In this document: one piece after another, positions 1 to 32,663 of the stretch
Layout: each line of letters begins with the position of its first letter
How positions within the stretch are numbered: the stretch's first letter is position 1
From: a virus
Strand: one strand, 5' to 3'
Length of the DNA: 32,663 nt
IMG/VR virus record: IMGVR_UViG_3300000352_000001
Location: 1 to 32,663 of that record
The notes under the pieces: model-generated
The model's database searches: none
What the model was told of the DNA's origin: nothing
The model's input: only the letters and a program-made list of their open reading frames with translations
Position numbers and translations under genes: made by a program

Positions 1-101
1 CGTCAGGGTTGCTGCTGTTTTGCATCAATCTAGCGATGAGCTTAACTGGCTTCATTGTAGGATGCTCTGCACTCTTCGTTGGTTTGTCGTATCGAAGTAC
101 A
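1..101. repeat. Terminal direct overlap, identical to 32563-32663; marks a circularly closed or permuted contig
   Basis: Base-by-base comparison: cgtcagggttgctgctg...gtatcgaagtaca occurs at both window ends. The minus-strand ORF stays in frame across the junction. Confidence 0.95.
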
Positions 102-1081
102 CTTGTTTGGACTTCTTCATATATCTTTGTTAGTATCTCTTTTACTTCTTTGGCGTTCATTTTACTGATATTAAAGTTTTCATTGAACGTTGTTGACCAC
201 GTGCGATCGTCTATAAAGTAGTGAGCTGCTCCCGGCTTCCAACCATAGATGCAAGGTTCGTGCTGCCATTGGTAGTCTTGTCTTCCAAGTGTAAATGCAT
301 TCTTGACCCAGTTGATTGTTTGCTTGATGTCTAGTCCTGCTCTTTTAAGTGCCATTCTAAACTCAATATCATTACTATCGCCATACCAAACATAGAATGA
401 TCCGCCCGGTTTAAGATATGCTGCCATGTTTCCAAAACTATCAGTTAAGAATTCTAGGAACGCTTCATCGTTCATATTGTCGTTTTGGATTCCGCTTCGT
501 TTGTTGGATCCTCCGCCTTTATAATCAACGTTGTATGGTGGATCTGTTATGATGCAGTCAATCATTTTTCCATCCATAAGGCTGTCAATATCATTTTTAA
601 TACGTGCATCACCACATATGAGTCGGTGTCTTCCTAGTTGATAAATATCACCTAGTTTGCTCTTTGGTTTTGGGTCTAGTGTGAAATCATAATCATCACC
701 TTCGACATCGTTAACACTCTTCTCTTTTTTGAAGCCAAAGATTGTCATGTCAATTTCTATGCCTTGAAGCTCTTCAATAAGTTTTTGTATATCCCAATCT
801 GCAATTTCGGACAGCTTATTGTCAGCTAACCTAAATGCTTTTATTTTTTCATCATCAAGTCCATCTAGAACTATAATGGGTACTTCATTCATCTTTAATT
901 TTAATGCCGCTCGAAGTCTGGTGTGTCCTGTTACGACTACCATGTTTTTGTCTACTGTGATTGGTACATTAAATCCAAACTGCTGAATGGATTCCATCAA
1001 AGGTTTTACTGCTTTGTCGTTTTTTCTTGGGTTATTTTCATACGGAATAATACTTTTTGGATCTATCATTTTTACTTCCAT
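1..1081 (-). CDS. ParB-like nuclease domain fused to a beta-class N6/N4 DNA methyltransferase. This is the N-terminal 360 codons; the gene runs off the window start and continues at 32562 down to 32381 (420 aa in total).
   Basis: Hand translation from ATG at 1081-1079 gave no stop down to base 1. It begins MEVKMIDPKSIIPYENNPRKNDKAV...VVVTGHTRLRAAL (ParB N-terminal motifs), then ...CIITDPPYNVDYKGG (motif IV, DPPY). The frame matches ORF 32381..32617 through the 101-bp overlap. RBS GAGAAGGA lies upstream. Confidence 0.9.
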   Translation of the reverse strand, partial: MEVKMIDPKSIIPYENNPRKNDKAVKPLMESIQQFGFNVPITVDKNMVVVTGHTRLRAALKLKMNEVPIIVLDGLDDEKIKAFRLADNKLSEIADWDIQKLIEELQGIEIDMTIFGFKKEKSVNDVEGDDYDFTLDPKPKSKLGDIYQLGRHRLICGDARIKNDIDSLMDGKMIDCIITDPPYNVDYKGGGSNKRSGIQNDNMNDEAFLEFLTDSFGNMAAYLKPGGSFYVWYGDSNDIEFRMALKRAGLDIKQTINWVKNAFTLGRQDYQWQHEPCIYGWKPGAAHYFIDDRTWSTTFNENFNISKMNAKEVKEILTKIYEEVQTSVLRYDKPTKSAEHPTMKPVKLIARLMQNSSNPD

Positions 1082-1103
1082 GCTTTTCACATCCTTCTCT
1101 AAA

Positions 1104-1131
1104 AGTTTAACACAATGTCAAGTTTTTTCAA
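1104..1131 (-). promoter_or_regulatory. Candidate sigma70-type promoter upstream of the ParB-methylase gene
   Basis: Minus strand reads TTGAAA (1131-1126), a 16-nt spacer, then TGtTAAACT as an extended -10 (1109-1104). A perfect TTGACA at 1121-1116 is too close to any -10 to be the -35. Confidence 0.3.
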
Positions 1132-1155
1132 AAATCGGCATATTTTTGTGAAGAA

Positions 1156-1206
1156 CCCCACGCCCGGTGTGGCGGAAATGCTTTTTTTTGAAATGAGACC
1201 GGGGGG
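1156..1206. other. GC-rich island in an AT-rich intergenic gap; candidate cos/packaging site
   Basis: ccccacgcccggtgtggcgg (1156-1175, 17/20 G+C) and gaccgggggg (1197-1206) lie in the only sizeable non-coding gap between the HNH endonuclease and the terminase genes. Confidence 0.3.
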
Positions 1207-1212
1207 TATGCT

Positions 1213-1515
1213 TCATCTGTTTGGTTTCTTAATGAGATTGCCTCTCTCATCGAACATCAATTCATCTCTCAGCTGCACCTCGCGCGCACGTTTTGAGTTG
1301 TGACATCCCCTACATAAAAGTTGCAGGTTCTTTGGGTTGATACTGATGGTTGGATCTGACACATTGTCCGCTGATAATGGAATGATATGGTGTACTTCTG
1401 TACCCACTCCACCACAGTCTTCACATATTCCCATGCGTTCAGCTCTTATCATTCTTCTTACACGTTTCCATGCTTCTGATTGATAGAATTTTATAACATT
1501 TTCAGGTGTTTTCAC
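1213..1515 (-). CDS. HNH endonuclease, packaging-associated type
   Basis: CEDCGG...EVHHIIPL...LQLLCRGCHNSK gives a zinc-finger HNH signature in a 100-aa protein. It lies upstream of the terminase module together with a P27-type TerS. Confidence 0.85.
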   Translation of the reverse strand: MKTPENVIKFYQSEAWKRVRRMIRAERMGICEDCGGVGTEVHHIIPLSADNVSDPTISINPKNLQLLCRGCHNSKRAREVQLRDELMFDERGNLIKKPNR

Positions 1516-1762
1516 TGTCTTCTACATCCTTTTCAGCTTCATTTTCACTGTTTTCTAATGGCCATTCATCATCTTCTTTCGATATGTGCATCACACTTAG
1601 TGAGCTTGCCATGCATCCTGTATTACAGAAGATGTTATCTGAACCATCATACTCATCGAAGTAGTTAACCTGCAGGTAGTTATCGCCTACCATTACATAC
1701 TCGTCTTCTATTTCTTTTCCGCAGTATGCGCATGTTACGCTTTCCTTTTTCTTCTTTGCCAT
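1502..1762 (-). CDS. Hypothetical small zinc-ribbon-like protein with an acidic tail
   Basis: CAYCGK...CNTGC cysteine pairs. ORF is translationally coupled with its neighbours. Confidence 0.5.
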   Translation of the reverse strand: MAKKKKESVTCAYCGKEIEDEYVMVGDNYLQVNYFDEYDGSDNIFCNTGCMASSLSVMHISKEDDEWPLENSENEAEKDVEDSENT

Positions 1763-1763
1763 G

Positions 1764-2279
1764 TTATTCCTCCTTCCATCCGAACATGCTGATCTGTACG
1801 AGTTCCATTCTCTTCCTTGCTATCTCAGCATATTCCGGGTTGATTTCGATTCCGACATACTTTCTATTCATAGTGCTTGCCACGAAGCTTGTGGTACCTG
1901 ATCCTAAGAACATGTCTAAGACTGTACCGCTTGGCTTGCATCCTGCTTCTATGATTGTTTCTACCAGTTCCTTTGGGAACGTTGCGAAATGTTCGAATGG
2001 ACTTTTATGCGTGTTGATTGTCCACACACATCGTTTGTTTCGCATTAGGTTGTCATCTATGAGCTTTGGTTCTTGCTGCTTCTTGACTCTTCTTCCACCG
2101 TTCAGTGGTCCTATGACTCCCTTACTCCCCCTTACGACTTCTTTGTAGTTCTTCTGCATGGGTTCTTTAGCTTGGTTGAAGTAGTATGTTGTATTCTTTG
2201 TGAAGAAGTATATCTTTTCAAAGTCTACTGTGAACCTGTCCTTTACGCTCGATGGCATGGCATTTGGTTTGTACCACAC
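1764..2279 (-). CDS. N-terminally truncated beta-class N4/N6 DNA methyltransferase-like protein; retains the SAM-binding motif I but lacks DPPY motif IV
   Basis: Starts at GTG with WYKPNAMPSSVKDR...FEKIYFFTK, which is normally mid-protein. It ends with LDMFLGSGTTSFVA...GIEINPEY. No (D/S)PPY is present in this ORF or in the upstream ORF. Confidence 0.7.
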   Translation of the reverse strand: MWYKPNAMPSSVKDRFTVDFEKIYFFTKNTTYYFNQAKEPMQKNYKEVVRGSKGVIGPLNGGRRVKKQQEPKLIDDNLMRNKRCVWTINTHKSPFEHFATFPKELVETIIEAGCKPSGTVLDMFLGSGTTSFVASTMNRKYVGIEINPEYAEIARKRMELVQISMFGWKEE

Positions 2280-2290
2280 TATCTCGTTTC

Positions 2291-2713
2291 TTAGAATCCA
2301 TCCGTTTTCTTCATGTATTCTTTGATAACTGTGTTTAGCAGTTCTTGGTTCACTGGGTTATCCCAGTATCCATCTGGCAGCGATAATGCATCCAGTGTGT
2401 CTTCGATTTCTTCGGTGTATTGGTACTCGTGGTTTGCTAGTTCATACCATAGAGCTTGTTTTAAATTATCATGATCTAACAGCCAGTCTTTTTCTTCTTT
2501 GCTTGTTTCCTTGATGAGCTTGCTGTATTCTTCCTTATTGCTCTTCTTGATGTATCCGCCCATGCCGATGCTTGTAATGTCTTCGTTGTTTGGTGTTTGG
2601 ATTTTCTTTTTGCCATCTTCGAATTGCTCATCGCTGAATGCAAAGAACCCATTTTCACTTAAGAATTGATTGAATCTGTCCTGCAGCTTCTTTTTTAATT
2701 CTTGGTAAGTCAT
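2291..2713 (-). CDS. Hypothetical protein
   Basis: 140-aa ORF with a 4-nt overlap to its upstream neighbour. No motif recognised. Confidence 0.5.
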   Translation of the reverse strand: MTYQELKKKLQDRFNQFLSENGFFAFSDEQFEDGKKKIQTPNNEDITSIGMGGYIKKSNKEEYSKLIKETSKEEKDWLLDHDNLKQALWYELANHEYQYTEEIEDTLDALSLPDGYWDNPVNQELLNTVIKEYMKKTDGF

Positions 2714-2907
2714 AGTTCTACCTCTTCCGTTTCTAGTTTTTGTCCTGGATCCATACTTTGCTTAATCATTTCTTGCATCACCGCTCCATGGAGTAGGTTG
2801 CTTGGTATTTCTTTGACATTATCTGTCGTCCATGGAATCATCTTTCCGTCCTTGTATGTAAAGCCAATTACATAATTTCCATCTAGTTTGAATACTGTTT
2901 TACTCAT
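2710..2907 (-). CDS. Hypothetical protein; first gene after the 206-bp non-coding region
   Basis: ATG is preceded by AAAAGGAGGCTCAATA, a strong SD. Confidence 0.6.
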   Translation of the reverse strand: MSKTVFKLDGNYVIGFTYKDGKMIPWTTDNVKEIPSNLLHGAVMQEMIKQSMDPGQKLETEEVEL

Positions 2908-2934
2908 TATTGAGCCTCCTTTTTTGGCTTTTTT

Positions 2935-2965
2935 AATCTTACATAATTACAAAGAGTGTAAGATT
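2935..2965 (-). promoter_or_regulatory. 9-bp inverted repeat (AATCTTACA-N13-TGTAAGATT) between the candidate promoter and the RBS; operator or 5'-UTR hairpin
   Basis: Arms at 2935-2943 and 2957-2965, read directly from the sequence. Confidence 0.3.
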
Positions 2966-2969
2966 TTTT

Positions 2970-2997
2970 ATTTTAGTGCTTTTGATACTTCTTTCAA
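2970..2997 (-). promoter_or_regulatory. Candidate promoter TTGAAA-N16-TAAAAT
   Basis: Minus-strand -35 at 2997-2992 and -10 at 2975-2970. It sits in the largest non-coding gap, downstream of phased A-tracts. Confidence 0.4.
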
Positions 2998-3113
2998 GTC
3001 AGTAAGGCTCATATCTCGTTTTTTTGTTTTTTTGTTTTCTATAAAAATATTACAATAAAATTGATTTACGTTAAATGAGCCTTTTTTTATCTGTGGGTAC
3101 TATGATCCTGGAT

Positions 3114-3470
3114 TTAGTTTTTGAACTTTATCCAGTCTGGGATATACACCTTTTTTGGTATCTCTATTTTGTATTCTTGTTTGGTGTATACACTGATGAG
3201 CCTAACGCCATCGTAGTAGTGATTATGTCCGCATGCCATATCGCCATCACGTTTGATGTCATCTTCCGATATCATCATTACATAGTCACCCTTTTTTAGT
3301 TCGATCATCTTTGGTTCGGGATATGTTTCACCAAACATCTTGCTGTGTATTTCATGGCCATGGATGTCGATTGTTGCAAATGGTGTGGGTCTTTGCAGCT
3401 CTTTTAGGTTTGCTGATAGGTAGATTGGTATCGTACCCCATATGTTTGTTCCTGTACATAATACTTTCAT
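3114..3470 (-). CDS. Hypothetical protein rich in His/Asp (IDIHGHEIH, GHNHYYDG)
   Basis: 118-aa ORF. Possible metal-binding residues, but no family recognised. Confidence 0.45.
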   Translation of the reverse strand: MKVLCTGTNIWGTIPIYLSANLKELQRPTPFATIDIHGHEIHSKMFGETYPEPKMIELKKGDYVMMISEDDIKRDGDMACGHNHYYDGVRLISVYTKQEYKIEIPKKVYIPDWIKFKN

Positions 3471-3781
3471 AGTCTGGGATTGACTCCTATTCCTAACTTG
3501 TTTTGCTCTTTATCAAGTTCAGTTTCAATTTGTATCATTCTAAGCTTATCGTCCATGGGCATTTGTGAGTATTGACTACGCACTAGGATTTCGTATGCTT
3601 CCTTGTAAAGTTTTCCTAGATGCAGGTGTGCTTCTACAGTTTTTATTTCTTCTAGGTTGTCAATTTGTGGTGGGTAGATTTCGTTTGAACATGCTACTGG
3701 TACTTCTGATTCCTTTTTTGTTATAAAGGTTCTTTGCTTCCATTTTATGACAGCTGCTTGAAGTTGTTCTTCTGCTTTCAT
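3467..3781 (-). CDS. Hypothetical protein
   Basis: 104-aa ORF with ATGA-type overlaps on both sides. Confidence 0.5.
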   Translation of the reverse strand: MKAEEQLQAAVIKWKQRTFITKKESEVPVACSNEIYPPQIDNLEEIKTVEAHLHLGKLYKEAYEILVRSQYSQMPMDDKLRMIQIETELDKEQNKLGIGVNPRL

Positions 3782-4251
3782 GACTCTTCCTCTATCTTTC
3801 TAGCAATCTCTATGATTCGCTTTCTTTCTTCTTGATTGATATTCGATACTGCATTCATAAATATTTCATATGCTTCCTTGTATAAATCATAGTGTCTTAT
3901 TTTGATGCATTGAGCTTTTGATTCGTGAAGTGCGTTTGCTATCTTATTAACTTTATCGATGGTTTCATTGAATGGTAGCTTTAGTATTTCTTCATGTCCT
4001 AGGAGTTCAAGTGCTTCATCGATGATGATTTCAAGTCCTTCCGTTACTTCAATTGCAATCGTATTGATGTCTTCAATGTAATATCTATGCATTCTAATTT
4101 GCTGTGTTTTATGAATTTGCACATCATAAAACTTACCTGGATCGAGTTTTGTTTCCGATATGACATAGTAGTTTTGATTGCCGTTTGTAAATAAATGGTT
4201 GTTTCCTTGTTCATTATAATCATCAGTTACTCTTACTAATTTTATGATCAT
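3778..4251 (-). CDS. Hypothetical protein
   Basis: 157-aa ORF, translationally coupled. Confidence 0.5.
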   Translation of the reverse strand: MIIKLVRVTDDYNEQGNNHLFTNGNQNYYVISETKLDPGKFYDVQIHKTQQIRMHRYYIEDINTIAIEVTEGLEIIIDEALELLGHEEILKLPFNETIDKVNKIANALHESKAQCIKIRHYDLYKEAYEIFMNAVSNINQEERKRIIEIARKIEEES

Positions 4252-5075
4252 GTCTTCACATCCTTTTTAAATCTTACATTTACAATGGCTTCTTTTTTAA
4301 TACGGCCATGGCATATGTCAAGTATCGTTTGATAACTTACGTATAGTGCTTTTGCTGCTGTCCTAGATGATCTGTACTCTTTTATGACGTTTCCTTTTTC
4401 GTCTAGTAGTTGGATTTCTTTGGATTGGCTTTTTTGATATCCTGTTAAGATTCCATGTTTTGATTTTTCTAGTAGTTCTAAATTATCAGCTCTACAGTTT
4501 TTGTAGTTACCATCTATGTGATGAATGTATAAATTGTCAGTTGATCTTATAAATGCTGTCGCAACTATTTTTGCGAGCTTGACATATTTCATTCCTTCAG
4601 TTCCATGCATTTTTACGAACAGGTGGTATCTATATTTTGTTTTGGACTTGTTCCATATCTTCTTCCTATATGGTCTAAGTACTAGTGCTACATCTTTTAA
4701 ATATTTTTTTAGGATGCCTTGGTTACTTATTTCGTAACCGGGATAACCTTCAACCGGAAGCCATTTGATTTGAGCTTGACCGTTTACTACCTTATCCCAC
4801 ATTTCGCTGTACCTTGGATGGTCTTCGTAGTGCTTTGTGAACCAGGATCTGATTGCAATTCTATCTTCCCTTGTTTTAGCATTCATCCATCTCTTAGCTG
4901 CTATTGATGTAGCTTGTTCAATTGTTCTAGCTTCATATCTTTTTCCCAGGATCTTTTTTATCTCTTCTTCTGGTATTCCTGATTTTATGAGTTTAAGTGT
5001 TTTTGGGTAGCTTACTTTATTCTTAATACACCATGAACGTGCTGATTCATTATTGATTTGATATTTTGTCATCAT
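4248..5075 (-). CDS. HNH homing endonuclease (NUMOD4-like, HNH, and a C-terminal DNA-binding module)
   Basis: WLPVEGYPGYEISNQGILK (NUMOD4-like), HHIDGNYKNCRADNLELL (HNH), and a C-terminal SSRTAAKALYVSYQTILDICHG that is HTH/NUMOD1-like. Confidence 0.75.
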   Translation of the reverse strand: MMTKYQINNESARSWCIKNKVSYPKTLKLIKSGIPEEEIKKILGKRYEARTIEQATSIAAKRWMNAKTREDRIAIRSWFTKHYEDHPRYSEMWDKVVNGQAQIKWLPVEGYPGYEISNQGILKKYLKDVALVLRPYRKKIWNKSKTKYRYHLFVKMHGTEGMKYVKLAKIVATAFIRSTDNLYIHHIDGNYKNCRADNLELLEKSKHGILTGYQKSQSKEIQLLDEKGNVIKEYRSSRTAAKALYVSYQTILDICHGRIKKEAIVNVRFKKDVKT

Positions 5076-5445
5076 CGTCTTTTTTGAACTTTCTTTGACA
5101 GTTTTCTTGATGTGTGACTATCTCTAGATTGCTTTGTTTGTTATTTCTTTTTTTACGATCGATATGGTCGATTGATAGTCCGTTATCTATCAACGAGTCT
5201 ATATGCGCAAGGTTGACTCCATTGATATCGCCAAAGAGTTCTACTACTTTGATGTGTGTGAAGTGCCACTTTGTTCCTATCTTAATTCTGTAGTACCCAC
5301 TGTTATTTTTAAATTGTTTGATGATTCTTTTATATGTCAGTGAGTAACATCTTCCATAGTTGCTTAGCATGTGTTTAGTTCCCAAGAACCTCCACACTTC
5401 ACCTTTTTTATTCTTTATGTTACTTGGTTTTTTCTCATTGCCCAT
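5050..5445 (-). CDS. HNH homing endonuclease (NUMOD4-like and HNH)
   Basis: GEVWRFLG...LSNYGRCYS, then SIDHIDRKKRNNKQSNLEIVTHQEN. Confidence 0.75.
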   Translation of the reverse strand: MGNEKKPSNIKNKKGEVWRFLGTKHMLSNYGRCYSLTYKRIIKQFKNNSGYYRIKIGTKWHFTHIKVVELFGDINGVNLAHIDSLIDNGLSIDHIDRKKRNNKQSNLEIVTHQENCQRKFKKDDDDKISNQ

Positions 5446-6004
5446 GGCTGCTACCTCCTATTTCATCACCGAATGCATCCCATCCGATTCTCTCTTTTCT
5501 TGCAAACACTTCATACTTTAATGTATCAGGGAACATTGATTCTATGAGTTCATATGCTGCTTTTGGTTTTTTACTGTGATCTGAGTTGGGTTCATGAATA
5601 ACTGATGCGTGATGTCCGGGATTGATTGGCATTTGAATGTGTCCGGGTTTATACCACCATTGCAGGTATTCGTGGGTCATTCTAACTGTGAATGCTGGGC
5701 ATGGTCCGTTTCCTTTTGACCATATAATATCTGTATGCTTTTTGTATCCTAGACTCTTCATTATTTTATCTAGTTCAATATAATACTTTTGGATGCACCA
5801 TACAAACAGGTTTGCTTCTGGCGATGCAGTTGTTATTTCTTGAATGTATTTTTTAATTTCATCCAATGACATCGTTTTATATGGAACAGGCATTCCTGAT
5901 GAATTTGGTTTCTTTTTCATTTTTCCGCCACGCATGAGCTGCCATGGTGGATCTAAAAGTATTATGCCGTAATTTCCTTTTCCTGCAGGTGTTTGATATA
6001 TCAT
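5435..6004 (-). CDS. MT-A70 family N6-adenine DNA methyltransferase
   Basis: GIILLDPPWQ (DPPW catalytic motif). The size and layout are typical of MT-A70 phage methylases. Confidence 0.8.
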   Translation of the reverse strand: MIYQTPAGKGNYGIILLDPPWQLMRGGKMKKKPNSSGMPVPYKTMSLDEIKKYIQEITTASPEANLFVWCIQKYYIELDKIMKSLGYKKHTDIIWSKGNGPCPAFTVRMTHEYLQWWYKPGHIQMPINPGHHASVIHEPNSDHSKKPKAAYELIESMFPDTLKYEVFARKERIGWDAFGDEIGGSSHGQ

Positions 6005-6198
6005 CTGGGTACACCCACTCTCGATTTGAAATCTCTTACAAGGTGATGCTCAACATTTACATGTCTTATTTCACCATTGTATACAAGAACTAGTTTCACG
6101 TGAAACATGGTTATTTGAATAAGTATTGCATCAATCCATTCACCCATGTACTTGACTTTTACTGCTTGTCCCGGTTTAGCTGTTAGAGCTTTATCCAT
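6001..6198 (-). CDS. Hypothetical small protein
   Basis: 65-aa ORF coupled between the ASCH and MT-A70 genes. Confidence 0.45.
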   Translation of the reverse strand: MDKALTAKPGQAVKVKYMGEWIDAILIQITMFHVKLVLVYNGEIRHVNVEHHLVRDFKSRVGVPR

Positions 6199-6841
6199 TG
6201 TTACATTCCTCCTTTATATATGCTGTCATGAATGATTGTGGCGCTCGTTTTAATGGTATAAATGGTTCATATTCAAATGCCCATCCAAACGATCCTACAT
6301 TCTCGGCATCTTTACTTGGTATGTAAAATTCATCAATGTCCATCGGATCAATCGGTTGTATGTTCGTTAAGTGGTGGGCGTAGAGGTCAGCACCGTTGCC
6401 GTATTCTTCAATCTCATCAGGTGTTAAGCAAGTGGCTTTTCTTAATTCAGGATCAACACTCAATAAATACATGAAATCGTTTTGACACTCATAACCATTT
6501 TCATTGTTTGTACAACCACTACAATCAACATATCTTGTAGTTCCACTCACCCTAAACTTGACGACTACAAGACCTCTACCATCGCTAATTAGTCTTAACC
6601 CACGCTTATTAAATATTTCGTAACCATACCATTCTGGGTATTTTTCTTCCCATGTTTTTTCACTCACATAGAATGATTTACCTATGGTTTCGTATGCGTA
6701 TGCTTCTACAGATTCGCCATGGCTGATGATTTTCAATGCCCACTTTGGCAGGGTTCTTTTTCTTACTTCTATTTTTTTGAGCTGCTTTTTTATTTTATCG
6801 ATGTACTGTTTTTCAATGCTGTACAATAATACTCTTTTCAT
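6191..6841 (-). CDS. ASCH/PUA-like domain protein with a Cys-containing C-terminal extension
   Basis: The N-terminus, LLYSIEKQYIDKIKKQLKKIEVRKRTLP, resembles the ASCH beta-barrel start. The family was assigned by eye only. Confidence 0.45.
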   Translation of the reverse strand: MKRVLLYSIEKQYIDKIKKQLKKIEVRKRTLPKWALKIISHGESVEAYAYETIGKSFYVSEKTWEEKYPEWYGYEIFNKRGLRLISDGRGLVVVKFRVSGTTRYVDCSGCTNNENGYECQNDFMYLLSVDPELRKATCLTPDEIEEYGNGADLYAHHLTNIQPIDPMDIDEFYIPSKDAENVGSFGWAFEYEPFIPLKRAPQSFMTAYIKEECNNG

Positions 6842-6852
6842 TTTTCCTCCAT

Positions 6853-7236
6853 CTAAATGTCGAATATTGACATTTGCGTTATTTTTATTTGGGATGATAT
6901 ATTAAGTAGCTTATCTATTTCTTTGAACACATCTTCTTTTTTTTGAGCTGCTGTAAGGATGTTTTGGTAATGTCTGGGCTTAATACACTTTGATAGTGAG
7001 TATCCTTGTTCCCATATACCTGTTTCGAATATAATGACTCCATCCTTTTTGAATTTTATAAACGGACACCTTGTTGTCCAGCTTATTTCATAATCTGGTA
7101 ACTTGTATCTTTTTGATACTTCGATTGCAAATTCTTCGGTTAGTTTGGTTTGTTTCTTAGTATGATGATTCTCATTTGGTGTTATTATCATGAGCTTCAC
7201 GTTCTTCTTCTTCATATAAAATTTCCGGATCTTCAC
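6853..7236 (-). CDS. Hypothetical protein; the true start is probably internal (MKKKNV or MIITP)
   Basis: The ORF overlaps its upstream gene by 65 nt, and internal ATGs are available. Confidence 0.45.
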   Translation of the reverse strand: MKIRKFYMKKKNVKLMIITPNENHHTKKQTKLTEEFAIEVSKRYKLPDYEISWTTRCPFIKFKKDGVIIFETGIWEQGYSLSKCIKPRHYQNILTAAQKKEDVFKEIDKLLNISSQIKITQMSIFDI

Positions 7237-7561
7237 CCATTAAATACCTAATGGCTTTATCTTTTGATTTAAATGATTCTATGAAGCAGTCATATGATGT
7301 ATTATCACATACTACCCATTCGCCATCATCAGCTTGACTTATATACAAGTTAGGATCTCTTTTTAATTTATGATGAATTCCATGCTCTTCTATCATTGCT
7401 GTTATAAATTCCATGGGTACTTCTCTTATGTCGTAGTATTCAGGACATCCTGAGTTTGTGCATCCGTAAGTTGTTAATGGCTTACCGCATTTTTCACATT
7501 TAATAGTCTTCACTTTTTCCCCTTTACTTTTTATAATCGATTGCTTTGATATTGAATTCAA
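7172..7561 (-). CDS. Hypothetical zinc-ribbon protein
   Basis: CEKCGK...GCTNSGC cysteine cluster. Confidence 0.45.
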   Translation of the reverse strand: MNSISKQSIIKSKGEKVKTIKCEKCGKPLTTYGCTNSGCPEYYDIREVPMEFITAMIEEHGIHHKLKRDPNLYISQADDGEWVVCDNTSYDCFIESFKSKDKAIRYLMGEDPEILYEEEEREAHDNNTK

Positions 7562-8051
7562 TACTTACTGTTTTTTTGACTTGCTGCTTTTTGTTTCTCT
7601 CATAGTTTTCAATGAACTCTTTTCTAACCCATTCGTTTGTATAATCTTTAATTTGGGATTTCATTTCTGCTATGGTTATTTTAAGCGCAGGATCTGTTAT
7701 GTCTTCTATCATGTCATCTATGTAGTAAACAGTGCCATGCGATGGATTGTATCCGTTATACTTTTTGTTTCTAAGCATTACTAGTATTGATTCCCAAGCT
7801 GCTTCGCCACTCATGCTTTTATTCGTTATCGTATCTCTCATGGATTCAATAAGTCGAGTAGGTGAGTCCGGTGGTCTGGAGTTTTCCATCATATAGTTTT
7901 GTATTAATGTTTCAAATTCAGCATCGGATAGGTTTTTAAATGTCATGTACCATACTTGCTGTACAAGCGGATTATCTAAGTCGAGCTTGAAGTATACGTA
8001 GAATGCATTTAGAAGTTCCATGCCCTGTACGAATACTTTTTTACTCAGCAT
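7524..8051 (-). CDS. Putative helicase-loader-like replication protein (G39P-like)
   Basis: N-terminal pattern ...LLNAFYVYFKLDLDN...QVWYMTFKNLSDAEFE...NSRPPDSPTRLIE. It lies directly downstream of the replication initiator. Confidence 0.45.
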   Translation of the reverse strand: MLSKKVFVQGMELLNAFYVYFKLDLDNPLVQQVWYMTFKNLSDAEFETLIQNYMMENSRPPDSPTRLIESMRDTITNKSMSGEAAWESILVMLRNKKYNGYNPSHGTVYYIDDMIEDITDPALKITIAEMKSQIKDYTNEWVRKEFIENYERNKKQQVKKTVSIEFNIKAIDYKK

Positions 8052-8820
8052 CTAGGAAGCCTCCCCATCTTTTTTCTACTCTCATTACAACGTCGCTGTC
8101 GATTTCGTCTTTCCATCTTCCATCGTTTAGCCATGTAGCTGGATAAGGTATGAACTTGCCGTCTTCCTTTTTCCAGTCTTCTGTTTTTTTAAACTTATGA
8201 ATTGCTTCTATCATAATGTCGACTAGCTCAACAGTGGGTTTCTTTCTTTTAAACCATGACTCAGCTTTATCTTTAGCTTTCTTCTTTGGATATGCTTTCC
8301 AAAATCGTTCGAATCTATCTTGGATGGATTCTTCTGTTGCTACTTCCTGAGCAGCAATTAGCGCAGGTGTTTCTTTTCCTCTTGACTTAACTTTACTTAA
8401 CTTATCTTTGGTTGCCATTTGGTTGCCAGACTCGTTTTCTTCTACTATTGAGTCGAATAAATCATGCGGTTCTTTAATCTCTTTTAAGGTGTAAGCTTTG
8501 TTATCTTTCATGTCCAACAGTGCCATTTGTTCTTGATATACTGTGGGTTTGTAACGATCCCATCTAATGAGATTGTGGATGCGCCAGTGTTTGATTACTA
8601 CTACTCCATTTTCAAACGCTATAATGAACCTTTTTGCTATAAGCAGCATATAATCATCATTGCTGGCTTTTACGTTTCTCATTACTGCCATTGGGTTTTT
8701 TACGAACCCATCATCGTCAGCTTTTGAGATTAGGTGGAAATAATAATTTTGTGCTGATACAGGCATGTTAAGGAACATGTCACTGTCCGTTATTTGATCT
8801 GAGAACATTCTTCTTGCCAT
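8041..8820 (-). CDS. Putative replication initiation / replisome-organizer (DnaD-like) protein
   Basis: RRMFSDQITDSDMFLNMPVSAQNYYFHLISKADDDGFV...IKHWRIHN at the N-terminus. The C-terminus has RFERFWKAYPKKKAKDKAESWF...PYPATWLNDGRW, typical of Firmicutes phage replication organizers. Confidence 0.6.
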   Translation of the reverse strand: MARRMFSDQITDSDMFLNMPVSAQNYYFHLISKADDDGFVKNPMAVMRNVKASNDDYMLLIAKRFIIAFENGVVVIKHWRIHNLIRWDRYKPTVYQEQMALLDMKDNKAYTLKEIKEPHDLFDSIVEENESGNQMATKDKLSKVKSRGKETPALIAAQEVATEESIQDRFERFWKAYPKKKAKDKAESWFKRKKPTVELVDIMIEAIHKFKKTEDWKKEDGKFIPYPATWLNDGRWKDEIDSDVVMRVEKRWGGFLDAE

Positions 8821-8840
8821 TTTTTAATATCCTTCACTTT

Positions 8841-9494
8841 CTATTTTTTATGGACTCCGCCAATATAAACTTTTACTCTTTCTTTTTGTGCATCATTTAA
8901 ATCCCACATGACATAGAGCTGCGTTGTTATAATGTCATTGTGGTTGTACATTTTCGATAGTGTTTGCCAGGATCCACCACCTAAGATGTAATGGTATCCG
9001 AATGTTTTTCTTAGACTATGAAGACCGAACGTATATCCTATTCCGACTTCATCAGCTATATCCGAAACTATCTTATGTCCTTGTTGTCGAGTGATTGGCA
9101 AGTATATTTTCTTGCCTTGATGTATTTTTTTTTGACCCATGAACATGTAATCATATTCAGTCAAGTTGTTTCTTTGAATATATTCTAGGATGTCTTCATG
9201 CAGTTGCTTATTCATTTTGTAATTTTGCATTTTACCGGTTTTGTTTTCTTTGATTGATACATAACCCTTAATGACATCTTTAACTCTTATTTGAAGCAAA
9301 TCTTCTGCTCTAAGTGCTGTATTAAATCCTAGTACACACAGCATCCAGTTTCTATCAGCTTGCTCTTTTTTGACATCAGTTTTTGCTGATTCTCTTCTTT
9401 TTAATAATTGGAACATAAATCTTTCAAGTTCCCTTGGATCTTTAATTGGCCATGTTTGATGCTGCCCACCAAAGTATTTTACTCTTCTTGCCAT
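8841..9494 (-). CDS. Tyrosine recombinase; short, catalytic-domain-only form (217 aa)
   Basis: Catalytic residues can be read as NTALRAEDL (Arg), HSLRKTFG (His-x-x-Arg), NHND (His) and TQLYV (Tyr). Confidence 0.75.
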   Translation of the reverse strand: MARRVKYFGGQHQTWPIKDPRELERFMFQLLKRRESAKTDVKKEQADRNWMLCVLGFNTALRAEDLLQIRVKDVIKGYVSIKENKTGKMQNYKMNKQLHEDILEYIQRNNLTEYDYMFMGQKKIHQGKKIYLPITRQQGHKIVSDIADEVGIGYTFGLHSLRKTFGYHYILGGGSWQTLSKMYNHNDIITTQLYVMWDLNDAQKERVKVYIGGVHKK

Positions 9495-10009
9495 TGCTCA
9501 TTTTCCTTCCCATTGACATTTGAATGTTTATTTGATATCCTATTATTGACAATAAATGGGTTGTCAAATAAGACTCTAATTTCTTCTGGCGGAAGGTATG
9601 CGGTGTCTTTTTTCTTTTTAGCTTCGGTTACATATTCAATCCTTTTTATTAGGTCATACGCTCGACGCATGAACCAATCATTTAGACTTTTATATCCGGC
9701 TTCTTTCAATGCTGATTTTGAGAATAAATCTTTAAACTTACGATCCATTCTAACGTGAATATGGAAGTATGGATAATCTTCTGGAATATCGTTTCTTCCG
9801 TTCTTTTTCTTGAGTAGTCTTATTTCTTCCCTGGTGTAAATTTGAAGACGATCAACATCCAATGCTGTTTCAATTTTAATCATAGTTTCTGGTGTCGGAA
9901 GCACTCGATAGTCTTCTATCATTGCTATGATTTTTTCTTTTACTCCAACTGCTATTGCTAGCTCATTTTTACTAATCTTCTTTTGTCTTCTAAGTTGTAA
10001 TAATTTCAT
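9479..10009 (-). CDS. XRE-type HTH protein with an uncharacterised C-terminal domain
   Basis: N-terminus KKISKNELAIAVGVKEKIIAMIEDYRVLPTPETMIKIETAL. Confidence 0.6.
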   Translation of the reverse strand: MKLLQLRRQKKISKNELAIAVGVKEKIIAMIEDYRVLPTPETMIKIETALDVDRLQIYTREEIRLLKKKNGRNDIPEDYPYFHIHVRMDRKFKDLFSKSALKEAGYKSLNDWFMRRAYDLIKRIEYVTEAKKKKDTAYLPPEEIRVLFDNPFIVNNRISNKHSNVNGKENEQWQEE

Positions 10010-10329
10010 GATATGCCAACTTCCTTTTGATATCTCTCAAGTGACTTATAGTCCTTTGGATTCAATTTATTTTCGTTGCACCATATAATGAACTTAGCTA
10101 TTTGGTCATTTTGGTTAAAGTCAATTTTATCTATTTCTTCTTGACTTACACCTAATCTTTTTAACCTGTCTATTGATCCTGAGATGGTAGCTTCTATCTC
10201 ATTCTTTTCGGATGTTTGCGACTGATTATTTTTTGATATTTGCCCATAAAATATCTTAATCTCAGCTACATTTTTTTGGGCTTGAATTATTACTTCTTTT
10301 ACTTCTCTTTTTCTTTCTGGCTCTGTCAT
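10006..10329 (-). CDS. Hypothetical protein
   Basis: 107-aa coupled ORF. Confidence 0.45.
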   Translation of the reverse strand: MTEPERKREVKEVIIQAQKNVAEIKIFYGQISKNNQSQTSEKNEIEATISGSIDRLKRLGVSQEEIDKIDFNQNDQIAKFIIWCNENKLNPKDYKSLERYQKEVGIS

Positions 10330-10340
10330 TTTTATACCTC

Positions 10341-10580
10341 CTATTTTTGGTTAATGACTAGTATGCTTTTTACATCTTCTTGATAGAACACTTCTTCTTT
10401 GACTTTAAAGTATTCACTCAGCTTCTCAACATCTTTTGGGAATATCTTACTTTTCCCTGTCACTTTGTGTGACATCGCAACCCTAGTTATGCCTAGGATT
10501 TTTGCTAATTCATCCTGCTTTATATTGCCAATATGCATGAGCGCTTTTACGATTTCAGGGTTTGCGGACTTGATTGCCAT
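10341..10580 (-). CDS. Small HTH DNA-binding protein (Cro/regulator-like)
   Basis: IKQDELAKILGITRVAMSHKVTGKS. It is the first gene after a consensus promoter. Confidence 0.65.
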   Translation of the reverse strand: MAIKSANPEIVKALMHIGNIKQDELAKILGITRVAMSHKVTGKSKIFPKDVEKLSEYFKVKEEVFYQEDVKSILVINQK

Positions 10581-10607
10581 ATATCTTTTTCCTTTCGTTT
10601 TAGATTT

Positions 10608-10636
10608 ATTATAGTCGCATCCGCTTACATTGTCAA
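10608..10636 (-). promoter_or_regulatory. Consensus sigma70/sigA promoter TTGACA-N17-TATAAT
   Basis: Minus-strand -35 at 10636-10631 and -10 at 10613-10608. The palindrome CATTGaCAATG overlaps the -35. Confidence 0.75.
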
Positions 10637-10664
10637 TGCACTTTTTTTACATCATGTATACTTT

Positions 10665-11111
10665 TTAATCATTTTGAAAGTATGATATTGGGAATTCAAG
10701 TTTTTTTGCTATCTTTTCTTTGTTTATTTTTCCCGGAATTCTGTTTCCATTTTCCCATGAACTTAGCTGCTGTTTTGTAATGCCTAGGATTGTTGCAGCC
10801 TGCAGTTGATCGAGTCCATTTGCTTCACGTGCAGCTTTAATTACAGCCGCATCCGATTCTTCTTTTGGTCTGATATCCTTTTCAAGTAGTATCATTGCCT
10901 CTATTAATGTCGAATTAATAATTTCGCATAATGGGTTTATTTTAATAGCTTCTTTTCTTATACTAAATCCTTTCCCATGGATGGCGACGATCACCTGTTT
11001 TACTTCTTGTTCTTGATTAACTGTGGCAAGTTCTATTGTTACATTTTTGTTTGGGTTCTTCTCAATCTTCGCTACTTCTAGTAAGATGTTTTTCATCATT
11101 TCGTTTGTCAT
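10665..11111 (-). CDS. Protein with a C-terminal XRE-type HTH; start revised to the internal ATG
   Basis: C-terminus LQAATILGITKQQLSSWENGNRIP. The ATG at 11111 is preceded by AAAGGAAGGTATAAAC, whereas the track start at 11168 overlaps the upstream gene by 55 nt. Confidence 0.6.
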   Translation of the reverse strand: MTNEMMKNILLEVAKIEKNPNKNVTIELATVNQEQEVKQVIVAIHGKGFSIRKEAIKINPLCEIINSTLIEAMILLEKDIRPKEESDAAVIKAAREANGLDQLQAATILGITKQQLSSWENGNRIPGKINKEKIAKKLEFPISYFQND

Positions 11112-11113
11112 GT

Positions 11114-11515
11114 TTATACCTTCCTTTTTATCCAGTAATTCCGGATGTATTTGTTTCTGCAATCCCATATATCTATTAAAAATTTTCGATGATCTTTAGT
11201 TATTATGCAGGTTAGATGCTTATTGACACTTACTATTATGGTATCAGCTTCTACTACTTTTTCTATTTCATCAATGCGGTACTTCTTTTTATCCCATTTT
11301 TTAGGTTGAGCATATTTGATGTATCCTAGTTCACCAAGTACCTTCGTGTAGTTCTTTGGATCTGCAATATGATTTCCACTTTTTTTGTATTCTTCTATCA
11401 GCATGTCCAATACTTCAATGTACTTTTTTCCAGTAGCTGATGTAATTGCCCGGACAACACAATCAGTTGTTTTTTTATTTCTAAAGTTATTATTCGTTTG
11501 TTCATAGTAAATCAT
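11114..11515 (-). CDS. Hypothetical protein with a possible papain-like Cys/His arrangement; start revised
   Basis: TTDCVVRAITSATG (candidate Cys) ... VNKHLTCII (candidate His) ... DIWD. The ATG at 11515 is preceded by TGAGGTAGAAAAA. The fold assignment is a guess. Confidence 0.35.
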   Translation of the reverse strand: MIYYEQTNNNFRNKKTTDCVVRAITSATGKKYIEVLDMLIEEYKKSGNHIADPKNYTKVLGELGYIKYAQPKKWDKKKYRIDEIEKVVEADTIIVSVNKHLTCIITKDHRKFLIDIWDCRNKYIRNYWIKRKV

Positions 11516-11525
11516 TTTTTCTACC

Positions 11526-11840
11526 TCACAGTGTGATGATTGCTGCGTATCTGGCATAATCGTATCCTTCCGAATCAATCAGGATACCGTAATTATATCC
11601 ATCGCATGTCACTAATAAGCAGTGCCACATACCTTTATCATCTGTGTACATCGTTTCTTTATTTTCTATGATGAACTTTTTATCATCTAGTGGGTTGTTT
11701 ATTAAGTCTTCAAATTCTTCTTTTGTGACCTGGATTTGATATTCTATGATGTACTTTGTTTGTGGCAATAAGTCTTCTCTTTGTGGCTTTGTTTTAAATG
11801 TTGCATATCCATGTATGCTTTTTGGTATTGATTTATTCAT
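11526..11840 (-). CDS. Hypothetical protein
   Basis: 104-aa ORF ending ...WHCLLVTCDGYNYGILIDSEGYDYARYAA. No function known to me. Confidence 0.45.
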   Translation of the reverse strand: MNKSIPKSIHGYATFKTKPQREDLLPQTKYIIEYQIQVTKEEFEDLINNPLDDKKFIIENKETMYTDDKGMWHCLLVTCDGYNYGILIDSEGYDYARYAAIITL

Positions 11841-12279
11841 AGTATAACTCCAATTTGATTACTGGTTCTCTAGTTATATTATCGATCAATAAATCCAGTG
11901 GGTATTCTGGGTTAGCTTTTAAATATGGCGATTCTCTTCCTTCTTCATAAAGTGTTATCAAATGCTCTGTCTTTTCGACTCTAACGATTTTCCTAGGTGT
12001 CTTTGCTAGTATTTGTGTTACGTAATTTCCTTCGCTTATTTGTCCTAACTTTACTGGTGTCCATGCCAAGTTGCTTGGATCTCTTTTTTCATTTGGGTCT
12101 GTTATGTATGTCACTTTTGGTTTTCCCAATTCAACCCCCATTTCAATCACTAGTTTTTGTACTATCGATTCTAATTGATACTGTGATTTTACATGATGCC
12201 AATCTTCGGTTTTACATATCATTCCGTTTTTAAATTCTACAATGACTTTTACTTTCATTTTAATCTTCCCTTTCTTCAT
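11833..12279 (-). CDS. Hypothetical protein; the start may be the ATG at 12258
   Basis: 148-aa ORF. The second ATG follows AAGGGAAGATTAAA. Confidence 0.45.
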   Translation of the reverse strand: MKKGKIKMKVKVIVEFKNGMICKTEDWHHVKSQYQLESIVQKLVIEMGVELGKPKVTYITDPNEKRDPSNLAWTPVKLGQISEGNYVTQILAKTPRKIVRVEKTEHLITLYEEGRESPYLKANPEYPLDLLIDNITREPVIKLELYYE

Positions 12280-12412
12280 CCATGTATGCTCGAGGATGTT
12301 TTTTATTTTTATTTCTTTTTTCTACTAGTTTTTCAGCTTTGGTATAGCTTCTTGTTTTTAGTATTTTTGCTCCTGCATCAATCACAACGTACTTCTTTGT
12401 TTTGCTCATCAT
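12260..12412 (-). CDS. Hypothetical 50-aa basic protein; below the ORF-track size cut-off
   Basis: Hand translation gives MMSKTKKYVVIDAGAKILKTRSYTKAEKLVEKRNKNKKHPRAYMDEERED. Its start overlaps the upstream stop (ATGA), and it fills an otherwise empty 129-bp gap. Confidence 0.4.
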   Translation of the reverse strand: MMSKTKKYVVIDAGAKILKTRSYTKAEKLVEKRNKNKKHPRAYMDEERED

Positions 12413-12732
12413 TTCACTCTTTCTATTAGTATAATAAGATTTTTTCCTGTGATTAATTCGTAGTTTATCTTATCTACAATTTTTTCTACAATTTTTAATC
12501 CTTTTTTATACTTGATTACATCATCTTTTGTAGATGTGAATTCGATGACTATTGGGTTTGATCCTATCTTTGAAAAATCAGTATCTTCCCAATTCCATTC
12601 CAGTGTTATGCCTTTTTTTTCTTCAATGACATCGATTGCACGCCATCTAGGATCAGAGTCTATTTTTGTTAGATAATCTGGCTTCCACACATTCTTATTA
12701 AACACATTTTGAAGTTGTTCTATGATTCTCAT
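12409..12732 (-). CDS. Hypothetical protein immediately downstream of hammerhead copy 1
   Basis: The ATG lies 6 nt after the GGAGG that directly follows the repeat's 3' tail. Confidence 0.5.
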   Translation of the reverse strand: MRIIEQLQNVFNKNVWKPDYLTKIDSDPRWRAIDVIEEKKGITLEWNWEDTDFSKIGSNPIVIEFTSTKDDVIKYKKGLKIVEKIVDKINYELITGKNLIILIERVK

Positions 12733-12742
12733 TAATTACCTC

Positions 12743-12814
12743 CTAGCCTATCTCATCAGCACTGGGTGGCTGCTCCAGTGGACTAGAGCCTGTGGGTTTG
12801 CTCTAGTTTCGATT
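12743..12814 (-). ncRNA. Type II hammerhead self-cleaving ribozyme motif, copy 1; predicted cleavage between 12781 and 12780
   Basis: Minus-strand RNA: AAUC-GAA-[ACUAGAGC-AAACCCACAG-GCUCUAGU]-C^-[CACUGG-AGCAGCCAC-CCAGUG]-CUGAUGA-GAUAGGCUAG. All 11 core positions and the A15.1-U16.1 pair are present. Confidence 0.75.
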
Positions 12815-12815
12815 T

Positions 12816-13079
12816 TTAAATTTTGATTATTTCTAATTTGATTAATTTTTTAACTACCACTGTACCTTGGATTGCATCGCTTTTTTCTACCATGTGCTTT
12901 TCTACTTTTTTGATTAGCTCATCAGCTTTGGTTCCATCAGCAACTTCGACTGTGAAGTTTGATTTCCATGTTTCATTTGGACTTTTGATTTGGTGTGATT
13001 CACCTGTACCTATGTTTTTCATTGTGACATATTCATTCTTTGGTTTTTTTTGATATTCGCATCTAACTTCTACTACCAT
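12816..13079 (-). CDS. Hypothetical 87-aa protein between hammerhead copies 2 and 1
   Basis: GGAGG-N8-AUG. The stop UAA lies 2 nt before the next repeat. Confidence 0.5.
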   Translation of the reverse strand: MVVEVRCEYQKKPKNEYVTMKNIGTGESHQIKSPNETWKSNFTVEVADGTKADELIKKVEKHMVEKSDAIQGTVVVKKLIKLEIIKI

Positions 13080-13091
13080 TTTAATTTCCTC

Positions 13092-13163
13092 CTAGCCTAT
13101 CTCATCAGCACTGGGTGGCTGCTCCAGTGGACTAGAGCCTGTGGGTTTGCTCTAGTTTCGATT
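13092..13163 (-). ncRNA. Type II hammerhead ribozyme motif, copy 2; predicted cleavage between 13130 and 13129
   Basis: Identical in sequence to copy 1 over the whole motif. The upstream ORF's stop codon (13162-13164) overlaps the 5' edge of the motif. Confidence 0.75.
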
Positions 13164-13425
13164 ATTCGTATGATTCTAGTATTTCTTGGTATTTATCATA
13201 AGCTTCTTGTAGTGCATCTTTGACTTCTTCTAGTCCTTCAATTTGTGATTCTATTTTTTCTATTTTTTCTTGCTCTTTCTCAGTGTTTTCGCCTGATTCT
13301 CTTTCATATGCTTTTTCTTCTATTTTCTCTTTTTTCTCTTCTAGGTTTGGGATGTATTCTTCTTCTATCTTGTTTATTTCATCCTGTAGTGTTTCCATTT
13401 TTGCTTCTATTTGCTTTTTTGTCAT
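13162..13425 (-). CDS. Highly acidic 87-aa predicted coiled-coil protein
   Basis: Hand count gives about 29 Asp+Glu against about 14 Lys+Arg. Heptad-like EEKKEKIEEK... repeats. Flanked by hammerhead copies 3 and 2. Confidence 0.5.
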   Translation of the reverse strand: MTKKQIEAKMETLQDEINKIEEEYIPNLEEKKEKIEEKAYERESGENTEKEQEKIEKIESQIEGLEEVKDALQEAYDKYQEILESYE

Positions 13426-13437
13426 TGTTTTCTCTTT

Positions 13438-13509
13438 CTAGCCTATCTCATCAGCACTGGGTGGCTACTCCAGTGGACTAGAGCCTGTGGGTTTGCTCTA
13501 GTTTCGATT
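13438..13509 (-). ncRNA. Type II hammerhead ribozyme motif, copy 3; predicted cleavage between 13476 and 13475
   Basis: Same as copies 1 and 2 apart from one substitution (plus-strand a at 13467, so loop I reads AGUAGCCAC). Confidence 0.75.
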
Positions 13510-13510
13510 T

Positions 13511-13687
13511 TTATTGTTCTTCGGTTATTTCATCTAGGCTGTATGTTTCGATTTCTTCTTCGGTTAATTTTCTATCGTATTCTATGATGTCGTAGTATGT
13601 ATTGGTTGGATCATCATGTCTTCTTATAAATCCGTTCATTGGTTGGCATCCTATGCTGAACCCTCTTAGTCGCATTCCGTATTTCAT
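13511..13687 (-). CDS. Hypothetical 58-aa protein, first gene of the early operon; start revised
   Basis: The track start at 13726 lies inside the -10 box. The ATG at 13687 follows GGAGGAATAAA. The product begins MKYGMRLRGFSIGCQPMNGF... Confidence 0.55.
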   Translation of the reverse strand: MKYGMRLRGFSIGCQPMNGFIRRHDDPTNTYYDIIEYDRKLTEEEIETYSLDEITEEQ

Positions 13688-13724
13688 TTTATTCCTCCAT
13701 GGCCTTTGCCTTATTTCTAACACC

Positions 13725-13757
13725 ATTATATCAAATAGCGTTTACTTAGTCAACGCT
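13725..13757 (-). promoter_or_regulatory. Near-consensus promoter TTGACT-N17-TGaTATAAT (extended -10) with an overlapping inverted repeat AGCGTT-N9-AACGCT as candidate operator
   Basis: -35 at 13753-13748 and -10 at 13730-13725. The inverted-repeat arms are 13737-13742 and 13752-13757. The site is immediately downstream of a terminator. Confidence 0.8.
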
Positions 13758-13775
13758 TATGTTATATTGAAGTGC

Positions 13776-13819
13776 AATAAAAAAAGCCCTTATAGATTGG
13801 TGTCTATACAAGGGCTTTA
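13776..13819 (-). terminator. Rho-independent terminator ending the late (structural) transcription unit
   Basis: Minus strand AAAGCCCTTGTATAG-ACACCAAT-CTATAAGGGCTTT followed by TTTTTTT. It starts 3 nt after the stop of 13822..14409. Confidence 0.8.
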
Positions 13820-13821
13820 TA

Positions 13822-14409
13822 TTATTGGAACAATGTTGCGATTGTCTTTGCAGCTGCTTTGATTGCATCCAGTTCTTCTAGCTTCTTTTCTAGCTCCTGG
13901 ATCTTCTCATTTGCTATCCCAAGATTTTCAAGTGCTTCGTCTTTCTTGGCTTCGCATTCAATGAGTTCATCATAGCGTTCTTTACCGATAGTAACTGTTT
14001 CTGGTTCTGGTTCGGTTGGTGCTGTGACTTCTTGTTCCGTTTGGACTTCTTCGGCTTCAAATTTGGCTTCCTCCGCTTTTTCAGCTACTGGTGTGAGTTC
14101 TTCTTCGTCTTCGATGATTTCAACCGCTACAGGAGCGTTTGGAACGTTTTCTTCTTGGACGTTAAATCTTTCAAACTCTACAGTGCCTCTTGATGCAATG
14201 ATTTCTTTCAATTCATCAATTGTGACACCTAAGATTGAGCATGCTCGAACTGTGTCGATTGCTTCTGGTCCACCAGCATTGTTGATGATATAAAGAGCGC
14301 CATTTTCAGTGACACCTACAGCAACCTTTGTTAGAGATTCGTTTGTAAGTTTCACAAGCTCTTCTGCGCTTCGGATTTTACCATAGGATGCTAAGTTAGT
14401 TTTACCCAT
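13822..14409 (-). CDS. Hypothetical protein with an acidic, coiled-coil C-terminal half; start revised
   Basis: The ATG at 14409 follows GGAGGTGAACTCC. It is the last gene of the late operon. No lysin motif recognised. Confidence 0.5.
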   Translation of the reverse strand: MGKTNLASYGKIRSAEELVKLTNESLTKVAVGVTENGALYIINNAGGPEAIDTVRACSILGVTIDELKEIIASRGTVEFERFNVQEENVPNAPVAVEIIEDEEELTPVAEKAEEAKFEAEEVQTEQEVTAPTEPEPETVTIGKERYDELIECEAKKDEALENLGIANEKIQELEKKLEELDAIKAAAKTIATLFQ

Positions 14410-15175
14410 GGAGTTCACCTCCGCTATCGTTGATGATCATATCGAGTGAATTTACTTCTAGTCCAATCTCATCCGACCTTGCTTTGAGTGCATTCAATTG
14501 CGCCTCATAACTATCGTATCTAATTTGCTGCTCTGCTGTTAATGCACCAGCTTTTAATTTCTTGATACGATTTACTGCTTCAATAACGTCATGATTTAAA
14601 TCAGTAATAGTTTTGACGTCATGATCTATGGATTTGAGTTCTTTAAGCAATGCGTGTTTCTTGTCTTTTGCTTCCTTAACTCTCTTCGCCTTTTCCCCTA
14701 GCTCTTTACCAAATGAAAGGATACCGGGTGCTGCTGAGAACCCTGCAAATACAAGGATTTCAACAATGTATTCGCTGAACGGTGATAGCTCAGGTACGAT
14801 GACTGAGAGCACGCCTAAAATAATTAGAACGACCGTTAAAACGAATGATAAAATTTGTACTACACTTAATCTTTTTGCCCATCCAAACATGTTACTTCCT
14901 CCTTTTTTGAATGATCTTAATAGTCTAACTGCTAATTTTGCCTTAGTTTCTGGATATAATACCTGATCAGCAGTTGCTGCTGCTGATGTCATTTTCTCTA
15001 CGTTCATCTTACCACCTCTCATTACTTTGCCCATGGCTACAAGTAATAGCACTATAGAGAGCATGTAAAATGTTTTTTGAAGCCATGCTAGTTCTATGCT
15101 ATCCATTAAACCAGCAATGGCAGTAAAGATGTAATATAGGATTAACTCAATTAATGTTCGTAATTTCCCCCACAT
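14402..15175 (-). CDS. Multi-pass membrane protein with a C-terminal coiled coil
   Basis: About four hydrophobic helices (for example ILSFVLTVVLIILGVLSVIV), followed by a charged coiled-coil tail. Confidence 0.55.
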   Translation of the reverse strand: MWGKLRTLIELILYYIFTAIAGLMDSIELAWLQKTFYMLSIVLLLVAMGKVMRGGKMNVEKMTSAAATADQVLYPETKAKLAVRLLRSFKKGGSNMFGWAKRLSVVQILSFVLTVVLIILGVLSVIVPELSPFSEYIVEILVFAGFSAAPGILSFGKELGEKAKRVKEAKDKKHALLKELKSIDHDVKTITDLNHDVIEAVNRIKKLKAGALTAEQQIRYDSYEAQLNALKARSDEIGLEVNSLDMIINDSGGELHG

Positions 15176-15509
15176 AGACCCCTCCTAATAATTTTATCAC
15201 GCTTTCTTCTACCCATTGAGTAAACGCTCCCCATGGGTCTAGTCCTAGGATTACTTGTGCCACAATAAATGTGCCTACCGCTAGAATGAACAAGCTTGTG
15301 ATGAATGGCCAATACCATGATGGTGAAAACAATGTGTATCCTACTTTTTGGATTCCTACGAGCAATTTAGCTATGAGCCATACTAGGACATACACTAGCG
15401 TTCCGAACAATACGATGTAATAAAGGATTCTTAGCCACTTAGGTAAGTGGTCGCCAATCCGATATGCAAATCTTTTATTTAATGTTTCAGTCATGTTATG
15501 ATTTCCCAT
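15147..15509 (-). CDS. Small membrane protein, holin candidate
   Basis: 120 aa with 2-3 predicted TM helices (ILYYIVLFGTLVYVLVWLIA; FITSLFILAVGTFIVAQVILG). It lies after the tail-fibre genes. Confidence 0.45.
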   Translation of the reverse strand: MGNHNMTETLNKRFAYRIGDHLPKWLRILYYIVLFGTLVYVLVWLIAKLLVGIQKVGYTLFSPSWYWPFITSLFILAVGTFIVAQVILGLDPWGAFTQWVEESVIKLLGGVYVGEITNIN

Positions 15510-15718
15510 CCTTGTATTGTTGTTGTTACTCCGTTTGGAACACTTCCATGCAAGTTATCATCAAACCTTGAAGAAAGGATAATAAGCATACTTTCATGAG
15601 AACACTCCCAAACCATTTCATTATTTTCACCGGTATCCAAAACCTCAATGGTTTTGAATTTTGATTCAGATGGTGACTGTCTGATATCATTTATAAATTG
15701 TTCTTTTAATGTAATCAT
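15491..15718 (-). CDS. Hypothetical small protein
   Basis: 75-aa coupled ORF. Confidence 0.4.
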   Translation of the reverse strand: MITLKEQFINDIRQSPSESKFKTIEVLDTGENNEMVWECSHESMLIILSSRFDDNLHGSVPNGVTTTIQGWEIIT

Positions 15719-16461
15719 TCTGCGTATACCGACCTAACTGCTGATTTTAATTCACCACTGACCTGAGCAGTTGCATAGACTGTAACACCTACCCCTTGCT
15801 GTGTGACTGTTACCCATGATGTGTATGCGTTGTATGCAATTGATCCCCTATTAGTGGTTGGTGGATTTGTTCCTACGTCCATCAAGATAGTTGCTGAACC
15901 TGAATTATCCACGTTTCTTGCTCTTACTTGAACTGATACCAACGATGTGCCTATATACTGCGTAAACAAGGTAGGCATAACTGTTTGCGGTGTGGATTCT
16001 GTCCATTGTGCATAATAGGTTGTATCTGCGCTAGGGGTTGTATATGGAAAGGTTAATTGACTGCCCCCACTTGTCGCTGTAAACCATCCATTAAAGGTAT
16101 ATCCGCTTCTTGTTGGATTACCTGGATTAGTTACCGTTTCAACGCCAGTAGTTCTTCTTTGGGTTGAGTATGTTCCACCACCTGAATAATTTAAATTAAA
16201 TGTAATAAGTGGTCTTTTATGCATTGTGGTACTTCCAACCTTAACTTCATACACTTCATCTCTTGTACCAACACATTTGTATTTGTTTCCACCATAAGTT
16301 ACATAGCCTATACCAACCATACTAAATGGGCAGGTTATTTCCTCTAGTGGATCTCTACCGTAATCACCACCATCAAGACCAGTAGCAGCATTATCTAACT
16401 GCCATTTTGCATTACTTGTATAAACATTTATCATGTTTGTTGATCCAACTTTTAATGGCAT
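15715..16461 (-). CDS. Listeria-Bacteroides repeat (Flg_new-type) domain protein; putative adhesion/receptor-binding component
   Basis: GYTFNGWFTATSGGSQLTFPYTTPSADTTYYAQW matches the repeat consensus. It lies in the tail-fibre module. Confidence 0.6.
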   Translation of the reverse strand: MPLKVGSTNMINVYTSNAKWQLDNAATGLDGGDYGRDPLEEITCPFSMVGIGYVTYGGNKYKCVGTRDEVYEVKVGSTTMHKRPLITFNLNYSGGGTYSTQRRTTGVETVTNPGNPTRSGYTFNGWFTATSGGSQLTFPYTTPSADTTYYAQWTESTPQTVMPTLFTQYIGTSLVSVQVRARNVDNSGSATILMDVGTNPPTTNRGSIAYNAYTSWVTVTQQGVGVTVYATAQVSGELKSAVRSVYAE

Positions 16462-16469
16462 AATTACTC

Positions 16470-16697
16470 CTAAGGTAGTGTGATTGTAAGTGTGGTTCCG
16501 CTTACTGAGAATTGAGGTCTATTGTTTATATCACTATAAACATGTGTATGCGCCGATGGTGCTTTTCCATTAATGGCACTTTCCATATTTGCAAGTTGAG
16601 TACTTAAGTTGATGACTTGTGCGATGGTCGTTTTTGGATAGAAATTATCCCAATTAGAACCATCATACTTTTTAATTGTTATAGTTCTATCCGCCAT
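16470..16697 (-). CDS. Short tail-fibre-like protein; N-terminal paralogue of the adjacent fibre
   Basis: MADRTITIKKYDGSNWDNFYPKT aligns with MATYDVTIKKHNGSDWDTIYPKT of 16711..17616. It also contains an SAHTHVYSDI motif. Confidence 0.55.
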   Translation of the reverse strand: MADRTITIKKYDGSNWDNFYPKTTIAQVINLSTQLANMESAINGKAPSAHTHVYSDINNRPQFSVSGTTLTITLP

Positions 16698-16710
16698 ATT
16701 GACCCCCTAG

Positions 16711-17616
16711 TTAAACGTTATGGAAAATAATATCACCGTCTGACCATGGACCTGTATCAGGAGTAGGTATTGAACCGCTCGCAATATAGGTGATTAGTCT
16801 TTGTTTAATATCCAATGCACCTTGTAATCCTGTAATCTTAGAAATGGCCAAGGCAGGAATACGAGCATCTGCCAATGTTCCACTGCCAATCTTAGAAGCA
16901 GGTAAACTCGGGATGTCTCCCTCTGCTAAATCTGCCCCGCCAGTAACTAACCCTTTTGAATCATATGTAATTTTAGTTTTAGTTGCTCCAGTAATAGCAG
17001 TGTTGGCTGTTACCTTTAATGCAATAGCTGCTGCTTGTGCCGTGGATACTGGCTTGTTTGCATCTGATGTATTATCAACGTTACCTAATCCAACATCGCC
17101 CTTAACGAGTGATACCGCTCCAGTTTTGCCTGCAACTGAAGTCACAACATCATCAGGTGTTTGTAACAATGTGAAGTCTGATGCAGTACCTGTTGTACCA
17201 CCATTATGAATATAGGTTTGTTTATCAGTTGTAAGAATCAACACATCTCCCTCTTGTGCGGAAGTAGGATCATCGGCATAAATAGTGATAAAAGATGCTA
17301 GTGTTGTAGATACCATCACGTTTGTTAATGCAATTGCAGGTAGTCTTGCCGCATCTAACACTCCTGATGCAATCTTACTTGCATCAAGCGATGGAATACG
17401 TGCAACATCTAACACTCCTGCATTGATTTTGGATGCATTGAGATTTGGAATTCTATCTACTCCAAGTGTTCCTGCATTGATTTTAGATGCATCTAAACTT
17501 GGAATACGTGCAGCATCTAATACCCCTGATATAATGTTTTCTGCTTTAGTTTTAGGATAAATAGTATCCCAATCGCTACCGTTATGCTTTTTAATTGTTA
17601 CATCATAAGTGGCCAT
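16711..17616 (-). CDS. Tail fibre protein with tandem 20-aa repeats
   Basis: (A/D)RIPSLDASKINAG(T/V)L repeated 3-4 times near the N-terminus and once near the C-terminus. Position in the tail module supports the call. Confidence 0.7.
   Translation of the reverse strand: MATYDVTIKKHNGSDWDTIYPKTKAENIISGVLDAARIPSLDASKINAGTLGVDRIPNLNASKINAGVLDVARIPSLDASKIASGVLDAARLPAIALTNVMVSTTLASFITIYADDPTSAQEGDVLILTTDKQTYIHNGGTTGTASDFTLLQTPDDVVTSVAGKTGAVSLVKGDVGLGNVDNTSDANKPVSTAQAAAIALKVTANTAITGATKTKITYDSKGLVTGGADLAEGDIPSLPASKIGSGTLADARIPALAISKITGLQGALDIKQRLITYIASGSIPTPDTGPWSDGDIIFHNV
17329..17541 (-). repeat. In-frame tandem repeats of about 60 bp inside the tail fibre gene
   Basis: The peptide units RIPSLDASKINAGTLGVD / RIPNLNASKINAGVLDVA / RIPSLDASKIASGVLDAA are visible, and the periodicity also shows in the DNA. 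Confidence 0.7.
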
Positions 17617-17619
17617 AAA

Positions 17620-17997
17620 TTAGTCCTCTTTCTTCTTAACACTAATAAAGATGTCTTTATATTTTTGATAGTATAAAACTTGTAGATTGATAGTGTTATC
17701 CATCATGTCAAATAGATTAACTATTGTTTCGTTCTGACTATCTAAGTCTTTCTTCATTACATTTTGATGATGCTGGAATTGTTGGATTAGTTCATTTTCT
17801 CTTGATTCAAAAGTAGCAATCACTTCTTCTGCTTTAGATACTTTTTCTTGATCCTCTTTTCTAGCACTAACGATAATGTCATGACTAAGTTTTAACTTGT
17901 CGTAATCATCAACTTTCACTTTATTTATTGCAATATCTTTTTCTAAAGATTCAATCTTTTTTATTAATTCCGATTTTGTCAATTTTGAATAGTTCAT
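17620..17997 (-). CDS. Hypothetical coiled-coil protein, possibly a fibre assembly factor
   Basis: 125 aa, heptad-rich, lying between Tal and the fibre. Confidence 0.4.
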   Translation of the reverse strand: MNYSKLTKSELIKKIESLEKDIAINKVKVDDYDKLKLSHDIIVSARKEDQEKVSKAEEVIATFESRENELIQQFQHHQNVMKKDLDSQNETIVNLFDMMDNTINLQVLYYQKYKDIFISVKKKED

Positions 17998-18152
17998 GAT
18001 TTTTCCTCTAGAGTTACTTTACTTCCATTGACTTGAGTTACCTCATAAGTCTTCCCGTTTGGTGTATGGATTTCATCACCTATTGCATATAGTGGTTGTA
18101 TTACATCACGCCACTTACCATCAATATTTTCTTTTAAGATTGCAACTATCAT
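17994..18152 (-). CDS. Hypothetical 52-aa protein; below the ORF-track cut-off
   Basis: Hand translation gives MIVAILKENIDGKWRDVIQPLYAIGDEIHTPNGKTYEVTQVNGSKVTLEEKS. AGGAGGTTAAAAG precedes the ATG, and the stop overlaps the next start (ATGA). Confidence 0.5.
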   Translation of the reverse strand: MIVAILKENIDGKWRDVIQPLYAIGDEIHTPNGKTYEVTQVNGSKVTLEEKS

Positions 18153-18163
18153 CTTTTAACCTC

Positions 18164-19810
18164 CTAGTCATCAATCATGAACCATGTACCACCATTATTA
18201 GGATCAGGTTCATGGCTTGCATCTGTAATTTGAATATCCGTATTTTGTTGAATGACATTAGTTACGCCTTTATTTCCGCCAGTCTTTTTAACAACATCGG
18301 TAACCGCTACTTCTTCTTTAATAATTTCAGTTAATAATGTTCTTTTAAATCCTAACTTTATTTCGACATAACTATTTTTTGAATTATGAATATAAGTCTT
18401 TTCTGATATTGGTATATCTTTGAAATTACCATTATCATCGTAGGCACGAATCATCGAATACAATTCAAGTGATTCTAAATCAATTGGCATCGCTACGTTA
18501 TTATCAGTAATAATGATATTTTCCATGTAACGACTATTAGCGAGTTCATAGACTGCATTTACTTGCGCTTCTGATAAAAACTCTGCTTCAAATATTTTAG
18601 AAACTACTGGATAAATTCGATTGCTTTCTGCAATTGATTGGTATCCATCATAGATTTTGTTATCTTTACCTAATAAATAGATTTTTTCAGGCAAACTAGG
18701 TCTTGGAATGTAAGTTACATCACTTAGTTTGTAATAGTCATAAGTTGGAGTTGATGCAGTTCTTTTCAAATAAGCAGTTTGACTGCAAAGTGTACCATCA
18801 GATAAAAAGTAATTGAATTTGATAACTGTATTAACTGAATATTGATTAGAATCACCTGCACGTCCCATCATGTCGCCTAACGATGGAACGGCACAAAAGG
18901 TTTCATTTAATCCAATAAGCATCTGCAATTTACTTGTTGCATTGTTGTAATCTGATGCCGTAGCTGTTGTCCATACATTACTGCCGTTTTGTAATCTTAA
19001 TGCAAAACCAGGTGCGTAACCATTTGGATCAGGTAATTCATTTGTTGCTAATGATGATTTATTACCCGCAGGTTGTGAAGCATAATAACTACTATCGCTT
19101 TCAACCCATGATGGTTCATCTGATATGGTGTTATATTTGATGGTAGCTACTGTTTTATTTACTTTAATATCACTTGAAGTGATTTCATGGATAAAGTCTT
19201 TTAATTTGATTTGAATGATTTCACTTGGGTTGCTTTTTGTAAATTCAAAGATAATTGTGTCATTGACTATATCGTAAGTTGTTTTGATGTAATACTCATA
19301 ATAAGATAAGTACACTTTCAGAAATTTTAATGCATTCACAATTAAGTATTGACCAGTGTAATCGGCAATAATTTTTGTATCTAATGCATCAACCGGTATA
19401 ACAAATTGAACTGATAACTTTGACATAAAATCATCTCTATTAGATGCCAATACTGCATTTGTTACTTTTGCAAATATTACCGATAATGCAAATGATCCAT
19501 CGCTTGAAAAATCAAGCAGTATATCCGTGTCTAGTATCTTCTTTAAATCATCACCGACAAATGATACCGATTTTGTATTATCTTTAGATGGCTTATAATT
19601 TTTTGTAAATCCTGAAAAGATTTGATTACCCCTGTCATCGTTAATAACATAGATTAAAGGATCATCCATTTTAACTTCAGTTGCACCTCTAATCGAGGCA
19701 GTATTAAAGTCATAAGTTCTAAGTGTTGTAGTATATTCGATGTTTATCACATTACCTAAGTGCTTTCTTTTTCCATCTACAACATCATAACCATAGAGTG
19801 CTGCATACAT
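18164..19810 (-). CDS. Tail-associated (Tal-like) baseplate/tip protein
   Basis: 548 aa, directly after Dit. Call is by position in the canonical TMP-Dit-Tal order. Confidence 0.6.
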   Translation of the reverse strand: MYAALYGYDVVDGKRKHLGNVINIEYTTTLRTYDFNTASIRGATEVKMDDPLIYVINDDRGNQIFSGFTKNYKPSKDNTKSVSFVGDDLKKILDTDILLDFSSDGSFALSVIFAKVTNAVLASNRDDFMSKLSVQFVIPVDALDTKIIADYTGQYLIVNALKFLKVYLSYYEYYIKTTYDIVNDTIIFEFTKSNPSEIIQIKLKDFIHEITSSDIKVNKTVATIKYNTISDEPSWVESDSSYYASQPAGNKSSLATNELPDPNGYAPGFALRLQNGSNVWTTATASDYNNATSKLQMLIGLNETFCAVPSLGDMMGRAGDSNQYSVNTVIKFNYFLSDGTLCSQTAYLKRTASTPTYDYYKLSDVTYIPRPSLPEKIYLLGKDNKIYDGYQSIAESNRIYPVVSKIFEAEFLSEAQVNAVYELANSRYMENIIITDNNVAMPIDLESLELYSMIRAYDDNGNFKDIPISEKTYIHNSKNSYVEIKLGFKRTLLTEIIKEEVAVTDVVKKTGGNKGVTNVIQQNTDIQITDASHEPDPNNGGTWFMIDD

Positions 19811-20553
19811 TAATCAATCACCCACTTTTTATAGTTATATGAAATGATTGCGCTCCATAAACTAGTTCCTTTTGTTAAAGTATAAGTTCCGTTTGGAACA
19901 ACCATAAAGGTGTCTTTTGACTTATCAATTCTGTTATAACCATTTGAATTTACCCCACTACTTATAAAAGTAACAACTTTATTTTCTGAATCAATAATGA
20001 GTGATTCATCTACTGATTGTGATTGTCCCAATCTAATTTCAAGCCCATTGTTTAATGTGATATTGTTACCAACCTCACCCTCGCCATTAATTGTTAAATT
20101 AACATTAATATCATCCGATGTATTATTTATGATTTCATGTGTTGATGATAAAGTTCCAGTAACAATTTCATACCAATAACTGGTTCTAGTAAGTTCTAGT
20201 TTTTCTCTTAAAATACCATATTCATTCTTTTCGGTTTTTGGTAACTTCTTAACCCACACATCAGCATATAAAATTCTTCCATTTACACTATATTCAAGAA
20301 TGAATTTATTTTTACCGTTTAAAGCAATAAAATCAGCCAGTAATTTAAACTTAGTATAGGCATTATCATTGACCCCTATATGTAATAAAAAAGTAATATC
20401 ATCGAATTTTCTTTGGTAAGAAGTTACTAATCCATTTTCAATAGTGACATCAAATCCAATACCTAAACCAGTCGGATAAGAAACAATAATATTATTATTT
20501 ATGAAATTAAATGAACTTGATTTTAAATGATTCCATAATATAAATTGTCGCAT
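19810..20553 (-). CDS. Distal tail protein (Dit)
   Basis: 247 aa immediately after the tape measure. Call is by synteny. Confidence 0.6.
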   Translation of the reverse strand: MRQFILWNHLKSSSFNFINNNIIVSYPTGLGIGFDVTIENGLVTSYQRKFDDITFLLHIGVNDNAYTKFKLLADFIALNGKNKFILEYSVNGRILYADVWVKKLPKTEKNEYGILREKLELTRTSYWYEIVTGTLSSTHEIINNTSDDINVNLTINGEGEVGNNITLNNGLEIRLGQSQSVDESLIIDSENKVVTFISSGVNSNGYNRIDKSKDTFMVVPNGTYTLTKGTSLWSAIISYNYKKWVID

Positions 20554-20567
20554 ATTGATTACTCCTC

Positions 20568-22703
20568 TTATCTTGCTTCTGCAAGTTTAATGTTAATTTG
20601 TCTTACCATTTCATCAACATCCACTTCTTCTGCATAGTTCTGGACTGTTACGTTGATATTGACTTCTTTGTTTGAATAGTCATTTGTGGTTGTCGTATTG
20701 TAACTGTTATTGATACCTTGGCCGTAAGTGTTATCTAATGCGGCTTGGGCAGTTCCTGCAGGTGTTTGTGGTTCTGGTGTCACTGCTGGTTGTGTTGTCG
20801 TTCCTGATTCGATATTGATTCGGATGTGATCGAGTTCCTTTAGTGATATTCCGAGCCATCCACCAAGGCTGTTGATTGCTCTTATCAAGTGGTTTATCAT
20901 ATCGATTCCGCTATTGATAACATTCTCGATGCCTTTGAGTACGAATTGGATCCCTTTTTCTACAAGAGAAAGCCCGGTTTGAAATAGATTAAAAATAAAA
21001 TCAAATACTGGAGCCAATCCCATGAGTGCATTTTTAAGTGGTGTTATCAGCTGAGTGATGAAAGCTATTCCTTTTTGAATTAATCCCATCACTGGTACCA
21101 GGACCATTTGTAGCAACTTAATGACTGGTGTCAATATTGCCATGAAGACTTTGATGTTGTTTGATAGTATTGCCATGACTGGTACTAATGCTGCTTGTAG
21201 TAATTGTATCAGTGGTGTGATAATAGGTCCTATCATATCTAGGATAGGTACTAGCAAGTCGCCTATCATAGTGATGAGTGGTTGTATGACTGTAATAATT
21301 TCGTTGAACAAATCACCCAACATCTGCAGGATTGGAGCTAGTGCAGTTCCTATTGTAGATACGATGTTGTTGATGGATTCTCTTACCTTTTCATTTGTGG
21401 TGTATAGAAGCACCATAATGCCTACGATGGCTGCTATCGCTGCTATGATTGGATGAGCCATTAGGAATGTCAATGCTTTAGAAAGACCGCCAAGACTGCC
21501 AATCATGCCGCCTATCGCTGATGTGATCTTTCCTATGATTAGGATTACTGGAGCCAACGCTGCAACTACTGTCAGCATGATTGCGATGTTTTCTTTTGTT
21601 TTATCTGATAAACCTGCAAACCATTCCGCCATGGAGCGTACTGCAGGTACTAATTTCTGCTGTATTAAATCTGTTAATGTCTGGAAGAGTGGTAGTAGCG
21701 ATACTGCTATGTCATTCTTAATGCTTGAGAATGCTGTTTTTATCGCTAGCCATTGATCGTCATACGCTGCTAGAGCTGATACTTGATCGTTTGTCATGTA
21801 TCCTAGCTCTTCAAACTCTTTCGTGAGTGCTGCGATGCCTTCCGCTCCGCCATTCAATAATGGAATAACTTTGGATCCAAGTCTTTCACCAAAGATTTTA
21901 TTTGCTAAGTATGCTTGTTCAGCTGCGTCCGGGATGGCGCTTAGTCTTTGGATCATTTGTTCAAAGTTTTCGCCCATGCCTTTAGCTGCATCTGATGCAC
22001 TAAAACCAAGACGTTGAAGCGCCTTGGAGCCTGTACTTGATGCACCCTGTGCAAGATCAGCAAATGAACCTTGCGTTTTAGCTAAGGACGTTTGAAGCGT
22101 AGTATTGTCAACTCCTAGTTGGTTTGCAATGTATTGCCACTTTTGAAGCTGCTCTGCGCTTAGATTCACAGCTTGACTTAAATCATCGATTGAAGCTGCT
22201 GTTTTAACGGTGCTATTAAAGAGTGCTGCAGTACCTGCCAAGGCTCCGACAGCCGCTGCTGAGAAAACAGCAAGCGACCGTCCGACCTTTGTTATAGCGG
22301 ATCCTGCAGTATTGAACTTGTTTGCTAGGTTCTCAAACTTTAAGTTTTGGAGATCCTGGAGTTCTTTTTTTAACTTGATAGCACTTGTTTCGGTTAGCGC
22401 TAGCTGCGTTTGTAGACGCTTGTATCCTTCGCTATCTACGGAGCCACCACTTTCTTCTAGATACTTCATTTGATCACGTAATGCTTTAGCTTTCGTATTG
22501 GTATCGTCAAGTGCTTTTTGTGCTGCCTTTTGAGCTGCAATAAAGGTTGTATCATCCCACTTGATTTTTAGTGATTCCACTAGGGCATCAGTTTGTTTGG
22601 ACGTGTTTCTGATTTCACGATCCATTGTTCTCAAGCCTTTTTCAAATTGTTTAGTGTCAGCGCCTATGGTTATAATGACACCTTTTGCTGTTTCTGCTGC
22701 CAT
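20568..22703 (-). CDS. Tail tape measure protein
   Basis: 711 aa with an N-terminal coiled coil and long hydrophobic, Gly/Ala/Ile-rich repeats. It follows the G/GT chaperones. Confidence 0.85.
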   Translation of the reverse strand: MAAETAKGVIITIGADTKQFEKGLRTMDREIRNTSKQTDALVESLKIKWDDTTFIAAQKAAQKALDDTNTKAKALRDQMKYLEESGGSVDSEGYKRLQTQLALTETSAIKLKKELQDLQNLKFENLANKFNTAGSAITKVGRSLAVFSAAAVGALAGTAALFNSTVKTAASIDDLSQAVNLSAEQLQKWQYIANQLGVDNTTLQTSLAKTQGSFADLAQGASSTGSKALQRLGFSASDAAKGMGENFEQMIQRLSAIPDAAEQAYLANKIFGERLGSKVIPLLNGGAEGIAALTKEFEELGYMTNDQVSALAAYDDQWLAIKTAFSSIKNDIAVSLLPLFQTLTDLIQQKLVPAVRSMAEWFAGLSDKTKENIAIMLTVVAALAPVILIIGKITSAIGGMIGSLGGLSKALTFLMAHPIIAAIAAIVGIMVLLYTTNEKVRESINNIVSTIGTALAPILQMLGDLFNEIITVIQPLITMIGDLLVPILDMIGPIITPLIQLLQAALVPVMAILSNNIKVFMAILTPVIKLLQMVLVPVMGLIQKGIAFITQLITPLKNALMGLAPVFDFIFNLFQTGLSLVEKGIQFVLKGIENVINSGIDMINHLIRAINSLGGWLGISLKELDHIRINIESGTTTQPAVTPEPQTPAGTAQAALDNTYGQGINNSYNTTTTNDYSNKEVNINVTVQNYAEEVDVDEMVRQINIKLAEAR

Positions 22704-22716
22704 GAAATCACTTCCT

Positions 22717-23408
22717 TTATTTGAGTAGTTCTAAATAATCAGCTTTGGATGCTGCTCTTCTTTCTACGTTACGACTTCCGAGTCTTTCCTCTTCCATACG
22801 CTTACCGTATTGCTGAAAGTTTGTGATCCATATTTCAACAAGCATCGCATACATGTCGTGGTATGAAATTCTTGTTATTAGTTCATATGGCAGTTTTGCA
22901 TCCAATGCTTGTTGTATGCGAGCCAGTATAGGCGATGGCTCGATCACGATTGGCTCATTGCCGTTGCCTTTACCATATCGGTTAATCAGCGACTGCAGGT
23001 ATTCAGATCGAGCTTTTAGTTTTTTGAGGATACCGCATTGACTTCTTCAAGGATTGCACCTATCTTATCGACTACTTCGCTTAGATTCGTTTCGTTGATT
23101 CCGTTTAGGAAATCTTCAAACGTAGGAAGTTCTGGGCTTTCGATGAAGCAGTAAACCACTCGCAAGCTCTCAATAAGAGTGCTGCCTAGTTTAGGGTTCT
23201 TTTGCAGGTTTTTTAGATTGACTTGGGTCACTCCTACTGCATGGACTAAGTCATAGTCTTTTTCAGCTTGGAATGTTCGTTCCCACTTATAGTTTGCTAG
23301 CACTGATGTGTTAACTCGTACAAGGATTTCTCTTCTTTGGTGTTCAAGCTTATTTGTCGCTTGATTAATTGCCATTTCAACCAAAGGTATTTTAATAGAT
23401 ACGGCCAT
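22717..23408 (-). CDS. Tail assembly chaperone G-T fusion produced by -1 programmed frameshift
   Basis: After slipping on A_AAA_AAC, the -1 frame reads KKLKARSEYLQSLINRYGKGNGNEPIVIEPSPILA..., which joins the frame of ORF 22717..22947. Confidence 0.7.
23016..23408 (-). CDS. Tail assembly chaperone (G-like)
   Basis: 130 aa between the major tail protein and the tape measure. It ends ...SSKN* with the slippery heptamer at its 3' end. Confidence 0.7.
   Translation of the reverse strand: MAVSIKIPLVEMAINQATNKLEHQRREILVRVNTSVLANYKWERTFQAEKDYDLVHAVGVTQVNLKNLQKNPKLGSTLIESLRVVYCFIESPELPTFEDFLNGINETNLSEVVDKIGAILEEVNAVSSKN
23019..23025 (-). promoter_or_regulatory. -1 ribosomal frameshift slippery heptamer A_AAA_AAC
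   Basis: Zero-frame codons are UCA AAA AAC UAA, which fits the X_XXY_YYZ pattern immediately before the G stop codon. Confidence 0.7.
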
Positions 23409-23421
23409 GGGTTATCGCCTC

Positions 23422-24027
23422 TTAGGATGCTTTTACTTTTGGTGCAGTGAATGTACCGAAAGTCGCATAGTCAGTGTCAGTAGGACGTTTTCTTTGACGC
23501 CATACTTTGACTGTGTTACCATTTGCATCGGTATAATCATCAGTGCCGCTTGTAGCCAATAAATTAATACCTAAGATTGTAAATGGCAACTCATAGGTAG
23601 TAAGGTTTGGTGTTTCTGTTGTTTGTTGATAGCTTTCAGCTGGTCTTTCAAAGATGACATTATAACACCAAAACTTGACTGTTTTAGTAACGTCATTTTC
23701 ATGAACTTCAATCTCATAATAGAGATGAACTTCGACTGATTTAGAAACTGCGATGTCAGCAAGACCTGTGCCATCCACTTCTTGTTTGTACCCTAAGTCT
23801 TCTAGGAAGTCTTCTGGTACTTGGATAAGTGTTAGTGCGCCAGTGAACCCCTGATCCGCAAAGATTTCGGTGAGTTTTTGCCCATCACCGTAGATAGGTA
23901 GTTTGCTGATTGCTGCTTCAAAACTGATTTGACTAGCGAATGCTACGTCATTGATAACAAGTGGTGTAGATGCCAAACAGTATTTAACATTCTTGACGTT
24001 AAATTGTATTTCTTTAGTTTTAGCCAT
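23422..24027 (-). CDS. Major tail protein; start revised to the ATG at 24027
   Basis: GAAGGAGGAAACAATA precedes the ATG. The track start at 24045 is a TTG lying just upstream of, and overlapping, that SD. Call is by position before the chaperones. Confidence 0.65.
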   Translation of the reverse strand: MAKTKEIQFNVKNVKYCLASTPLVINDVAFASQISFEAAISKLPIYGDGQKLTEIFADQGFTGALTLIQVPEDFLEDLGYKQEVDGTGLADIAVSKSVEVHLYYEIEVHENDVTKTVKFWCYNVIFERPAESYQQTTETPNLTTYELPFTILGINLLATSGTDDYTDANGNTVKVWRQRKRPTDTDYATFGTFTAPKVKAS

Positions 24028-24430
24028 TATTGTTTCCTCCTTCAATAGCTTTCTTTACTGCTAGGATAATATTTGCTTTTTGAGCTTGAAATCTTCTTCG
24101 CATAAATCCCCGGTGAGGACTCTTTGCGCCATGTTCAAGTACGATGGTGAGTGGTACTGTAGTTTTTCTTCCATTTCTTGTAGTGGGTACAAGCTTTGTG
24201 GATCCTACATATCGAACCCCGGTGTACTTGTTTTTAATCATCCAGGATCCTTTTAGCTTTTCACCTGGATTGGTACTTACTGGACTATGTGCTTCCAAGT
24301 CTTCTTTCATGATTTTGGATGCTTCATCGAGTCCTTTTTCAACATTGATTTTGGTATCAGCACTTACTTCTTTTAAGATGTCCTGCATTTGTTTTTCAAA
24401 GTCGTTAGACGCCATATGCATATCTTCCAT
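24020..24430 (-). CDS. HK97 gp10-like head-tail joining protein
   Basis: About 135 aa with an ...EDLEAHSPVSTNPGEKLKGSW... pattern. Call is by position. Confidence 0.5.
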   Translation of the reverse strand: MEDMHMASNDFEKQMQDILKEVSADTKINVEKGLDEASKIMKEDLEAHSPVSTNPGEKLKGSWMIKNKYTGVRYVGSTKLVPTTRNGRKTTVPLTIVLEHGAKSPHRGFMRRRFQAQKANIILAVKKAIEGGNNNG

Positions 24431-24764
24431 CTAAGTCTACAGTGTATCGTTGACTTGTGGTGTCGTAGAGCGGTCCTTGCTGTGTATAGCGGATACCATG
24501 TTGAGTGAGCTTATCTCTGTATGCATTCATTATGGCGACTGCATCAGTGATTTTTTTAGCGTAGATGCTAATTGTGAAATACTTTTCTCTAATAACTTCA
24601 ATGCCATCACCTGATTCGGATGGCTGATCTGTTGTTGATCGCTCGAAGATTACAAATTTTTCCGGTATCTTTTTTTCTTCCTCGTCCATTTTTTCCATGT
24701 AAACTGGTGCTGGATGAGTGTCCTTTAGAAGATTCCATAGTGCATTATAGTCCTTGGATAGCAT
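24405..24764 (-). CDS. Head-tail joining / tail completion protein
   Basis: 119 aa in the connector block. Call is by synteny only. Confidence 0.4.
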   Translation of the reverse strand: MLSKDYNALWNLLKDTHPAPVYMEKMDEEEKKIPEKFVIFERSTTDQPSESGDGIEVIREKYFTISIYAKKITDAVAIMNAYRDKLTQHGIRYTQQGPLYDTTSQRYTVDLDGRYAYGV

Positions 24765-25107
24765 CTTCTATCAGCTCCTTTATACTGTCTTCTTTGACGT
24801 CTTCATAGTTAATTTTGATAAGATGTTCATCTTCGGCACGTGCAACTGAATTGCTTTGATATACGATTCCTTGGCCGTTCTCTTTGAAGTATATGTACTT
24901 TTGTTGCTTATATACTCGATGTTGGATTACGATGGTTCCTCGTAGTTGAACGTTTGCTGCTTGAGCTTGCCAGTATGTAACACTCCCGGTTGGTCCAATG
25001 GATCCTTGAACACGCACTACGGATTGCACTGTTTTTACACGTTCGCCTGTATCTTGGTTCTGCACTTGCTCAACATTGAACAGGTATATAGTTGCGTTTT
25101 TTCTCAT
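24745..25107 (-). CDS. Head closure (head-tail adaptor) protein
   Basis: 120 aa following the gp6-like connector. The beta-rich pattern is typical of SPP1 gp16/HK97 gp7-like proteins. Confidence 0.5.
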   Translation of the reverse strand: MRKNATIYLFNVEQVQNQDTGERVKTVQSVVRVQGSIGPTGSVTYWQAQAANVQLRGTIVIQHRVYKQQKYIYFKENGQGIVYQSNSVARAEDEHLIKINYEDVKEDSIKELIEDAIQGL

Positions 25108-25150
25108 GATCCATCACCGCCTTTATTCTAATTCTTTTAGAGATTTTAAT

Positions 25151-25438
25151 TCAAGGAGTCATTGAACGCAGTTTGTCAATGTTTGCTACATACATCAAAC
25201 TTGTTTTATGCGCTCCTGTGGTTAGATTCAAGTTATCATTTACAAATATGGTAAGGGTGGCTACCACCAGTTTATTTGTAGGTACGATCATTGCTTCTGG
25301 AACACCAGCACCTTTCATATCTTCAATGCCGGCATCGATAAGGTCTTCAATATATGCTTTTGATATTAAGTCAGAGACATCATATCCTACTGCATAAGCA
25401 ATCTTGTTTACTAAATCTGCGCCTGTTGCTACTGACAT
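25151..25438 (-). CDS. gp6-like head-tail connector protein
   Basis: 95 aa and helical. Call is by position after the capsid/decoration genes. Confidence 0.5.
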   Translation of the reverse strand: MSVATGADLVNKIAYAVGYDVSDLISKAYIEDLIDAGIEDMKGAGVPEAMIVPTNKLVVATLTIFVNDNLNLTTGAHKTSLMYVANIDKLRSMTP

Positions 25439-25467
25439 GTTATGCCACCCCTTTCATATTATTTTTC

Positions 25468-25839
25468 TTAGGACGCTACTAGAGCGATTGTTGATTCAGC
25501 TTCGCCTGCACGTGCTTCATCATATCCGATAGTGATTAAACCAGTTTTTGTTACATAACCAGTTTTGCTGATCGAGTAGTTATATGTGCCATATAATACT
25601 GGATACTTACCACTTGCTGCAGTTACTGTATCACCACTACCAATTGTAGACCCTTTTTTGAGTACTACTGTAGGTGTATCAATTGCTGCTCCTTCGGAAT
25701 CAACTACATTTATTGTAAGTTCTACTTCTTCATATTGCAGGTTGAAGTTTTCGTAGACTTCGCCAGTGCTTGCGCCATCGACTGTTTTACCAGTGATGTT
25801 TTTCAAAGCACCCTTTAGTCCTTCTAAGTTTTTTCCCAT
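25468..25839 (-). CDS. Putative head decoration / Ig-like domain protein
   Basis: 123 aa, beta-rich (LTINVVDSEGAAIDTPTVVLKKGS...YNYSISKTGYVTKTG), directly after the major capsid gene. Confidence 0.4.
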   Translation of the reverse strand: MGKNLEGLKGALKNITGKTVDGASTGEVYENFNLQYEEVELTINVVDSEGAAIDTPTVVLKKGSTIGSGDTVTAASGKYPVLYGTYNYSISKTGYVTKTGLITIGYDEARAGEAESTIALVAS

Positions 25840-25850
25840 GGCTCTAGTCC

Positions 25851-27050
25851 TTAGGCTTTCTTAGTTCCATGGACAAACGCATTTGGAACCGGTGCTGTAG
25901 CACAGTATTCGCTAGCAATGTATTCGGTGACACCTTTGCGAGCTTTTCTTTCGGTTTCAATTCGGATTGGAATCAATGAGTTTGCTTTGAAGAACTTAGC
26001 AACGTTACCGATGATGAAATCACCAGCTGCTAAGTTTTCATCAGTTTCAACTCTGATTGTACCGAATGATGAAATCCCGGTTGCGTTATTGAAGATTGGA
26101 TACTTGAAGTTTCCATTATCATCCTTTGAGAATAGGATTTTATCGTATACGTCAGTTGCGACATATACTTTTGCATTTCTGCGGAACTTAGGTGTGAGCT
26201 TGCCAAGACCAGCGATGATAGCATCGATTTCTTTGCCTGCATCATAACCACCAGTGACTGCTGCAAGAGCGCCCACTGTGATACCTTTGATGTGATCTGA
26301 GTTACCAGCACCGTAGATTAGGTCATATACCCAGTCTTCGTTCAAGTCTTGAAGGATTTGTTCGATGATATATGCGCCAAAGTCAAATGCTGTCAATGCT
26401 TGTACTTCATCAGTAACTGCAATGATGGTTTGTAAGTAACCTTTAACACCTGTTACTTTATCCCATTCGATTTGATTGTCTTTACCTTCAGCACCTTCAG
26501 CCTTAGCTTTAGCTTTGTCACGTGATTTTCTAAATACGAATTCTACTAAGCCGGGAATGCTTGTGAAAGCAACGTCACGAAGAATTGGGCTTAATAATCC
26601 TTCTTCTCTTAGAAGATCAAGGACTACGCTTGTTGGAATAAATACACCAGCGTTGTTGACACCGTTTACAAGTTCAGTTGCTTCAACGAATGTTGCAGCG
26701 GTAGTAGTCAATGCTACACCTAATGCACGTTTTTCTGGTTCACTGAATGCTTGGTTTTTGAAACCACGTCCAATGACTAAAGCGAGTTTATCTCTCTTTG
26801 TCATTTTTGCGATTCTCTCATCAACTTCACCTTTTGATCCTAGTTCAACTACTACTGGAGCAGTACCGAATCTACCATGGAGTGCTTCTCTCAATTGGTT
26901 GTTGAGAGTTTCCATGTCTTTTTCAGCGTTTCTGGATTCTTCTTCGATTACAAGAAGTCTTTCAGATGTTGCTGTAGCTGCTTCTTTTTTGAAGCCTTCA
27001 ATTTTGGATCTTAATGCTTCGATTTTACTTCTAATTTCATCAATTGTCAT
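25851..27050 (-). CDS. Major capsid protein, HK97 fold
   Basis: 399 aa with an N-terminal coiled-coil delta-like region. It follows the prohead protease. Confidence 0.85.
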   Translation of the reverse strand: MTIDEIRSKIEALRSKIEGFKKEAATATSERLLVIEEESRNAEKDMETLNNQLREALHGRFGTAPVVVELGSKGEVDERIAKMTKRDKLALVIGRGFKNQAFSEPEKRALGVALTTTAATFVEATELVNGVNNAGVFIPTSVVLDLLREEGLLSPILRDVAFTSIPGLVEFVFRKSRDKAKAKAEGAEGKDNQIEWDKVTGVKGYLQTIIAVTDEVQALTAFDFGAYIIEQILQDLNEDWVYDLIYGAGNSDHIKGITVGALAAVTGGYDAGKEIDAIIAGLGKLTPKFRRNAKVYVATDVYDKILFSKDDNGNFKYPIFNNATGISSFGTIRVETDENLAAGDFIIGNVAKFFKANSLIPIRIETERKARKGVTEYIASEYCATAPVPNAFVHGTKKA

Positions 27051-27064
27051 TTTTAATTGCCCTC

Positions 27065-27718
27065 CTATTTTATTTTTTCTAATCTTGCAAGCACATTCTT
27101 GCGTTGTTCTTCTAACTTTCTTTCTTCCGCAGTCTTGGAATCTTCCAATTCCTGCTTGCGTGAAGCCTCCACTTCACCAAGTCGACGTGCATAGATTTCG
27201 GTTTGATCATACGCAGGATGAGCTACTGCTGCTACATCATAGAGTTTTCCTATTTTTCGTACTGTCCACGTGTGGGTTTCCTTGTTATAGGATTCTTCTT
27301 CTATTGTAAAAGCAAAACTCATTTTATCAATGATGCCTGTTCGAACTAATTCATATAAATCTCTTCCTGATTGTGTGTTAACTAGTTTTGCTTTAAAGTT
27401 AACTCCTTCAGGTTTAATTTCAAGTTCTAATGACTTGTTTTTTGTTCTTGCAACGACATGATTGTCATCGTGATTAAACTTTAGGAAACATTGACTAATA
27501 TCAGTGTTATTCAATGCTGCTGCATCGATAATTTCTTTATAGTCTACTCCTTCATATTGAAATAGGATTGTTTCTTTGTTGAATACGATTGGTTGTCCTT
27601 CGACAATCATTTCATTTGATTCGGTTCCATCATTCGATCTGACATGGACACCTGAGAACTCTCTCATGTAGTTGCCATGGCGATTGATTCTTAAATCGTT
27701 AATAAGTTGTTTTTCCAT
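27065..27718 (-). CDS. HK97-family prohead serine protease
   Basis: Lies between portal and capsid. Contains HDDNHVVART...DKMSFAF motifs, and the C-terminal coiled coil is scaffold-like. Confidence 0.75.
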   Translation of the reverse strand: MEKQLINDLRINRHGNYMREFSGVHVRSNDGTESNEMIVEGQPIVFNKETILFQYEGVDYKEIIDAAALNNTDISQCFLKFNHDDNHVVARTKNKSLELEIKPEGVNFKAKLVNTQSGRDLYELVRTGIIDKMSFAFTIEEESYNKETHTWTVRKIGKLYDVAAVAHPAYDQTEIYARRLGEVEASRKQELEDSKTAEERKLEEQRKNVLARLEKIK

Positions 27719-28936
27719 CTATTTATCCTCCTTAGGTTTAGGATTTGTTAAGTCTTCCTCTTCTTGCTGCTGTTTTTGTTCTTCTAGTTTAGCATAATTA
27801 AGGAATGTATATGGTTCATCCCCACCTTCAACTGGTGGAATATAAAGCAATTCGTTGACGACATTTGGAATGTGTACTGGTGATTTTTGAATGATTGCTG
27901 CAACTGATGCTCTTGTTTTTAATGAAGCAGTTTGGAGTCTATTTGCATCTACTCTTATTTCGTTTCCTACTTCTCTTTCTCTAGGAGTTAGTAGTTTGTC
28001 TGTAAGTTCAGCTGCGATTTTTATTGCTATAGGTTCCATGTTTGTTTCATAGTAAGCTTGGAACTGATCTTCATTATAGTTTGCTGATAGCATCGAGTCA
28101 TTAATGTTTAGATAGTCCTTCACTTTCTTTTCAAGTAATGCCATTATATCGGAATCAGCATATTTTCCTTTTGCTGTGTCCAATTGAATTACTTGTTGAG
28201 CTGCATCAATATATGCTATTGCGGCTGATTCACTTCCAAGGTATCTATCTGAGAATTCTTTAGCTCTTTTTTCTTTTTGATCGTCAGATAGCACTGTTGG
28301 CGTTGAAACTAAAAATCTAATAAATGCTGACATTCGAATGGACTGTTCAAGTCCTTCATAGTTTGTCTTAATGATTTTGATAACTTGTTCGATTGACTTA
28401 TCTAGCTTACCGAATGTATCTACTATAAATCCTACATTTCTGGATATGATAATCATGTCATTCATATCAGTCACGTATGTTTCGTTTCCAATTCTAAATT
28501 TGAAGTATAGTTCTTTTTCATCGGATCTTATTTCAACCGATTCGGTTGGTATAACCCATAATGCCTTTACTCGATCGGATGCTATTGTATCACCACGTTC
28601 AACAAATATCATTGCGTTATTGTTCATATAGTACTCAAGAACTACTTTTTCCCAGAATGTGGGTGCGTTCATCGCTGGATTAGGTCTAGTACTTAGGATG
28701 TAGTTTAACGTGTTTTTATTGGTTGATACTGCACCTTTGTAATAGACTAATGGTCTTATTTTGGATCCATGACGAGCGTGGGTATTACATGCTGTAACAA
28801 ATGTTTCATTCAACTTAGGATTACTTTCGCCTGTAAAATATGGACTAATGACATTTAGGCTTCTGAGTTGACTTCCTACTTTTTTACTTTTGAATATGTT
28901 AGCAACGTATGTTGTTGCATTTTGAAACCATCCCAT
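27719..28936 (-). CDS. Portal protein, HK97 family
   Basis: 405 aa immediately downstream of TerL. Confidence 0.8.
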   Translation of the reverse strand: MGWFQNATTYVANIFKSKKVGSQLRSLNVISPYFTGESNPKLNETFVTACNTHARHGSKIRPLVYYKGAVSTNKNTLNYILSTRPNPAMNAPTFWEKVVLEYYMNNNAMIFVERGDTIASDRVKALWVIPTESVEIRSDEKELYFKFRIGNETYVTDMNDMIIISRNVGFIVDTFGKLDKSIEQVIKIIKTNYEGLEQSIRMSAFIRFLVSTPTVLSDDQKEKRAKEFSDRYLGSESAAIAYIDAAQQVIQLDTAKGKYADSDIMALLEKKVKDYLNINDSMLSANYNEDQFQAYYETNMEPIAIKIAAELTDKLLTPREREVGNEIRVDANRLQTASLKTRASVAAIIQKSPVHIPNVVNELLYIPPVEGGDEPYTFLNYAKLEEQKQQQEEEDLTNPKPKEDK

Positions 28937-28937
28937 T

Positions 28938-30677
28938 TTATACCTCCTGTCCCTTTTGTCCTAGGTAGAACCCTATGTCATCTGCTATTCTAACATAACA
29001 GTTCAAAATCGTTGCAAAGCCGTCTATTTTGCGCTCACGCTGATCATTGATTTTCTTAGGCATATAGTTCCCATTTCTATCTTGTTCCAGCTGTACGTTT
29101 GATAAACACCACTTCGTGATTGGGTTGTTTTGATAACATAACATCTTTTGTCTAAGATGTGCTTCGATCAGCTGCATAGGAATACTAAGTGTTTTGGCTC
29201 CTTGGGCAGTTGCAACTAAGCATGTATCTCTTTGATATCCTCTCGATACTAAATCTGATATAAGATATTGAGCTGAATATCTATCGTATTGGATGTACTG
29301 GTACATCCATCCCTTTTCTCTAAAGTTGTTACTGATGTAATCAGCTATATCCTGGTATTCGATGAGTTCAGTACCGGATATTCTTACAAGACCACGTTCT
29401 ACCCATGCTGCCCATGGTATTTTGTTGTTCTTGTCTTGAAGTCTTTCATTGTAAAATTTAGCAGTGATCCAGTACATTGTTATTGCAATTGCTCGAGGCT
29501 TTTTACCTTCAATCATATCTTCCTTGTCGAATAACATTGTAGTGAAACTTGTAAGGTCACCAGTTCTTGACAAGTCTAACCCACCTATAACAAATGAATT
29601 ATCGAATTTCTTCAATTGTTCTTCTGTGTACTCTATCTCATTATTCAAGTCATCAAAGTTTAACCATCCTTTTCCTGTGATACCACGAATGTTAAAGTCT
29701 TTGGTTAGGACGGTATTCATATAGTTCTTATCCGATTCAGCTCTTTGCACTTGATCCTGAATATATTTTACTTGTTTTATAACGCCTAGCGATGGATTTG
29801 CTTTTATCCAATTCTTTTCATCAGCTATTTCTTCTATGGAGTCCATTTCATAGATTAGTGGTAGTAGCGTATCGTCCGGGCTAATTCCTTCTAGGATATT
29901 AACTGCGTGATCATACACGTTGTCATATAGTCCTTCTCTTACGAAGCCTGCAGTACTAATCATCGAAATAATAGGTTGCTGTCTGGCTGATGTTGACTGT
30001 TTTAGAATATCATAGATTGCTCTTTTTAGTTCGTGGACTTCATCGATAACACCTAAGCTTGTATTTAAACCATCGAACGTTTGAACGTTTGATGATAATA
30101 CCTTGGCCAACGAAGATGATCCTTTAAGCTTGATACTTTTTGGTGGTGCTATTCTATATGTAAATATCTTAGCTAGTTCTCTTTCTCTCTTAATCATATC
30201 GATTGCTTCTTCGATGATTCGTTGTGCTTGGCTCGTTACGGTTGCTGCAGCATAGACTTCGGCTCCTTTTTCGTGGAGTATACCAAAGAGCGTTAAAGGC
30301 GCATTCATTGTGGTTTTACCGTTTTTACGTGCTACGACTAGAAAACTCTCAGTAAATCTTCTTTGATGTGTATCTCTTCGCAGCGTTCCGAATAGTGTTT
30401 GAGCCCATGCTTTTTGCCATAGCATTAGTTCTATTTTTTTACCTGCCCATTCACCTTTTGATTGGCGACAAAACGTTTCTGAAAACTTGATAAATTTTAA
30501 ACCTGGATTTGGGTTAAAGTAATACAATGGATGCTCGTCATTTATGATCGGTTTCATCCATTTTAGATATACTTTTTTTACTTTTTTTGATACTAAGATT
30601 CGTCCGGACTCAATCTCTTCGATGTACTCTCGGATATAGTTTGGTTTATCTTGATAATCCATTCTAGTCCTCCTCAT
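28938..30677 (-). CDS. Terminase large subunit
   Basis: Walker A-like VVARKNGKTT, Walker B GVIDEVHE, and nuclease aspartates GGLDLS and KIDGFAT. Confidence 0.9.
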   Translation of the reverse strand: MRRTRMDYQDKPNYIREYIEEIESGRILVSKKVKKVYLKWMKPIINDEHPLYYFNPNPGLKFIKFSETFCRQSKGEWAGKKIELMLWQKAWAQTLFGTLRRDTHQRRFTESFLVVARKNGKTTMNAPLTLFGILHEKGAEVYAAATVTSQAQRIIEEAIDMIKRERELAKIFTYRIAPPKSIKLKGSSSLAKVLSSNVQTFDGLNTSLGVIDEVHELKRAIYDILKQSTSARQQPIISMISTAGFVREGLYDNVYDHAVNILEGISPDDTLLPLIYEMDSIEEIADEKNWIKANPSLGVIKQVKYIQDQVQRAESDKNYMNTVLTKDFNIRGITGKGWLNFDDLNNEIEYTEEQLKKFDNSFVIGGLDLSRTGDLTSFTTMLFDKEDMIEGKKPRAIAITMYWITAKFYNERLQDKNNKIPWAAWVERGLVRISGTELIEYQDIADYISNNFREKGWMYQYIQYDRYSAQYLISDLVSRGYQRDTCLVATAQGAKTLSIPMQLIEAHLRQKMLCYQNNPITKWCLSNVQLEQDRNGNYMPKKINDQRERKIDGFATILNCYVRIADDIGFYLGQKGQEV

Positions 30678-31161
30678 TCATGAGATCAAGCACATCACTT
30701 TTTGGCTTGTTCTTACTGTGAGCATTTCCTATTCTTGCTCTTCCTACAGGAGTTAGGCATAACTGCTCCGCTAATTTAGATATAATTTTGGATTGCTTTT
30801 CCATGGTTGCAAATGTTTTGTCTAGCATCTTTTGTCCAGCATCATTCCCGGACACTACTTGATTTACTTTTGCCCATGTTTCTTGCGCCTTTTTATATAT
30901 CGCTGTAGCTTCGCAGTACATGACTAATGCAGTGATATCGAGATCGTTAAGGATTTTAATTTCCATTTGTGCATATAATCTCATGATTCTTCGCCATTCT
31001 TTTTTGGCTTCATCTGTTAGATACTTTGGAACTGTTAGCTTTGCTTTTGTTTTGAGCTTTGCTTCAATCTCTTTTCGCATCTCGATTTCTTCACTGTTTT
31101 TTTTATGACTTTGGTTGTCAATGGCAGCTGCAGGAATAGGTTTTCTACCAGTGTTTCCCAT
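30664..31161 (-). CDS. Terminase small subunit, P27 family
   Basis: The pattern PKYLTDEAKKEWRRI...LDITALVMYCEA...LSKLAEQLCLTPVGRARIG is typical of P27-type TerS. Confidence 0.8.
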   Translation of the reverse strand: MGNTGRKPIPAAAIDNQSHKKNSEEIEMRKEIEAKLKTKAKLTVPKYLTDEAKKEWRRIMRLYAQMEIKILNDLDITALVMYCEATAIYKKAQETWAKVNQVVSGNDAGQKMLDKTFATMEKQSKIISKLAEQLCLTPVGRARIGNAHSKNKPKSDVLDLMNEED

Positions 31162-32221
31162 AGTAGTGGCATCCGCCAGCTATTTCACTGTATTTGATAT
31201 CTCTTAGTCCTAGACGTTTAATAATGGATCCTGGTGTGAGCTCAATGCGTTTGATGTAGTCAATAATTTCTTTTCTATCATCAGCATCTATGCTTCCATT
31301 AAGTATGATGTTTACGCTTAATGGTTCTTTGATTCCAATTCCGTATGCAACTTGAATTTGCACATCTGTTAGTCCATGGCTTTTAAATTTATCAATTGTT
31401 CTTACTGCAATTTCTCTAGCTGCGTAGGATCCGCTTCTATCTACCTTGCTTGGATCCTTACCTGAGAATGCTCCGCCACCTACCTGGATATATCCGCCAT
31501 ATTGGTCGCATACGATTTTTCTTCCTGTGAGTCCTGAATCAGCTTCTGGTCCACCCAGTGTCCATCGTCCGGATGGATTTGCAATGATTTTAACTTGCTC
31601 AATATTTTTTACTTCATTCAATCTAAGTGATTGGTGAATGATTTGGTGGATTGTTTCTTTTACTGTTTTTTCATCAATGTTTTCATAGTGACATGCGCTC
31701 ACTAGGATTGTATGCACTGACTCTTTTGGGTACTTATCCAAGTCGACTGTAACTTGAACTTTTGCATCGCCTTTGAAAATTCTTCCTTCATCAGCATAAT
31801 GTTCGATGTGTTTAATAATATGATTTGCTATGTGGAATCCGAATGGTAGGTAACTTGATGTTTCACTTGTTGCGTATCCAAACATAATTCCTTGATCCCC
31901 TGCTGCAGGATCATCCGCATTGGTTCCATCAACCGCATGATTGATTTCTTGTGATTGTTTGCCTAATAGATTAATGACTTCATCTACTTGGTATTTCAGT
32001 TTGAATGCGATGTTTTTGACTACAGCTTCGATTTCTTCTTTTGTGAATGATTCGCTTGTTTCACCAGCTACAATGACAACTCTATCTTTGACTAAAGTTT
32101 CAGCTGCAACTCTGGCGTTTTTATTTTTCTTAAGTGCTGCATCCAATATGGCATCGCTTATTTGATCGGCATATTTGTCAGGATGATATTTTGATACTTG
32201 TTCTGTGCTAAATAGTTTCAT
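31145..32221 (-). CDS. metK: S-adenosylmethionine synthetase (methionine adenosyltransferase)
   Basis: HPDKYADQISDAILDA, GDQGIMFGYA, KGDAKVQVT, GGPEADSGLTGRKIV and GGGAFSGKDPSKVDRSGSYAAR all align to canonical MetK motifs. Confidence 0.9.
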   Translation of the reverse strand: MKLFSTEQVSKYHPDKYADQISDAILDAALKKNKNARVAAETLVKDRVVIVAGETSESFTKEEIEAVVKNIAFKLKYQVDEVINLLGKQSQEINHAVDGTNADDPAAGDQGIMFGYATSETSSYLPFGFHIANHIIKHIEHYADEGRIFKGDAKVQVTVDLDKYPKESVHTILVSACHYENIDEKTVKETIHQIIHQSLRLNEVKNIEQVKIIANPSGRWTLGGPEADSGLTGRKIVCDQYGGYIQVGGGAFSGKDPSKVDRSGSYAAREIAVRTIDKFKSHGLTDVQIQVAYGIGIKEPLSVNIILNGSIDADDRKEIIDYIKRIELTPGSIIKRLGLRDIKYSEIAGGCHYYGKHW

Positions 32222-32379
32222 CGGTTTTGTACCCCTTTTCTTGTTTCCTTAATGTCTTCGCTTAATACCTTTGCTACACCGTCTTTTACTTCTAAGACTA
32301 CTGTAGTTGTCATATCTGATTTGCTGCTCTTATCGATTGACACGATTCTTTTTGGGTTTGTTTCTTTTTTTTGTTTCAT
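32218..32379 (-). CDS. Hypothetical 53-aa protein between the ParB-methylase and MetK; below the ORF-track cut-off
   Basis: Hand translation gives MKQKKETNPKRIVSIDKSSKSDMTTTVVLEVKDGVAKVLSEDIKETRKGVQNR. GGGAGGATAGT precedes the ATG, and the stop overlaps the metK start (ATGA). Confidence 0.5.
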   Translation of the reverse strand: MKQKKETNPKRIVSIDKSSKSDMTTTVVLEVKDGVAKVLSEDIKETRKGVQNR

Positions 32380-32380
32380 A

Positions 32381-32663
32381 CTATCCTCCCATGGTTTCGC
32401 TATTATTTAGTTTAACAGCTTTTTGCTTTGTCATTTCTTCCCATCTATTGATGATCACATCAACATACTTTGGGTCTAGTTCGGACATGTAACATGTTCG
32501 GTTCATTTGTTCAGCTACGATGAGTGTGGTTCCAGATCCACCAAATGGATCCAAGATAGTTTCGTCAGGGTTGCTGCTGTTTTGCATCAATCTAGCGATG
32601 AGCTTAACTGGCTTCATTGTAGGATGCTCTGCACTCTTCGTTGGTTTGTCGTATCGAAGTACA
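32381..32663 (-). CDS. C-terminal part of the ParB-domain/DNA methyltransferase fusion; the same gene as 1..1081 read across the circular junction
   Basis: LDPFGGSGTT (motif I). The frame is continuous with 1..1081 once the 101-bp overlap is collapsed. Confidence 0.9.
   Translation of the reverse strand, partial: VLRYDKPTKSAEHPTMKPVKLIARLMQNSSNPDETILDPFGGSGTTLIVAEQMNRTCYMSELDPKYVDVIINRWEEMTKQKAVKLNNSETMGG
32563..32663. repeat. Terminal direct overlap, identical to 1-101
   Basis: Direct comparison of the two window ends. Confidence 0.95.

Follow-up and report, generated by a model that had tools for sequence, protein, structure and literature searches.

What purpose is served by three near-identical 72 nt repeats that lie between the small genes of a phage operon? 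The window, meaning the whole 32,663 nt stretch of DNA analysed here, belongs to an uncultured tailed phage, identified as such from terminase, capsid and DnaD-like matches, and all its genes are on the minus strand. The sequence, fold, covariation and genomic context of the repeats are best explained if they are functional type II hammerhead ribozymes, read from the sense strand of the operon, that cut its transcript. This reading is very probably correct, with cleavage itself and any effect on gene expression being predictions from it.

The operon and its repeats

The structural genes of the phage extend from approximately 32 kb down to approximately 15.7 kb, and include those for the large terminase (28938-30677) and the major head protein. 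The best matches of the terminase are in Bacillus and Clostridioides phages, at about 38% identity and in any case below 40%, and comparison of the repeat-containing region with 50,697 phage records, using megablast and blastn, gave zero matches. The features that follow the structural genes, listed in the direction of transcription, are these:

14402-15175, minus strand: weakly holin-like ORF, 3' of the structural genes
13822-14418, minus strand: ORF of unknown function, after the holin-like ORF
13779-13818, minus strand: intrinsic terminator, a long GC-rich hairpin followed by U7 (-18.7 kcal/mol, z = -5.1)
13725-13753, minus strand: putative sigma-70-type promoter, TTGACT-17-TGATATAAT, matching 11/12 consensus positions
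13511-13687, minus strand: first gene of the operon, encoding a 58 aa DarA_C protein (Pfam PF18789, E = 5.9e-13)
13437-13509, minus strand: type II hammerhead copy 3 (RF02276, 38.6 bits; descriptor parse; sequence)
13162-13425, minus strand: ORF encoding an 87 aa Glu/Lys-rich protein, flanked by copies 3 and 2
13091-13163, minus strand: type II hammerhead copy 2 (RF02276, 35.7 bits; descriptor parse; sequence)
12816-13079, minus strand: ORF encoding a second (middle) 87 aa protein, flanked by copies 2 and 1
12742-12814, minus strand: type II hammerhead copy 1 (RF02276, 35.7 bits; descriptor parse; sequence)
12409-12732, minus strand: ORF encoding a 107 aa protein, the first of the remaining polycistronic 3' fragment

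The terminator (13818-13779), which was equalled in stability by none of 200 shuffled sequences, closes the upstream structural and holin-like genes. It is followed by the candidate promoter (13753-13725), spelled TTGACT-17 nt-TATAAT with an extended -10 TG and present as an identical sequence in a related phage contig (L001), which is the probable start of the hammerhead-containing transcript. The start of the first gene was placed at the ATG at 13687, 3' of a GGAGG, rather than at 13726, because the longer ORF would begin within the promoter. The operon is then ordered as the DarA_C gene, copy 3, the Glu/Lys-rich 87 aa gene, copy 2, the unrelated middle 87 aa gene, copy 1 and the 107 aa gene, followed by small overlapping ORFs that include a DUF6329 member; at least six overlapping or abutting ORFs, from 12732 down to 10665, are found 3' of copy 1. 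Farther downstream are genes for HTH regulators, an integrase-family protein, a DnaD-like replication protein, HNH endonucleases and methyltransferases. The type of promoter and its position, after a strong terminator and before the regulators and replication genes, make it reasonable to infer that the operon is early.

The Glu/Lys-rich 87 aa protein has weak family matches only, is conserved in L001 and in a metagenome contig whose genes are in the same order (L168), and probably forms a coiled coil. The middle 87 aa protein has only two homologues, each also 87 aa long and 63% identical, and searches for viral-contig loci by protein, with this sequence and the 107 aa protein as queries, found nothing. 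Tandem gene duplication was rejected as the source of the 349/346 nt periodicity of the repeats, the two 87 aa proteins not being paralogues (BLASTP E = 3.4). Similarly, plus-strand ORFs at 13050-13223 and 13411-13587 were discounted as genes, their peptides being common only through crossing the repeat. A general link between DarA_C proteins and hammerheads was also rejected: among 43 viral loci encoding small DarA_C relatives, only the L001 contig has hammerheads, and a descriptor match at one other such locus (L146) was regarded as spurious on account of its 66 nt 'stem I'.

Fold, model match and covariation

The 72 nt element is found on the minus (coding) strand at 12743-12814, 13092-13163 and 13438-13509, exactly as a first-pass annotation of the DNA had reported. 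Its description of a single substitution is also accurate, with copies 1 and 2 identical and copy 3 distinguished by having U in place of C at position 43 of the element, within loop I. A repeat finder recovered the same three-copy family as a longer unit, of 109 nt and 83-85% identity, since the similarity continues into the flanking stop region and ribosome-binding site. The parse originally proposed was reproduced, the element reading AAUC-GAA-(ACUAGAGC-loop-GCUCUAGU)-C-(CACUGG-loop-CCAGUG)-CUGAUGA-GAU-AGGCUAG, such that each copy has an 8 bp stem III (ACUAGAGC...GCUCUAGU), a 6 bp stem I (CACUGG...CCAGUG) and an open 3 bp stem II. The core is canonical, fitting C3 U4 G5 A6 N7 G8 A9 and H17, and intact in all three copies, with CUGAUGA as C3-A9, GAA as G12-A14, the A15.1-U16.1 pair and C17, and the pairs adjoining the core are Watson-Crick in all three stems (G10.1-C11.1, C1.1-G2.1 and A15.1-U16.1), helices having been accepted under the rule that standard pairs are found at 10.1-11.1, 1.1-2.1 and 15.1-16.1 (PMC3088659). 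The order 5'-II-GAA-III hairpin-C17-I hairpin-CUGAUGA-II-3', in which stems I and III are capped by loops and stem II is open, is that of the type II topology, as had been claimed. The predicted cleavage positions, which agree with those given previously, follow from the location of C17 in this parse: 13476 (C17)/13475 in copy 3, in the gap between the DarA_C and the putative coiled-coil 87 aa genes; 13130/13129 in copy 2, separating the two 87 aa genes; and 12781/12780 in copy 1, between the second 87 aa gene and the 107 aa gene.

A covariance-model search, suggested as a check on this assignment, found that the Rfam Hammerhead_II model (RF02276) matches all three copies, and these sites only, on both strands of the 32.6 kb. 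Copy 3 scores 38.6 bits, relative to a gathering score of 37, and copies 1 and 2, at 35.7 bits, fall 1.3 bits short of that threshold; the window-wide E values are 1.3e-4 for copy 3 and 7.9e-4 for each of copies 1 and 2, with copy 2 reaching 1.2e-4 in a 5 kb search. These bit scores are modest because the loop of stem III is longer than in the model (a 7 nt insertion), stem II is offset by 1 nt, and the pseudoknot bases (loop GCC, tail GGC) are unlike the UGG/CCA of the Rfam consensus. A hammerhead descriptor that demanded the core bases, the 10.1-11.1 pair and a minimum of 4 bp in each of stems I and III detected the three real sites, compared with a mean of 0.02 matches per shuffled window. 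The three motifs are not the product of chance. Whole-motif folding energies are unremarkable relative to shuffled sequences (z = -0.2 to -1.8), as expected for a short and pseudoknotted motif, and were not used as evidence. Integron attC sites, recognised as imperfect inverted repeats with GTTRRRY/RYYYAAC core sites, were considered as an alternative type of cassette boundary and rejected, there being no GTTRRRY on either strand of the 72 nt element and the conserved bases being those of the hammerhead core.

The short stem II had been thought a weak point of the hammerhead assignment, in that the fold might require a suspected loop I-3' tail pseudoknot. The supposed weakness is in fact the usual design of the type II class. 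The pseudoknot consists of 4 bp (AGCC/GGCU) in copies 1 and 2, which carry a C.A mismatch, and of 5 bp (UAGCC/GGCUA) in copy 3, and the suspicion is borne out by covariation in a fixed register: in relatives UAGCC/GGCUA is replaced by UAGGC/GCCUA, UAAGCU/AGCUUA, GACC/GGUC and others, which argues that the pairing is real. Complementarity of at least 5 nt between loop I and its own tail was also present in 68 of 164 unselected, unique type II hammerheads, relative to 23.6 when the tails were swapped. In a construct studied by Perreault et al., trimming a pseudoknot from 6 to 4 bp slowed cleavage approximately 20-fold (PMC3088659).

Relatives were sought in several ways. When viral contigs were scanned for exact matches to the 3' portion of the motif, a single related phage was recovered, L001, which has around 80-85% nucleotide identity with the window across the region and harbours two hammerheads. 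The first, at the site of copy 3, exhibits compensatory changes and also a longer stem III; the second is very different, with UAGGC in loop I and GCCUA in the tail constituting a C:G to G:C swap in the same register. Looser and family-specific DNA patterns were used to collect further examples. The family-specific pattern matched no locus in 185,579 reference genomes and two loci in metagenome contigs, L164 and L165, and the looser pattern revealed type II hammerheads built in the same way at 120 or more viral loci. In L164, one gene is flanked by two hammerheads, with pseudoknots UAAGCU/AGCUUA and UAGCC/GGCUA, of which the 5' halves are identical and the 3' halves different. The hammerhead of L165, a high-GC contig, has stem II and the pseudoknot as in the window copies and scores 50.2 bits.

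Pairs were counted in stems II, III and I and in the pseudoknot across an alignment (A1) of 30 relatives from phage contigs and metagenomes. Paired cells amounted to 97.5%, compared with 70.8% in shuffles and 29-37% when the partner was slid by 1-3 columns, although the percentage is inflated by A1 being composed of descriptor matches chosen for their stems and pseudoknot. The covariation score was 0.681 as against 0.187, with none of 500 shuffles reaching the observed value. Of the 20 pairs, 16 had changed on both sides, among them 4 of the 5 in the pseudoknot, and compensatory changes were seen in all four helices. The alignment also contains G-U pairs, which fits a functional RNA read off this strand. 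Rfam searches at E <= 1 miss the divergent hammerheads, of types b and c, in L001, L167 and L168, which were assigned on the basis of the descriptor and the alignment.

Placement and spread of the motifs

The copies are packed more tightly against the upstream genes than had been claimed: rather than 2-5 nt, the offset from the upstream TAA is 1 nt in copies 1 and 3, and copy 2 overlaps its TAA by 2 nt, such that the last base of the stop codon is the first A of stem II. On the other side, the proposal that a Shine-Dalgarno sequence starts at or just beyond the motif's tail stands for copies 1 and 2 (GGCUAGGAGG), the AGGAGG of the 107 aa gene starting at the end of the copy 1 tail, while 3' of copy 3 there is a weaker AAAGAGA. 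Such placement extends well beyond this phage. Of 164 unique type II hammerheads surveyed, most of them on viral contigs, 110 are followed within 45 nt of the core by a Shine-Dalgarno sequence and start codon, compared with 15 +/- 4 for random windows taken from those strands. Similarly, five other loci provide 10 gaps between consecutive hammerheads, and in 9 of these the upstream stop codon is -1 to 14 nt away from the motif. A position after a stop codon and just 5' of a ribosome-binding site is a general rule for type II hammerheads.

The similarity of the three copies to one another is of recent origin. In L168, the three intergenic hammerheads have three different sequences, including a variant with A17 and a weakened pseudoknot. 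L001, by contrast with the window, is without the middle 87 aa gene and one hammerhead, with the junction in the alignment falling inside the motif, and it has a different hammerhead ahead of its homologue of the 107 aa gene. Since relatives thus carry different hammerheads at the same sites, the window copies were recently duplicated, or homogenised by gene conversion, within this genome. The U that distinguishes copy 3 is shared by most of the 30 aligned sequences, including the same-site hammerheads of L001 and L168; copy 3, in which it has been kept while being lost from copies 1 and 2, is therefore probably the source. Near-identical neighbours are also found elsewhere: five loci (L045, L034, L111, L042 and L117) have pairs of hammerheads 94-100% identical and 330-400 nt apart, flanking unrelated small genes. 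Short-read contigs of related phages begin within the motif, the repeat presumably having interrupted assembly.

It is possible, though not likely, that in this phage lineage the hammerheads double as portable cassette boundaries, with 'hammerhead + gene' units of single small genes being gained, lost and swapped through recombination within the motif. The pattern of insertions and deletions and the chimeric motifs are compatible with such exchange. If it does occur, each incoming gene, possibly one with an anti-defence function, would bring its own processing site, leader and ribosome-binding site, and the three homogenised copies would represent a fresh trace of cassette exchange.

Predicted processing, rival readings and known systems

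Under the preferred reading, host RNA polymerase would start at the 13753-13725 promoter, and each motif would fold during transcription into stems III and I, the 3 bp stem II and the loop I-tail pseudoknot before cutting after C17. The motifs would thereby probably divide the operon transcript into single-gene messages, the predicted products being an RNA of approximately 240 nt encoding the DarA_C protein, RNAs of 346 nt for the Glu/Lys-rich 87 aa gene and 349 nt for the middle 87 aa gene, and a long 3' RNA starting 48 nt before the 107 aa gene. Only the first three genes would become monocistronic, with the remainder staying polycistronic. As the type II topology puts the cut between two capped stems, a hairpin would be left on both product ends: upstream products would end in the 8 bp stem III hairpin with a 2',3'-cyclic phosphate, and downstream products would carry a 5'-OH, start exactly at the 6 bp stem I hairpin and have a leader of constant length, 48-50 nt, running into the ribosome-binding site. 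The halves being joined by the 3 bp stem II only, the products should separate, and the cut should effectively be irreversible. Minimum free energy folds of the predicted products retain the terminal hairpins; in these, the Shine-Dalgarno sequence is unpaired 3' of copies 2 and 3, and its last bases are weakly paired 3' of copy 1. With such cuts, the RNA of each small gene would probably be translated and degraded independently of its neighbours. Engineered insulators of the RiboJ type exploit a similar principle, with a self-cleaving ribozyme 5' of the ribosome-binding site generating a fixed, hairpin-led leader that uncouples expression from the upstream sequence. These are synthetic, are based on a satellite-RNA hammerhead of another topology and insulate the 5' side only, whereas the type II motif would leave a hairpin on the upstream 3' end too.

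Other readings of the same repeats have been weighed against this. The hammerheads could be slow, conditional or decayed, leaving the transcript largely polycistronic or cut only under particular ionic or host conditions. The 4 bp, C.A-mismatched pseudoknots of copies 1 and 2, their scores below the gathering threshold and the U that most relatives have at the mismatched loop position (A1 column 46) all point in this direction, as do the L168 variant, with its A17 and weakened pseudoknot, and the large losses of rate that follow small pseudoknot changes in experiments where regulated phage cleavage was itself raised as an idea (PMC3088659). Yet the core is whole in every copy, and the keeping of a defective element is hard to reconcile with its copies having newly spread in the genome, so that this alternative is considered unlikely. 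Another view, that the repeats act chiefly as DNA, as linkers providing homology for swaps of single-gene cassettes with ribozyme activity secondary, can draw on the exact difference of one gene and one hammerhead in L001 with its junction within the motif, on the half-identical pair in L164, on the variable number and identity of the genes between hammerheads among relatives and on the recurrence of near-identical adjacent copies in other phage contigs. It is nevertheless very improbable: what distant relatives have in common is the core and pairing of the RNA rather than the sequence of the DNA; the G-U pairs, and an orientation that is strictly sense, suggest that selection acts on the RNA; and recombination is the expected by-product of any 72 nt repeat, with no need of a dedicated function.

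Ligation of the 346 and 349 nt RNAs into circular or spliced forms, by the ribozyme or by RtcB, was raised as an idea by Perreault et al., who sought such products and found none (PMC3088659). The predicted 5'-OH and cyclic-phosphate ends would suit RtcB, and circularisation would rebuild identical hammerheads; however, products held by a 3 bp stem II alone should dissociate, and neither 346 nor 349 is a multiple of three, so that the circles would offer no endless reading frame, all of which makes this outcome highly improbable. Finally, the two stable hairpins in each repeat could be imagined as terminators or attenuators, as RNase III or RNase E sites, or as protein-binding operators, with the likeness to hammerheads incidental. 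Neither hairpin is followed by a U-run, though, and the terminator scan was blank there, while the set of 13 invariant core bases is hammerhead-specific, as are the three-way junction and the pseudoknot with its covariation; this explanation is barely credible. Self-cleavage by type II hammerheads remains the favoured account of the repeats, with a probable role in cutting the transcript.

Much of this arrangement has precedents. Natural type II hammerheads, including very short stems II and a loop I-3' tail pseudoknot with mutational proof, were described in 2011 by Perreault et al. (PMC3088659), and the present motifs share the same core, permutation, pseudoknot and very short open stem II as that class and RF02276. 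The same study found prophage clusters in which hammerheads flank single genes and suggested that they process long phage transcripts into single-gene mRNAs, with three tandem prophage arrangements cleaved in vitro (PMC3088659). In the clusters of Clostridium scindens, Azorhizobium caulinodans and Agrobacterium tumefaciens, co-directional hammerheads bracket small genes, as they do here, where three sense-strand hammerheads fill consecutive gaps of one phage transcription unit. The closest parallel is the A. tumefaciens triple set around the anti-restriction gene ardA, located between tail genes and marR/integrase, which also cleaved in vivo when expressed in E. coli (PMC3088659). The order tail - ardA - marR - integrase there resembles tail/holin-like - DarA_C - HTH regulators - integrase-family here, but the protein is DarA_C rather than ArdA, the host group is different, judging from the terminase matches at approximately 38% to Bacillus/Clostridioides phages, and the three copies are 99-100% identical to each other, unlike those of the described clusters. 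Three type II hammerheads of Desulfovibrio vulgaris, found by cyPhyRNA-seq to cleave in cells (PMC8782182), are likewise beside hypothetical and phage-like genes, although at three separate genome locations rather than in the consecutive gaps of one operon.

The arrangement was therefore already described for phages and prophages in 2011, and this locus adds an example, not a principle. A 2019 review considered the biological purpose of bacterial and phage hammerheads to be open, and the benefit of transcript cutting to be unproven for phages (PMC6765202). To that question the present analysis contributes a survey of 164 type II hammerheads that quantifies their placement after a stop codon and ahead of the following ribosome-binding site. 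The locus itself is compact, combining one strong putative promoter, three near-identical canonical ribozymes and three very small genes, the first of which carries an anti-restriction-associated domain (DarA_C), and could be used to test whether cleavage of an early transcript determines how much its genes are expressed relative to one another, or how stable their RNAs are, in a setting that parallels the ardA cluster of A. tumefaciens.

Borders and gene content of the hammerhead operon

Five elements of the window delimit the hammerhead operon or lie within or downstream of it, together with a regulatory gene:

13779-13818, minus strand: strong intrinsic terminator
13725-13753, minus strand: near-consensus promoter with an extended -10
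13511-13687, minus strand: small, free-standing DarA_C gene
11526-11840, minus strand: small, free-standing DUF6329 gene
10608-10636, minus strand: perfect TTGACA-17-TATAAT promoter
10341-10580, minus strand: gene for a 79 aa helix-turn-helix (Cro-like) protein

The terminator is followed, at a distance of no more than 25 nt, by the near-consensus promoter, and this arrangement sets a sharp border between the hammerhead operon and the structural and holin-like genes upstream. An identical promoter sequence is found in L001, a related phage with two hammerheads. Downstream of the operon, the perfect promoter, directly upstream of the Cro-like gene, marks a second transcription start. DUF6329 and DarA_C domains are usually reported as parts of large anti-defence proteins, termed 'polyvalent', that phages and conjugative elements encode; here, a single operon holds both, each as a separate small gene.

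Methyltransferase-like and HNH-endonuclease ORFs

Four further ORFs of note lie elsewhere in the window:

5435-6004, minus strand: DNA-methyltransferase-like ORF
5050-5445, minus strand: HNH-endonuclease ORF
4248-5075, minus strand: HNH-endonuclease ORF
1764-2279, minus strand: second methyltransferase-like ORF

The two HNH ORFs are neighbours, situated immediately after the first methyltransferase-like ORF, which aligns with its PHROG profile only over the profile's C-terminal two thirds. The ORFs listed may represent methyltransferase genes that have been interrupted or fragmented.

Hammerheads in other contigs

Several hammerheads were noted in three metagenome contigs:

L165, 309-374: type II hammerhead (50.2 bits)
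L164, 1604-1674, minus strand: hammerhead
L164, 2095-2165, minus strand: hammerhead, separated from the former by one 134-aa gene
L168, 941-999: third hammerhead of this related contig

The L165 element, from a high-GC contig, shares with the window both stem II (AUC/GAU) and the UAGCC/GGCUA pseudoknot. One gene further on (~775-830), a hammerhead whose stem I is open (the type I layout) could be read by eye, likewise followed by a Shine-Dalgarno (SD) sequence and ATG, with no Rfam match at E <= 1. The L164 pair are identical over 33 nt in their 5' halves; stem I, the loop and the tail vary between the two, and their pseudoknot changes are matched, so that they look like chimeras or products of partial gene conversion. 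The L168 element has A17, whereas the others have C17, and its loop-tail match is now poor (~3 bp); it is possibly a slower or decaying variant.

Two Logan short-read contigs, L166 (from the window's phage, encoding an identical 107-aa protein) and L167 (from a relative), have position 1 inside a hammerhead, suggesting that these repeats break assemblies; hammerhead copy number may be under-counted in such contigs. In some phage contigs (L011, L031, L068 and L042), a stretch of a few kb holds from four to eight or more type II hammerheads, with an SD and a start codon after each one, a density far exceeding that of the window's three copies.

Follow-up and report, generated by a model that had tools for sequence, protein, structure and literature searches.

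Clusters of hammerhead ribozymes that flank single prophage genes were characterised by Perreault et al. (2011, PLoS Comput Biol, PMC3088659), who found that they cleave in vitro; with one prophage array, cleavage also took place in vivo, in E. coli carrying the clone. Triple arrays are present in Clostridium scindens, Azorhizobium caulinodans and Agrobacterium tumefaciens, and in the majority of type II hammerheads loop I pairs with the 3′ tail in a pseudoknot of at least 4 bp (PMC3088659). According to a review, it has yet to be established what hammerheads do biologically in bacteria and phages (PMC6765202), and the literature searched held no study later than 2019 of the function of phage hammerheads. 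Two other systems are relevant here. The RiboJ insulator, a hammerhead derivative placed upstream of the RBS, leads to 2-10 fold higher expression in E. coli (PMC6206723). In the Firmicutes, cleavage by the glmS ribozyme is followed by decay of its 5′-OH product (review, PMC6765202).

Our results indicate the presence of three near-identical type II hammerheads between small genes on the minus strand of the window (the whole 32,663-nt stretch of viral DNA that was analysed), where a phage early operon begins. Hammerhead-punctuated prophage genes have been described since 2011, and the array of the window is a new example and not a new kind of system. As in the clusters of Perreault et al. (2011), several hammerheads lie a few hundred nucleotides apart on the coding strand of phage DNA, each flanking one small gene, and they share the type II topology, the short stem II and the pseudoknot between loop I and the 3′ tail. 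Both are associated with an anti-restriction-type gene, which is ardA there and a gene for a DarA_C-domain protein here, and in both cases the proposed outcome is single-gene mRNAs, possibly circles. Unlike those clusters, the present one belongs to an uncultured phage lineage, with a TerL less than 40% identical to those of known Bacillus/Clostridium phages. What is added beyond the 2011 study is arrays of up to five ribozymes, homogenisation within genomes, an indel of exactly one unit, and a fixed spacing of stop codon, ribozyme, SD and start codon. The features of the locus are as follows.

13775..13818, minus strand: terminator-like hairpin with a U7 run (-16.1 kcal/mol, z -4.7), which would close the preceding (late/lysis) transcription unit
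13725..13753, minus strand: sigma-70-type promoter, TTGACT-17-TATAAT with a TG extension (11/12 matches), also found in the relative L011
13511..13687, minus strand: first cistron, coding for a 58-aa DarA_C-domain protein (PF18789, E 1.9e-12), kept in the relatives L001, L011 and L017
13434..13509, minus strand: Hammerhead 3 (type II), predicted cleavage 13476/13475, pseudoknot UAGCC:GGCUA of 5 bp
13130..13475, minus strand: predicted excised RNA of 346 nt, the ORF-A mRNA
13162..13425, minus strand: ORF-A, an 87-aa charged coiled-coil-like protein under purifying selection (dN/dS 0.13-0.21)
13088..13163, minus strand: Hammerhead 2 (type II), predicted cleavage 13130/13129
12781..13129, minus strand: predicted excised RNA of 349 nt, the ORF-B mRNA, equal to the indel unit relative to L001
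12816..13079, minus strand: ORF-B, 87 aa (dN/dS about 0.19-0.20), a cassette missing from L001
12739..12814, minus strand: Hammerhead 1 (type II), predicted cleavage 12781/12780
12409..12732, minus strand: ORF-C, 107 aa, first cistron of the predicted long 3′ cleavage product

The hammerheads had been recognised in a sequence-only reading of this DNA, and Rfam matches, a complete core and covariation bear that identification out. RF02276 (Hammerhead_II) matched the minus strand at 13509-13437 (copy 3) with 38.6 bits, and at 13163-13091 and 12814-12742 (copies 2 and 1) with 35.7 bits each (whole-window E 8e-4); the gathering score is 37 bits, which places copy 3 above it and copies 1 and 2 1.3 bits below. 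Within the motif, copies 1 and 2 differ from copy 3 by one base of loop I. An Rfam search of the whole window, even at E≤5, gave no matches besides these three, and further ribozyme copies elsewhere in the window were rejected, given that window searches returned none. The catalytic core (CUGAUGA ... GAA ... A-U closing pair ... GUC) is complete in all three copies, as checked at positions C3, U4, G5, A6, N7, G8, A9, G12, A13, A14, A15.1-U16.1 and H17 at the cleavage site. No mispair adjoins it, and its variation in the relatives is limited to N7 (U/C) and H17 (C/A). In the Rfam alignment the motif is a three-way junction with loops closing stems I and III, and stem II is open and forms the ends of the motif. 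MFE folds yield stems III and I, the latter as the hairpin CACUGG/CCAGUG, and stem II has only 3 bp (AUC/GAU). If a pseudoknot is taken to require at least 4 bp joining loop I to the 3′ tail beyond stem II, every copy has one, formed by AGCC:GGCU (4 bp) in copies 1 and 2 and by the 5-bp pairing listed above in copy 3. The repeats had been described earlier as 72 nt of identical sequence; the identity in fact covers 76 nt and holds for copies 1 and 2, with copy 3 having U for C in loop I and diverging past GGCUAG. Taken together, the E-values, the covariation and the conservation in relatives indicate that the three copies are real ribozyme genes and not chance repeats.

The comparison covered 15 distinct ribozyme copies from seven related metagenomic loci. 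MAFFT misaligned ribozymes of unequal stem length, and an N-padded hand alignment and a model-fitted alignment were used instead. In the hand alignment 97% of cells were paired, with 9 compensatory pairs, and in the model-fitted alignment of the 15 distinct copies 93.5% were paired, with 12 compensatory pairs, compared with at most 36% paired in slid controls. Covariation was found in stems I and III, stem II having only a one-sided A-U to G-U change. The pseudoknot also covaries (AGCC:GGCU versus AGGC:GCCU versus CCCCAU:AUGGGG), with a compensatory change of C-G to G-C in 4 of 13 relatives and a different 6-bp pairing in L018. Stop codon, ribozyme, SD and start codon keep the same close packing. 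In 15 of 16 copies the preceding stop codon ends between -2 and +2 nt from the ribozyme, and in 13 of 15 the start codon lies 19-22 nt past A9, an exception being the copy at 4225-4290 of L017, where the distance is 35 nt.

The whole window is coded on one strand and contains TerS, TerL, portal, protease and capsid genes. The promoter at 13725..13753, a strong one by its sequence, is predicted to be the start of the ribozyme-containing early operon, in which the order is promoter, DarA_C-like gene, ribozyme, ORF-A, ribozyme, ORF-B, ribozyme, and ORF-C onward, each hammerhead occupying the full intergenic space between small genes. The ORFs between the ribozymes are real genes, judging by their dN/dS of 0.13-0.21 and the maintenance of the 87-aa length. 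ORF-A and ORF-B have no detectable similarity to each other, and the repeat is limited to the roughly 76-nt ribozyme. Pfam and PHROGs searches with ORF-A, ORF-B, ORF-C and the cassettes of relatives gave nothing informative, the sole family match being phrog_3754, of unknown function, and the AlphaFold2 model of ORF-B (three sequences) reached a pLDDT of 64, too low for a fold search.

C17 of GUC is found at 13476, 13130 and 12781, with predicted cleavage after each, and these positions confirm the site spacing of 346 and 349 nt that had been proposed from the letters of the window. Each predicted unit contains one 87-aa ORF (13425-13162 or 13079-12816). Its 5′ portion consists of the stem I hairpin, followed by CUGAUGA, then GAUAGGCUAG and then the SD, which comes directly after the pseudoknot tail and is GGAGG in copies 1 and 2 and AGAAAGAG in copy 3, and its 3′ end is AAUC-GAA-stem III-GUC. 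The description of such a unit as a permuted hammerhead whose stem II is closed by the ORF is formally right. The new 5′ end is predicted to be wholly paired in stem I (-7 to -8 kcal/mol) and the 3′ end to be stem III plus one nucleotide (-10 kcal/mol), and it is plausible that these end hairpins alter mRNA stability.

We think it probable that the ribozymes act in constitutive processing of the operon into hairpin-capped monocistronic mRNAs, and so serve as natural insulators of early-gene cassettes that can be exchanged. What is observed here is the identity of the motif, its covariation, the architecture and the variation of the cassettes; cleavage in vivo, effects on stability or translation, and any selective reason are inferred. 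Each ribozyme would cleave co-transcriptionally after its own GUC, and the polycistronic RNA would give rise to four pieces, namely a leader mRNA of ~243 nt, the 346-nt mRNA, the 349-nt mRNA and a long downstream RNA. The 3′ products would carry a 5′-OH on a fully paired stem I hairpin and their own SD about 10 nt past the ribozyme tail, and the 5′ products would end 30-35 nt past the stop codon with the stem III hairpin and a 2′,3′-cyclic phosphate. The benefit would be that the 5′ UTR and the ends of the mRNA of each small early gene are fixed, whatever genes lie next to it.

Such an arrangement may be regarded as the natural counterpart of synthetic ribozyme insulators. Like RiboJ, which is hammerhead-derived and sits between promoter and RBS, the ribozymes of the window lie directly upstream of an RBS and would remove the upstream RNA context to leave an mRNA capped by a 5′-OH hairpin. 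Unlike RiboJ, they are natural, lie between cistrons, are of type II with a pseudoknot and have no added RBS-exposing hairpin, and their effect is a presumed one. The glmS ribozyme is comparable in that an mRNA leader cleaves itself and host RNases decide what becomes of the downstream product with its 5′-OH (PMC6765202), but glmS belongs to another ribozyme class, is metabolite-dependent and occurs in single copy, whereas the predicted 5′ end in the window is fully paired in stem I. Given the decay of the 5′-OH product of glmS, cleavage here could destabilise rather than stabilise the mRNA.

Related phages differ in these cassettes. The relatives harbour one to five ribozymes with other small ORFs between them, and L001 is without exactly one 349-nt unit of ribozyme and ORF (ORF-B), which is the kind of presence or absence in related phages that the sequence-only reading had suggested looking for. 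Its proposal that the repeats act as cassette boundaries is thereby supported, together with the varying ORFs of the relatives, and can be refined, since the breakpoints lie at the SD immediately 3′ of the ribozyme. ORF-C genes with 93-96% amino-acid identity sit behind unrelated ribozyme types, their homology starting at UAGGAGG, and in the case of ORF-D of L011 the cassette breakpoint is at the SD with no ribozyme downstream. Ribozyme copies are homogenised within a genome (96-100% identity in the window and 91-100% in L017), with only 64-69% identity between the window and L017, and in L011 and L005 heterogeneous copies (52-70% identity) occupy the same positions. These comparisons place the gain, loss and shuffling of SD-ORF-stop cassettes among related phages at the conserved stop/ribozyme/SD linker. 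In phages, mosaic junctions often fall at gene boundaries where no ribozyme is present, and for that reason the ribozyme may be a passenger at cassette junctions and not a promoter of exchange.

The cassette variation could also mean that the primary role lies at the DNA level, with the roughly 70-nt ribozymes serving as homologous landing pads for cassette exchange and RNA cleavage being secondary or dispensable. We consider this unlikely. The indel of exactly one unit relative to L001, the arrays of 1-5 with differing ORFs, the homogenisation of copies within genomes along with their divergence between the window and L017, and the breakpoints at the ribozyme edge would all be in line with such a role, but all helices and the pseudoknot are preserved by compensatory changes around an invariant core, which points to selection on the RNA fold and not on DNA homology alone. 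Moreover, L011 and L005 keep heterogeneous copies at the same positions, and some breakpoints fall on the SD itself, where no ribozyme is required, as with ORF-D of L011. Conditional regulation has also to be considered: the ribozyme would have to fold in competition with ribosomes that terminate at the preceding stop codon or initiate at the neighbouring SD, and cleavage would report translation and tune the output or timing of early genes, maybe through 5′-OH destabilisation. The stop codon adjoins or overlaps the 5′ strand of stem II and the SD comes right behind the pseudoknot tail, so that ribosome footprints would be expected to overlap ribozyme elements, and glmS offers a precedent for cleavage-triggered decay (PMC6765202). 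However, tight packing is predicted equally by plain genome compaction, the L017 copy with its start codon 35 nt past A9 indicates that the spacing is not obligatory, and no alternative conserved pairing was seen that sequesters the SD or the core. Predicted SD accessibility is equal in cleaved and uncleaved models, which left the earlier idea of a coupling between ribozyme folding and the SD without computational support and led us to reject an SD sequestration switch. Regulation of this kind seems to us distinctly unlikely.

That the copies are inactive relics, decayed repeats that have lost ribozyme activity, is hardly credible: copies 1 and 2 do score 1.3 bits under the Rfam gathering score, but the core positions are all intact with no mispair beside them, covariation across genomes is strong, and position and spacing are conserved. 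It is also very improbable that self-ligation of the hammerhead, or an RtcB-type ligase of the host, joins the ends of the excised 346- and 349-nt units into exonuclease-resistant circular mRNAs or viroid-like RNAs. The likeness to rolling-circle hammerhead RNAs (Avsunviroidae, satellite RNAs, retrozymes) is that a spacing of ~350 nt would release unit-length RNAs with 5′-OH and 2′,3′-cyclic phosphate ends. These predicted ends have the right chemistry, joining them would restore a complete hammerhead, which between identical copies would be perfect, and the same possibility of circles was raised by Perreault et al. (PMC3088659), but circular or spliced products were sought in comparable arrays and none was detected (Perreault et al. 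2011, PMC3088659). The two halves would be held by the 3-bp stem II only, whose duplex energy is +1.1 kcal/mol. A makes up 45-52% of the units, and their MFE values of -38.9 kcal/mol (z -2.0) for 346 nt and -53.9 kcal/mol (z 0.0) for 349 nt represent little or no gain over shuffles. A rod or branched compact fold that juxtaposes the ends is absent, the terminal hairpins alone being stable. Unlike rolling-circle RNAs, the two units are not a multimer of one sequence; they differ in sequence, carry unrelated ORFs for proteins under purifying selection, and are DNA-encoded in the operon of a dsDNA phage. Neither a circularisation signal nor a ligase was found, and a scan of 40 ORFs of the window gave no RtcB or RNA ligase Pfam domain. 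An endless rolling-circle ORF was also considered and rejected, as no stop-free frame runs round the circle (24 and 27 stops in three laps). Unrelated mRNAs, shuffle-like folds, a weak stem II and the lack of a ligase among the scanned ORFs thus speak against the circles and the viroid analogy of the sequence-only reading.

Neither the region nor one ribozyme gave a blastn match among 50,697 phage records, and ribozyme-pattern scans of genome contigs gave no match, with no host or prophage found. When metagenomes were scanned for the stem I pattern, the matches were three short contigs (L006, L007 and L009) with an unrelated type II subfamily, and a fourth, L008, that reached only 15.9 bits with model R1. 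When viral contigs were searched with the 198-aa upstream protein nothing was obtained, and with the 148-aa protein only the L001 contig. Short-read assemblies break inside ribozyme repeats, and the Rfam type II model misses several intact copies; arrays of this kind are therefore probably under-counted.

The related phages constitute a compact natural test set, with one operon position, one to five ribozymes and interchangeable cassettes, and with genomes whose ribozyme copies are homogenised as well as genomes whose copies are divergent. As a tentative extension, an early-operon cassette system might be organised around the ribozyme linker, which would give both expression autonomy and homology for the capture, duplication and loss of units. 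Through cleavage, capped ends and an SD of its own, each inserted small gene would become autonomous in its expression, and the ~70-nt element, homogenised within a genome, would supply the homology by which ribozyme-plus-ORF units are captured, duplicated or lost. If this were true, the ribozyme cassette system would resemble an integron array, but one that is defined by RNA and that carries accessory genes, perhaps including genes for counter-defence.

Rfam scanning of the window gave three matches to the type II hammerhead family RF02276, and none to any other family at E≤5 across the 32.7 kb. The same three copies were recovered by a repeat finder, at spacings of 349 and 346 nt, and a custom covariance model found no additional copies in the window.

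13509-13437, minus strand: hammerhead 3, 38.6 bits, above the 37-bit gathering score
13163-13091, minus strand: hammerhead 2, 35.7 bits (gathering score 37)
12814-12742, minus strand: hammerhead 1, 35.7 bits (gathering score 37)

On the minus strand, each copy starts with AAUC, whose AUC is the 5' strand of stem II, followed by GAA and by stem III (ACUAGAGC, a 10-nt loop and GCUCUAGU). After C17, directly 3' of which cleavage is predicted, come stem I (CACUGG, a 9-nt loop and CCAGUG), CUGAUGA, the GAU forming the 3' strand of stem II, and the tail A-GGCUA-G. Since C17 lies at 13476, 13130 and 12781, the predicted excised units are 13475 to 13130 (346 nt) and 13129 to 12781 (349 nt), exactly the lengths put forward in the sequence-only reading, whose observation is thus confirmed; its interpretation is partly supported. 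Hammerheads 1 and 2 are identical across 76 nt; hammerhead 3 has a single change in loop I (U for C), which adds a fifth pair to the 4-bp loop I/tail pseudoknot, and diverges from the others past GGCUAG.

The window belongs to a tailed phage encoding TerS, TerL, portal, S78 protease and HK97-type capsid, together with a SAM synthetase, two DNA methyltransferases, HNH nucleases, a short tyrosine recombinase and HTH regulators. Every gene in the window is on the minus strand. The TerL shares <40% identity with terminases of Bacillus and Clostridium siphophages, and the lineage is rare and metagenome-only. The hammerhead array occupies the extreme start of its transcription unit.

13818-13775, minus strand: terminator-like hairpin with a U7 run (z -4.7)
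13753-13725, minus strand: near-consensus promoter, TTGACT-17-TATAAT with a TG extension
After the promoter, minus strand: 58-aa ORF with a DarA_C domain (PF18789, E 1.9e-12)
Then, in order: hammerhead 3, ORF-A (87 aa), hammerhead 2, ORF-B (87 aa), hammerhead 1, ORF-C (107 aa), more small ORFs

Elsewhere, the S-adenosylmethionine synthetase (31145-32221, minus) is full-length, with 3/3 MetK domains, and lies immediately upstream of the small terminase gene. The early region holds an MT-A70 methyltransferase, an N6_N4 methylase fragment, three HNH-type ORFs (one with NUMOD4) and the recombinase, of 217 aa (5435-6004, 1764-2279, 1213-1515, 4248-5075, 5050-5445 and 8841-9494, all minus).

Relatives were gathered by protein and pattern searches.

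Ribozyme copies and gene orders in the window and related contigs (H, hammerhead)
Window: Dar, H, A, H, B, H, C
L001/L005 (IMG/VR, 36 kb): 2 copies; L001, Dar, H, A, H, C
L011 (JGI, 1.7 kb; L012-L014 are its fragments): 3 copies; Dar, H, A, H, B, H, D (67 aa), C
L017 (ENA, 24.7 kb): 5 copies; Dar, H, 79 aa, H, 83 aa, H, 177 aa, H, A, H, C
L016 (Logan, 42 kb): 1 copy; 66 aa, A, H, 79 aa
L010 (Logan): 1 copy and a truncated one at the contig start
L015 (Logan): truncated copy at the contig start
L018 (Logan): 1 copy

Their hammerheads share the junction type of the window and differ in the helices, with variants in stem III (ACUAGAGC, ACUGGAGUC, ACACUAG, ACCUGC, ACCAGG, ACUAGG), stem I (CACUGG, CACCGG, UGCAGG, UAGCAC) and the pseudoknot (AGCC:GGCU, AGGC:GCCU, CCCCAU:AUGGGG). 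The paired cells amount to 97% in a hand-registered alignment (A3; 8 distinct copies, 9 two-sided changes, slid controls ≤35%) and 93.5% in a model-fitted one (A5; 15 distinct copies, 12 two-sided changes, slid controls ≤36%), percentages that lean towards the structure because both alignments were made knowing it, whereas the compensatory changes are independent of that. The core varies only at N7 and H17, two positions that hammerheads leave free. The three window elements are very probably genuine hammerheads, with cleavage itself predicted.

RF02276 was silent even at E≤1 on hammerheads of L005 (5457-5527), L011 (603-669 and 940-1010) and L010 (297-367) whose cores and helices are complete, and therefore family-based scans under-count such arrays. 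An unrelated phage contig, L003 (IMGVR_UViG_3300032038_000945), carries three hammerhead-like type II elements.

8322-8249, minus strand: hammerhead-like element
7908-7835, minus strand: hammerhead-like element
6932-6863, minus strand: hammerhead-like element

In the core they have CCGAUGA or CCGACGA where CUGAUGA would be expected, as if U4 had changed to C; stem III shows covariation among the copies, and the layout is that of the window (promoter, small ORF, element, small ORF). All were missed by Rfam, and the custom model found two, at merely 24-25 bits.

The proposal that the repeats act as cassette boundaries is supported by this comparison. Relative to L001, the window has an additional segment of exactly 349 nt, one unit, and the alignment of both flanks runs into the ribozyme. 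Gene orders differ among relatives, and the ORF-C proteins of L010, L011 and L017 are 93-96% identical, with homology at the locus beginning at UAGGAGG and unrelated sequence upstream (a b-type ribozyme, the end of ORF-D, or an a''-type ribozyme). These breakpoints refine the proposal: the exchange unit would be SD-ORF-stop, with or without a ribozyme, the SD itself being among the junctions. Within genomes the copies are homogenised (96-100% identity in the window, 91-100% in L017, just 64-69% between the two); L011 and L005 keep heterogeneous copies (52-70%).

The short-read contigs L010 and L015 begin within a ribozyme (1-26 and 1-28), 26-28 nt ahead of the hammerhead end. Such starts are expected if a repeat breaks de Bruijn graphs, and suggest that these genomes, too, have several identical copies. 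A phrog_3754 protein lies outside the array in the window (11114-11578, minus), within it in L017 (4312-4845, hammerheads on both sides) and just downstream of one hammerhead in L016 (5577-5978); genes therefore enter and leave the stretch punctuated by ribozymes.

The upstream stop codon ends -2 to +2 nt from the first ribozyme base in 15/16 copies, and the start codon lies 19-22 nt past A9 in 13/15, with UAGGAGG immediately 3' of the pseudoknot tail, so that the whole intergenic spacer is ribozyme. ORF-A and ORF-B have exactly 87 codons each in every relative and dN/dS of 0.13-0.21 at dS 0.5-1.4; they are real genes. They are unrelated to each other, and the near-equal unit lengths (338-341 nt in relatives) arise because two unrelated ORFs happen to match in length, not through multimerisation of one unit. 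In L017 (5001-5265) the ORF-A homologue is broken into 55-aa and 43-aa ORFs and adjacent genes appear truncated, which could be long-read assembly error or genuine decay. A distant ORF-A-like 86-aa gene adjoins a TnpB-like (Cas12f1-like_TNB) gene on the 1.5-kb contig L019 (139-690, minus, and 1190-1450, plus), where no hammerhead was detected.

It had also been proposed that the units have viroid-like geometry and could circularise. The geometry is formally correct, as joining the unit ends rebuilds the hammerhead, but the sole contact between its halves would be stem II, which has 3 bp and an energy of +1.1 kcal/mol when taken as an isolated duplex. A residues make up 45-52% of the units. The predicted folds reach -38.9 kcal/mol (z -2.0) for the 346-nt unit and -53.9 kcal/mol (z 0.0) for the 349-nt unit, with only the terminal hairpins stable, and every frame round the circle is interrupted by stops. 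No RtcB or RNA ligase domain was found in the 40 window ORFs scanned, and Perreault et al. sought circular or spliced products of comparable arrays and detected none (PMC3088659). Circular RNAs are thus very improbable here.

Coupling of ribozyme folding to translation is unsupported: in nested-structure partition functions, a model without pseudoknots, the SD and AUG are equally accessible in cleaved and uncleaved RNA, and no switch is visible. A ribosome stopping at the upstream stop codon, or one on the SD, would have a footprint that reaches into the ribozyme, and kinetic competition between ribosomes and ribozyme folding is therefore possible. In the predicted 3' product, the first nucleotide already belongs to the stem I hairpin (-7 to -8 kcal/mol), and the 5' product ends 1 nt past the stem III hairpin (-10 kcal/mol). 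Hairpin ends of this kind are expected to hinder exonucleases, and the suggested effect on mRNA stability is plausible. In E. coli, a hammerhead-derived insulator upstream of the RBS raised expression 2-10 fold (PMC6206723), whereas glmS cleavage triggers decay in Gram-positive bacteria (PMC6765202); the effect on expression could therefore go either way.

The reading that we favour, with some confidence, is that hammerheads would constitutively process an early polycistronic transcript into monocistronic mRNAs with hairpin-capped ends, and that this processing would insulate exchangeable small-gene cassettes. The arrangement itself is already known, and the window is a further example. Perreault et al. 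(2011) described type II hammerheads with a short stem II and a loop I/tail pseudoknot, several of them flanking individual prophage genes as in the window; three tandem arrays, among them a set of three hammerheads around ardA, an anti-restriction gene, cleaved in vitro, and one, cloned in E. coli, in vivo. Single-gene mRNAs and circular or spliced products were already proposed there (PMC3088659). A 2019 review still gave the role of hammerheads in bacteria and phages as unknown (PMC6765202), and no later paper on it was found in the literature searched. New here are the comparison across relatives, whose arrays range from one to five hammerheads, the exact one-unit indel between relatives, the homogenisation of ribozymes within genomes, the fixed stop/ribozyme/SD spacing, and the setting in a DarA_C-led early operon.

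Follow-up and report, generated by a model that had tools for sequence, protein, structure and literature searches.

The gene at 31145..32221 of the window, by which we mean the entire stretch of 32,663 nucleotides that was analyzed, is confirmed as a complete and intact S-adenosylmethionine (SAM) synthetase gene, metK, lying inside the packaging block of a phage. Phage MetK beside phage DNA methylases is a common and already described arrangement, of which the window is a fresh example. What is new here is the phage-only signature clade to which the protein belongs, the purifying selection on the gene, the excess of methylase linkage and the absence of a SAM riboswitch. The explanation that we favor, and that we hold to be somewhat probable, is that the gene provides a riboswitch-free supply of SAM for the phage methylases late in infection, leading to anti-restriction methylation of the progeny genomes. 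As both the phenomenon and this explanation are already in the literature, current understanding is unchanged.

As the window ends in a 101-bp terminal direct repeat (32563..32663 repeats 1..101), we consider it a circular phage contig, with 32,562 unique bases. All genes called or annotated in the window lie on the minus strand, and the head, packaging and tail module is complete. The block of interest has the order HNH, ParB-domain DNA methylase, orf53, MetK, TerS, TerL, and the features referred to in the analysis are the following:

31145..32221, minus strand: metK, a 358-aa S-adenosylmethionine synthetase of a phage-specific short clade (Pfam N, M and C domains, phrog_1569 and structural model)
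32218..32379, minus strand: orf53, a 53-aa ORF without assigned function, whose stop overlaps the metK start (ATGA)
32381..32663, minus strand: C-terminal part of a ParB_N plus N6_N4 DNA methyltransferase, running over the circular junction
1..1081, minus strand: N-terminal part of the ParB_N plus N6_N4 (DPPY) DNA methyltransferase (ParB_N 3.7e-07, N6_N4_Mtase 2.9e-37, phrog_498 8.4e-147)
1213..1515, minus strand: HNH endonuclease (PF01844, 9.6e-09), upstream of the methylase/MetK/terminase block
1764..2279, minus strand: truncated N6_N4 methyltransferase remnant, the C-terminal SAM-binding half only (Pfam profile positions 80-220 of 221)
5435..6004, minus strand: second phage DNA methyltransferase, MT-A70 family (DPPW; PF05063 1.9e-18; phrog_359)
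30664..31161, minus strand: TerS, terminase small subunit (Terminase_4 1.9e-16; phrog_83), sharing 17 nt at its start with the 3' end of metK
28938..30677, minus strand: TerL, terminase large subunit (TerL_ATPase and TerL_nuclease, Pfam)

The ParB-methylase named in the first-pass annotation proved real, with its ParB_N and N6_N4_Mtase domains encoded across the contig junction (32381..32562 plus 1..1081, about 420 aa in all), and a 420-aa gene is called at the same position in the sibling contigs L169 and L172. The MT-A70 methyltransferase is a likely further consumer of SAM. In the remnant at 1764..2279, the DPPY segment is absent and in-frame stop codons are found upstream, while L170 and L171 have a full methylase of 303 aa in this slot, and L169 a C5 methylase. 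The small orf53 has no Pfam or PHROG match, is kept at the same position in sibling contigs (L003-L005 and L169-L172) and presents a dN/dS of 0.21 (against L003). The window also encodes a DnaD-like loader. Its other genes include some for HTH regulators and one for a small tyrosine recombinase, and the phage may therefore be temperate. When GenBank phages were searched with 30600..32663 by blastn, a single match was obtained, of 138 bp at 72%; given this lack of a near DNA relative among GenBank phages, our comparisons were based on protein and metagenome look-ups.

The reading of the gene as a full-length MetK, made in the first-pass annotation from its motifs, was borne out. The ORF starts with ATG and contains HPDKYADQISDA, AGDQGIMFGYA, GLTGRK and GGGAFSGKDPSKVDRS, and all three Pfam domains are present, namely S-AdoMet_synt_N (PF00438; 77.1 bits, E 1.6e-21), S-AdoMet_synt_M (PF02772; 90.1 bits, E 1.5e-25) and S-AdoMet_synt_C (PF02773; 125.7 bits, E 1.6e-36). 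As these scores are all well over the curated cut-offs, the match is far beyond chance. The E. coli MetK aligns at 2e-67 in phmmer (window residues 3-357 against E. coli residues 4-364), and the phrog_1569 match, at 6.9e-95, covers profile positions 2-337 of 346. The AlphaFold monomer model has a pLDDT of 86.1 and a pTM of 0.86, with a poorly defined region at 220-237, and Foldseek matched it to MAT structures from Ureaplasma, E. coli and human (TM 0.85 and rmsd 2.7-3.1 Å to 6RK7 and 7LOO).

Fifteen residues with catalytic, triphosphate-, metal- or methionine-binding roles are retained, with H13, D15, K16, E41, E54, Q89, D109, D152, K154, D228, R234, K235, K255, K259 and D261 of the window protein corresponding, in that order, to H14, D16, K17, E42, E55, Q98, D118, D163, K165, D238, R244, K245, K265, K269 and D271 of the E. 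coli enzyme. All fifteen are invariant both in a 19-sequence alignment and in 46 clade members, and the GGGAFSGKD loop is also kept in the window MetK. The E. coli and human enzymes have 20 of 21 active-site residues in common, and F230 (human F250) pi-stacks the adenine ring (PMC8715544). The equivalent position in the window MetK is Trp220, located within the low-confidence region of the model; as Trp is still aromatic, adenine stacking is plausible. Judged by the appearance of its residues and fold, the window MetK looks catalytically competent. In the literature searched, we found no activity, SAM-pool or methylome data for any phage MetK, and a paper on MAT oligomerisation (PMC9202080) does not mention phage enzymes.

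The window protein falls within a large phage-only MetK clade that has 50/50 bootstrap support and a long stem branch (0.23). The clade is marked by four substitutions, F230W, G13Y (Tyr, Trp or Phe), T250Q and H257V, which correspond to Trp220, Tyr12, Gln240 and Val247 of the window protein, the canonical DTYGG becoming DQYGG, and Trp occupies the F230 position in 119 of 120 clade members. Among the non-clade sequences compared, F230, T250 and H257 are near-universal, and G13 is present in all of those in which the motif was captured. These replacements affect otherwise conserved positions, close to the active site and the dimer interface. With such residues replaced, the kinetics or specificity of the enzyme may differ from those of canonical MetK. 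The short form is typical of the best 120 database matches, 116 of which are shorter than 370 aa. Identity to any sequence outside the clade is at most 44.5%, and the closest prophage-like copies, in Clostridia MAGs, reach 49-52%.

With respect to selection, comparison with a homologue of 83% identity gave a dN/dS of 0.118 for metK, similar to that of the capsid gene (0.112), and the window metK is under purifying selection. The synteny of the block persists at 83%, 56% and 54% MetK identity. A very recent capture from a host, with no conservation in related phages, had been named in the first-pass annotation as an outcome that would speak against its interpretation; such capture is ruled out by the bootstrap support, the low identity outside the clade and the 49-52% identity to the Clostridia copies. 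Its description of metK as an integral part of the operon rather than a scar is upheld by these same data, and the overlaps that it reported, of 4 nt with the 53-aa ORF and 17 nt with TerS, follow from the coordinates.

In terms of regulation, a search against Rfam at the gathering threshold revealed no SAM riboswitch in the window. L089 (a Clostridia prophage, in JAZQEC010000005.1) and L090, both of phage type, likewise gave none, whereas seven of nine canonical-type (non-signature) genome loci, mostly from Bacillota, carry a SAM riboswitch about 70-230 nt upstream of metK. No convincing promoter specific to metK was identified in 28000..32663, where a weak consensus scan yielded 10 promoter-like sites while 15.2 were expected from shuffles, and a similarly weak scan of the same region revealed no minus-strand terminator-like site. 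Together with the overlaps, these scans hint that metK is not an autonomous expression unit and may be co-transcribed with its neighbors.

The statement in the first-pass annotation that a synthetase is uncommon in small phages did not hold. MetK is present in 142 GenBank phage records and in at least 575 IMG/VR contigs, has its own phage family (PHROG 1569) and is frequent in Streptococcus prophages of 33-40 kb. Helicobacter "phage" MetK matches were left out of the phage-encoded count, as the H. pylori prophage paper places the host metK at the flank of the prophage insertion site. Published surveys agree with this picture and place MetK among the auxiliary genes reported most often for phages: of the Ca. 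Heliusvirales genomes, 58.9% have a SAM synthetase, and K00789 was the most abundant auxiliary gene in viromes of pig- and chicken-manure anaerobic digesters. As early as 2014, the Streptococcus prophage phi1207.3 was described as carrying MetK, HNH, ParB-methylase, C5-methylase and terminase genes, with MetK proposed as the methyl-donor supplier (PMC4260502).

The linkage of MetK to DNA methylases can be expressed in numbers. A DNA methylase lies within 7 kb of MetK in 56 of 80 IMG/VR loci, and within 2.5 kb in 49 of them, as compared with only 2 of 80 genome_contigs loci; at the other 24 viral loci, no methylase was found within 7 kb using a limited query set. The methylase is ParB-fused in 50 of the 80 IMG/VR loci, so that the pairing of MetK with ParB-methylases, whose spread the first-pass annotation had proposed to look up in databases, is indeed widespread. 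An HNH gene adjoins MetK in 24 of the 80; in L003, L006 and L008, the MetK block has an HNH gene on its upstream side. Two gene orders are found, HNH, ParB-MTase, MetK, TerS, TerL or HNH, TerS, MetK, ParB-MTase, TerL, and the same or a permuted order is seen in L003-L024. Methylase cassettes differ among sibling contigs whose MetK proteins are 100% identical: the synthetase stays constant while the methylases vary. We also considered that the ParB-methylases are non-specific, M.EcoGII-like enzymes with a huge demand for SAM. This was dropped, as the M.EcoGII paper reports no extra domains in that protein and makes no mention of ParB.

In the explanation that we favor, the 358-aa protein would have methionine adenosyltransferase activity (ATP + L-methionine -> SAM + PPi + Pi) and stem from an old phage-borne MetK lineage, and its gene would be transcribed together with those for HNH, the ParB-methylase, TerS and TerL. 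Most of the genome metK genes of Bacillota type that were checked have a SAM-I riboswitch that turns them off; lacking it, the phage gene would go on providing SAM late in infection. This SAM would feed the phage's own DNA methyltransferases, the ParB-N6_N4 and MT-A70 enzymes, and progeny genomes would be methylated before or during packaging, which would shield them against restriction when they enter the next host. We infer that the demand of the methylases for SAM is the selective reason for keeping an enzymatically active, late co-expressed MetK. Such feeding of phage methyltransferases fits the conserved methylase linkage and is the role already proposed for phi1207.3. Counting against it, the sole genetic study of a prophage metK described phenotypes in host aggregation and biofilm, not methylation (PMC8223999).

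That study speaks for lysogenic conversion, in which a prophage-expressed MetK alters host physiology (AI-2, polyamines, aggregation, biofilm). There, deletion or overexpression of metK from the S. agalactiae prophage 12/111phiA changed flocculation, chain length and glycocalyx, although complementation in GBS was not complete, and secondary mutations confounded it (PMC8223999). While the possibly temperate nature of the window phage, given its recombinase and regulators, would suit this role, the window metK overlaps both neighbors in a packaging operon, with no convincing promoter of its own and no flanking terminator, and we therefore consider lysogenic conversion unlikely here. We regard a counter-defense role, the alternative raised in the first-pass annotation, as similarly improbable. 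Here, the phage MetK would restore SAM that was depleted by the host or by a competitor phage carrying a SAM lyase, or would replace host MetK inactivated during infection. The substitutions at conserved positions could confer insensitivity to inhibitors of host MetK, and the T3 SAMase (PMC8406200) offers a precedent for phage handling of the SAM pool. The tight linkage, however, is to methylase genes and not to known anti-defense genes, and the literature searched contained no SAM-depleting defense tied to phage MetK, no anti-defense role for it and no link to BREX.

The clade signature also raises the question of whether the enzyme has changed its function. The signature clade could have a remodeled nucleobase pocket and generate a non-canonical sulfonium cofactor, or could have strongly altered regulation, and would be matched to the partner ParB-methylase, as would suit the replacement of the adenine-stacking F230 by Trp in nearly all members, the loss of G13, T250 and H257, and the long, fully supported stem. 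Yet all methionine-, triphosphate- and metal-binding residues are unchanged, Trp can still stack adenine, and Streptococcus phage MetKs with canonical residues occupy the same genomic context, such that we deem this the least probable of the explanations considered. We are also doubtful, if slightly less so, that signature-clade MetK and the ParB-domain methylase, which adjoins it nearly always in the packaging block, form a dedicated two-enzyme module with non-canonical properties, tuned to very dense or processive methylation during packaging. For the MetK of such a module, the non-canonical options would include insensitivity to product inhibition or to inhibitors, and altered nucleotide specificity yielding a cofactor variant. 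As is generally known, SAM has many uses, and metK lies directly upstream of the terminase genes; SAM might accordingly serve a general metabolic boost apart from DNA methylation, be it polyamines that condense DNA at packaging or RNA or protein methylation. With no SAM decarboxylase, spermidine synthase, radical-SAM or other non-DNA SAM enzyme among the Pfam-scanned ORFs, and with a statistical linkage that is to DNA methylases, we find this very unlikely.

The proposed supply of SAM to phage methylases for anti-restriction methylation is easy to test, given the clade signature, the ParB-methylase linkage and the riboswitch absence. The window is a clean and compact example, being a circular genome of 32.6 kb whose metK shares bases with both neighbors in the packaging block. 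Gut and anaerobic viromes are rich in phage MetK, yet no biochemical characterisation of it was found.

Among the closest known systems are those of Streptococcus temperate phages (phi1207.3 orf29, Javan20, Javan424, phi-m46.1 and others), in which a 345-353-aa protein is annotated as S-adenosylmethionine synthetase. Their metK lies between the replication and terminase genes, and HNH, C5 methylase and ParB-domain adenine methylase genes are found in its vicinity, a context that resembles that of the window. Both proteins are of the short type (about 335-365 aa), without the 9-aa N-domain loop (VHSDMGFDA in E. coli) and most of the C-terminal tail. Nonetheless, they are only 42-43% identical, and the Streptococcus phage proteins retain the canonical G13-type residue, F230, DTYGG and H257, placing them outside the signature clade of the window. 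Replication also differs, relying on DNA polymerase, primase and helicase genes in the Streptococcus phages and on a DnaD-like loader in the window. Cellular MetK/MAT enzymes (E. coli 1FUG and 7LL3; Ureaplasma 6RK7) share the three-domain fold and catalytic residues with the window MetK, which is about 40% identical to the E. coli enzyme, 25-40 aa shorter and distinguished by the four signature substitutions. The window gene further differs from canonical-type genome metK in lacking the SAM-I riboswitch and in its location inside a phage packaging operon.

The Ca. Heliusvirales and digester reports likewise describe gut and anaerobic phages in which SAM synthetases and DNA methyltransferases occur together, but as tallies at the KEGG level that give no clade, context or mechanism. 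Ca. [quoted passage not shown] Finally, the T3 SAMase (SAM lyase) is likewise encoded by a phage and targets the SAM pool of the host to manage restriction and modification; it is reported to destroy SAM, inactivate host MetK and keep phage DNA unmethylated (PMC8406200). The window MetK is unrelated to it as a protein and would act in the opposite direction, making SAM and traveling with methylases.

The metK gene of the window is real and correctly identified. The first-pass annotation had described a full-length S-adenosylmethionine (SAM) synthetase overlapping both of its neighbours, and this holds: the gene has an ATG start, its product carries the N-terminal, central and C-terminal S-AdoMet synthetase domains (Pfam; E 1.6e-21, 1.5e-25 and 1.6e-36) and matches E. 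coli MetK at 2e-67, with residues 3-357 aligned (phmmer, PDB sequences), and the overlaps are those listed below, together with the other features considered.

Features of the window.
31145..32221 (-), metK ORF, ATG start, 358 aa
32218..32379 (-), 53-aa ORF (orf53), 4-nt ATGA overlap with metK
30664..31161 (-), small terminase gene (TerS), 17-nt overlap with metK
spanning the contig junction (-), ParB_N + N6_N4 (DPPY) methyltransferase (ParB-methylase), about 420 aa
1213..1515 (-), HNH endonuclease gene, preceding the ParB-methylase
5435..6004 (-), MT-A70 methylase
1764..2279 (-), truncated N6_N4 methylase remnant, 171 aa, C-terminal half only, without the DPPY segment
4248..5445 (-), neighbouring HNH_3/NUMOD4 ORFs of 275 aa and 131 aa, homing-endonuclease type
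13511..13726 (-), 71-aa ORF with a DarA_C domain (PF18789, 5.9e-13)
13437..13509 (-), type II hammerhead ribozyme (Rfam RF02276, 38.6 bits against a gathering score of 37)

The window MetK was aligned with the E. coli enzyme, whose sequence is consistent with the PDB alignment, and with 17 homologues from phages or metagenomes. The equivalents of E. coli H14, D16, K17, E42, E55, Q98, D118, D163, K165, D238, R244, K245, K265, K269 and D271, as well as the GGGAFSGKD loop, are invariant in this alignment, and the same 15 positions are invariant among 46 members of the phage clade described below. An AlphaFold2 model built from the alignment (mean pLDDT 86.1, pTM 0.86) is poorly defined only at residues 220-237 and resembles the Ureaplasma, E. 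coli and human MAT structures with a TM of about 0.85 and an rmsd of 2.7-3.4 Å (Foldseek). Compared with the 83%-identical homologue of a sibling contig, metK has a dN/dS of 0.118, close to that of the capsid gene (0.112; TerS, 0.069), and is therefore under purifying selection. We infer that the enzyme is most likely catalytically active.

An exact 101-bp direct repeat at the termini (1..101 and 32563..32663) identifies the window as a circularly assembled contig, with 32,562 unique bases and a G+C content of 36.8%, whose arbitrary linearisation point splits the ParB-methylase gene. Every called or annotated gene lies on the minus strand, and the local order is HNH, ParB-methylase, orf53, MetK, TerS, large terminase subunit (TerL), portal, S78 protease and capsid. 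The 32.6-kb genome holds three HNH genes, two of them being the HNH_3/NUMOD4 pair immediately downstream of the gene for the MT-A70 methylase. Elsewhere, the hammerhead ribozyme, whose conserved core elements CUGAUGA and GAAAC align to the Rfam family, separates ORFs 13511..13726 and 13162..13425. The ORF immediately upstream of it, with its DarA_C (Defence against restriction A, C-terminal) domain, may encode a second anti-restriction function of the same phage. As for orf53, neither Pfam nor PHROGs gave a match to it; every close sibling contig retains it (dN/dS 0.21), and L006, a relative at 56% identity, lacks it.

Two points that the first-pass annotation had left to be checked, conservation in related phages and the spread of MetK beside ParB-methylases, can now be answered. 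The gene order of the window, orf53 included, is identical in the sibling contigs L003 and L004 (MetK 83% identity), is kept as HNH, ParB-methylase, MetK, TerS, TerL in L006, and is permuted to HNH, TerS, MetK, ParB-methylase, DUF4314, TerL in L008 (54%). MetK and the ParB-methylase are likewise placed between TerS and TerL in L010, L012, L013, L014 and L016, and in this alternative order a C5 methylase sometimes precedes TerL. At least 575 viral contigs in IMG/VR carry a MetK relative; the best 80 loci were screened by phmmer with methylase, terminase and HNH queries. A DNA methylase was found within 7 kb of MetK in 56 of these (within 2.5 kb in 49, immediately adjoining in 20), and a ParB-fused methylase in 50; terminase genes flank MetK in 40 and an HNH gene adjoins it in 24. 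In the same screen of 80 bacterial genome-contig loci, most with a canonical-type MetK, only two had a methylase near metK. The window ParB-methylase itself has tblastn matches in 885 of 50,697 GenBank phage records.

Sibling contigs whose MetK proteins match that of the window at 100% identity differ in the slot upstream of HNH: it contains a 543-aa C5 methylase in L169, a full 303-aa N6_N4 methylase in L170 and L171, and the truncated remnant with a DUF7659 gene in the window. MetK is therefore the fixed partner while the methylases beside it vary, methylase cassettes being swapped between near-identical phages. Mosaicism is also strong between the window (25851..32221) and L003, with nucleotide identities of 99.2% for portal, 92.4% for TerS, 86.6% for capsid and 80.8% for MetK.

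The 120 best protein-database matches to the window MetK (three at 79-88% identity, the rest at 51-57%) share a signature. S-K/R-Y/W/F-HPDK replaces the canonical S-E-G-HPDK in 108, Trp stands at the E. coli F230 position in 119, V-C/A-D-Q-YGG replaces I-V-D-T-YGG in all 120, and Val occupies the H257 position, just before GGGAFSGKD, in 112; a C-terminal AEGCHY motif is also part of the common signature. As F230 pi-stacks the adenine ring and 20 of 21 active-site residues are common to the E. coli and human enzymes (PMC8715544), the Trp substitution is notable; it is a conservative one. These proteins have 334-365 aa, except for four of 453-454 aa (P0066, P0075, P0103 and P0116), and in the two of these that were aligned, P0066 and P0075, MetK is fused at its N terminus to a conserved stretch of about 100 aa.

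A neighbour-joining tree was built from 160 distinct MetKs of related phage or metagenome, IMG/VR and bacterial genome contigs, with E. coli MetK and the window protein among them; the 23 that bear the signature group as a single clade in 50 of 50 bootstraps (stem 0.23). Identity to the window MetK is 48-84% within the clade and does not exceed 44.5% outside it, with E. coli MetK at 40%. A very recent host gene capture, named in the first-pass annotation as what would tell against its reading, is ruled out by this clade and these identities. The nearest named-genome copies are in uncultured Clostridia MAGs (52% and 49% identity), and a gut Clostridia host is plausible. At least eight public contigs, up to 35 kb long, encode exactly the window protein.

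No SAM riboswitch was detected in the window (Rfam, gathering threshold). Among 11 genome-collection loci, a SAM-I riboswitch precedes metK by about 70-230 nt in seven of the nine with canonical-type MetK, mostly Bacillota assemblies, whereas both phage-type loci (L089 and L090) lack one (Rfam). Consensus scans found no minus-strand terminator-like site from the methylase to TerL, and fewer promoter-like sites than in shuffled sequence. Together with the gene overlaps, these scans suggest that metK is co-transcribed with the packaging genes and, with the riboswitch absence, that it may escape SAM feedback.

The role proposed for MetK in the phage is plausible rather than established. Late in infection, the phage would make its own SAM synthetase, free of riboswitch control; the SAM produced would sustain the phage DNA methyltransferases, and progeny DNA, methylated before packaging, would survive restriction in the next host. 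Rival readings are that MetK counters SAM depletion, that it is a neofunctionalised enzyme, or that it serves polyamine or general SAM supply. Lysogenic conversion, a further rival, has some genetic support from a Streptococcus agalactiae prophage (PMC8223999) but fits poorly with a gene overlapping both neighbours in a late operon.

Supply of the methyl donor by a phage MetK has already been proposed in the literature, for phi1207.3, and phage MetK is well documented. The window protein matches phrog_1569 at 6.9e-95 (PHROGs v4), a family that clearly consists of SAM synthetases yet bears the label 'unknown function'; this gap conceals the gene wherever phages are annotated with PHROGs. The searched literature contained no definition of the signature clade, no quantified link to ParB-domain methylases, no riboswitch contrast between phage and genome metK and no biochemical test of a phage MetK. 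The main value of the present case is as a compact test case, both of phage cofactor supply and of the clade's unexplained active-site signature. The synthetase had been called uncommon in small phages; this premise is wrong, as MetK occurs in 142 GenBank phage records (tblastn; 95 from Streptococcus phages), most already labelled S-adenosylmethionine synthetase, and 58.9% of Ca. Heliusvirales genomes carry K00789 (PMC11283538), which in viromes of pig- and chicken-manure digesters was the auxiliary gene of highest abundance (PMC13644194). In Javan20 and Javan424, MetK precedes the terminase genes and lies between replication genes and adenine and cytosine methylases, and in phi1207.3 (PMC4260502) a 353-aa SAM synthetase (orf29) is accompanied by HNH (orf30), a ParB-like and DNA methylase protein (orf32), a C5 methylase (orf33) and terminase (orf38/39).
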